A stretch of DNA of 14,674 nucleotides, taken from assembly GCA_964586355.1 (NCBI GenBank), contig CAZPGO010000007.1, forward strand, positions 1 to 14,674. Direction: 5' to 3'. The stretch comes from an uncultured archaeon (GTDB taxonomy: Archaea; Iainarchaeota; Iainarchaeia; Iainarchaeales; CSSED10-239). Under the pieces are notes generated by a model. It had not been told where the DNA came from and did not search any database. It saw only the letters and a list, made by a program, of their open reading frames with translations. Shown here one piece after another: positions 1 through 14,674 of this stretch. Every line of letters starts with the position of its first letter. Position 1 is the first letter of the stretch. Made by a program: the position numbers and the translations under genes.

Positions 1-33
1 TTCCGTATAAGAGCTATTAAGCCGACCAAATGA
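1..33 (+). CDS. 3' end of an unidentified CDS entering from upstream (..FRIRAIKPTK*)
   Basis: Frame 1 is open from base 1 to TGA at 31-33. Only 10 codons are visible, so no family can be assigned. A hairpin and T-tract follow directly. Confidence 0.25.
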   Translation, partial: FRIRAIKPTK

Positions 34-66
34 GCGAGAAATTGCTCACTTTTTTCTCTTTTTCTT
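31..66 (+). terminator. Short hairpin plus oligo-T tract, a possible transcription end
   Basis: TGAGC (31-35) pairs with GCTCA (44-48) around an 8-nt loop. T6 (50-55) and more T-rich sequence follow. Archaeal termination typically uses oligo-T tracts. Confidence 0.35.
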
Positions 67-528
67 GTTTTTTGATGATTTTTGTGTGTGCTGGTGTAGA
101 TCTTTTTGCAGAAAACAAATAAGTTCCTTAGATTTTTCTAATTTTTGATAAATTTTAAGAATTTTCTTTGTTTTTGAAAGATTTTTTTGTTTATTTGATT
201 TTTGGATAGTTGTTTGGGTGAATTGATCTAGGGTAGATGAGATCTTTTGTTTGTGTTGTTTTTATGTATAACAAAAATACTGATCTATAGACTAGTTATG
301 TAGAAGTCGAGCTTAGAAGAAAATATTTTTTTGATAATCTAAACAGTTTTCTTTATTTTTGTTTTTAATCTGTAAAAATATTTTTTTTAATAGTTTTATT
401 TTTTAAATTCTGTTATTTGTATACATAACACCTTAGTTTATTCTTTAATCTCTTTAGAAAAATTCGAAACTATATAAAAAGTATTGTTTTCTAATATTTA
501 TAGATGTAATAAAAAAAATTGAGAAAAA

Positions 529-1271
529 ATGATCTTAACAGAAAACACTATTGTTCAACAAATATCAGAAAATATTTCTTCTTTGAAATTACCTACTGAT
601 ATGAAAATCTTTTTTGTTGACAAATATGTTTTTCCTGATGGTTTTGAAATTACTGCAAGCTCTAGAGAAAAAAATATCTGTTCTTTCACATAATGGAGAA
701 GGTGTTGGTATATTTCAATTTTCTGCTAAAAAGGTTATTATTTCGGGATTAAAGAGTAATTATGCTAATGAACCCATAACAAGAACACTAGATTTTGTTC
801 AAGGGATTAAAAAATTAACAGCTGGTGCTCCATTTCTTAAGGGGTGGCAAGAAATAATAGTTAATTCATTTATTTTATCTATATACTACTCTTCCGGTTT
901 TAAAAAAAAACCGAAGAACAAAAGTAAGATATGGCGAATTTATTCCTTTTAAGTTTGGGGAAGATCGAAATGTTGAAAGAAAAAGAATCTTAGAAGATTT
1001 AGTCAAAGAATTTGATAAAATAAAAAGTATTAGTCCAAGAAACCCTAGGCTATTTGTGTTAAAGAATCAAATTTTAATTCTTGAAAATAAAATAAGGTTT
1101 GTTAATTCTATAAGGGATAGATATTTTGATAAAAAGGGCTATCTTAATCCAAATAAAGAAAGAGTTAAACAAATTTTTAAAATATATTCTCAAACTAAAG
1201 AACCAAAACATTTTATTTATAAGAAACCAAAAACAGCAAAAAAAAATTTAGTGCCTAAAAGAAGAAAATGA
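529..1271 (+). pseudogene. Unknown-function gene interrupted by two +1 frameshifts at poly-A runs; either a pseudogene or homopolymer sequencing errors
   Basis: ATG is at 529, and frame 1 is open to TAA at 691-693. Frame 2 continues to 952 (this is the 614..952 track ORF). Frame 3 is open from 861 to TGA at 1269-1271 and contains the 1056..1271 track ORF. The frame switches coincide with an A7 run (668-674) and an A9 run (902-910). Removing one A at each gives a single ORF of about 245 codons with normal, non-low-complexity sequence. I recognise no family. Confidence 0.45.
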
Positions 1272-1480
1272 TTTCGTAAAAAATACAAGAAGCATCATCA
1301 ATTTTTTCTAGAAATTTTTAGGTTTGTTTTTTTATTAAAATATCCTTAGGGTAATTCCTGTATGTATAGTGTGTTTAGAATCTATTTTTAATTTTATTTG
1401 GTTTGGAATTTAAATCTGATATATCTATTATTTAATGTCCAATTTTTTGTGATTTTTATTTGTTTGCTTTTATAATCCAT
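1272..1480 (-). pseudogene. Decayed 3' fragment of a nitroreductase-family gene, paralogous to 3294..3836
   Basis: The nucleotide sequence is colinear with 3290 to about 3500 at an offset of about 2019-2020 nt. Shared cores are tagggtaattcctg (1347-1360 and 3366-3379) and gtgtttagaatc (1371-1382 and 3390-3401). The reverse translation reads DSKHTIHTGITLRIF* against DSKHAIVAGITLGYSNEK.. in the intact gene, so it is stop-disrupted. Similarity fades beyond about 1480, and that end coordinate is approximate. Confidence 0.55.
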
Positions 1481-1734
1481 TTATTTAAAGAGCTAATTTT
1501 TTTAATATTTTTTTCTATTATTTTAGGATTTTTCTCTAAAACTTTATATCTGTGTTTTTTATTTAATGAATATATACGAGCTCTATAAACTAGAGATCTA
1601 TTCTTTCTTTTTCGATATATTTTTATTTCTTTTTATTTTAGATTACTTTATTAAAAAAACAAATTAAAAACCTTTATTTATAGTTTAAAAGATAAACTAC
1701 GAAGAAATTAGTTTTAAATAAGAAGTGATATTAA

Positions 1735-3288
1735 ATGCCACCCTTTAAAGGTCCAAAAAAAAGACAAGCAGAAAGAAAATCAGTTTCTCCAATTTTTGAA
1801 AAAAGCAATAATAAGAAAGCTCCTAAAAATAAACAAAAAAAGAGTTACGAGGAAAGATTTGCTGAAAAAATAGGTGACAGAGGTAAAAAAAGATTAAATA
1901 GTTTGATTAAAGAATGGTTACAAAAATATGACATAGATGTTTTATCTTATACTAAAGATTACTCAAAAATTAATGAAATTAGAAAATTATTAAAAACAAA
2001 TGATAAATATTTCACAGAGATAGGAAAAACACCCCAAAGATATTCCATAGAAAATGAATTAAAGGGGCTTATAAAACATTATTCTCATTATGGAATTGTT
2101 AAAAGTATTTTGAAATTTAATCTAGATATTCATACTTTAATGGAAACCAGAAAAATAATTGAAGAATTTGAATCTGATTTACTTAATAGTAATATCCCAA
2201 AAAAGGATATCTCTAGATTTTATGCTAAAAAAATTTCTTTTTTAGCTTTAGGTGTTTCAGAGGTTTTATATAGTAGACCTAATATAACTCAATTGCAAGA
2301 AATTAGAAAATTACTTAAAAATGTTGATGTTAAATATAAGGAATATTTTTTGAGTGTGTGTGTTGCTAAAACACTAAGTTTTTATCGAGATATTAGTCCT
2401 GAGAAATTAAGATTATATTCTACAGAGATATTAAATGCATCAAAAAAAACAGGTTGTTTTTATGACATTTCTATTGACATTGAAAAAGATGTTAGATATA
2501 CTATGCAACAACAGCCTTCAATGATATTATATGCTTTTGAAATTTATTATGATTTTCCAAAATTTTGTTTTTTCAGATTTCCTAAATTTAAATTGTTTTA
2601 TTCTGGTTTAAATATTCTATTAAAATCGAGACCAAATTTAGAAAAACTAAAAATATATTTAAATGAATTAAAAATAATGGAAGAAAGATACTTAAAAGAA
2701 GGAGATGTAGATTTTGAGGAAAGAAATAAGCAAAACTTTGTAGAGCACTTAAAAAAATTAACCCCTTTTTTTAGAAGGGCTGATATTTATAAAAAAGAGG
2801 TCTATCAAAGATATGAAAATTTAGAATCTATATTTAACAAAATAACCCCAGTATCTTTTGATCTAACATTTGGAGAATTTTTAGGAATAAAACAACTTTC
2901 TAATTTAAAAAAAATCGGTGTTATAAGACGTAATAGGGAAACAATAAAATATAAACTAAATTGTAAAGAAGATAAAGATGTTAGCGCAGATAATTTTGGA
3001 TTTAATCTGTCTAATCAATCAATGTTTTTAGAGGCTGGTCCAAGTGTTGGCATGTTATTTAGGCCTTCTGAGGTTTTTATAAAAGTTTGGGATGGTGTGC
3101 CAAATGAATTTAAACCAATTATTTTTTTTCATGAATTAAAAGAATATTTAAATTCTGGAAATCACAAAATAGCAAGAAACTTTGAAATTGCTTATGCCAG
3201 TAAATTTTTATCTCCTCAAAAATTTAAAGAATATATTTTGTTTTGTCAAAAAAATAATGCTTTTAGAAATGATCATCAAATAAAATAA
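1735..3288 (+). CDS. Hypothetical protein, 517 aa, with a Lys-rich basic N-terminus and three internal repeats
   Basis: This is a long ORF with ordinary coding composition and an SD-like aagtgat a few nt upstream of the ATG. The repeat motifs are SKINEIRKLLKTNDKY, SRPNITQLQEIRKLLKNVDVKY and SRPNLEKLKIYLNELKIMEERY, spaced about 108-118 aa apart. The first two are visible at DNA level: gaaattagaaaatta(t/c)ttaaaaa at 1975-1996 and 2299-2321. I recognise no family. Confidence 0.8.
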   Translation: MPPFKGPKKRQAERKSVSPIFEKSNNKKAPKNKQKKSYEERFAEKIGDRGKKRLNSLIKEWLQKYDIDVLSYTKDYSKINEIRKLLKTNDKYFTEIGKTPQRYSIENELKGLIKHYSHYGIVKSILKFNLDIHTLMETRKIIEEFESDLLNSNIPKKDISRFYAKKISFLALGVSEVLYSRPNITQLQEIRKLLKNVDVKYKEYFLSVCVAKTLSFYRDISPEKLRLYSTEILNASKKTGCFYDISIDIEKDVRYTMQQQPSMILYAFEIYYDFPKFCFFRFPKFKLFYSGLNILLKSRPNLEKLKIYLNELKIMEERYLKEGDVDFEERNKQNFVEHLKKLTPFFRRADIYKKEVYQRYENLESIFNKITPVSFDLTFGEFLGIKQLSNLKKIGVIRRNRETIKYKLNCKEDKDVSADNFGFNLSNQSMFLEAGPSVGMLFRPSEVFIKVWDGVPNEFKPIIFFHELKEYLNSGNHKIARNFEIAYASKFLSPQKFKEYILFCQKNNAFRNDHQIK

Positions 3289-3293
3289 AGATT

Positions 3294-3836
3294 TTATAAA
3301 AAAGAAGAAACATCTTCAATTTTTTTTCTAGATGTTTTTATACTTATTTTTTCATTAGAATACCCTAGGGTAATTCCTGCAACTATTGCGTGTTTAGAAT
3401 CAATTTTAATTTTTCCTTTAAACTTAGATCTATAATTTTCAAAATGCCCGATCCAACAAGAAGAGATCCCTTTATTTTGTGCTGATAGTAAAATGTTTTC
3501 AATAGATGCTCCAATACTTAATAGATAGCTATTTTTCTGATCATTACTTTCAAGATCTTTTTTATTAATACAAATAAAAATTATTGCTTGTGTATTTCCT
3601 AGGTTATAATAAAAATGATTTTTGTCTATAATTTTTTTTTTATCTCTTATTGTTTTTTTGATGTAATCAAGTTGATCTTTTTTATTAATAATATAAAAAA
3701 ACCATGGTTGAACGTTGTTGTTAGAAGGAGCTTTTGTTCCATCTGTTATTAATTGTTTAAGAACACTCAACCTGATTTTTTTGTTTTTAAAAGATCTTGT
3801 GCTTTTTCGATCATCTATTATTTTTTTAAATTCCAT
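3294..3836 (-). CDS. Nitroreductase-family (FMN-dependent) oxidoreductase, 180 aa
   Basis: The N-terminal DDRKSTRSF (RxSxRxF-type) and APSNNNVQPW motifs are characteristic of the nitroreductase fold. The size is typical for the family. Confidence 0.85.
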   Translation of the reverse strand: MEFKKIIDDRKSTRSFKNKKIRLSVLKQLITDGTKAPSNNNVQPWFFYIINKKDQLDYIKKTIRDKKKIIDKNHFYYNLGNTQAIIFICINKKDLESNDQKNSYLLSIGASIENILLSAQNKGISSCWIGHFENYRSKFKGKIKIDSKHAIVAGITLGYSNEKISIKTSRKKIEDVSSFL

Positions 3837-3876
3837 ATTTATTTCTGTCCAAGTATTTGTGCAAATAAGGTCTTGT

Positions 3877-4356
3877 TTAATAATGTTGATAATCTGAAAT
3901 TGTACAATTGTTACATGAATTATTATAGCAAGAGCCTCTTATTATGGTAAATCCAACCATTTTCAGATTAGTTGCATAGCAATTCTGTTCTGTATTATTA
4001 TGTCTACAATGACCACAGATATAGGTGTATGTTTCAATAATGCTTTTTTCATCTGTGTTTGGATGTTCGTCTTTTAATTTGTCGAAAGCTTTTTCTATAG
4101 ATAGTGTTATGCTTTCTAAATCTTCTTTTTTAAATTTATCTGGATTTGTTTTATATTCATAATAAATATCTGTGTTTTCATTATAAATTAGTTTATTATT
4201 TTCATCATATAGATCACTATAAGATTTCTGATTTTTAAATAAAATATTTTTTGCATTTCCTATTGTTGTTGGGGAAATTAAAAAACCACCAATTATTGTA
4301 CCAATCACAAAAGCTATAATAACCCAAATGATTAATTTTTTATTTTCATTTTTCAT
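3877..4356 (-). CDS. Exported or membrane-anchored cysteine-rich protein, 159 aa, sharing its leader with 4410..4685
   Basis: The N-terminus MKNENKKLIIWVIIAFVIGTIIGGFLISPTTIGNA has a basic n-region, a 20-aa hydrophobic core and a GNA signal-peptidase-like site. The C-terminal 50 aa contain 6 Cys (CGHC..C..C..C..C). An SD-like gagagg/aggaaa lies upstream. Confidence 0.75.
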   Translation of the reverse strand: MKNENKKLIIWVIIAFVIGTIIGGFLISPTTIGNAKNILFKNQKSYSDLYDENNKLIYNENTDIYYEYKTNPDKFKKEDLESITLSIEKAFDKLKDEHPNTDEKSIIETYTYICGHCRHNNTEQNCYATNLKMVGFTIIRGSCYNNSCNNCTISDYQHY

Positions 4357-4368
4357 TTTTTTCCTCTC
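4251..4368. repeat. 118-bp leader cassette, copy 1 (RBS plus codons 1-35 of the 159-aa gene)
   Basis: It matches 4580-4697 with 3 mismatches in 118 nt by my base-by-base comparison. Identity stops exactly after codon 35 (Ala of GNA). Confidence 0.9.
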
Positions 4369-4409
4369 TGTTCACATTCAATAATTTGTGAGGTTAATTT
4401 TTATTTTAA

Positions 4410-4685
4410 TTAAGTCCATATAGCTCCTGACCATACCCCGTCACGACAACAAGCACAACCTAAATTTGGTGTTTCTGTACAAAATTCATGATCGGGACAA
4501 TAACAGTGTCCATTTGTAGAGTGCTCTGATTGAATAGTAATTTCTATTGGTTTATTGTTTTTTCTAGAAAATATTGTGTTTGCATTTCCTATTGTTGTTG
4601 GGGAAATTAAAAAACCACCAATTATTGTTCCAATCACAAGAGCTATAACAACCCAAATGATTAATTTTTTATTTTCATTTTTCAT
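4410..4685 (-). CDS. Exported or membrane-anchored cysteine-rich small protein, 91 aa, sharing its leader with 3877..4356
   Basis: The 35-aa leader is the same as in the neighbour, with 2 aa differences. The mature part would be 56 aa with 6 Cys (GHCYC..C..CACC). It has the same upstream SD-like sequence. Confidence 0.75.
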   Translation of the reverse strand: MKNENKKLIIWVVIALVIGTIIGGFLISPTTIGNANTIFSRKNNKPIEITIQSEHSTNGHCYCPDHEFCTETPNLGCACCRDGVWSGAIWT

Positions 4686-4697
4686 TTTTTTCCTCTC
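4580..4697. repeat. 118-bp leader cassette, copy 2 (RBS plus codons 1-35 of the 91-aa gene)
   Basis: It matches 4251-4368 with 3 mismatches in 118 nt. The flanking sequence on the mature-protein side is unrelated. Confidence 0.9.
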
Positions 4698-4777
4698 CGT
4701 TTTTTAATTTTTATAAAAAATATGTGTTAAAATAATTTATGTGTGTTATGTTTTAAATTTTTGTTCAGTATTTTATG

Positions 4778-6016
4778 TTATTTCCTTTTTGTTTTTTTAT
4801 TATGTGTTATTTGTTTATTTCTTTTTTCAATTATAAAAAAATATATTGTGGTTGTGATATTTGTAATTAAAATAACCAATAATGCAACCCCAATAATTTT
4901 TTCAGTAAAAACATTATTTATTCCTACACTGCTTGGATATGTTGCTAATACTGCTGCTGCAAGACCTCTAGTGTGCATTGAAACCATTAGATCTTTATCT
5001 TTTTTTTCTATGTTTCTAAAAAACAACATTTTAGTAATTAATATTCTTATTACAATTATTAATGACACAATTGCTAGAGTAATTAAAATGACATTTAAAT
5101 TAATATAACTAAAATCAATAATAACACCTAAATATATAAAAAAAAAGGTTTTTATAACAAGAGAGATCTCTGTTTGAAAATGGTGTATTGTTTTATCTAG
5201 TGTAAAATCTTTCATTTTAAATGTTTTAAAAATATCAGAAGCATTACCTAAAACCAAACCAAAAATAAGAACACAAAATGCTCCGTTACCCCCAAGGTAT
5301 TCTGTTGCTGCATATAATAAAAATAAAAAGGACAGTGTTAAAAAATAGCTAAATCCTTTAACCTCAAGAGAATCTCTTAAAATTCTAGACCAAATAATTC
5401 CTCCAATCAATCCAATTACTGCAGCTAATGCAAATGCTGAAAAGACGCCTTGAATTATTAGTTTCGTATTTGCTGTTTGTGAGATAATAATACCGACAAT
5501 TGTAACTGTTGAAATAACACCTAAAACATCAGTAATTGCTGATTCTAAACTCATTATTGTTTTTGTTTTGTCATTTGCACTTGATTTAGTGATTAATGGT
5601 ATTATTATTTCTGAGCTGGTTCCACCAATAATAACACCTAATAATATACCATATATTAATTCAAAACCAAATATAAAATGTAATATTAAGGCCGATAATG
5701 TTGCGGTTAATAAAAATATTAGTATAGTAAATAAAAAAGCATTTTTTATCTCTGTTATTACTTTGTAAAAATTAAGATACAAACCACCATCAAAAATTAA
5801 AACAATTAAAGCAACTGCTGCGAAAATGGCTGTGTAGTTTCTTAAACTATGTATTATAGATTCTGGAATAACATTAAATATTGGTCCTATTAACAGACCA
5901 ATTAAAATTAAAATTAAAATATCTGAGACTTTTGTTTTTTTAAAAAATAGATTTCCTAAAAAACCTAAAAGAAATATTCCTGATATAAATACTAAAAATA
6001 TTAATGGATTTATCAT
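4778..6016 (-). CDS. Monovalent cation:proton antiporter (CPA family, NhaP/NHE-like Na+/H+ exchanger), 412 aa
   Basis: The protein is polytopic (about 11-13 hydrophobic helices) with a typical Na_H_exchanger N-terminus (..FLGNLFFKKTKVSDILILILIGLLIGP..) and an FDGGL motif. LESAITDVLGV resembles the ES..ND.. signature of CPA1 exchangers. There is no C-terminal regulatory domain. Confidence 0.85.
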   Translation of the reverse strand: MINPLIFLVFISGIFLLGFLGNLFFKKTKVSDILILILIGLLIGPIFNVIPESIIHSLRNYTAIFAAVALIVLIFDGGLYLNFYKVITEIKNAFLFTILIFLLTATLSALILHFIFGFELIYGILLGVIIGGTSSEIIIPLITKSSANDKTKTIMSLESAITDVLGVISTVTIVGIIISQTANTKLIIQGVFSAFALAAVIGLIGGIIWSRILRDSLEVKGFSYFLTLSFLFLLYAATEYLGGNGAFCVLIFGLVLGNASDIFKTFKMKDFTLDKTIHHFQTEISLVIKTFFFIYLGVIIDFSYINLNVILITLAIVSLIIVIRILITKMLFFRNIEKKDKDLMVSMHTRGLAAAVLATYPSSVGINNVFTEKIIGVALLVILITNITTTIYFFIIEKRNKQITHNKKTKRK

Positions 6017-6131
6017 TTTTTATCATCTGCATATATTATTAATAATTATTTTTTATTGCAAAATGTTTATAAAATGCTATTTACGTAAAAATTTTTAATT
6101 TTCAGAGTGTTTTTTGGTCCAACTTTTTGTG

Positions 6132-6290
6132 TTATTTGTTTTTATTAAAATAACCCATTTCTGTAAGTTTGATTAATACTAGTTGTTTAACAACATCTGC
6201 TCTTGAACAACCAATTTTGTCTACAAGCCCATCTATTATTTTTATTTGATCTTTTGAAAAATACGGGCTAATTCTTGCATCTGATGACAT
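6132..6290 (-). CDS. Ribbon-helix-helix (CopG/Arc/MetJ-like) DNA-binding protein, 52 aa; not in the supplied ORF track
   Basis: My reverse-strand translation is MSSDARISPYFSKDQIKIIDGLVDKIGCSRADVVKQLVLIKLTEMGYFNKNK*. It shows a beta-strand (ISPYFS), helix (KDQIKIIDGLVDKIG) and helix (SRADVVKQLVLIKL) pattern typical of RHH. The gene is divergent from the SAM synthetase gene. Confidence 0.6.
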   Translation of the reverse strand: MSSDARISPYFSKDQIKIIDGLVDKIGCSRADVVKQLVLIKLTEMGYFNKNK

Positions 6291-6314
6291 TTTTTATTCA
6301 CCTTTTATTTTTTG

Positions 6315-6398
6315 GTTACTATTATAGTGTGTTTATAGTAACTAATGAGTGATAGCATTTATAAATATTTCCTTGCACTAATTAGTTACTAATGAGTG
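6315..6398. promoter_or_regulatory. Divergent promoter region with operator-like repeats flanking a TATA-like box
   Basis: The inverted repeat is GTTACTAT (6315-6322) with ATAGTAAC (6335-6342). The 14-nt direct repeat is GTAACTAATGAGTG (6338-6351) and GTTACTAATGAGTG (6385-6398), with 1 mismatch. The two direct-repeat copies bracket TTTATAAATA (6358-6367). An SD-like GGAG at 6412-6415 precedes the ATG at 6421. Confidence 0.45.
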
Positions 6399-6420
6399 TT
6401 AAAATAAAAACGGAGATATT

Positions 6421-7341
6421 ATGAACAAAATAGAGATTATTGAAAGAAAAGGGATTGGTCATCCAGATACAATTGCAGATAATTTGTCTGAAGAATTATC
6501 CAAAAAATTATTAAAAGAATATAGATCTATTTATAGATCACCAAAACACTATAATGTTGATAAAGTTATGGTGTGTGCGGGAGAGTTAGAAAAAGCTGTT
6601 TTTAAGAAATCAGTTAAAATTGTTTTTGCTGGTCAATATACAAAAATTAATGAAATTAATGAAATATTAGATCGCGTTGTTAAAAAAATATTGGCATTTG
6701 AGATAAAAAATGGATTAAAATATAAAGTCTATAATTTTTTAAATCAAGGAAGTTTAGATCTGAAAGACATATTTTTAAATAAAAAATCTAATGATACAAG
6801 TTTTGCTGTTGGAACCGTTGAAACAAAAAATGAAAAATTAGTAAAAAAATTAGGTTTTTATATAGATTCTCTTCACAAAAATTTTAAAAAAATAGGAACT
6901 GATAATAAGATCATGTTTATTGATGATGGCGAATCTAAACAGATCTATATAGCTCTTGCTTTTTTAAATAAATTTAAAAGTGCTAAAGAATATTTTGATT
7001 ATAAGATAGATCTTGAGAGTAAATTAAGAAAAAAGTTTAAAATTAATGATCTTTTTATTAATGTCGGGGATACAGAAGAGATACAATTTATAACAAAAAC
7101 AGGTACCTCTTTAGAGATGGGTGATAGTGGTGCAACTGGTAGAGGGAACAGAAGAAATGGATTAATAACTCCTTGTAGACCAATGACTTTAGAGGCATAT
7201 TGTGGAAAAAATGATGTTACTCATATAGGTAAGATATATCAGGATTTGTCTTTAGAAATTGCAAAAAAGAGAGATAAAAATATTTTGTTATTAAACAAGA
7301 TTGGCGAAGATATAAATAATCCAATGATCTTTGAAATTTAA
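6421..7341 (+). CDS. mat: Archaeal-type S-adenosylmethionine synthetase (methionine adenosyltransferase), compact 306-aa form
   Basis: [19 protein letters not shown] matches the archaeal MAT N-terminal signature (ERKGxGHPDxxxD). [47 protein letters not shown] matches the conserved TGTSAE.GDDG..GRGNR.NGLITP.RPMS.EA..GKNPV.HVGKIY block as I recall it from Methanocaldococcus MAT. Confidence 0.9.
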
Positions 7342-7351
7342 ATATTTTTTT

Positions 7352-7500
7352 AAAGGTTGTGTAATTTTCTTATTTTGAGTTTCTCTTTTCTGAATTTATT
7401 TCTTAAAAACTTTTTTTGTTTTTATAAAAAAACACTAGTTTTCTTTTTCAGATTTCTTATAAGTATAGCTCTCATGCTAAGTTTGTCTTACACAACCTTT
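7352..7500. repeat. 149-bp element bounded by a perfect 13-bp inverted repeat (MITE-like element or long hairpin)
   Basis: AAAGGTTGTGTAA (7352-7364) and TTACACAACCTTT (7488-7500) are exact reverse complements. The interior is T-rich and non-coding. I see no clear target-site duplication. Confidence 0.5.
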
Positions 7501-7834
7501 GGTTGTTATTTTCTGATCACATGTTTTCTCACATTTTTCTATAGTTGTTTTTTATTTAAAAAGAAATGATTTTTGAGGTGGGTTAAATGCTCCGATTTAT
7601 TTCTTTAAAATTAAAAAACATAAATATTGTGTCTTAGAAACAGGGGGTGTTTTTGTAACAGGGGTCTTGTCCAGTGGTTTTTTCTAAGATTTTTCTAAAA
7701 AGAGGCTTACAAATCTTATAAATCATTTAATTTTAAACAATTTTTTTTTTAAAAGAGAGAGTAATAAACATTTATAAACACTTTTATGTTTTATATTGTT
7801 GTATGTTAACTACTTAAAAAAGATGTGATGTAAA

Positions 7835-8470
7835 ATGGTATTATATAAATATTGTCCAAGATGTTGTTCATTGGATGTAATTAAAGAAAACAATTCAGAA
7901 AATTATAGGTGTAGATCTTGTAATTATGTAGGTCAAGTTAATAGTGATAGTATTGATCAAATTAATGCTTTGAGGGTTAAAGTAAAAGGTGGTATAAATT
8001 ATAGTAATTATACCCCAGCAACATCAATGCAAAAAAATACTCCACAACCAACCCCGAAACCAATCTCATCAACACAACCTGGTGTTGAGGGTAGGGATTA
8101 TGAAATTATTAGAAAAAAGGAACCGGTTTTAGAAACTGAAAATCTAGATGTGGCAGATAATAAAACCTCTGAAAATTTAGAAAACTCTTCCAACTCTAAA
8201 GAAAGTACTTCTGAAATATCTAAATTAGAAACTACAGAAGTTACTGAGGAAAGATCTGCTTTTGAACAAAAAGTTGTGTCTGAAAAGAGAACTTTACCAG
8301 AAGAGAACCTAGCCTCAGTTCCTGTAGAGCCAAAAAAAGAAATAAAAGATAATCCATTTAAATCAGATGATAGTGCCTTGCCACCTCATGGTCTAAGACC
8401 AAAAGAAACAAAGTCTTTAAAAGAAAGATTAAGAGAGAAAGGTGCTGGAAAAGATTGGGACCTATTATAA
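7835..8470 (+). CDS. Zinc-ribbon protein with a long disordered acidic, Ser/Thr/Pro-rich tail, 211 aa
   Basis: The N-terminal CPRC-x14-CRSC gives four Cys in a zinc-ribbon arrangement. The remaining 170 aa or so are low in hydrophobic residues and rich in E/S/T/P/K. An SD-like gtgatg lies just upstream of the ATG. Confidence 0.65.
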   Translation: MVLYKYCPRCCSLDVIKENNSENYRCRSCNYVGQVNSDSIDQINALRVKVKGGINYSNYTPATSMQKNTPQPTPKPISSTQPGVEGRDYEIIRKKEPVLETENLDVADNKTSENLENSSNSKESTSEISKLETTEVTEERSAFEQKVVSEKRTLPEENLASVPVEPKKEIKDNPFKSDDSALPPHGLRPKETKSLKERLREKGAGKDWDLL

Positions 8471-8705
8471 AAATATTTTAACAACTGGTGTTTTTTTAGT
8501 CTAAATTATTCAAACAGTTGTGCCTATTTATTTTTTTATTTAGTGTGGTTTTTTTATTATTTTTAGATATAATTATAGAGAGCTTTTTAGTAGAAAACAA
8601 AAAGATTTCTGATACTATTTCTTTTGAAAGTAAAAGACCAGTAGTAATTAGTGATCTAAAAGTATTTATATTGTTAAAGTTAGAAACCTAGTAAACAAAT
8701 AATTT

Positions 8706-9560
8706 TTATATTTTTTCCCAGGTCTTTTTTAAAAATAAGCTGTCGTTAACAATGTCTGGGCTTTCACAAATAATAGTTCCCTTAACATCATTTTCTTTAA
8801 GTTTCTCTAAAATTTTTTTATAAGGTAGATCTGCATCTTTAAACAAAAGATGTTTTCTTTCTCCTTTTTTACCATACTCTATTCCTGACATGTGAATATG
8901 CATTCTATTTAAAATGTCTGGATAACTTTTTAGTTTGTCAAAAACTTTTGTGATCTCTTTAGGATCTTTAAACAAACCATTTTCTCTTGCATGAAGGTGT
9001 GCAAAGTCTATTACAGGTAAGAATCTTTTTTTGTCTAAATGATCATATAAATATAACACTTCCTCTAAAGATCCAATCTGTGTTTTCTTGCCAACAGTCT
9101 CAGCACCAAAAACTGTTTTACTGTTTGTTTTTTCAAAAATATTTTCTATTTCTTTTTGGACATTTTCTAAAGCTATTTTTGGCTCTGTTTTTAAAAAGTA
9201 GCCAACATGTACCACGACTACATTTGCGTTAATTTTTTGTCCAATATTTAGTGAATCTAGTATGTATCTATGACTATTAATTACTTTCTGTTCTTCATTG
9301 CTATTAAGATTAATAAAGTAAGGTGCATGTATACTAAGAGCAATATTTTTGTTAATAGCGTTTTCTTTAATTTCTTTGATTTTTTCTTGACTTGATCTTT
9401 TAAGATAGACTTGTCTTACAAATTCTATTTCTAACGCAGAAAGAGAAATATTAGAGAGTTCTAAGATAGCATCAGCTGTAGGATTTTTAGAGTTTTGAGG
9501 AATACTAAGATCTGATCCCCCAAACCCTGCAGTCCCGAAATGAAGTTTATTAAATTTCAT
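8706..9560 (-). CDS. nfo: Endonuclease IV-like AP endonuclease (xylose isomerase-like TIM barrel), 284 aa
   Basis: The motif order matches Nfo metal ligands: SIHAPYFINLNS, VVVHVGY, AETVGKK, VIDFAHLHA, HIHMSGIEYG..ERKH and IICESP. Confidence 0.75.
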   Translation of the reverse strand: MKFNKLHFGTAGFGGSDLSIPQNSKNPTADAILELSNISLSALEIEFVRQVYLKRSSQEKIKEIKENAINKNIALSIHAPYFINLNSNEEQKVINSHRYILDSLNIGQKINANVVVVHVGYFLKTEPKIALENVQKEIENIFEKTNSKTVFGAETVGKKTQIGSLEEVLYLYDHLDKKRFLPVIDFAHLHARENGLFKDPKEITKVFDKLKSYPDILNRMHIHMSGIEYGKKGERKHLLFKDADLPYKKILEKLKENDVKGTIICESPDIVNDSLFLKKTWEKI

Positions 9561-9755
9561 TTATTCTTCTTTTTCTATCCTTATGCAGGATACTGGACAA
9601 ATATCTGCTGCTTTTTGGTTACAACCAATTTCATCTACTTCTGTTTTCTTTGGTTTTGCTTTTGCATCTCCTAGTTCCCAGTTTTCTGGACAGACAGAAA
9701 CACATGCCCCACATCCTATACAACTATCTAAGTCTTGTTTTATTTTATATTTCAT
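9561..9755 (-). CDS. Small single-cluster [4Fe-4S] ferredoxin, 64 aa
   Basis: CIGCGACVSVCP plus a distal C..CPVSCI resembles the Pyrococcus/Thermotoga-type monocluster ferredoxin layout. Its stop codon (9561-9563) abuts the nfo-like start codon (9558-9560). Confidence 0.85.
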   Translation of the reverse strand: MKYKIKQDLDSCIGCGACVSVCPENWELGDAKAKPKKTEVDEIGCNQKAADICPVSCIRIEKEE

Positions 9756-9860
9756 ATTTTTTCCTTTTTATTTTAAGTTAAGTATATTATTTCTAAACAA
9801 ACAACTATTTAAATATTTCTTATATCTATTTTTGTATATAAATATATTTTGTGTAAAAAT

Positions 9861-12098
9861 ATGGCTGATAAAAATAACCCTTTTAGAAAACCTGTGGAAA
9901 ATCCAGGAGAGATCTACAAAGCTATATCTGTAGATACCAGAGATTTTGGTGTTTCTGAAAAGCTTACTAGAAAAAAGGAAGATTGGTTTGTTAGATTTTG
10001 TAAAAAGATTTATGAGAAGTTTCCTAATTTAGGTGGATCTAATGCAAAATATTCTGATAATTATGCAAAGGCTATAAATTTTCTTGATTGGGATCTAAGA
10101 CCTGAAGAGTATAATGCTGCTGTAAAGTTTAGTTTATTTTTATGTGTTTTAATTGTCGGTATTTTAGTTACCCTTGGTTTTCTGTTTTTACTAAAACCTC
10201 TTAGTAAAATGTTTGGCACTACTATTTTTGCTATGGTTATGGTTTTTGGTATTCCTTTAATAATTGGAATCTATAGTTTTGTTGTTATAAAAAATTACCC
10301 TTTATCCAAAGTTGCTGATGAAAAAGTAAAGGCACTAACTTTTGTTCCTGAAACTTTAGGTTATATGATAATGTCTATGAAGCTAGTACCAAACCTAGAA
10401 AAAGCAATTGAGTTTGCTGCAGATCATGGTCATGGAAAGATTGCTGATGATCTTAAAAAGCTTCTTTGGGAAGTTAAGGTTGGTATTAAAAACAGTGTTG
10501 CTGAGGCCTTAGATGATCTTGCTTATAGATGGGGAGATGTATCTAATGAGCTAAAAAAAGGTCTTATGAAGATTCGTGCTTCTGTAATTGAGACTTCTGA
10601 GAGTAAAAGATTTCAGTTGCTTGATCAAACTATGTCTGATACTTTAGCTTCTATTAAAAATACTCTTGAGGATTATGCAAGAGGTTTAAATCAACCTGCA
10701 ATGATTATGTTTTATTTAGGTGTGTTGTTGCCTTTATTATTAATTATTGTTTTGCCTGTTGGTTCTGCTTTTTCTGGATCTGCTCTTGCTAAACCGATTT
10801 ATCTAATATTAATTTATAACATTGGTTTACCTATTGGTTGTTTATTATTTGCAAGATATGTAATAAAAAACAGACCAAAGACATATGATCCGCCAAACAT
10901 TCCTGATAATCATCCAAAGTTACCTCCTAAAAATTCTGCTAGAATTGGTAAGTTAAATATTAATATTTTTATTCTCTTAATAATTATTTTAGTTTCAGGA
11001 GTTTTTGCAAGTATTTATCTTCAAACTAATTTTGGAAAAACTAGAGAAAGTGTTTTAGAGTATAATGATTATGATGTAGTTAATCCTGGTTTTCATTGTG
11101 ATGCAGATGAGTTAAGAACCTTAGAAAGTAATCCTAAATACATGTGTAGATCTGAAGTTGAATTTTGGCAACAGCCTGAAAATGATATTACTCCTTATTA
11201 TATTATTTATGGTCTTTTGTTGACTTTTTCTGCTATTCTTTCTTTTTGGTTATATTTTACTAATGTTTATAAAAGAAAAATACAGTTAGAATCTGAAAGA
11301 ATGGAGGGCGAGTTTAAGGATGCTTTGTATGTTATTGCTAGTAGATTAGGTGAAAATAAACCTATTGAAGATGCATTAGAACACACAAGAAAATTTCTTC
11401 CAAAGTCTTTAATTGCAAAAGATGTTTTTGGAAAGGCTATTGATAATATTAGAATAATGGGTCTAACCTTACAATCTTCTTTATTTGATAAAAACTATGG
11501 TGCTCTAAAAAATAACCCTTCAAGAATAATAAACAGTGCTATGCAGTTAATGGTTGATTCTGTGCAATTAGGGGTTTCTGTTGCTGCAAAGACTTTGATG
11601 TCTTATTCTTTGCAATTAAGAAATACTGATGAGGTTAATAAGATGCTTAGTAATTTGGTGTCTGATACAGTTAACACTCTTTCAAGTATGTCAAAGTTTA
11701 TTGCTCCTATTGTTCTTGGTATTACTACTGCTTTACAAAAGATTGTTATCTCAACTTTAACCTCAATCTCAAATAGTGGAACCCTTTCAGACATCTCACA
11801 AATGGCTGAGTCTATTAAGACTGGTGTTAGTGGTGCTGGTATGGGCTCTATAAATACTGGTAACTTAACAAGCTTTGGAGATATTAGTCCTGAGATAATT
11901 AGTCAGATTGCAAGTCCTACTGTGTTTATGATTATTGTTGCCATATATGTTATACAGATTGTTATTATTATGACTTATTTTACTACAAAAATTGAACAAG
12001 ATAATAACACTTTAGTAAAGTTAAGAATAGCAAAGACTTTACCAATTGCTGTGGTTTTATTTATTATTACTACAATTTTAGCAAATTTGATTTTTTAA
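9861..12098 (+). CDS. FlaJ/TadC/PilC-like type IV pilus platform membrane protein, 745 aa from ATG 9861
   Basis: There are two copies of a helical cytoplasmic module of about 120-135 aa (roughly aa 150-285 and 476-615), each followed by TM helices. The total is about 9 TM segments, which is the GspF/T2SSF-domain architecture. The track start at 9849 is TTG, and I prefer the ATG at 9861 (MADKNNPF..). TATA-like TATATAAATA lies at 9835-9844. Pilin-like genes follow directly. Confidence 0.7.
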   Translation: MADKNNPFRKPVENPGEIYKAISVDTRDFGVSEKLTRKKEDWFVRFCKKIYEKFPNLGGSNAKYSDNYAKAINFLDWDLRPEEYNAAVKFSLFLCVLIVGILVTLGFLFLLKPLSKMFGTTIFAMVMVFGIPLIIGIYSFVVIKNYPLSKVADEKVKALTFVPETLGYMIMSMKLVPNLEKAIEFAADHGHGKIADDLKKLLWEVKVGIKNSVAEALDDLAYRWGDVSNELKKGLMKIRASVIETSESKRFQLLDQTMSDTLASIKNTLEDYARGLNQPAMIMFYLGVLLPLLLIIVLPVGSAFSGSALAKPIYLILIYNIGLPIGCLLFARYVIKNRPKTYDPPNIPDNHPKLPPKNSARIGKLNINIFILLIIILVSGVFASIYLQTNFGKTRESVLEYNDYDVVNPGFHCDADELRTLESNPKYMCRSEVEFWQQPENDITPYYIIYGLLLTFSAILSFWLYFTNVYKRKIQLESERMEGEFKDALYVIASRLGENKPIEDALEHTRKFLPKSLIAKDVFGKAIDNIRIMGLTLQSSLFDKNYGALKNNPSRIINSAMQLMVDSVQLGVSVAAKTLMSYSLQLRNTDEVNKMLSNLVSDTVNTLSSMSKFIAPIVLGITTALQKIVISTLTSISNSGTLSDISQMAESIKTGVSGAGMGSINTGNLTSFGDISPEIISQIASPTVFMIIVAIYVIQIVIIMTYFTTKIEQDNNTLVKLRIAKTLPIAVVLFIITTILANLIF

Positions 12099-12111
12099 AT
12101 TTAGATAAATT

Positions 12112-12651
12112 ATGATTTTTAAAAAACTAAACCAAAAAGGAGATAGTGAAGCATTTGAATCTTTTAGGATGTTGATTGCTTTTGTTTTGGCTGCTGCTAT
12201 TTTGGTTATTATTATTAATATGGTTAATAATGTTAATGAAAAATCAGTACAGATAAGCACACAAAAATTATCAGAAGGTGTGATCTCTGGTGTAAAAAGT
12301 GTCGGAACAAGTGCAAGAATTCCTTTTGTGATATCTGATCTTTTACTTAGGGGTACTATTGATAGAAGATCTATTCAAAACATTTCTGGTATGAATAAAG
12401 AATGTGTTTTTTTTATTGCTGGGGCTGGTGTGGATAAGAGTGATAATGGAGAGTATATTTCTATAAAGGGTACAAAAAAGATGGATGTTTATGTTTATTG
12501 TAATCAAACATCTTCTGGCATAGTTGTGGTAACTAATAATTATCCAGAAGTATCTGAGGATCTTTCTACAGATACTTGTCCAACTTTTTGTGTGTTTTTT
12601 TTTAATGAGAGACCAAATGCAGCTCTTTATGGTTCTGAGGAGTTAGATTAA
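12112..12651 (+). CDS. Pilin-like protein with a class III (prepilin-type) signal peptide, 179 aa
   Basis: MIFKKLNQKG|DSEAFESFRMLIAFVLAAAILVIIINMV has a short basic n-region, a Gly and then about 20 hydrophobic residues. The globular part has 4 Cys. The gene starts 13 nt after the platform gene stop. Confidence 0.6.
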   Translation: MIFKKLNQKGDSEAFESFRMLIAFVLAAAILVIIINMVNNVNEKSVQISTQKLSEGVISGVKSVGTSARIPFVISDLLLRGTIDRRSIQNISGMNKECVFFIAGAGVDKSDNGEYISIKGTKKMDVYVYCNQTSSGIVVVTNNYPEVSEDLSTDTCPTFCVFFFNERPNAALYGSEELD

Positions 12652-12669
12652 AAAAATGTGATTATTAAT

Positions 12670-13164
12670 ATGAGAAATAATATTTTATCAAATATTTTTT
12701 TTATAATATTAGCTATCTTAATTTTAGGTGTTGGTTTTTTGTTAGGTACTTTCATTTTAACTTTTATATTTGTTGTTTTTGTTTTCATGAGTTTTCTTTT
12801 TGTAATTATGTGGTTGTTTAATAATTTTGTTTCTTTGTTTAAAACTAACAGATCTAAGCTATTTTTTAAAGCTTTTTTTTCAATTGTTGTAACTTATGGT
12901 TTTATTTCTTTATTTTGGTTTTTAACTTTTAATTATTTATTAGTTCTTAAAAGTTATGCGGTTTTAATAATTTTATGGGTATTTACTACTATTGTTTTTG
13001 GAACTTTATGGTATTTATTACACATAAAAAAGCAACAATCAAAACCAGTTTATCTTTGGGAGTTAGAAAAGGGGTATCTATTAACTTTTTGGGATCTGTT
13101 AGTTATGTTATTAATTCCATCTCTTATTGTTTTTGTATTTAATAGTATTTATTTGATTATTTAG
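12670..13164 (+). CDS. Phe-rich polytopic membrane protein of unknown function, 164 aa from ATG 12670
   Basis: There are about 5 hydrophobic helices and one short polar loop (HIKKQQSKPVYLWELEKG). The track start at 12658 is GTG, and the first ATG is at 12670. I recognise no motifs. Confidence 0.6.
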   Translation: MRNNILSNIFFIILAILILGVGFLLGTFILTFIFVVFVFMSFLFVIMWLFNNFVSLFKTNRSKLFFKAFFSIVVTYGFISLFWFLTFNYLLVLKSYAVLIILWVFTTIVFGTLWYLLHIKKQQSKPVYLWELEKGYLLTFWDLLVMLLIPSLIVFVFNSIYLII

Positions 13165-13307
13165 TTTTTATAAAAAACATTTTCTGTTTACTTTTTTTAA
13201 ATAATTTTTTTATATTTCTAAAAAGATTACCTTTAAATATATTATGGTAAAATATTTTGTTGTAGATAATATTAGTTATTTCTATAATATATAAAAAGGT
13301 GAAAATA

Positions 13308-13850
13308 ATGATAGATTTTGAACATCTTATGAAAAAATTAAAACTTAATAAAAAAGGTCAAGCGTTTTCAACATTTCAGTTATTGATTGCTGCTGTTGTT
13401 GCTTTGGCTTTACTAGGTGTATTACTTCCAATAATTATGAAGAATGTAGATATTGGAGATAATCCTGAAGAATTAACACAAAGATTAATTAAAACTCAAG
13501 TAGATTCTATAGGTTCTTTAAAATATACAAAAGAAGCTACTTTTAAAAATGGAGATTCTATTTCTGGAGCAACTTTAGCTAATTCAGCAAATTTGGACAG
13601 ATCTGAAGTTTGTGTTTTAAATCCAGAGGGTAGTACATTTGAAGGTAGTATTGGTAGGGTTATTACATATAATAGTAGTTCTTCATTAAAATATAAGATG
13701 GGTGTTTTATGTGATTATTCTGATGAATTAGAGGAATCTGTTGAATATTTTGTTGCAGAAATGCCCGGAAATTCTGATGAATGTTATAGTTTATTAAATC
13801 TAGAAGATGGGAATAAAAAGGTGTGTATAGTTTTTCCAAAGAGAGCATAG
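13308..13850 (+). CDS. Pilin-like protein with a class III signal peptide (KKGQ|AFSTFQLLIAAVVALALLG), about 173-183 aa
   Basis: It has the KGQ motif followed by a hydrophobic helix, and 4 Cys in the globular part. The start is ambiguous among GTG 13299, ATG 13308 and ATG 13329. ATG 13308 sits about 7 nt after the SD-like aaggtga. ATG 13329 would give the short MKKLKLNKKGQ leader typical of class III signals. AT-rich TATA-like boxes lie upstream at 13232-13290. Confidence 0.65.
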   Translation: MIDFEHLMKKLKLNKKGQAFSTFQLLIAAVVALALLGVLLPIIMKNVDIGDNPEELTQRLIKTQVDSIGSLKYTKEATFKNGDSISGATLANSANLDRSEVCVLNPEGSTFEGSIGRVITYNSSSSLKYKMGVLCDYSDELEESVEYFVAEMPGNSDECYSLLNLEDGNKKVCIVFPKRA

Positions 13851-13879
13851 TTTAAATATAAAGAGGAGTTGAGAGCTGT

Positions 13880-14077
13880 ATGAATATTATAAAAAAGATT
13901 ATTAAAGATCAAAGAGCACAAACAGATTCAGCATCTACTCTCTATATGCTTGTTATTGTTGCTATTGTTGCTATTGTCTTAATTGCAGTAATAAAACCAA
14001 TGTTTAGTAGATCTATGAAAACTCAAACAAATTTAGCTAATCTACCTGCAACTCAAGTAAATAATCAGGTTTCTTAG
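13880..14077 (+). CDS. Mini pilin-like or Flp-like protein, 65 aa
   Basis: MNIIKKIIKDQRAQ|TDSASTLYMLVIVAIVAIVLIAVIKP has a basic n-region, then RAQ in place of KGQ, then a hydrophobic helix of about 22 aa and a short polar tail. A strong SD-like gaggag lies 9-14 nt upstream of the ATG. An oligo-T tract follows the stop. Confidence 0.45.
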   Translation: MNIIKKIIKDQRAQTDSASTLYMLVIVAIVAIVLIAVIKPMFSRSMKTQTNLANLPATQVNNQVS

Positions 14078-14080
14078 ATC

Positions 14081-14092
14081 TTTTCTTTTTTT
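14081..14092 (+). terminator. Oligo-T tract directly after the 65-aa gene
   Basis: TTTTCTTTTTTT begins 4 nt after the TAG stop, which fits archaeal oligo-T termination. Confidence 0.4.
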
Positions 14093-14147
14093 ATTAAAAA
14101 CAATTCTTTTTAAAAGTCTTTTTCTTATCTATTTTATAAGAAAAACT

Positions 14148-14674
14148 ATGATTAAAAAAAATTCTCTTAATAAGAGGGGGCAAGTAAGTGCACCTTTTGA
14201 AGTTTTGGTTGCTGTGGTTTTAATGGGCTTTGTTATTGTTGCTGGTTCTTTTGCTCTAAGTAATCTTTCTCAAAATGTTTGTATTGGTAATAAAAGATCT
14301 GATCTAAGTAATTTTAAGGAGGCTTTAAGGGATGTTGTTTTAGGTTCTGATCTTGTAATAAGAAACATTAATTTTCAAACAAAGGCTTGTTTTAATGAAA
14401 GGCATGAAACTATACAATTAAACACATATTCTGACCCTTCTAGATGTACTGCTTATTGTGGTGGTGGTACTACTTGTATGCTTTTAGAGTATATTTATGA
14501 AGATTTAGATAAGTCTATAAGAATGCAGCCAATTGATCCTATCTGTATGGATCTTACAACTAGTATTGAGTTTGGAACAGATAGTGAGTGTTTAGTTTTA
14601 GATGATGATACAGATCTTTGGGAAGCAATAGATCCCTCTGGAACATCAATAAGACCAGGTATATATAAAATATT
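14148..14674 (+). CDS. Pilin-like protein with a class III signal peptide, partial (runs off the window end; not in the ORF track)
   Basis: My translation is MIKKNSLNKRGQ|VSAPFEVLVAVVLMGFVIVAGSFALSNLSQNVCIGNKRSDL...SRCTAYCGGGTTCMLLEY...PGIYKI, with no stop in 175 codons. It has a canonical KRGQ plus hydrophobic-helix start and at least 8 Cys in the visible mature part. Confidence 0.65.
   Translation, partial: MIKKNSLNKRGQVSAPFEVLVAVVLMGFVIVAGSFALSNLSQNVCIGNKRSDLSNFKEALRDVVLGSDLVIRNINFQTKACFNERHETIQLNTYSDPSRCTAYCGGGTTCMLLEYIYEDLDKSIRMQPIDPICMDLTTSIEFGTDSECLVLDDDTDLWEAIDPSGTSIRPGIYKI

Follow-up and report, generated by a model that had tools for sequence, protein, structure and literature searches.

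Two adjacent minus-strand genes of an uncultured archaeon, hereafter genes A and B, carry the same 35-residue N-terminal leader in front of unrelated Cys-rich cargos. At least 129 protein clusters, with widely differing cargos, share it and together form a family that had not been described. Genes A and B are located in a 14,674-nucleotide stretch of DNA (the window). Proteins of this family probably represent disulfide-bonded, secreted or surface proteins. The best explanation of the whole, in which we place moderate confidence, is a family built on an export module that carries Cys-rich cargos, with recent recombination between the leaders of A and B. Both genes would then be members of a multigene family specific to a lineage of uncultivated, AT-rich archaea, in which C-terminal domains of many kinds, mostly small and Cys-rich, follow a module of ~40 residues. 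An earlier note, made from the sequence of the window, had proposed a conserved export module fused to divergent Cys-rich cargo; the core of that reading holds and could be generalized (129 representatives and 71 cargo groups).

A sharply bounded module in two adjacent genes

The features of the locus are listed in Table 1. A repeat search revealed that the largest direct repeat of the whole window is formed by positions 4232-4372 and 4561-4701. The two 118-nt cassette copies within it (-12 to +106, anchored at the ATG) were identical at 115 of 118 positions (97.5%). The two minus-strand reading frames and the three mismatches reported before were confirmed; the differences are I13V, F16L and one synonymous change (GGT/GGA). 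Base-by-base reading placed the block of both genes at -13 to +107. It comprises the Shine-Dalgarno (SD)-like site (GGAGAGG or AGAGAGG), seven A and codons 1-35 up to GNA, in line with the extent that had been proposed. At the SD-like position, related genes have GGAGATGA, which is read as in-frame NGDE before Met at many loci. The abrupt end of identity was also reproduced: outside the block, A and B shared 25% identity over -80 to -13 and 36% over +107 to +276, and 31% would be expected by chance in the 25% GC DNA of the window.

Table 1. Features of the A/B locus and of neighbouring regions of the window (slash, predicted processing site)
Feature	Position	Strand	Description	Basis
Nitroreductase-family gene	3294-3836		40 nt downstream of gene A	
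Gene A	3877..4356	-	159 aa: leader residues 1-35 and 124-aa cargo	ORF list
Downstream cassette copy, 118 nt	4251..4368	-	SD-like site and gene A codons 1-35	
Gene A hydrophobic helix and TTIGNA site	4252-4335	-	Counterpart of gene B 4581..4664	
Gene A SD-like AGAGAGG	4364-4370	-	Counterpart of gene B GGAGAGG	Read from sequence
Gene B	4410..4685	-	91 aa: leader residues 1-35 and 56-aa cargo with 6 Cys (CYC-x5-C-x7-CACC)	ORF list
Upstream cassette copy, 118 nt	4580..4697	-	SD-like site and gene B codons 1-35	
Gene B hydrophobic helix and TTIGNA site	4581..4664	-	Residues 8-35, LIIWVVIALVIGTIIGGFLISPTTIGNA	Family logo
Gene B SD-like GGAGAGG	4693..4699	-	7 nt upstream of ATG	Read from sequence
TadC/FlaJ-like protein	9849-12098		Type IV pilus-like locus of the same window	
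Pilin-like genes	12112-14077		Canonical sites KKG/QAFSTFQ and QKG/DSEAF	

An assembly artefact, which had been considered as one way to explain away the repeat, was rejected: the same arrangement was present in three independent assemblies (L001, L002 and L003) that were 100% identical across the A/B region. Moreover, the short contig L003 starts within the upstream leader copy, and this break points to a real repeat since assemblers behave in this way there. The gene A protein (P0001) was present on 7 contigs and has an orthologue (P0002) with 75% identity, and the gene B protein (P0003) had an exact match on 6 contigs, its leader scoring 77-87 bits against the leader HMM. Comparison of cargo A with the orthologous cargo gave a pN/pS of 0.25, and we thus consider gene A as a real gene under purifying selection; the diversifying selection suggested previously was unsupported in this comparison.

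A leader family of uncultivated archaea

Searched exhaustively with HMMER, the leader profile identified 129 representative proteins at E<=1e-3 (73 at E<=1e-10), so the leader is by no means confined to the window. Their length ranged from 34 to 599 aa and the leader occupied residues 1-42 in nearly all of them. Another archaeal MAG and 13 metagenome loci contributed additional members, and leader genes can reach five or more copies per genome. For both window proteins, no Pfam-A or NCBIfam family reached its curated cut-off on either leader or cargo; this includes the profile search of the mature regions that had been recommended. Nor did Pfam and NCBIfam contain a model covering the leader. 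When 122 family members were scanned against both collections (E<=0.001), no shared family could be observed and matches were isolated, each occurring in 1-4 members. The cargos of A and B had no detectable homology to each other or to these collections, which speaks against the alternative that they are ordinary paralogues of a known family. In the literature, we found no described archaeal family of such leader-bearing proteins. A viral origin was unsupported, with zero matches in IMG/VR, and scanning the window with Rfam and for tRNAs revealed nothing.

Leader genes were adjacent to housekeeping genes (CTP synthase, tRNA synthetases and AdoMet synthetase) or to a PIN/RHH pair. We looked for dedicated neighbouring machinery and found no gene that recurred across the different leader loci.

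A probable export signal and its alternatives

The leader begins with a charged N-terminus, which is followed by a 20-residue hydrophobic helix (LIIWALVALVIGVIIG) and then by a TTG-x-A that is nearly invariant. Both window proteins have the tripartite structure of a signal peptide, with MKNENKK (net charge +2), an uncharged stretch from L8 to I27 and then SPTTIGNA, and the same layout was seen across 121 family members, the h-region being long (20 residues). In the family logo, G was present at -3 in 121 of 121 and A at -1 in 112 of 121, T occurred at -4 and -5 in 96 and 92 of 121, respectively, and an A-x3-G-x3-G pattern was found within the helix; the -3 G was invariant in the MAFFT alignment too. 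The site follows the rule of small residues at -3 and -1 without Pro at +1, as in G-N-A/K and G-N-A/N of the window proteins. The +1 residue was mostly K (the four most common being K, T, N and R), and conservation faded past +4. Other export signals did not fit: the usual +1 Cys of a lipobox was absent (K or N at +1 in the window proteins), no Tat motif was found (zero Arg in residues 1-35 of both window proteins), and the class III prepilin position -1 was occupied by K7 (NKK/LIIW), with K, N or Q in most of the family and S in a subset only. By this anatomy and the TTG-x-A, the leader is consistent with a Sec signal peptide that carries a site for signal peptidase I. Judged from sequence features, it is most likely such a Sec-dependent signal: the module would insert N-in, and signal peptidase I most likely cuts after G-x-A. 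Such cleavage would free disulfide-bonded proteins, which would then reach the cell surface or the medium. Structure prediction, which had also been proposed, returned an N-terminal helix but no confident fold. The AlphaFold models were of low confidence (pLDDT 49 for gene A and 53 for gene B, with alignments of 2 sequences), and the N-terminal helix is the only credible part of both models.

The main rival of the Sec signal peptide is an uncleaved N-terminal signal anchor with type II topology, which would give membrane-tethered Cys-rich ectodomains displayed on the surface instead of released peptides. We regard such an anchor, in which the glycine zipper (A-x3-G-x3-G) and the conserved Trp would pack together or on a membrane partner, as possible, although rather unlikely. 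A hydrophobic stretch of 20 residues is enough for a permanent transmembrane helix, in which G23 was invariant and G19 and A15 were conserved in at least 90%, and ordinary signal peptides need neither the near-invariant A-x3-G-x3-G nor the conserved Trp. Leaders were ~85-90% identical where cargos were only 22-33% identical, which exceeds the need of a generic signal peptide, and other ordinary-looking signal peptides of these genomes were shorter, unrelated and unconserved (L009, positions 5630-5917; L005, positions 3465-4301). In addition, the sub-threshold matches of the leader were to uncleaved anchors (LapA_dom, E=0.007; ZapG in 4 members). However, the highest conservation was located at -3 and -1, following the polar T-T, and collapsed a few residues later. 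Such a pattern characterizes signal-peptidase I sites, whereas an anchor would have no evident use for it.

Much less probable is the idea that the family consists of non-canonical subunits resembling type IV pilins, in which a prepilin peptidase would trim the charged N-terminus, the helix would polymerize and the C-terminal domains would decorate the filament. A conserved helix with varying C-terminal domains is what such subunits would look like, a type IV pilus-like locus is present within the same window, and Haloferax volcanii offers a precedent with six PilA pilins that have one conserved H-domain (PMC4371748). Nevertheless, type IV prepilin processing requires G, A or S at -1, after a charged residue at -2, directly before the H-domain (PMC4371748), and the -1 residue was K in both window proteins (KK/LIIW) and K, N or Q in most members, whereas the pilin-like genes of the window do carry canonical sites. 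Moreover, pilin-like subunits would leave the conserved TTG-x-A after the helix unexplained, and leader genes elsewhere adjoin unrelated housekeeping genes, not pilus genes.

Cysteine-rich cargos

As claimed before, the downstream parts of A and B were unrelated (BLASTP E=6.5) and each mature part contained 6 Cys. Their frameworks are C-2-C-8-C-16-C-4-C-2-C and C-1-C-5-C-7-C-1-CC, respectively. In cargo A, the middle part was predicted to be helical and all 6 Cys were found within the last 46 residues (CGHC...C...C-x4-C-x2-C). Cys made up 3.6-6.0% of cargos, compared with 1.0% of other window proteins. Among 121 cargos, the number of Cys was even in 101, odd in 12 and zero in 8; thus, 101 of the 113 Cys-containing cargos had an even number. 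The most common counts were 2 and 6, which are not multiples of 4. Mostly even counts argue for extracytoplasmic disulfides, and disulfide bonding of the cargos is suggested on this basis; the source habitats, which we take to be anoxic from the sample names, would make extracellular disulfides less certain.

The 121 cargos were grouped into 71 BLASTP clusters, with 55 singletons. Several Cys frameworks recurred among cargos (CxC..C..CxCC, CCC-7-C-3-C-1-C and CC..CC). Cargo B and two family members (P0009 and P0061) had the Cys framework alone in common, and homology of cargo B to the CxC..C..CxCC group was not significant, as its score against a 9-member HMM was 1.7 bits and 270 of 2000 shuffled sequences scored as high. 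We infer that the cargos may act as secreted effectors, adhesins or antimicrobials.

The GHC motif pointed out in the earlier note was indeed present in both proteins, but it is best regarded as chance because it was not conserved, the 75%-identical orthologue of gene A having CGNC. This bears on the view that gene A codes for a thiol-disulfide oxidoreductase of the thioredoxin/PDI kind, anchored in the membrane on the extracytoplasmic side, whose CGHC oxidizes Cys-rich neighbours such as the product of gene B, which we consider very unlikely and did not retain. Residues 100-141 had a weak match to Pfam Thioredoxin (E=0.078, 13.4 bits) and residues 108-158 weakly matched the CGHC region of PDI A3 (summed E=0.006); the former score is below the Pfam gathering score of 23.5, however, and per-domain i-E-values against PDB were only 2.5 and 85. 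The domain would also be truncated, with 42 residues after CxxC and without the cis-Pro loop and the beta4-beta5-alpha4 half, and, apart from the loss of the motif in the orthologue, the AlphaFold model of gene A had no confident fold. Finally, precursors of RiPPs or class II bacteriocins, whose leader would be read by modifying enzymes or a transporter and for which the nitroreductase-family gene 40 nt downstream of gene A could be the modifying dehydrogenase, resemble the family in combining a conserved leader with a hypervariable Cys-rich core, but are hardly credible here: RiPP leaders differ from the present one, which is a hydrophobic helix spanning the membrane and not a soluble leader ending in GG or GA as in double-glycine bacteriocins, cargos are as long as 560 aa, the window lacks YcaO, radical SAM, LanM and a C39-peptidase transporter, leader loci share no recurring neighbour, and the nitroreductase gene is absent at most other leader loci, its recurrence in L012 reflecting synteny.

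Probable recombination of leaders

The leaders of A and B had 97.1% nucleotide identity (pS 0.04), whereas identity between A and its orthologue A' was 83.8% for the leader (pS 0.25) and 82.4% for the cargo. The nearest relatives of the two window leaders (W_A and W_B) were each other, followed by A'. Paralogous leaders thus resemble each other more closely than orthologous leaders do, which points to unequal crossover or gene conversion in the recent past and supports the gene conversion envisaged earlier. The near-identity would then result from recent recombination between adjacent paralogues, and unusually strong selection on the A/B pair would not be its cause. The sharp edges of the repeat can be understood because the tract would be limited to the ~120 nt (SD and leader) common to A and B. 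The donor of the homogenized leader appears to be A-type, with the PTTIG variant. A recent partial duplication that set the 5' end of gene A on another 3' part would look the same as gene conversion. It should be noted that an uncleaved signal anchor implies the same recombination history as a Sec signal peptide.

Synonymous divergence between close orthologues was lower in leaders than in cargos (p=0.03 and 0.09), a comparison limited to two close orthologue pairs because distant pairs were saturated in the cargo alignment and unreliable. This difference could reflect nucleotide-level constraint. On a longer time scale, a conserved PIN-toxin locus with the order RHH, PIN, a 117-aa protein and a leader gene was recognizable in five related genomes with different cargos, the PIN proteins being 51-77% identical (seen in four of the five genomes). 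Similarly, the leader of L012 was 90% identical to that of a third copy in the window genome, and the cargos differed. Tandem duplication, loss and leader-mediated recombination would, over time, place the same leader in front of different cargos at orthologous loci. We also found an exact 141-nt terminal overlap in a 763-nt contig of a relative, which was counted as tandem amplification. The pair in the window would provide a clean example of homology-limited gene conversion giving sharply bounded identical 5' modules.

Implications and comparison with known systems

Very little is known about secretion and display by uncultivated small archaea. If export holds, the ~40-residue leader ending in TTG-x-A would serve as a handle to retrieve unannotated Cys-rich exported proteins from metagenomes, and cargos that prove to be effectors, adhesins or antimicrobials would be candidates for mediating cell-cell interaction in these archaea and could supply new scaffolds for disulfide-rich peptides. 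More speculatively, the leader might do more than a generic signal peptide and serve as a handle dedicated to sorting and recombination in small, probably host-dependent archaea (DPANN-like, judging from the 25% GC, the gene content and the habitats). Hyper-diverse, rapidly exchanged disulfide-knotted peptides and larger adhesin-like domains would be routed to the cell surface or to a site of host contact, and recombination between leader copies would allow cargos to be swapped, duplicated or deleted; archaea would then have their own equivalent of the conotoxin or variable-surface-protein systems.

In Gram-positive bacteria, the YSIRK-G/S and KxYKxGKxW motifs are found in Sec signals of unrelated surface proteins and are thought to route them to a secretion site or pathway. 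The leader has no sequence similarity to them and matches no Pfam or NCBIfam signal-peptide model; it conserves the h- and c-regions and not the n-region. Near-identical ribosome-binding sites and signal codons in front of differing mature parts are known from Borrelia erp and mlp genes (upstream homology box and leader) and Mycoplasma vlp and vsa genes, and have been attributed to recombination confined to the common 5' segment. Those genes encode bacterial lipoproteins with a lipobox Cys, whereas the leader family usually has Lys at +1 and no lipobox, and no phase-variation machinery was seen. Archaeocins (halocins such as HalC8) are archaeal secreted Cys-rich antimicrobials stabilized by disulfides; they are haloarchaeal, are released from larger precursors and in some cases have Tat signals. 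They differ from the leader family in showing no sequence similarity to it, and they are not known to form a multigene leader family.

PilA1-PilA6 of Haloferax volcanii have a near-identical N-terminal hydrophobic domain and different C-terminal parts, and their genes are located away from the biosynthesis genes (PMC4371748). The leader family is likewise archaeal, and its paralogues also combine a common hydrophobic N-terminus with C-terminal parts that differ. However, PilA proteins have a class III signal (G, A or S at -1) and retain the helix in the pilin, whereas the leader family lacks this site and has G-x-A after the helix. In the conotoxin superfamilies of animals, the signal sequence is highly conserved, also at the nucleotide level, and serves to define the superfamily, and the mature peptides are short, disulfide-rich and divergent, with few Cys frameworks (PMC4278219). 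Unlike conotoxins, the leader family is archaeal and intron-less, has no evident propeptide, includes cargos that are domains of 250-560 aa and gave no signal of positive selection (pN/pS 0.25 in one close pair). What it would share with conotoxin and defensin-like superfamilies, by analogy and not by homology, is a conserved leader on divergent Cys-rich cargos with recurring frameworks.

Shared leader of genes A and B

The window has a GC content of 25%, and its largest direct repeat, as revealed by a repeat search, joins the 5' ends of genes A and B. In a start-codon-anchored comparison, only 3 mismatches were found over 118 positions (-12 to +106 from the ATG; 4580-4697 versus 4251-4368), and base-by-base reading extended the block from -13 to +107. 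Outside it, identity was 25% (-80 to -13) and 36% (+107 to +276), compared with a random expectation of 31%. Within the block lie an SD-like site (GGAGAGG/AGAGAGG), seven consecutive A and codons 1-35, which encode MKNENKKLIIWV[I/V]IA[F/L]VIGTIIGGFLISPTTIGNA (differences between A and B bracketed). The remaining parts of the proteins (cargos; 124 residues in A and 56 in B) showed no similarity (BLASTP, E=6.5), and each contained six Cys. Thus, the earlier description of a sharply bounded cassette shared by two otherwise unrelated Cys-rich proteins was accurate. An assembly artefact, which the earlier note had considered as an alternative source of the repeat, could be ruled out: the region was 100% identical among contigs of three different samples, and one short contig started within the upstream leader copy, as expected of an assembler that breaks at a true repeat.

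Coordinates of leader genes and neighbouring features (locations without a locus name refer to the window)
Feature	Location	Strand	Description
Gene A	3877-4356	minus	ORF, 159 aa
Gene B	4410-4685	minus	ORF, 91 aa
Third leader gene (W_C149)	L002 6461-6910	minus	149 aa, six Cys, different cargo; ~4.4 kb beyond window position 1 (left end)
Split ORFs	529-1271 (529-693, 614-952, 1056-1271)	plus	Three overlapping or adjacent ORFs
Intact counterpart of split ORFs	L012 2916-3659		247 aa, no Pfam match
Nitroreductase relic	1277-1395 (versus 3295-3414)		3'-end fragment of ~120 nt containing stop codons; identity 80% (E=1e-26)
Orphan ORF	1735-3288		517 aa
Type IV pilus-like cluster	9849-14077	plus	749-aa polytopic protein, weak T2SSF/TadC match; three small genes
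Frameshifted leader copy	L009 4154-4347		
Frameshifted leader copy	L010/L011 573-838		Frameshift within leader
CxxC...HH protein	L012 1888-2292; L009 4580-4984		134 aa, directly beside leader gene

Occurrence of the leader family

Profile searches of the two proteins, proposed in the earlier note, gave no match above the curated cut-off of any Pfam or NCBIfam family. Close homologues were scarce: a single orthologue of gene A (A', protein P0002; 75% identity) was found on a 763-nt contig, and homologue searches returned no orthologue of gene B. The leader itself was much more widespread. In a scan of species-representative genomes, one archaeal MAG yielded five further leader proteins whose C-terminal parts were different (three were direct hits, and six-frame scanning of these loci gave the other two); a word-indexed profile search added small leader proteins, and a metagenome scan added 13 more leader loci. 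Finally, 1.84 billion cluster representatives were searched exhaustively with the leader profile (HMMER), which detected 129 leader proteins at E<=1e-3, of which 73 reached E<=1e-10. Total protein length ranged from 34 to 599 aa, and in nearly all 129 matches the leader occupied residues 1-42. No family common to the members emerged when 122 of them were scanned against Pfam and NCBIfam at E<=0.001, with only isolated matches in 1-4 members; the viral contigs searched contained no match to the leader, and literature searches returned no description of it. The finding is real and more general than could be seen from the window: this is a new leader family, specific to its lineage, whose highly diverse proteins are probably disulfide-bonded and putatively exported. 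Their cleavage, localisation and biological role are inferred, as is the DPANN affiliation of the archaea that carry them.

Structure and class of the leader

The leader consensus consists of M-x-K-E/N-x-K-x-K, L-I-I-W-A-x-V-A-L-V-I-G-V-I-I-G-x-x-I-T-N, x-T-T-G-N/Q/K-A and K-x-A-L. In the 122-member alignment, G23 and G33 (gene A numbering) were invariant, and A15, G19 and A35 were conserved in at least 90% of members. When 121 members were anchored on G-x-A, Ala was found at -1 in 112, Thr at -4 in 96 and Thr at -5 in 92, and information content was below 1 bit from +5 onward. The family passed sequence tests for a Sec/signal peptidase I signal peptide, and the leader matches the n-h-c layout and (-3,-1) rule of signal peptidase I substrates.

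Whether the leader is cleaved is the main uncertainty. An uncleaved signal anchor is a serious rival, since the hydrophobic stretch is 20 residues long and contains a conserved Trp as well as an A-x3-G-x3-G zipper, sequence conservation is far higher in the leader than in the cargos (about 85-90% versus 22-33% identity in a group with cargos of roughly 280 aa), and the ordinary-looking signal peptides found in these genomes are shorter and bear no relation to the leader. In a class III prepilin signal, the residue at -1, which precedes the hydrophobic domain, must be G/A/S (PMC4371748); the leader family fails this defining test, having Lys at this position in the window proteins versus KG|Q in the pilin-like genes of the same window. 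Unlike the leader, the three small genes of the pilus-like cluster carry canonical class III signals (QKG|DSEAFESF, KKG|QAFSTFQ and a third). The absence of Cys at +1 and of Arg also rules out a lipobox and a Tat signal, respectively.

Cargo diversity

Cargos had a median length of 92 aa (range 33-564), and 121 of them fell into 71 clusters, including 55 singletons (BLASTP, E<=1e-3). The Cys content of the cargos was 3.6% overall and 6.0% in those of up to 130 aa, compared with 1.0% in other window proteins. Even Cys counts predominated (101 cargos, against 12 with an odd number and 8 without Cys), and the most frequent numbers were 2 and 6, not multiples of 4. This pattern argues for intramolecular disulfides rather than zinc sites and hence for a probable extracytoplasmic location. 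Recurring frameworks were CxC..C..Cx(1-2)CC, CCC-7-C-3-C-1-C, CC..C-3/4-C and CC..CC. Gene B has the first of these, in the same spacing class as family members P0009 and P0061; its score against the profile of this group (1.7 bits) was matched by 270 of 2000 shuffles and was not significant, so that homology remains unproven.

The cargo of gene A was found only in gene A and its orthologue. Matches of its CGHC to the active sites of thioredoxin/PDI were weak and sub-threshold. Membership was rejected given that only 42 residues follow CGHC, that the orthologue carries CGNC instead and that the per-domain E-values were 2.5 and 85. The GHC motif shared by A and B, to which the earlier note drew attention, is thus due to chance. 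The structure predictions it proposed gave AlphaFold models of low confidence (pLDDT 49 and 53 for the two proteins), in which the N-terminal helix alone is credible.

Several other members deserve mention. The 158-aa P0048 has two tandem C-1-C-5-C-17-C-2-CC domains behind one leader, so small Cys modules can duplicate within a gene. The largest cargo cluster has 19 members with cargos of 40-250 aa (including P0028, P0040, P0042, P0049, P0055, P0056, P0084, P0096, P0100 and P0103), many of which terminate in a conserved Y-A-C-[LI]-x-x-D-G-x-L-[FY]-[RK]-S-x-x-P-C-[NR], a probable disulfide loop. The C-terminus of P0005 (...EIGRASCRERVCLYV) is what we take to be a recurrent artefactual translation in metagenome proteins, and its cargo was disregarded.

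Leader homogenisation and family turnover

Between A and A', nucleotide identity was 83.8% in the leader (pS 0.25, pN 0.136) and 82.4% in the cargo (pS 0.46, pN 0.115), whereas the A and B leaders of the same genome were 97.1% identical (pS 0.04, pN 0.025). Paralogue leaders are therefore much closer than orthologous ones. In a nucleotide matrix of 19 leaders, those of A and B were mutually nearest, followed by A'; all three share a PTTIG variant, in place of which NATTG or PMTTTG is found in leaders that precede B-framework cargos elsewhere. These data support the gene conversion suggested earlier: the two leaders appear to have been homogenised after the A/A' lineages split, and the simplest reading is that B's leader was converted by A's or that unequal crossover occurred. 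Homologous recombination would be confined to the SD-plus-leader segment, the sole homologous stretch between the genes, which would explain the sharp repeat edges. The diversifying selection also suggested was not borne out, as pN/pS (0.25, A versus A') indicates purifying selection on the gene A cargo. The window pair seems a recent instance of conversion, but such conversion does not extend to the whole family: outside this pair, leaders follow orthology (T_315 versus S_315, 91%; T_81 versus L022, 98%). Synonymous divergence was approximately two-fold lower in leaders than in cargos in two close orthologue pairs (p=0.03 and 0.09).

The window represents archaeal chromosomal DNA. Its genes include an AdoMet synthetase of archaeal type, and its pilin-like genes, which have class III signal peptides, adjoin a TadC/FlaJ-like membrane protein; CTP synthase and tRNA synthetases adjoin other leader loci. 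The third leader gene of the window genome follows a 112-aa gene that genome S (L005) has in its RHH-PIN-leader locus. This locus (RHH antitoxin-like gene, PIN toxin, 112-117-aa protein, leader gene(s)) was recognisable in five related genomes, with the full RHH-PIN-leader order in L005 and parts only at the other four loci; the links of W_C149 to it are the 112/117-aa gene, which L005 also has, and nitroreductase/gene-X synteny with L012. PIN proteins, 51-77% identical, were seen at four of the five loci (L005, L009, L012 and L013). Cargos at this locus differ from genome to genome, and the L012 leader, 90% identical to the third copy, precedes a cargo with a B-type framework.

In the relative carrying A', the ends of the contig (L004, 1-763) overlap exactly by 141 nt, the k-mer size in the contig name, leaving a unit of 622 nt; this points to near-identical tandem gene copies, a tiny circle being less likely. 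Gene copies with a frameshift inside the leader, one of them present in two assemblies, are either decaying copies or sequencing errors. Together, cargo turnover, tandem copies and frameshifted copies suggest birth-and-death evolution with leader-mediated recombination.

No neighbour gene recurred across different leader loci, and thus nothing points to a dedicated partner for processing or transport; the nitroreductase gene beside gene A recurs through synteny only. The 134-aa protein beside two leader genes has a weak, sub-threshold HNH endonuclease match; speculatively, such a nuclease, if real, could promote local recombination. A relic of the nitroreductase 3' end lies on the far side of the orphan ORF, and the nitroreductase of L012 sits immediately beside the neighbouring gene, which suggests that the 517-aa gene arrived by insertion or duplication copying the nitroreductase end. 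The split ORFs correspond to one intact gene in a relative and are probably a pseudogene, because the independent assemblies L001 and L002 show the same ORFs.

Comparison with known systems

Several systems are the closest functional analogies to the leader family. YSIRK is a conserved signal-peptide class, and Borrelia and Mycoplasma surface-protein families have recombining 5' modules. Conotoxin and defensin superfamilies similarly combine a conserved signal sequence with hypervariable Cys-framework peptides (PMC4278219). Within archaea, the closest analogy is the Haloferax pilins PilA1-6, which have a common H-domain (PMC4371748).

Follow-up and report, generated by a model that had tools for sequence, protein, structure and literature searches.

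The window analysed here is a 14,674-nt stretch of DNA from an archaeon of the Iainarchaeota (Diapherotrites, DPANN), in a clade of low GC content. As listed in Table 1, a gene for a 745-aa polytopic membrane protein is followed on the same strand by genes for four pilin-like proteins with class III-type N-termini and for a second polytopic protein. ORF calling, together with a longer contig (L001) for the last, truncated ORF, returned the same positions and the same order as the original prediction, and the upstream neighbour was likewise found to be a divergent ferredoxin gene, with which the locus is bounded on its upstream side in this clade. Downstream of the window the locus runs on with three more pilin-like genes, two of them with class III sites and the third with none that could be recognised, a gene on the minus strand that encodes a charged protein, and a gene for another polytopic membrane protein, and it is closed by a gene for a 1,697-aa protein with its own Sec-type signal. 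Gene order in this distal part is conserved across the family, in which the closing protein has 1,500-1,770 aa, and the order of the genes is kept from 86% down to 46% platform identity.

Table 1. Genes and protein features at the platform-pilin locus (nucleotide positions in the window; arrows mark predicted cleavage sites).
Feature	Position	Strand	Length	Remarks
Ferredoxin	9561-9755	-	64 aa	4Fe-4S; Fer4 families precomputed for the gene
Platform protein	9861-12098	+	745 aa from ATG	Two T2SSF-type cytoplasmic domains; alternative start TTG at 9849 (749 aa)
First T2SSF cytoplasmic domain and next TM helix	10308-10775	+	residues ~150-305	
Pro-rich motif	10872-10937	+	residues 338-359	RP.TY.PP.IPD.HP.LP.K
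Extracellular loop TM5-TM6	11034-11195	+	residues 392-445	Cys pair C413, C429
Second T2SSF-type cytoplasmic domain and TM7	11265-11780	+	residues ~469-640	
Pilin-like protein A	12112-12651	+	179 aa	4 Cys; NQKG↓DSEAFESFRMLIAF
Polytopic membrane protein	12670-13164	+	164 aa	~4 TM helices, no class III site; GTG at 12658 (168 aa)
Pilin-like protein C	13308-13850	+	180 aa	4 Cys; ATG at 13308, alternative starts 13299 and 13329; NKKG↓QAFSTFQLLIAAVVALALLG
Pilin-like protein D	13880-14077	+	65 aa	Flp-sized, 0 Cys; DQRA↓QTDSASTLYMLVIVAIVAIVLIAVIKPMF
Pilin-like protein E	14148-14674	+	197 aa	8 Cys; cut by window end, stop at 14741 in L001; NKRG↓QVSAPFEVLVAVVLMGF

The 745-aa protein had been predicted to be a platform of the GspF/PilC/TadC/FlaJ type. 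The protein itself gave no Pfam T2SSF match, but PF00482 was matched by 45 of the 55 aligned members of its family, through the first cytoplasmic domain. For this domain, which in the window protein lies below PF00482 detection, the orthologues P0054, P0061, P0073 and P0103 matched at the equivalent residues (~172-322) over positions 4-125 of the 125 in the model, with 25.4-27.8 bits against a cutoff of 25.2 bits. For the second domain, an HMM built from residues 455-745 of the window family aligned to P0345, P0360 and P0422 (E 1e-33 to 1e-37) in regions (residues 370-547, 368-553 and 352-619, respectively) that also carry above-threshold PF00482 matches (26.6, 25.7 and 36.1 bits). Because orthologues and profiles match T2SSF, the lack of a match of its own does not refute the predicted identity, and these alignments identify the 745-aa protein as a T2SSF platform with two such domains, in which all family-invariant residues are present.

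The AlphaFold2 model of the platform (pLDDT 83.7, pTM 0.80) is all-helical and, together with a Kyte-Doolittle scan, gives approximately nine TM helices. A fold search with the whole model ranked a PilC model (3jc8) second, and one with the second domain returned weak matches (E>1), six of 26 being EpsF, OutF or PilC cytoplasmic domains (TM-score 0.42-0.56); none of the matches in either search was significant, and the family profile found nothing among PDB sequences. The platform had been regarded as oversized, but its length is normal in its family, as the 324 homologues, some carrying the NCBI name 'type II secretion system F family protein', all have ~725-812 aa, and the 933 cluster representatives of the wider family mostly 580-810 aa. 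It is ~150-250 aa longer than FlaJ and TadC proteins usually are. The additional residues fall in a cytoplasmic N-terminal extension with a TM hairpin, the conserved Pro-rich motif on the cytoplasmic side, an additional TM pair flanking an extracellular loop, and a loop rich in Ser and Gly.

Two details of the platform noted from the sequence were recovered at the expected places, a Pro-rich segment (residues 342-359, ~nt 10884-10937) and an extracellular loop with two Cys (residues 411-432, nt 11091-11156). The Pro-rich motif is kept family-wide, with P339, P345, I347 and P355 invariant, and is non-helical in the model, where it is followed by a beta-hairpin at 359-368. It would lie between TM4 and TM5 on the cytoplasmic side, since both T2SSF domains must be cytoplasmic. 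The TM5-TM6 loop is shorter in the window's clade (44-64 aa) than in the sister lineages (72-110 aa), and its Cys pair is specific to the clade, being found in 15 of the 55 aligned members and in none of the other 40.

The pilin-like proteins begin with a short basic leader of variable length, followed by G or A at -1, in most cases Q at +1, and then a conserved hydrophobic helix; by a Kyte-Doolittle scan and AlphaFold2, each protein has this single TM helix, at its N-terminus. An ad hoc pattern for class III sites ([KR] within three residues of G/A, then an uncharged hydrophobic stretch of 18 residues) matched five of the 48 ORFs of at least 50 aa in a 22-kb contig, all five directly downstream of the platform gene, a clustering beyond chance. 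Across 34 sequences (six loci, six orthologue groups), conservation begins exactly at +1 after G/A, following leaders of 5 to 18 residues (38 in one gene call). In three of the four proteins the cut had originally been placed after Q; the six-locus comparison puts the conserved site after G/A and before Q. Individually, protein A retains its site and the residues that follow in four loci, while its leader varies in length; protein C, in six loci, keeps the G/A↓Q site and the next helix behind leaders of 5-17 residues; and protein E keeps the motif [GA]↓Q.[SE]APFE[VL]L in six loci.

Neither these proteins nor their orthologues matched any pilin or class III signal model of Pfam or NCBIfam, protein A included; PF04021, the model suggested for their recognition, was not reached at threshold by any of the pilin-like proteins, and PF07790 and PF04964 gave the same result. 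Protein E has no sequence relative in the PDB. Their globular parts had all been described as Cys-rich, which is partly true only, as protein D contains neither Cys nor a globular domain. Protein D is the most conserved of the pilin-like proteins, with 85, 62, 55, 40 and 45% identity in five other loci, similar to the conservation of the platform; its Flp_Fap match is weak and sub-threshold (E 0.02). An AGGAG-like ribosome-binding site lies 10 nt upstream of its gene and T-runs lie 3' of the stop codon, and protein D is a candidate for the major subunit.

The 164-aa polytopic protein occurs only in the window's clade (L001, L007, L011 and L015, and not L012 or L013) and matches no Pfam or NCBIfam family. 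It was considered as an A24-type prepilin peptidase and rejected, as it contains no conserved Asp pair or GxGD motif.

That no ATPase or prepilin peptidase is visible was found to hold in the window and in further contig sequence beyond position 14674. In sister lineages, however, a gene for a 758-770-aa T2SSE ATPase (PF00437) lies immediately upstream of the platform gene (L012, L013, L014 and L016-L024; 10 of the 15 loci retrieved from GTDB, including those of AR10 and Ca. Iainarchaeum andersonii), at the position taken in the window's clade by the ferredoxin gene. The missing ATPase, which had been considered unusual, thus reflects a gene order that is particular to this clade. Among solved structures, the sister-lineage ATPase is nearest to A. 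fulgidus GspE, CpaF and FlaI, and its N-terminal extension of ~300 aa has no counterpart in any solved ATPase; in an alignment of related ATPases from L029-type loci, the extension carries a conserved CxxC...CxxH motif. For the window's clade, no ATPase was detected in the rest of the 27.7-kb contig as far as read, within 10 kb on either side of the locus in two relatives from the clade (contigs of 286 and 79 kb), or among the top matches of two ATPase searches and two collection scans. An A24 peptidase was found neither in the window and the rest of the 27.7-kb contig as read nor in any flank or lineage examined, so that its absence does not set this locus apart either; in archaea, the prepilin peptidase is commonly unlinked to the pilus locus.

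Taken together, the region is read, with a probability of about 0.78, as encoding the platform and pilins of an Iainarchaeota filament machine that is like an archaeal type IV pilus (Epd/Tad-like). The locus represents an uncharacterised form of archaeal type IV pili that is specific to its lineage. In such a machine, prepilins would be inserted into the membrane, trimmed at G/A↓Q by an unlinked A24-family peptidase and lifted out of the bilayer by the platform, driven by a hexameric T2SSE ATPase. In the window's clade this ATPase would be encoded elsewhere in the genome, because the genes upstream of the platform are arranged differently from those of the sister lineages. Protein D would probably be the major subunit and the larger Cys-containing proteins minor or tip pilins. 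Filament formation and prepilin cleavage are both predicted on this basis; the filament most likely mediates adhesion, and a putative role in adhesion to a host cell is plausible.

The locus resembles the adhesive Epd pili of Methanococcus maripaludis (EpdA-L with EppA) and the related bacterial Tad/Flp pilus in its combination of a T2SSF platform with a T2SSE ATPase, CpaF of Tad being among the nearest solved relatives of the latter, in prepilins whose short leader ends in G/A at -1 and is followed at +1 by the Q that is a hallmark of EppA/PF04021, in a very small major-pilin candidate as with Flp and EpdE, and in several larger minor pilins. Tad and Epd systems have separate TadB/TadC-like or EpdJ/EpdK-like platform halves, in contrast to the single fused platform found here. 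Further differences of the locus are the extended ATPase of the sister lineages, pilins without threshold matches to the three models above, and the absence of a linked peptidase and, in the window's clade, of a linked ATPase. A polytopic platform with two cytoplasmic T2SSF domains is shared with FlaJ/ArlJ of the archaellum and the TadC-like platforms of Sulfolobus Aap/Ups and Haloferax Pil, and in FlaJ/TadC systems it is normally encoded beside a FlaI-like ATPase, FlaI being among the nearest solved relatives of the sister-lineage enzyme. Unlike an archaellum, the locus contains no archaellins and no FlaF/G/H/C/D/E; as originally proposed, an archaellum is not encoded here, as no archaellin or FlaF/G/H family match was obtained in the window or in the 10 kb downstream.

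A published parallel is offered by type IV pilus islands of the DPANN 'dark matter', whose pilins cannot be recognised and in which, as depicted in Fig. 2A of Makarova, Wolf and Koonin (2019; PMC6393860), an ATPase and TadC lie amid small signal-peptide proteins of no known pilin family and surface proteins, the small proteins being predicted by those authors to be diverse pilins. The pilins of our locus are likewise unrecognisable by family, and the window's clade additionally lacks the adjacent ATPase of the islands in that figure. Both Ca. I. andersonii and AR10 are recorded as having type IV pili (PMC8561730), and a literature search found no description of the conserved Iainarchaeal gene set or of a 750-aa platform.

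The same machinery could instead build a short pseudopilus for secretion, surface display or DNA uptake (T2SS/Com-like) rather than a long adhesive pilus, possibly for export or anchoring of the giant Sec-signal protein. The conservation of this protein and of the polytopic membrane protein at the 3' end in every lineage examined is consistent with such a role, as are the archaeosortase and second giant protein (2,600-2,800 aa) encoded just upstream of the ATPase in sister lineages and the six or seven different minor-pilin-like genes, many different minor pilins being a feature of type II secretion pseudopili. The giant protein, however, has a Sec-type signal of its own, secretion-specific components were not detected, and true filaments (Flp, EpdE) typically have a very small subunit like the highly conserved, Flp-like one found here. 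Both outputs are compatible with these features, a pseudopilus being considered unlikely.

It is much less probable that the platform-pilin operon of the clade has no dedicated partner and draws on the ATPase of another, divergent ATPase-platform pair encoded at a separate site in the genome. Loci of the L029 type, from genomes of similarly low GC (26-30%), encode an ATPase and a platform at 36% identity, followed by one or two small genes of which at least one is pilin-like. They have an ATPase and almost no pilins, and the window type has pilins and no ATPase; archaeal ATPase/TadC pairs are sometimes duplicated apart from pilin loci (Makarova et al., 2016). However, no sample or assembly contained both types, samples and assemblies differed in every checkable case, and each type may simply come from a lineage of its own.

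Compared with the filament machine favoured here, a decaying remnant, non-working after separation or loss of the ATPase gene, is hardly credible despite the clade ATPase not having been found, as at least eight independent contigs from the clade carry the ten genes in intact form and no family-invariant platform residue has been lost. Against an 86%-identical orthologue, dN/dS was 0.12 for the platform, 0.19, 0.54 and 0.24 for proteins A, C and E, and 0.12-0.54 over all ten locus genes, values that show purifying selection. The ferredoxin-platform junction, also present in L007, L011, L015 and L068-L071, is retained down to 59% identity, and the arrangement is therefore old and stable.

The window is very AT-rich (GC 21-31%) and makes up the first 14,674 nt of a JGI metagenome contig of 27.7 kb, readable as loci L001 plus L008. 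All the genes called from 9861 to the window end lie on the plus strand, and the ORFs, as well as the Pro-rich segment and the two-Cys loop of the platform protein, were found where the original prediction had placed them. The ferredoxin gene next to the platform gene is itself preceded by a gene encoding an AP_endonuc_2 protein (xylose-isomerase-like TIM barrel). Scans of the window for tRNA and Rfam families gave no match.

Features of the platform and pilin region of the window (the arrow marks the predicted cut)
Feature	Positions	Strand	Predicted site
Ferredoxin, 64 aa, upstream neighbour of platform	9561-9755	-	
Platform, 745-aa ORF	9861-12098	+	
Pilin-like, 179-aa ORF	12112-12651	+	KG↓DSEAF
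Polytopic, 164-168-aa ORF	12658/12670-13164	+	
Pilin-like, 180-183-aa ORF	13299/13308-13850	+	KG↓QAFSTFQ
Pilin-like, 65-aa ORF	13880-14077	+	RA↓QTDSAS
Pilin-like ORF, cut by window end	starts 14148	+	RG↓QVSAPFE

From the comparison with related loci, a conserved Iainarchaeal pilus set was defined, which consists of a platform of ~750 aa, an ATPase of ~760 aa, the pilin-like proteins, a polytopic protein and a giant secreted protein. Six proteins of this set have a class III site, one of them being a 65-aa, Flp-sized pilin candidate, and a further pilin-like protein has no recognisable cleavage site.

The pilin-like proteins were compared in six loci, that of the window (L001) and those of L007, L011, L015, L012 and L013, with platforms 86, 62, 59, 46 and 47% identical to the window protein, respectively. 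A single pattern was found in the six orthologue groups, in which a leader of 5-18 residues (38 in one gene call) ends in K/R-G/A, conservation begins exactly at position +1 (usually Q) and a hydrophobic helix, about 20 residues long, follows. The class III pattern (short positive leader ending in G/A) was detected at 12112, 13308, 13880 and 14148 and, further along L001, at 15422 (KKG↓FIGAIGDDLPSLIP) and 15938 (RKG↓QAAVTDALFFL); the pilin-like protein at 14745 of L001 lacks a recognisable leader. Conservation in the six loci thus bears out the class III-type N-termini proposed for four window proteins, but the cut, located after Q in three of them by the original prediction, is predicted to fall after G/A, because conservation starts at +1 behind this residue. 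When the contig was scanned with a simple class III pattern, 5 of its 48 ORFs matched, all within the pilus locus.

Direct Pfam and NCBIfam scans of all six window proteins were uninformative; PF04021, PF07790 and the TIGR pilin models found nothing among them at E<=1, and neither the downstream proteins (E<=0.1) nor ten orthologues matched a curated model for pilins or class III signals. The protein starting at 14148 (pilin E) had no match among PDB sequences. The only weak family match in the pilin-like set was that of the 65-aa protein to Flp_Fap (E 0.02, 15.1 bits vs. a threshold of 32.2). This protein, which has no globular domain, shows the highest conservation in the set, close to that of the platform, and is likely the major pilus subunit. 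As the pilin-like proteins match no Pfam or NCBIfam pilin model, the locus set supplies a concrete annotation for them, and it is also a source of candidates for structural and cryo-ET studies.

An AGGAG-like site and a TTTAAATA box lie ahead of the gene of the 65-aa protein, and the stretch between its end and the next gene (14078-14147) contains several T-runs (T7, T5, T5) and a TATA-like TTTTATAAG. These motifs would fit a separate high expression of the major pilin, although motifs of this type would also turn up by chance at a genome GC of ~25%.

The 745-aa protein had been proposed to be a T2SSF (PF00482) platform. Hydropathy scanning and AlphaFold2 modelling (pLDDT 83.7, pTM 0.80) gave about nine TM helices and two helical cytoplasmic domains, the latter at roughly residues 147-280 and 469-612. 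The protein itself had no PF00482 match at E<=1 in Pfam and none in NCBIfam, and PDB sequences searched with the platform alone and with its family profile gave no match. Thus, taken literally and for the 745-aa protein directly, the proposal failed on its own terms, whereas it was supported through orthologues and profiles. A word-indexed search retrieved 324 relatives from 'Diapherotrites', 'ainarchaeum' or archaeon MAGs, some of them carrying a precomputed PF00482 match and named 'type II secretion system F family protein' by NCBI, and an exhaustive profile search gave 933 cluster representatives at E<=1e-3 (411 at E<=1e-30).

When aligned family members were scanned singly, 45 out of 55 matched PF00482 (E<=0.01). 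For the orthologues P0054, P0061, P0073 and P0103, the match reached 25.4-27.8 bits (cutoff 25.2), covered model positions 4-125 of 125 and was located at residues ~172-322, that is, in the first cytoplasmic domain. The distant members P0345, P0360 and P0422 showed an above-threshold PF00482 match in their second half, and an HMM of residues 455-745 of the window family aligned on those same regions (E 1e-33 to 1e-37). Alignment of the N-terminal half against the C-terminal half with hhalign revealed no internal repeat (probability 1.5%), the second domain being too diverged to be paired with the first, so the duplication is shown via the distant relatives. Because of the orthologue matches for the first domain and the transitive HMM alignment for the second, both cytoplasmic domains are assigned by sequence to the T2SSF type, each repeat being followed by TM segments. 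Fold searches lend weak support to this identity: the whole chain had no match at E<0.001 in the PDB by Foldseek, with the PilC model 3jc8_Ca ranking second, and 6 of the 26 weak, non-significant matches of domain 2 were cytoplasmic domains of EpsF, OutF or PilC, with target-normalised TM-scores of 0.42-0.56 for a query model with a pLDDT of only 66.

The platform had also been considered oversized, but its length is normal for the family: full-length relatives among the top 120 of the 324 all have 725-812 aa, and most members of the wider family (933 representatives) have 580-810 aa, chiefly 600-750 aa. Compared with relatives of ~625 aa, the extra length is found in four places: a longer N-terminal cytoplasmic part, an additional TM pair around the extracellular loop, a Ser/Gly-rich loop after TM7 and a conserved Pro-rich motif. 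The extracellular loop is shorter in the window's clade (44-64 aa) than in the sister lineages (72-110 aa), and the Cys pair in it is specific to this clade (15 of 55 members). The Pro-rich motif (RP.TY.PP.IPD.HP.LP.K) is kept family-wide and, from the topology, probably faces the cytoplasm.

The reported lack of an ATPase held for the surroundings of the platform among members of the window's clade (platforms at least 59% identical), where a ferredoxin gene is always directly upstream of the platform. There, the 10 kb flanking it on each side contained no T2SSE gene, also in contigs as long as 286 kb and 79 kb. No PF00437 match was detected beside the platform in the window, its contig or the clade relatives L007, L011 and L015. 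In contrast, a T2SSE ATPase adjoins the platform in the sister lineages (L012-L014, L016-L024), so its absence beside the platform is a clade trait. Upstream of the platforms P0044 (the nearest outgroup, 51% identity), P0072 and P0061, the gene of a 761-764-aa PF00437 ATPase stops 6-45 nt short of the platform gene. Of the 15 loci retrieved from GTDB species genomes, 10 likewise have an ATPase upstream of the platform, among them those of the complete GW2011_AR10 genome and of Ca. Iainarchaeum andersonii. Therefore, with a ferredoxin gene upstream and no T2SSE gene nearby, the gene order upstream of the platform differs in the window's clade.

The nearest solved relatives of the sister-lineage ATPase are A. 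fulgidus GspE, CpaF and FlaI, and the match to them starts only at about residue 300, indicating a long N-terminal extension. About a tenth of the Iainarchaeal pilus ATPases listed (P0171, P0184, P0196, P0201, P0210, P0217, P0219, P0220, P0225, P0226 and P0231) have 1,260-1,290 aa and contain an intein that includes a LAGLIDADG homing endonuclease (PF14528, PF14890).

Linkage between both genes is not constant in the wider family, as ATPases were found without a downstream platform in L039 and L043 and 5 kb apart from it in L042, indicating that linkage was broken more than once. These ATPases belong to another clade (P0236, P0266, P0267 and others), the coordinates concerned being 464-2770 of L039, 2549-4858 of L043 and 10001-12271 and 17567-19984 of L042. 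In the low-GC loci L029, L033 and L064, an ATPase gene is accompanied by that of a divergent platform (36% identity) and, downstream, by only one or two small genes, of which at least one is pilin-like. Within L033, unrelated genes for 272-aa (12656-13474) and 455-aa (15797-17164) proteins are inserted between the ATPase, platform and pilin genes, which suggests mobile DNA entering the operon. An invariant C-x2-C...C-x2-H motif, possibly zinc-binding, is present at residues 26-44 of the alignment (A3) of L029-type ATPases, within the ~300-aa N-terminal extension; the solved matches (FlaI, GspE and CpaF) offer no counterpart to it.

Scans for the clade's own ATPase yielded 15 loci in GTDB genomes, none from the window's clade, and 32 in JGI metagenomes, none from the window's samples. 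Pairing of ATPases with platforms among the search matches gave links for the sister lineages only, amino-acid composition did not separate the low-GC ATPases, and window-type and L029-type loci shared no sample or assembly in the comparisons made.

Regarding the prepilin peptidase, no PF01478 gene was detected in any flank listed (the window's contig, clade relatives and sister lineages). A novel peptidase in the form of the 164-aa or 183-aa polytopic protein was discarded for lack of a conserved Asp pair or GxGD motif, and an A24 peptidase fused into the extra TM segments of the platform was rejected as no TM segment contains an invariant Asp.

In all six loci compared, the pilin genes are followed, in the same order, by genes for a highly charged protein (minus strand), a polytopic protein of ~180 aa and, in the window's contig, a 1,697-aa protein bearing a signal peptide of the Sec type. 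The 164-aa polytopic protein of the window is restricted to its clade.

A Sec-signal protein of 1,500-1,770 aa ends the pilus locus in every lineage (L001 18100-23193, equivalent to L008 14221-19314; L007, L011-L013 and L015). Its sole domain match is a weak one to RibLong (E 0.0055), and it could act together with the pilus as a surface protein or adhesin. In the sister lineages L012 (1-6470), L013 (1-5404) and L014 (1-6198), the ATPase gene is preceded, at a distance of a few kb, by an archaeosortase-like gene (Exosortase_EpsH) and by the gene of a second giant protein of 2,600-2,800 aa (CarboxypepD_reg and SpaA hints), suggesting that there the pilus locus is part of a larger cell-surface island.

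On the basis of its predicted proteins, we rate the locus as a lineage-specific variant of the archaeal type IV pilus, probably of the Epd/Tad kind. The likeness to Epd/Tad systems lies in the T2SSF platform, the T2SSE ATPase, the prepilins, in which G/A occupies position -1 and Q position +1, and the tiny major-pilin candidate. In contrast to Tad/Flp, where PF04964 pilins show G↓xxxxEY, the 65-aa protein has A↓Q.....LYM instead of EY, and a single fused protein replaces the separate TadB and TadC; no TadV peptidase was seen, and among the solved relatives of the sister-lineage ATPase CpaF ranks second. The points flagged as unusual in the original prediction are family-wide or explained by the difference in gene order, the missing ATPase and the large platform being lineage traits and not the sign of a new kind of machine.

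It was also proposed that the locus is not an archaellum, which agrees with the absence of FlaB/ArlB archaellin or Fla accessory (FlaF/G/H, C/D/E, X) matches in the window, downstream in L001 and in the Pfam lists of the relatives. A decaying remnant is likewise unlikely, since dN/dS against the 86%-identical orthologue was well below 1 for every gene (0.12 for the platform, 0.16-0.54 for the other nine) and the family-invariant platform residues are all kept in the window protein.

Type IV pili of DPANN archaea are already on record in general terms: pilus islands with pilins resembling nothing known were described (Makarova et al., 2019; PMC6393860), and type IV pili were recorded for Ca. 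I. andersonii and AR10 (Vazquez-Campos et al., 2021; PMC8561730). A literature search found no description of the conserved gene set, the ~750-aa platform or the ATPase-less arrangement. Contact with other cells is regarded as a necessity for DPANN archaea, and in CPR bacteria, their analogues, episymbiosis requires type IV pili (PMC9894109). Attachment to a host would be a reasonable function for the pilus. A more specific proposal is that, in this low-GC clade, the pilus operon became permanently uncoupled from a dedicated motor and is run by an L029-type ATPase paired elsewhere in the genome with a second, divergent platform and almost no pilins, the pilus and the giant protein forming a host-contact apparatus. 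One motor would then drive two different platforms, that of the operon and the L029-type one; we consider this combination quite improbable.

Other genes of the window were also inspected. Tandem paralogues of 159 and 91 aa are encoded at 3877-4356 and 4410-4685 on the minus strand; they share a near-identical N-terminus of 35 residues (MKNENKKLIIWV.IA.VIGTIIGGFLISPTTIGNA), of the signal-anchor and not the class III type, and differ in their Cys-rich C-terminal parts, the 159-aa protein having no family match. The gene at 1735-3288 (+) encodes a Lys-rich 517-aa protein without Pfam family. An archaeal-type S-adenosylmethionine synthase (PF01941) is encoded at 6421-7341 (+); these enzymes usually have ~400 aa, so that the window enzyme, with only 306 aa and the same length in L011, looks short. 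Finally, the 211-aa protein encoded at 7835-8470 (+) combines an N-terminal CxxC...CxxC zinc-ribbon-like motif with an acidic, Ser-rich tail.
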